Part shown: in pieces, positions 1 to 10,802 of the stretch
How positions within the stretch are numbered: the stretch's first letter is position 1
Layout of the letters: every line of letters starts with the position of its first letter
Assembly (NCBI GenBank): GCA_015523565.1
Contig: WAKA01000217.1
Location: 1 to 10,802 of the forward strand
Source of the DNA: Candidatus Heimdallarchaeota archaeon
GTDB lineage: Archaea > Asgardarchaeota > Heimdallarchaeia > Heimdallarchaeales > Kariarchaeaceae
Reading direction: 5' to 3'
Length of the DNA: 10,802 bases
The notes under the pieces: model-generated
What the model saw: only the letters and a program-made list of their open reading frames with translations
Told to the model about the DNA's origin: nothing
Database searches by the model: none
Made by a program: the position numbers and the translations under genes

Positions 1-38
1 AGCCAAACCTTTCCAAATGCGTTTTTTCAAACCAAACT

Positions 39-92
39 ATGTATATTGGGATTGGACAAGCAAGCAGACTATTAGGTGTCTCCGTTCAATAG
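39..92 (+). pseudogene. Truncated N-terminal MerR-like HTH fragment resembling IS607-family TnpA (or excisionase-type HTH); probable mobile-element remnant
   Basis: ATG at 39 reads MYIGIGQASRLLGVSVQ then TAG at 90-92. This matches the typical IS607 TnpA start (M.lsigeAaklLGVsvqTLRrWd) up to the point where TLRRW should follow. Short CCAAA/TCAAA repeats lie just upstream (1-38). Confidence 0.5.
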
Positions 93-191
93 CCACCTGA
101 CATTGACCTAAATACACTTAGCGGATTAAGAAAAAACAAAGTTAAATCTTCTAAAAATATGTTTCAAATATTCCAAATTGAATATTTTCCG

Positions 192-199
192 TTTAAATA
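192..199 (+). promoter_or_regulatory. Archaeal TATA box for the 221..688 gene (probably leaderless)
   Basis: TTTAAATA lies 22-29 nt upstream of ATG221, and no SD motif is present. Confidence 0.55.
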
Positions 200-220
200 G
201 AGATTGGACAAAGCCAATCC

Positions 221-688
221 ATGAATAGGAGAATTTTGGTATCTCTCATTGCAACAATTGCCATCGAAATACTATTCTATCCACTAGAGAGCCAAATGAA
301 AGATCACGGATATGGAATTGTGGAACAGGAGCTTTCTTGGTCATATGAAAAGACAGTTATGATTGTACAGGCATGGGAACCGGTGAAGACAGTGGTTATC
401 ATTTTCATGGCATTGGACATGCTGTTTCCATTGGCATATGGGTCACTCATCTACTTTTTACATGATGAGTACGATGCAGATCCATTCAAGAACATCGGAA
501 AAAGATTGATAGTTATTGCGGTTGTCTGTGATTACCTTGAAAACCTTCTGACTTTTGTAGTGCTTTTCACTGATTTTCCGAGATTTGTTCCAATTTTTGT
601 CAGTTTTTTTGCGACTGTCAAGTTTACATTTATCCTTGCCTCATTGGTTATGTTTGCAGGATTGTTTATTAACAGAAACAAGGAATGA
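221..688 (+). CDS. Uncharacterised integral membrane protein (about 4 TM segments)
   Basis: 155-aa ORF with four hydrophobic stretches and intramembrane acidic motifs LDMLFPLAYG and DYLEN, which I recall from a widespread hypothetical membrane family. It has a TATA box upstream. Confidence 0.8.
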   Translation: MNRRILVSLIATIAIEILFYPLESQMKDHGYGIVEQELSWSYEKTVMIVQAWEPVKTVVIIFMALDMLFPLAYGSLIYFLHDEYDADPFKNIGKRLIVIAVVCDYLENLLTFVVLFTDFPRFVPIFVSFFATVKFTFILASLVMFAGLFINRNKE

Positions 689-717
689 AAATAAGTGTTC
701 AATTGAAAGCATATTGT

Positions 718-724
718 AAAAAAA
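718..724 (-). terminator. Oligo-T terminator after the tRNA
   Basis: T7 run on the minus strand directly after the discriminator base, typical of archaeal intrinsic termination. Confidence 0.6.
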
Positions 725-795
725 CGCACCTGCAGGGATTTGAACCCTGGAGACAGGCTCCGGAGGCCTGCATGATTCCACTTCATCACAGGTGC
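725..795 (-). tRNA. tRNA-Arg (anticodon CCG), intronless, CCA not encoded
   Basis: The reverse complement folds as a full cloverleaf: GCACCTG-TG-ATGA-AGTGGAA-TCAT-G-CAGGC-CT-CCG-GA-GCCTG-TCTC-CAGGG-TTCAAAT-CCCTG-CAGGTGC-G. All stems are Watson-Crick, and the Arg identity elements A20, C35 and G73 are present. Confidence 0.96.
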
Positions 796-820
796 TATCT
801 AATGACTGGAATTAATTTGA

Positions 821-830
821 GTTTAATAAA
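821..830 (-). promoter_or_regulatory. Putative TATA box of the tRNA-Arg gene
   Basis: The minus strand reads TTTATTAAAC 26-35 nt upstream of the mature tRNA 5' end. Confidence 0.45.
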
Positions 831-910
831 ATCTATGCAAGGATACGTTATGAAATACTTATTGATTAGACTTAAAAATAGACACAGACCATAAGCAATA
901 AATTGTTCGT

Positions 911-1360
911 ATGAGTTTGGGAAATAGAATGACAAGAGATACTCCAAGGCTTGGGATTATCACAAGCCAGACAAATTATGACCATACATATTTGATGGAG
1001 ATGCGAGCGAAGGAACATGCAGAATTTTTGGGATGTGAGATTACCCAGGTAGCGCATGTGCCTGGTGTTTATGACATGCCTTTGGTTTTGAAGGCAATGT
1101 TGGCTCGTGATGATGTTGATGCTGTTGTTACGTTGGGCACGATCATTAAGGGTGAGTCAGACCATGATGTATTGATTGCAAATCAGGTTGCAAGAAAGAT
1201 AACGGATTTGAGTTTGGAATTCAATAAGCCAGTTTCGTTGGGCATTTCAGGACCAAACTTGACGATGATGCAATCTAAGGCAAGGATTGAGTCATTTGCG
1301 ACAAAATCAGTTGAAGCCGCGGTGAAGATCTGGCGTGAGTTAAATCGCATGAGCAAATGA
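911..1360 (+). CDS. ribH: 6,7-dimethyl-8-ribityllumazine synthase, archaeal type (start may be ATG929)
   Basis: Motifs RLGII, VPGVYDMPL, DVDAVVTLG.IIKGE.DHD, ARKITDLSLEFNKPVSLGISGP and AVEAAV-like KSVEAAVK match archaeal RibH. Confidence 0.92.
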   Translation: MSLGNRMTRDTPRLGIITSQTNYDHTYLMEMRAKEHAEFLGCEITQVAHVPGVYDMPLVLKAMLARDDVDAVVTLGTIIKGESDHDVLIANQVARKITDLSLEFNKPVSLGISGPNLTMMQSKARIESFATKSVEAAVKIWRELNRMSK

Positions 1361-1377
1361 AGATAATTGTGTGAGAT

Positions 1378-2568
1378 TTGAAAATGGTGGTAATCAGAGC
1401 CAAATATGGTTTAATGGGTACTGAATTGGAGATAATGGAGAATATAGAAATAACGTTGGATGATGAATTTCGGGTAGTGGAGATATCGGAGAGTCATCGA
1501 GATGAAAAAGAATGCACTGTTTTGATGCCTTCATTCTACAATGCGCATTCCCATGCGGGAGATTTTGGGTTACGTGGGGTTAAACCCTCGTCTTTGGAAG
1601 AATTGGTTGGTCCAACAGGGTTGAAGGTACGTTATTTGAATTCCATATCGTCGCACAAATTGAAGCAGAATCTTCAACAGTTCAACCATGAGTCATATAT
1701 TTTAGGGGTGGGAGGCTATAATGATTTCAGGGAGGGGGGTTACCAAGGGATACTTCCCTATCTTGAGTCAAATGTTTTGAAGAAGAAACTTTTCAAGGCA
1801 CCACATCACGGACAAACGTCTCCTTTTGAATTGTGGGACAAGAAAAACGAGTTGTTGCATCAGTTCTTGAATAATCATCAGCCAATAGTTCAGATTCTGG
1901 GCAGACCAAAAACGGTTGAGGAGACGAATTTGGTATTGACTTATGGGGGGTTAGGTATTAGGGATGTTAGATATTTTGATGAACAAGATTTAATCACAGT
2001 CTGTCGGTTGGCGGCAAAAAAGAATCGGCAGATTCATATCCATGCAGGAGAAGATCCAGATTTGACAGATGAATGGAAAACCACACATGGTGAAAGTGAT
2101 ATAGAGTGGTCTGTAAAAAATTTGGATCCAGATGTCATTGTGCATGGTAACCACGGAGAAGAATCAGATTTCGAATTCCTGCTTGAGAAAAAGATTGGGT
2201 TGGTGTTATGTCCACGTTCGAACATCTTCACACGGACAAATTTGCATCCATACAAGATAATTGCAGATTTGAATTATGATCCTCTGCTGTTTGGACTTGG
2301 CAGTGACAATGCAATGTTCCATCCTTCAAACATGTGGAAAGAAATGAAGGCTCTTTTTGATAATTCAAAGTTTTCTTCCAAGGAGATTCTTCAAATTGCC
2401 ACAATAGGTGGGGCATCGATTTCTGGAGTTTCAAACTGGGAAATTTCAGAGGGCAACATATTTACGGGCAATAAATTTTTGTTTACAAGGGATTTAGATA
2501 GGAAGAAACTTTACACTGAGCTAATATTCAAGGGACGGAATGCAGGCATAATGCATTTGACATCCTGA
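1378..2568 (+). CDS. Metal-dependent amidohydrolase/deaminase (archaeal chlorohydrolase/cytosine-deaminase-like group); start TTG1378 or ATG1384
   Basis: Amidohydrolase TIM-barrel metal ligands: NAHSHAGD (HxH), DFREGG, HIHAGE, IVHG, LCPRSN and GLGSDN (catalytic Asp). It starts 17 nt after the ribH stop. Confidence 0.88.
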   Translation: MKMVVIRAKYGLMGTELEIMENIEITLDDEFRVVEISESHRDEKECTVLMPSFYNAHSHAGDFGLRGVKPSSLEELVGPTGLKVRYLNSISSHKLKQNLQQFNHESYILGVGGYNDFREGGYQGILPYLESNVLKKKLFKAPHHGQTSPFELWDKKNELLHQFLNNHQPIVQILGRPKTVEETNLVLTYGGLGIRDVRYFDEQDLITVCRLAAKKNRQIHIHAGEDPDLTDEWKTTHGESDIEWSVKNLDPDVIVHGNHGEESDFEFLLEKKIGLVLCPRSNIFTRTNLHPYKIIADLNYDPLLFGLGSDNAMFHPSNMWKEMKALFDNSKFSSKEILQIATIGGASISGVSNWEISEGNIFTGNKFLFTRDLDRKKLYTELIFKGRNAGIMHLTS

Positions 2569-2572
2569 GCAC

Positions 2573-2595
2573 ATTTTCAAATGGAAGTTGAAAAT
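2573..2595. terminator. Inverted repeat between convergent genes (possible terminator or protein-binding site)
   Basis: ATTTTCAA-ATGGAAG-TTGAAAAT is a perfect 8-bp inverted repeat 5 nt after the amidohydrolase stop, but it is AT-rich and weak. Confidence 0.3.
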
Positions 2596-2653
2596 CTGTT
2601 GCCTGTTGTTTTAAAATTATTATCAATTCTATTTTCAGAATAAACCAAATTCA

Positions 2654-3640
2654 TTATTTCCTTTTTTTAAGAATGATAACTGCAAGGGTAATGAAAGTGG
2701 TTGAAATGAGCAATCCTGCTGTTTTTTGTGAGATGGTTTCAGATATGGTCTCAGATATTTTTTCAAGCGGCGAAGTGCTGGAGGTAGTTATTGTTGATTT
2801 GATTGGGCTTTCAGAGGGCATAAGGTCTTTTACCGAGAATGACCAAGAATCTGTTTCAAAAGTGATAAAGTTTATTTCCTCGATAGTGATTGCGTCTGAA
2901 ATGTAATGTGTCATTGTATAGATCGAATGAGAATCAGGATCAATTGACACTGTGTTGAAATAACTGTCAGTAACAATATATTTCAATTCTGTTGATGTTG
3001 GTAGATAGTACCGTCCATATTCACATGACCCTCCACCACTATAGACAAACAACATCCCATAATTTTTAGAAGGAATGGAACTAGTGGATATAGGCAAAAG
3101 ATATTTAGTTTCATTGTATGCGTTTATTTGAAGTAAGTCAATATCAAAGACGACAACTTGACCTGCTTCAGAAATTACGTACACATTTTGATCCAATGGG
3201 TAGTAGAAAGAAATGAAAAAGAAATCAGCAAAATATTCAGGGATTGTCAAGTTGTAAATCGATACAGTCCCATTGAATATTTCAACCCAAGATTTGTTAC
3301 TTGTGATATGTTCTTCCAACGAAATGCCATCCGTCTGCAAATACCAATCATAAGATAATTCCACATCATTTGACCACCGAGTTTCGTTTATGAGAGGAAA
3401 TTGTTCAAGCGATGCAGAGTTATTTATAAAATCCAGATATATTGGATCATCGATTTGTTCAGTTGAATTATCCGCGGCACTTGTCAGTTGCAATTTAAAG
3501 TAACCTTGATTTGAATTGATGAAGGTCAATTTTGACGAGGCATATGGGTCATCTACTATAAATGTGCATGCCTGCACGCTGATGATTGTTGGAATTAGGA
3601 AAAGAAAAATTAGAATATATAATGGATAGGATTTTTTCAT
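2654..3640 (-). CDS. Secreted, C-terminally membrane-anchored cell-surface protein (beta-rich ectodomain)
   Basis: Signal peptide MKKSYPLYILIFLFLIPTIISVQA|C, several N-x-S/T sequons (NNS, NET, NKS, NGT, NLT), a Ser/Thr/Pro-rich linker, then TAG-hydrophobic helix-KKRK at the C-terminus. Confidence 0.85.
   Translation of the reverse strand: MKKSYPLYILIFLFLIPTIISVQACTFIVDDPYASSKLTFINSNQGYFKLQLTSAADNSTEQIDDPIYLDFINNSASLEQFPLINETRWSNDVELSYDWYLQTDGISLEEHITSNKSWVEIFNGTVSIYNLTIPEYFADFFFISFYYPLDQNVYVISEAGQVVVFDIDLLQINAYNETKYLLPISTSSIPSKNYGMLFVYSGGGSCEYGRYYLPTSTELKYIVTDSYFNTVSIDPDSHSIYTMTHYISDAITIEEINFITFETDSWSFSVKDLMPSESPIKSTITTSSTSPLEKISETISETISQKTAGLLISTTFITLAVIILKKRK
2723..2758 (-). repeat. 12-bp tandem repeat encoding ISET-ISET-ISQK in the surface-protein linker
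   Basis: Minus-strand units are ATATCTGAGACC / ATATCTGAAACC / ATCTCACAAAAA. Confidence 0.7.
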
Positions 3641-3675
3641 GAACTAACTAGTTCAAAGACATATTTATTTGTTTT

Positions 3676-3697
3676 TCAATACAATATCAATACAATA
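3676..3697. repeat. Perfect 11-bp tandem direct repeat in a divergent promoter region
   Basis: TCAATACAATA occurs at 3676-3686 and 3687-3697. Confidence 0.85.
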
Positions 3698-3851
3698 CCC
3701 AGTATAACAATGGCAAATACAGGAAATCATACAAACAAGATAGTCAGAAAAATTCATACAGAATCATTTGTTTAAAACAGACAAATAGCAATGTAAGTTA
3801 TCTAAATCTATTAAACAATGGAAACCAAATGATTTTTGAAATAATTAGGAG

Positions 3852-4793
3852 ATGATTTTGCTGTCTAATGAAGATTTGAAAAATGTTCCTGAAATCATAC
3901 CAAGCACAAAACCTGGGGAAACAATCATAAGTCCAGACTCATTGTTGCAGAAGCCGCCGTCTCGACCTCAAATAGATCCGCATACCGCGGCAAGGGCTCA
4001 TCAAGAGCTTTCTCTGAGGGAAACCATGAAGAACATAAAAAAGACAGTAGTTGTACAAAGTGGGAAAGGAGGGGTTGGCAAATCCACAGTTACCTATAAT
4101 TTGGCATTAGCATTTGCGCGTGCAGGTTTTACAGTTGGCATTTTGGATGCAGATGTAACAGGGCCAAGCATTCCACTAATGGCGGGGTTATCTGGTCAAT
4201 TTGCTAAGATTGAGGGGAAAAAGATAGTACCTACTGAGAAAAATGGGGTTCATATAATCTCCATTGACCTTCTATTAAATCAGGACACACCAGTCATTTG
4301 GCGAGGACCACTGAAGATTGCGGCAATCAGGCAATTCCTGTCCGATGTGAAATGGCCGTCATTGGACATTCTTTTCATAGATTTGCCACCTGGGACGAGT
4401 GATGAGCCATTGACAGTCGCACAGCTATTTGACAACATTTCAGGGACAGTAATTGTGACGACACCGCAAAAGGTTGCTACGCATGATGTCAGAAAGTCCA
4501 TAGGTTTCGCCACAAAAGTTGGGATGCCAATTTTGGGCATTATAGAGAACATGTCTTCCTTAACATGCCCCCATTGTGGCAACAAGGTTCCCGTGTTTAG
4601 GTCTGGGGGTGGCAAGGAGCTTGCGGAGAAACTTGGCTTGGTTTTTCTTGGAGACATTCCCCTTGAACCGCAGGTTGTGATTGAGGCAGACGAAGGCAAA
4701 CCGTCTGTGTTATTGGACACTGAGTTTGCCAAGTCATTCAACAAGATTGCCAAAAAGGTTGCGAAGTTGCTTCAGTTAAAAATTGATGATTGA
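3852..4793 (+). CDS. mrp: Mrp/ApbC/Nbp35-family Fe-S cluster carrier ATPase (start may be TTG3858, behind the SD-like AGGAGATGA)
   Basis: Deviant Walker A SGKGGVGKST, LDADVTGPSIP, VIWRGP, IDLPPGTSDE, VTTPQ, GIIENMS and the C-terminal CPHC cluster-binding motif. Confidence 0.95.
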   Translation: MILLSNEDLKNVPEIIPSTKPGETIISPDSLLQKPPSRPQIDPHTAARAHQELSLRETMKNIKKTVVVQSGKGGVGKSTVTYNLALAFARAGFTVGILDADVTGPSIPLMAGLSGQFAKIEGKKIVPTEKNGVHIISIDLLLNQDTPVIWRGPLKIAAIRQFLSDVKWPSLDILFIDLPPGTSDEPLTVAQLFDNISGTVIVTTPQKVATHDVRKSIGFATKVGMPILGIIENMSSLTCPHCGNKVPVFRSGGGKELAEKLGLVFLGDIPLEPQVVIEADEGKPSVLLDTEFAKSFNKIAKKVAKLLQLKIDD

Positions 4794-4840
4794 ATTGGTG
4801 AGAAGTGAGAAGTTTAATACTTTTTGGACATTCTTGACTT

Positions 4841-5998
4841 ATGGAATTTGAGACAAAGGCGATTCATTTTGCACAGGAACCTGATAAGGAGACAGGGGCT
4901 GTGGTTCCTCCAATACATCTTAGCACTACATTCAAGCAGGACGGAGTTGGAAAGACGCGTGGAGGATTTGAATACAGTCGAACAGACAACCCAACCCGAC
5001 GAATTTTGGAAAAGAATGTTGCGGCGCTGGAAGGAGGAAAATATGGATTGGCATTTTCCTCAGGTTCAGCGGCAACTGCCACAATACAATTGATGTTAAA
5101 TTCGGGAGATCATGTAATTTGTGGAGATGATGTTTATGGCGGCACCTTCAGGTTTTTTGACAAGGTAATGAAGAACTTTTCCTTGAAATACTCATTTGTG
5201 GATACTCAAGACCTCTCGAAACTTGAAGGGGAAATAAGAAATGAGACAAGAATGATCTGGCTTGAAACGCCGACTAATCCATTGCTCAAGGTTTCAGACA
5301 TTGAGGCAATTTCAAGGATTGCAAAGGAAAATGATCTGCTATTGGTTGTTGACAACACATTTGCCTCTCCCTACTTGCAGAATCCTTTGGCACTAGGTGC
5401 AGATATCGTAGTTCATTCAACGACAAAATACATTGGAGGTCATTCGGATGTGGTTGGCGGCATTGTTGTGCTGAACGACAAGAAACTGTATGATAAGCTT
5501 CAATTCCTTCAAAACGCGGCAGGGGCTGTGCCTTCTCCCTTTGATTGTTGGTTAGTTCTACGTGGCATCAAGACGTTGGCATTACGAGCTGAAAGGCATT
5601 CTTCAAATGCGAAGGAAGTTGTTAACTTTTTGAACAAAAAGAAAAATGAGGGATTAGTAGAAAAGATATATTATCCATTTTTGGGTGAAAAATCGAGTCT
5701 TGCCAAGAAGCAGATGAAAAAAGGAGGAGGAATGGTTTCCTTTGAGATTAAAGGTGGAGCGGATGAAGCTAAAGGATTTTTGAAACATTTAAAATATTTC
5801 CACTTGGCAGAATCCCTTGGCGGTGTTGAAAGTTTGGCGGAATACCCTCCAGAAATGACGCATGGATCATATACGGAAGAGGAAAGGTTGGAAAGGGGAA
5901 TAAGACCTAATTTAATTAGACTGAGTGTAGGGATTGAAAATGCAAAAGACTTGATTGATGATCTTAAGAATGCATTCGAATTAACATTTGGGAAATAA
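4841..5998 (+). CDS. PLP-dependent transsulfuration enzyme, most likely cystathionine gamma-lyase (Cys/Met metabolism family)
   Basis: STTFKQ, EYSRTDNPTR, DDVYGGT, ETPTNP, VDNTF, HSTTKYIGGHSD (PLP lysine), AESLGGVESLAEYP and IRLSVGIE. TTTAATA at 4813-4819 suggests its own promoter. Confidence 0.93.
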   Translation: MEFETKAIHFAQEPDKETGAVVPPIHLSTTFKQDGVGKTRGGFEYSRTDNPTRRILEKNVAALEGGKYGLAFSSGSAATATIQLMLNSGDHVICGDDVYGGTFRFFDKVMKNFSLKYSFVDTQDLSKLEGEIRNETRMIWLETPTNPLLKVSDIEAISRIAKENDLLLVVDNTFASPYLQNPLALGADIVVHSTTKYIGGHSDVVGGIVVLNDKKLYDKLQFLQNAAGAVPSPFDCWLVLRGIKTLALRAERHSSNAKEVVNFLNKKKNEGLVEKIYYPFLGEKSSLAKKQMKKGGGMVSFEIKGGADEAKGFLKHLKYFHLAESLGGVESLAEYPPEMTHGSYTEEERLERGIRPNLIRLSVGIENAKDLIDDLKNAFELTFGK

Positions 5999-6002
5999 AT
6001 CT

Positions 6003-6284
6003 TCATTTCAAATCAAGTTTCTGTTTGACTTGTTCAATCGGCAAGTCAATTTCAAGAGTTTTGTCAGTGGAAGTAGCGCCAGAAACAATTCTCAACATAC
6101 TTGAAGAAATCCCAAGAGACTTAGACAGTTTTTTAATTATTTCTTGATTGGCCTTTCCTTTGGTAGGGGCTGATTTTACATGGATAATAATGGCATCGTC
6201 GTCCTGGACGATTTTGAACTTGTTTGCCCTTGTCTTGACCCTTATTTTCAATCTGGTAGCATCCTGGTTAGTCACCACAACCAT
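6003..6284 (-). CDS. DUF167/YggU (UPF0235) family protein; start re-called to ATG6284 (or GTG6278/6275)
   Basis: RLKIRVK...IHVKSAPTKGKAN.EIIKKL...IVSGATSTDK matches the family pattern (V.apP..GkAN...ivsG.tsr.K). The extension to 6395 would overlap the divergent promoter and the profilin start. Confidence 0.88.
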   Translation of the reverse strand: MVVVTNQDATRLKIRVKTRANKFKIVQDDDAIIIHVKSAPTKGKANQEIIKKLSKSLGISSSMLRIVSGATSTDKTLEIDLPIEQVKQKLDLK

Positions 6285-6342
6285 TACATAGACGATCAAT
6301 ATATGATTATTTGTACTTTGTACCATTGTCCACCACAAAGCA

Positions 6343-6375
6343 TTATAATAATGAAGATGAAGGAGAAATGGAGGT
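6343..6375 (+). promoter_or_regulatory. TATA box plus Shine-Dalgarno site for profilin
   Basis: TTATAATA at 6343-6350 and GGAGGT at 6370-6375, 9 nt before ATG6385. Confidence 0.6.
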
Positions 6376-6384
6376 AAACGAGTA

Positions 6385-6747
6385 ATGTCGTTCAATGAAC
6401 TTGCAGAAAAAGCAGTAAGTGAAGGAATTGTGGGAGTGGGATTCCTGTTAGACCCTCAAGGCAACATTTATTGGTCTGTTGGCGAATGGCCAGGATTTGA
6501 TCCCATGGCAGTCATTCAAGCCTGGCAAAGAGGAGACAATGCAATAGTCGTCAATGACTTGAGATTCAGTGTCATCAATAAGGGTGATGACAAATATGTC
6601 TTGACAAACATGCAACAGCAAGGTCATATCATAGTTGCAAAATGCATGTTTTGGGACGGATATGTCGTTGCATGGGCACCATCTACCGTTCAAAACACGG
6701 TTGCTTACGCTGAAGTCGCCAGAATGGCCAATGCTGTTCGTTCATGA
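6385..6747 (+). CDS. Asgard-type profilin (actin-monomer-binding eukaryotic signature protein)
   Basis: 120 aa with profilin topology: N-helix, LLDPQGNIYW...W, IVVNDLRFSVI (cf. i.i.GvkY.vi), YVLTNMQQQGHIIVA (cf. Asgard TNi.g.GHl.), YVVAW and a C-terminal helix. It has a strong SD. Confidence 0.85.
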   Translation: MSFNELAEKAVSEGIVGVGFLLDPQGNIYWSVGEWPGFDPMAVIQAWQRGDNAIVVNDLRFSVINKGDDKYVLTNMQQQGHIIVAKCMFWDGYVVAWAPSTVQNTVAYAEVARMANAVRS

Positions 6748-6789
6748 ATGTAAAAAATAGTTTAAGTGAGAAAAAAACAATTATATGTT

Positions 6790-7359
6790 GTGGGTTTATT
6801 TAGAAAGAAGAATAAAAGTAAGAAGAAACAATATTCAAGTGAGATACATAAGTCCTTGAATCAAAAGGTAAAAGGATATGAATCATATGATTCACCTGAA
6901 GAAAGGAAAAAAACAGATCTTGCCTTCAGAGAATACCTATATGAGCAAGTCATTGAAATGGTCAAGTATTTTGCCCAAATTAAGGATTACCTGATACGAT
7001 TGCAAATACTTTCAACATGGTCAGCGGCAGAGAGCATAACAAAAAATCTTAACAGGATGAAATACCTGTTGACTGCAAAAAACGATGAGGTTTATCGGCA
7101 TTCCACCTTTTTTGACAGTCCAAAGATTTCTGAATGGATAGAAATTTCTGTTTTGTATATCATTGAATCAGAGATGATCCTGATAGCTGATGAAATCCTA
7201 AGACAGATGAAAGACATGCTTGAGGGATTTCAAAAGGAGGAAGCCATGCAGATTGAATTGAAAATAATGGAAATTGAGAAAGGAGTCAGGGAATTGACAA
7301 GTTCATTGAATGAACGGGCAGAGCTTATCGCGTCATTTGAAATCATGGCATTGGAGTAG
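6790..7359 (+). CDS. Uncharacterised all-helical/coiled-coil protein with a polybasic N-terminus; start re-called from GTG6766 to GTG6790
   Basis: TTTAAG at 6761-6766 fits a leaderless start at 6790, giving MGLFRKKNKSKKK. KGYESY...ERKKTDLAFREYL and STFFDSPKI resemble a prokaryotic hypothetical family (PGy.GY...rR..D...R.yl; gfFD.vki), recalled from memory. Confidence 0.75.
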   Translation: MGLFRKKNKSKKKQYSSEIHKSLNQKVKGYESYDSPEERKKTDLAFREYLYEQVIEMVKYFAQIKDYLIRLQILSTWSAAESITKNLNRMKYLLTAKNDEVYRHSTFFDSPKISEWIEISVLYIIESEMILIADEILRQMKDMLEGFQKEEAMQIELKIMEIEKGVRELTSSLNERAELIASFEIMALE

Positions 7360-7365
7360 GATGGA

Positions 7366-8406
7366 TCAATCGTCTTCCAATTTGCCTGCTATTCTTTCCA
7401 AGGTTTTGTTAATGTTATAAAGCATGAGCATGACCTGATCAAGCCCTTCAATGGTTAGAACAGGTTTTCCATGCTGTGCTTCCAATTCCTTTGTTTCCCT
7501 GAGTGCATTTGCCAAAAAAGCCCTTAGTATTCGGACAGTTAAGTCCTCAACATCAAAGTTATCCATTGAAATTTGGGATGAGATTTCTTCTACATCTACA
7601 TCTTTCATGAAATCCTCAATCAATTTTTGGCTTGCAACATTGATGATTTCCTCATCAGATTTTGTTTCAGGAGGAACAAATTGAATTTCCAATTTTTGGG
7701 GCATTGTTTGATTATCCTGTCCTTTAATAGGGTCATAGAGACCAACCAGCCAATCAACATATTGCTTGAAAATCTGGTAATTGGATTCATTTTTCAAACC
7801 AATTGGACTATCATCAAAAACAGACAGGGATCCCACAACGATAATGCGTCCTGTTTGGGCGACTGAAGATCGGGCAACAGCAGTCTGCATCCCCCCCGAT
7901 GCTGAAGGGCTTGTTACCAATAACGCCTGCTGAGGTTGGGTTTGGATGGCAATGGCATTGTTCATGGGGATATATTGAATTCTTTTTGGATTGGGGATTG
8001 ATTCAGTTGGCATTACCAATATTGTGGATGGATCCTTATTGTAATTTTTAGACGGATCAAAAATTATTTTATGCTTAAGTTCAATTTGGAATGGTTTAAG
8101 AAGATTGTTCAAATGAACGACATCCTCCTGTTTTTCTAGATCACCGACCATTAGGAGAATGTTTCCACCTCGATTGACATAACTGATAACCGATTGGATT
8201 TCCATAGGGCGGTATTTGACGGATGAAGTCACAAGAAGTATAAGTAAATCATACTTGTCCAAATCTTCCAAATCAAGCCTGTTTGTCAGTGAACTCATTA
8301 AAAATCCTTTTGATATAAAAAAAGATTGCATTCGATGAAAACGTTGTGACAGCAATATTCCTTGCCCTTGAGAAATATCAAAAGCCACTTGCTTGACTTT
8401 TGTCAT
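7366..8406 (-). CDS. Cytoplasmic GIFT (GldG/IFT52-like, class I glutamine-amidotransferase-like fold) domain protein with an acidic helical C-terminal region; start re-called to ATG8406
   Basis: VAFDISQGQ, LEDLDKYDLLIL, EIQSVISYVNRGGNILLM, HLNNLLKPFQIEL and GRIIVVGSLSVFDD...N...F.QYVDWL follow the GIFT/DUF4350 pattern. No signal peptide or TM segment. TTTAAATA at 8427-8434 (minus strand) is correctly spaced for ATG8406. Confidence 0.75.
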   Translation of the reverse strand: MTKVKQVAFDISQGQGILLSQRFHRMQSFFISKGFLMSSLTNRLDLEDLDKYDLLILLVTSSVKYRPMEIQSVISYVNRGGNILLMVGDLEKQEDVVHLNNLLKPFQIELKHKIIFDPSKNYNKDPSTILVMPTESIPNPKRIQYIPMNNAIAIQTQPQQALLVTSPSASGGMQTAVARSSVAQTGRIIVVGSLSVFDDSPIGLKNESNYQIFKQYVDWLVGLYDPIKGQDNQTMPQKLEIQFVPPETKSDEEIINVASQKLIEDFMKDVDVEEISSQISMDNFDVEDLTVRILRAFLANALRETKELEAQHGKPVLTIEGLDQVMLMLYNINKTLERIAGKLEDD

Positions 8407-8497
8407 TATTATACATTGTCTCATGCTATTTAAAAATATATTATATCTTCCAAATTTTTCAACTCATTTATGGATTTAAACATGTATCGCTTATTCA

Positions 8498-8505
8498 TTT
8501 TATAA
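8498..8505 (+). promoter_or_regulatory. TATA box for DNA ligase
   Basis: TTTTATAA lies 23-30 nt upstream of GTG8528. Confidence 0.55.
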
Positions 8506-8527
8506 GGGGGGGTTTGGTTGGGGGATT

Positions 8528-10288
8528 GTGGATTTCAAAGATTTGTGCAATTGGTTTGACAAATTGGAACAAACCACCAAACGATTGGAAATGATTTCAA
8601 TCCTGCATGAACTTCTGGATATTTTAAGCATTGAGGAAATCCCACCTGCTGTTTATCTTTCCACAGGCGAATTGGGACCAAAATATGATGTCATGGTACT
8701 GGGTTTTCAAGAAAAAAGCGTCATGAAGATTCTCTCCAATCTGACAATGGTTCCATTGGATGTCATTGACAAAAAGTTCAAGGAAGTGGGTGATTTGGGA
8801 GACATAGTTTTTTCAATAGGGGATAAGGGATCACAGACAGGGTTGATGGATTTCCTTGGGGAAACAGAACCAAAGTCCAAACAAAGTATTTTAGATGTAT
8901 GGAAACAGTTGGAGAAAATCTCCAAAATTGAGGGGGAAAATTCAGAAGTCAAGAAATTCAATTCCGCTCTTGTCTTGTTAAAGGATATGGAACCTATAGA
9001 GAGAAAATATTTGGTTAGAACACTTGTGGGGAAAGTCAGGTTAGGAGCAAAAGAATCAACGTGGCTTGATGCCACCAGCAAAAAGACAGGAATTGAAATT
9101 GATCTGTTGGATCTTGCTGCGGCAATCAGGAGCAATATAGGGTTAGTCATCCAAACTGCGATAAGAAAGGGAAAAGAAGGGATTGAGAGGCTTCACATTC
9201 CAAAAGTTGGCATTCCAATCATGCCAATGCTTCCACACCGGGGAGAATCTTCAGAGGACATATGGAACCGAATGGAAGGGAAATGTGAAATTGAGATCAA
9301 ATATGACGGGTTCAGAATTCAAGTGCACAAAAGTGGGAACAAAATTTATCTTTGGTCAAGAAATGAGGAATCATATAATGAATATTTCCCAGAATTGGTA
9401 AAGGAACTTCCAAAAACAATTAAGGCAAATGATGTAATTCTCGACGGGGAAGTGGTTGCCTTCAATCAACAGACAGGGGAGATGATGCCTTTTCAAAAAT
9501 TGACCAATAGAAGGAGAATATATGGAGTCAAGGAAATTGCAGCAGAGATCAAGGTAAAAATTTTTGTTTTTGACATATTGTTCAAGGATGGCAAATCCAT
9601 TTTCAAACTGCCTTTAGTTGAGAGAAGGAAATTTTTGCGTGATACATTTTCGGATAGTGAACTAATGGGAATAAGTATCTCTTGGTCTTGTGAAACCCCA
9701 GAAGATATAGACCAACAGCTTTTGGAGGCAAAGGAACAGAATCGAGAGGGGATTATGGTTAAATCACTGCTTTCGCCATATGAACCAGGAAAACGCTCAT
9801 TTTATTGGTTAAAATATAAAGCAGACTATGAAAAAAGTCTATCTGACACTTTTGACTTGGTCATTGTCGGAGGATGGAAGGGCAGAGGCAAGAGAGCAGG
9901 GGTTTATGGCACTTTGTTGATGGCGGCATATGACCCTGACAGTGAGACATATATGACATTTTGTAAATTAGGGGCAGGATTGACAGAAGAAGATATGAAA
10001 ACATTGACATCTGAGATGGAAGAGTTAAAGGTACCAGAAAAGCCCAAAGATGTCATTTCCAATTTGGATCCTGACATTTGGGTCAAGCCAAAAATCATAT
10101 TGGAGGTATCAGGAGCGGAAATTTCGAAATCACCAGTGCATACAGTTCCTTCGAGTGAAGGAGGCACACTCTCCCTTCGTTTTCCGCGTTATACAGGCAA
10201 CAGAAGATTTGAGAAATCGGTTCCCGATGATGTTACAACTGTTGCAGAAATCAATGAGATGGCAAAAATAATGAGAATCGGAAAATAA
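8528..10288 (+). CDS. lig: ATP-dependent DNA ligase (archaeal/LigI type: DBD + adenylation + OB domains)
   Basis: Motif I EIKYDGFR, III ILDGEVV, IIIa VFDILF, IV EGIMVK, V WLKYK and VI SLRFPRY. N-terminal DNA-binding domain with GDLG. Confidence 0.97.
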   Translation: MDFKDLCNWFDKLEQTTKRLEMISILHELLDILSIEEIPPAVYLSTGELGPKYDVMVLGFQEKSVMKILSNLTMVPLDVIDKKFKEVGDLGDIVFSIGDKGSQTGLMDFLGETEPKSKQSILDVWKQLEKISKIEGENSEVKKFNSALVLLKDMEPIERKYLVRTLVGKVRLGAKESTWLDATSKKTGIEIDLLDLAAAIRSNIGLVIQTAIRKGKEGIERLHIPKVGIPIMPMLPHRGESSEDIWNRMEGKCEIEIKYDGFRIQVHKSGNKIYLWSRNEESYNEYFPELVKELPKTIKANDVILDGEVVAFNQQTGEMMPFQKLTNRRRIYGVKEIAAEIKVKIFVFDILFKDGKSIFKLPLVERRKFLRDTFSDSELMGISISWSCETPEDIDQQLLEAKEQNREGIMVKSLLSPYEPGKRSFYWLKYKADYEKSLSDTFDLVIVGGWKGRGKRAGVYGTLLMAAYDPDSETYMTFCKLGAGLTEEDMKTLTSEMEELKVPEKPKDVISNLDPDIWVKPKIILEVSGAEISKSPVHTVPSSEGGTLSLRFPRYTGNRRFEKSVPDDVTTVAEINEMAKIMRIGK

Positions 10289-10289
10289 T

Positions 10290-10757
10290 TCAGTAAATGA
10301 TGTAAAGCAAAAAGAAAACTGTTATTCCACCAATGTATGAAATTATCCATATCATGGAGGTGATGCGCCCAAATCCCCTATGAACTTGGCGATATTCCTT
10401 TTCAAAGTATGGATTTTTTGCCTGCCATTTGACATTGGTAAAAGTTTTGTACAAATGAACAAATACCAAGACAATGGTAACTACAGCAAGTGTGATATGA
10501 ATAATGAGAATGGGATAATAGACAAAATTCCTAATGGTTTCTGGACCATGGAACTTTGTTTCATCCCCCAAAAGAAATCTGATGATGTACAAGGACAAAA
10601 ACAATGCATCAACAATAACAGCGAAGATCATTAAGATTCTATGTAAATAGTATTTTCTTTGTTTTGCATAAAAAAGTCCAACGAGAAGAGTGACAAATCC
10701 CAGCAATATTATGAAAAATCCAGATATTGCCAATGGAGATGCATTTACAAGAGTCAT
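10290..10757 (-). CDS. DUF420 (YozB-like) 4-TM membrane protein; likely start ATG10757, although the frame is open to the window edge
   Basis: HRILM, FLSLY, F.GP...YYPILIIHI.LA and HR.FGRIT..IW match DUF420, with three conserved His. AAAGGA lies just upstream of ATG10757. Confidence 0.85.
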   Translation of the reverse strand: MTLVNASPLAISGFFIILLGFVTLLVGLFYAKQRKYYLHRILMIFAVIVDALFLSLYIIRFLLGDETKFHGPETIRNFVYYPILIIHITLAVVTIVLVFVHLYKTFTNVKWQAKNPYFEKEYRQVHRGFGRITSMIWIISYIGGITVFFLLYIIY

Positions 10758-10802
10758 GTATTCCTTTTTCTTTAATGAAAATAATATTTTTGGGTATAGC
10801 AC

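Follow-up and report, generated by a model that had tools for sequence, protein, structure and literature searches.

A divergent soluble GIFT-domain protein of a Heimdallarchaeon combines an IFT52-type head with its own tail and keeps a conserved chromosomal slot

Based on profile searches, predicted structures, phylogeny and gene order, we have characterized a gene of a Candidatus Heimdallarchaeota archaeon whose product begins with a GIFT domain; among curated families and solved structures, IFT52 is the closest match to this head. The gene lies on the minus strand of a stretch of 10,802 nucleotides (contig WAKA01000217.1, hereafter the window). We consider it likely that the protein is a cytosolic, non-enzymatic scaffold or adaptor in which an IFT52-type head is joined to a lineage-specific tail, and that it represents the local ortholog of an Asgard-wide family. 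The head would act as a protein-docking platform, as in IFT52 and OST48, and the tail would serve self-association or the binding of a partner, which is perhaps encoded by the same gene cluster; the gene itself occupies the canonical slot beside a replicative-type DNA ligase, a ~190-aa protein, a profilin and a DUF167 protein. GIFT-domain scaffold proteins are already known, and what sets this case apart is a divergent subfamily with its own tail together with its positional orthology. We refer to the full-length relatives of the window protein as W, and to proteins with a soluble GIFT head and varied coiled-coil tails as S.

The coding sequence spans positions 7366..8406 (minus strand) and specifies 346 residues, followed by a stop codon at 7366-7368. 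The ORF listing and translation give a surrounding open frame of 7366..8424, and the start was set at 8406 because all three close orthologs (~60% identity) begin at the equivalent methionine, so that the coordinates of the initial sequence-only reading are right. Directly upstream is an AT-rich divergent intergenic region of 121 nt (8407..8527), common to this gene and the divergently oriented DNA ligase gene; it is the putative promoter region of the GIFT gene, and a TATA-like TTTTTAAATA box was read on the coding strand ~25 nt upstream of the start codon. A hydropathy scan of the protein detected no membrane or signal-like segment, in agreement with the earlier statement that it lacks an export signal, and the protein is predicted to be soluble and cytosolic.

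The head (residues 1-228; 7723..8406, minus strand) is a cysteine-free GIFT domain of the IFT52 type with a GATase1-like fold. Its best Pfam family is PF23355 (IFT52_GIFT), with an E-value of 4e-8 and 33 bits (gathering score 27.2). As a single sequence the protein matched the IFT52 chains of the PDB weakly (E 0.14), and a profile built from nine full-length members of its family recovered Chlamydomonas and mouse IFT52 with E-values of 2e-13 to 5e-12; these were the only significant matches, the next being OST48 (E 0.8). The AF2 model has a pLDDT of 85.7, exceeding 92 over residues 1-225. Foldseek ranked IFT52N chains in the first five places for this model (E 3e-13 to 1e-9; target-normalised TM 0.72-0.81) and OST48 below them (E 3e-8), with a possible slight bias toward IFT52, since the 82-row alignment underlying the model included eukaryotic IFT52 heads. 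An exhaustive VIA search, limited to residues 1-225, aligned IFT52N (5fms_A) with a Z-score of 24.3 and an rmsd of 2.6 A over 217 residues, followed by OST48 (Z 21.0 and 18.3) and S1P (Z 17.3), and the top structural matches all have GIFT or flavodoxin-like GATase1 folds. The identity to IFT52 is ~17-20%, and the likeness is confirmed as far above chance. The segments from which an IFT52-like GIFT domain had been recognized in the N-terminal ~220 residues (YVNRGGNILLMVGD, LNNLLKPFQI, GRIIVVGSLSVFDD and QYVDWL) are all found in the protein and align with their counterparts in Chlamydomonas IFT52; Pfam, family profile, Foldseek and VIA agree on this assignment. Since the protein contains no cysteine, and with it no GATase1 nucleophile, we favour a docking role without catalysis for the head, in line with IFT52N, which has been described as devoid of catalytic residues (PMC4818760). 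The GGD...TN motif, which IFT52 and the other family members retain, is missing from the window's genus, and the function of the head may therefore have changed in this genus.

The head is followed by a flexible Pro/Gln linker (residues 229-250; 7657..7722, minus strand) with three Pro and four Gln, in which the AF2 pLDDT falls below 50 over residues 237-246; its length and sequence differ among relatives. The subfamily-specific C-terminal domain (residues 251-346; 7369..7656, minus strand) is acidic, with 22 acidic versus 10 basic residues and a net charge of ~-12, and comprises four predicted helices (251-269, 272-278, 286-312 and 320-345) modelled with moderate confidence (pLDDT ~70). Composition and AF2 helices thus agree with the linker and acidic helical tail that had been described from the translation. 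This tail is the best-conserved part of the protein among close orthologs and is strongly conserved across the W subfamily. Searches for its relatives yielded no Pfam family, no PDB sequence match and no Atlas neighbour, and a profile-profile comparison with the post-GIFT region of 20 eukaryotic IFT52 proteins (hhalign) gave a probability of 0.1%. Of the IFT52-like architecture proposed earlier, a soluble protein made of a head, a linker and a helical tail stands, but the tail is unrelated to the central and C-terminal regions of IFT52 and the common layout is therefore an analogy.

Beyond the head, the protein has no other part of IFT52. Residues K130 and R204 of IFT52N are required for the binding of IFT-B2 (IFT57/38) (PMC4818760) and are invariant in 17 eukaryotic IFT52 proteins; in the W family the two sites are occupied by S/N/T and T/A/I/Y, respectively, and they vary in the S family too. 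The central IFT88/IFT70-binding region (PF23352) gave no Pfam match in the protein, and the C-terminal IFT46-binding domain (PF21178, Itf52_C) none in the protein or in the whole genome. IFT46 itself (PF12317) was without a match in this ~90% complete genome, in a search whose model had no positive control. For IFT57 (PF10498) the genome contains an 18.8-bit sub-threshold coiled-coil match of a kind also seen in control genomes, which is probably noise. Taken alone, the window gene is no evidence for an archaeal transport machine.

The distribution of the head is much wider than that of the tail. When 1.84 billion representative proteins were searched exhaustively with a profile, only six full-length relatives (P0003 and P0005-P0009; E <= 1e-42) came up and, beyond a score gap, ~270 GIFT-domain proteins, the best-scoring of which make up the large S set. 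The named W members belong to Heimdallarchaeota and Kariarchaeaceae, and a search for related loci provided three Heimdallarchaeota loci; the W tail was present in three of 151 genomes sampled from the phylum, each of them belonging to the window's genus. PF23355, on the other hand, was matched in 147 of these 151 genomes (141 above the cut-off) versus none of 14 control genomes, and by all 48 soluble relatives tested (best 1e-28). The named relatives are all Asgard archaea (Promethearchaeota, Heimdallarchaeota, Jordarchaeaceae). Judging from these matches, a predicted soluble IFT52-type GIFT family is carried by nearly all Asgard archaea; its absence elsewhere refers to the 14 control genomes and to the names of the database matches. 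A full-text literature search found no paper on such a family, and GIFT is unmentioned in a survey of ESCRT proteins (PMC10936438).

The chromosomal neighbourhood connects the two kinds of protein. In the window, the gene of the ~190-aa helical protein (6766..7359, plus strand; likely start GTG 6790, MGLFRKK...) converges on the GIFT gene, and the ATP-dependent DNA ligase gene (8528..10288, plus strand; Pfam DNA_ligase_A_N, _M and _C) is oriented divergently from it; these three genes therefore do not form one operon there. The next gene encodes a 120-aa profilin (6385..6747, plus strand), whose profile matches Asgard profilin structures (5zza_P at 2e-13, 7pbh_A at 5e-13); the initial recognition of a profilin two genes away was correct, exactly one gene (6766/6790-7359) standing between it and the GIFT gene. 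It is followed on the minus strand by a DUF167/YggU-family gene (6003..6395; PF02594, 4.5e-19 over ORF residues 47-117); as the ORF in its listed form runs into the start of the profilin gene, translation probably begins at an internal codon. The S loci L016-L019 come from three genomes of the same order and one of the same class, and in all four, L017 included, the GIFT gene is followed on the same strand by the ligase gene; in the same-order loci (L016, L018, L019) the genes of the ~190-aa protein and the profilin come next. W loci whose GIFT proteins are only ~30% identical retain these three neighbours and the DUF167 gene, in differing orders and orientations. Profilin orthologs occur in every related locus (E 1e-31 to 1e-37 in same-order genomes), those of the ~190-aa protein in all W loci and beside the same-order S-type GIFT-ligase pairs (E 1e-30 to 1e-33), and the DUF167 gene in L001, L004, L008, L009 and L010. 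Searches of Pfam and the PDB placed the ~190-aa protein in no family, and the Atlas yielded no informative cluster for it; a relationship to the SNARE motif of Syntaxin-13 was considered and rejected, the match being too weak (E 0.044).

An S profile searched against the window's own genome retrieved the window gene as its best match (110.8 bits, E 8e-32) and revealed no separate S-type paralog. Furthermore, the best BLAST matches that W members have outside their own subfamily invariably come from the S family, Heimdall proteins among them, and never from IFT52. Considering this lack of a separate S gene, the BLAST matches and the synteny together, we read W as a putative fast-evolving local ortholog of the canonical S GIFT protein, in which the tail would have been exchanged and the slot kept. 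The conservation of the cluster could simply be synteny inherited within one class, with no functional link between the genes.

The same neighbourhood could be taken to mean that the protein is an accessory DNA replication or repair scaffold working with the adjacent ATP-dependent ligase, which we consider unlikely. Of 11 loci examined in this class, 10 have the ligase gene directly beside a GIFT gene, for W and S types alike; relatives mostly have the pair running in one direction, 33-136 nt apart, and after the inversion in the window they still have their 121-nt divergent intergenic region in common. However, this adjacency is missing in L010 (Kariarchaeaceae) and in G001 (the single genome examined of another family of the phylum), and it may be inherited gene order. 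Neither a PCNA-type motif nor a nucleic-acid-binding domain was found in the GIFT protein, and inspection by eye detected no PCNA-binding PIP motif in it or in the ~190-aa protein. It seems quite improbable that the protein belongs to an actin-cytoskeleton or membrane-remodelling module with the profilin and the helical protein, whose N-terminus is basic. Such a module would account for the presence of both genes at most three genes away in every W locus and in the three same-order S loci, for their co-directional arrangement in the window, 19-43 nt apart, and for the small GTPases met among relatives: a Ras-like GTPase is fused to GIFT in one of them, and an Arf/Ras/Roc GTPase gene adjoins another. 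Nevertheless, the GIFT protein is devoid of known actin- or membrane-binding domains, and the block also includes housekeeping genes (the ligase, ribH, an amidohydrolase and a cystathionine lyase), so that its preservation is maybe plain synteny. A complex prediction for the GIFT protein and the ~190-aa protein scored 0.00, which speaks neither for nor against binding. A cytosolic scaffold or adaptor belonging to the Asgard-wide family is the reading that we prefer over both.

The relation of this family to IFT52 was approached by profile and by tree. Eukaryotic IFT52 proteins were gathered with an 80-residue stretch of the Chlamydomonas protein, and green algae dominate this set, next to protists. 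The resulting head profile gave median scores of 71 bits for S, 46 for W and 36 for secreted or membrane-bound GIFT domains; among Asgard GIFT proteins, S thus comes closer to IFT52 than the window protein does. A quick tree of 113 domains set S, W and IFT52 apart (SH-aLRT 92) from the majority of the secreted or membrane domains and left the branching order of the three unresolved. A careful maximum-likelihood tree of 81 domains (LG+C20 PMSF), from a sample with a narrow choice of eukaryotes and without OST48, S1P or typical GldG, recovered W (100/99), IFT52 (100/100) and S (100/94), and placed W as sister to IFT52 with a bootstrap of 88 and an SH-aLRT of 65. The two longest stems, with 1.2 and 1.7 changes per site, are those of W and IFT52; when W was removed, IFT52 shifted to long-branched GldG-like domains that are presumed bacterial, and a forced IFT52+S clade cost 3.25 lnL units and was not rejected (AU p 0.38). 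The pairing of W with IFT52 is therefore insecure and is probably a case of long-branch attraction. That the ML tree sets W next to IFT52 and not within the S clade conflicts with the synteny-based orthology, unless rate acceleration distorts the tree.

The first reading had suggested that the window protein may stand close to the origin of an intraflagellar-transport component. The homology of the head survives from this proposal, and the phylogeny does draw W beside IFT52, but this pairing is weak and unstable and the S family is closer by profile. The IFT52 head may nonetheless descend from the nearly universal Asgard soluble GIFT-head family, possibly via a fast-evolving Heimdall version; we put this forward tentatively, as a possibility against which the balance at present leans. 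That the W subfamily itself is more closely related to the IFT52 head than any other extant protein, and thus a relic of the ancestor of the IFT scaffold, is in our opinion very unlikely. The careful tree, the rank of IFT52 as best match by sequence and structure, and the soluble head-linker-tail layout common to both would agree with this idea, whereas the long stems, the behaviour of IFT52 upon removal of W and the AU result on IFT52+S weaken it, as do the preference of the IFT52 profile for S, the unrelated tails and the absence of K130/R204. Moreover, synteny and BLAST link W to Heimdall S-type genes, and the tree was drawn from mostly green algal eukaryotes with OST48, S1P and typical GldG outside it. 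The W subfamily is rather a cautionary case, a divergent GIFT version drawn beside IFT52 in trees, apparently as an artefact. Least probable is that the head works as an enzyme, be it a hydrolase or an amidotransferase, of the GATase1, ThuA or glycosidase-associated kind: it has a fold in common with GATase1, ThuA-like and GH42 domain B proteins (VIA Z 12-16, ThuA and GATase enzymes reaching at most 16), but composition analysis counts zero cysteines in the whole protein, so that the GATase1 nucleophile is absent, and the non-catalytic IFT52N and OST48 match best, the enzyme families scoring at least 8 Z units lower.

To our knowledge, the IFT-B core has no traced prokaryotic ancestry beyond its coatomer-like and GTPase subunits. 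GIFT domains are known to connect IFT52, OST48 and bacterial GldG, and we know of no cytosolic archaeal protein among them. A near-universal soluble Asgard protein with an IFT52-type head is thus a useful lead for the study of eukaryogenesis, and the conserved cluster of ligase, new helical protein, profilin and DUF167 is a source of candidate partners. If the descent of the IFT52 head from this family were true, the family would be an unrecognised eukaryotic signature protein and the first traceable archaeal precursor of an IFT-core component that is neither coatomer-like nor a GTPase, and its archaeal partners (ligase, ~190-aa protein, profilin and small GTPases) would hint at a role preceding the cilium.

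Among known GIFT systems, GldG/ABC_transp_aux (PF09822) and DUF4350 (PF14258) proteins have the same superfamily fold as the window head, and are typically extracytoplasmic with membrane segments. The window protein scores far below the Pfam cut-offs of both (18.3 bits versus 34.7 and 16.3 versus 30.4, respectively), in the trees secreted and membrane-bound GIFT domains fall into groups of their own, and its separation from these generic families, on which the initial reading depended, is upheld. A protein of this GldG/ABC-auxiliary type, P0188 (PF23355 and PF23357), was examined as a candidate eukaryotic IFT52 and set aside; it has membrane segments and is presumed bacterial. The N-terminal domain of OST48/Wbp1 (PF03345) and the fourth domain of S1P/MBTPS1 (PF23090) have the same fold and a weak sequence likeness, again below the cut-offs (29.7 bits versus 36 and 25.6 versus 27, respectively). 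OST48 and S1P are lumenal or membrane-anchored proteins, unlike the window protein, which has no signal or membrane segment. IFT52 (OSM-6/BLD1) of the IFT-B1 core (PF23355; 5FMR, 5FMS and 8BD7 chain B) has a head homologous to that of the window protein, and both are soluble, non-catalytic proteins in which the head is followed by a flexible linker and, toward the C-terminus, by helices; IFT52 possesses PF23352, PF21178 and K130/R204, whereas the window protein has none of the three. The S family (P0013, P0021 and the Heimdall-type L016:6066-7457) resembles W in its head, its soluble layout and its chromosomal slot. Compared with it, the head of the window protein is fast-diverged with a long stem: the S motifs PDGSK, HPIT and GCS are missing from W, the distant W members retain GGD..TN alone, and this last motif too is lost in the window's genus. 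The W tail is a distinct four-helix domain, found beyond that genus in a handful of Heimdall and Kariarchaeaceae relatives from metagenomes. The window gene illustrates how a member of this family can evolve rapidly and take on another tail, yet retain its place on the chromosome.

Within the cluster, the ~190-aa helical protein (window 6766-7359, + strand, likely start GTG 6790) is encoded next to the GIFT and ATP-dependent DNA ligase genes in all related loci, including same-order loci of the S type, i.e. those of the widespread Asgard family with a soluble GIFT head and a helical tail. Its N-terminus is basic (MGLFRKKNKSKKK), the core YRHSTFFDSPK...VLYI.ESE is conserved and the C-terminal ERAEL..SFEI is invariant. 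No family membership was found for it in Pfam or PDB; at E 0.044, its weak match to the SNARE motif of Syntaxin-13 is probably noise. The profilin gene (6385-6747, + strand) encodes a compact Asgard profilin of 120 aa, whose profile matches the solved Asgard profilin structures 5zza_P, 7pbh_A and 6yrr_A (E 2e-13 to 5e-11) and whose identity among related loci is 41-83%. A further cluster companion is the DUF167/YggU gene (6003-6395, - strand), with orthologs of 97-117 aa; since the listed ORF carries ~46 surplus N-terminal residues overlapping the profilin start, its true start is probably internal. Elsewhere in the window, a 328-aa ORF (2654-3640, - strand) without a detected Pfam family probably encodes a surface protein: its N-terminus is signal-like, it has a stalk rich in Ser/Thr, and its C-terminus carries a membrane anchor.

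The GIFT head also occurs in proteins of other architectures. The second PF23355-scoring ORF of the window's genome (634 aa; G000:C181, corresponding to positions 712-2616 of locus L005, + strand) has a signal-like segment at its N-terminus, a membrane anchor at its C-terminus and numerous N-x-S/T sequons. In contrast to the soluble protein of the window, it is a predicted extracytoplasmic GIFT protein. Two relatives from Helarchaeales and related lineages, P0032 and P0106, pair an IFT52-type head with just one hydrophobic segment, located at the very C-terminal end, and are putative tail-anchored counterparts of the soluble family. Small GTPases, which are also found among IFT-B components, turn up twice among these proteins and loci: in the metagenomic S-family member P0031 (468 aa) the GIFT head is fused to a Ras-like small GTPase at the C-terminus, with the P-loop at residue 300, and in L009, a locus of the divergent Heimdall-type W subfamily that includes the window's protein, a 344-aa Arf/Ras/Roc GTPase gene (4751-5785, - strand) adjoins the GIFT gene divergently.

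The head itself is modified in the window's genus, where GDLEKQEDVVHLN replaces the GGD(E/K)..TN motif at residues ~88-100 (window 8100-8140 region). Remoter W members, the S family and IFT52 (as EGGE..TN) all retain the motif. Its replacement suggests that constraint on the head has been relaxed or altered.
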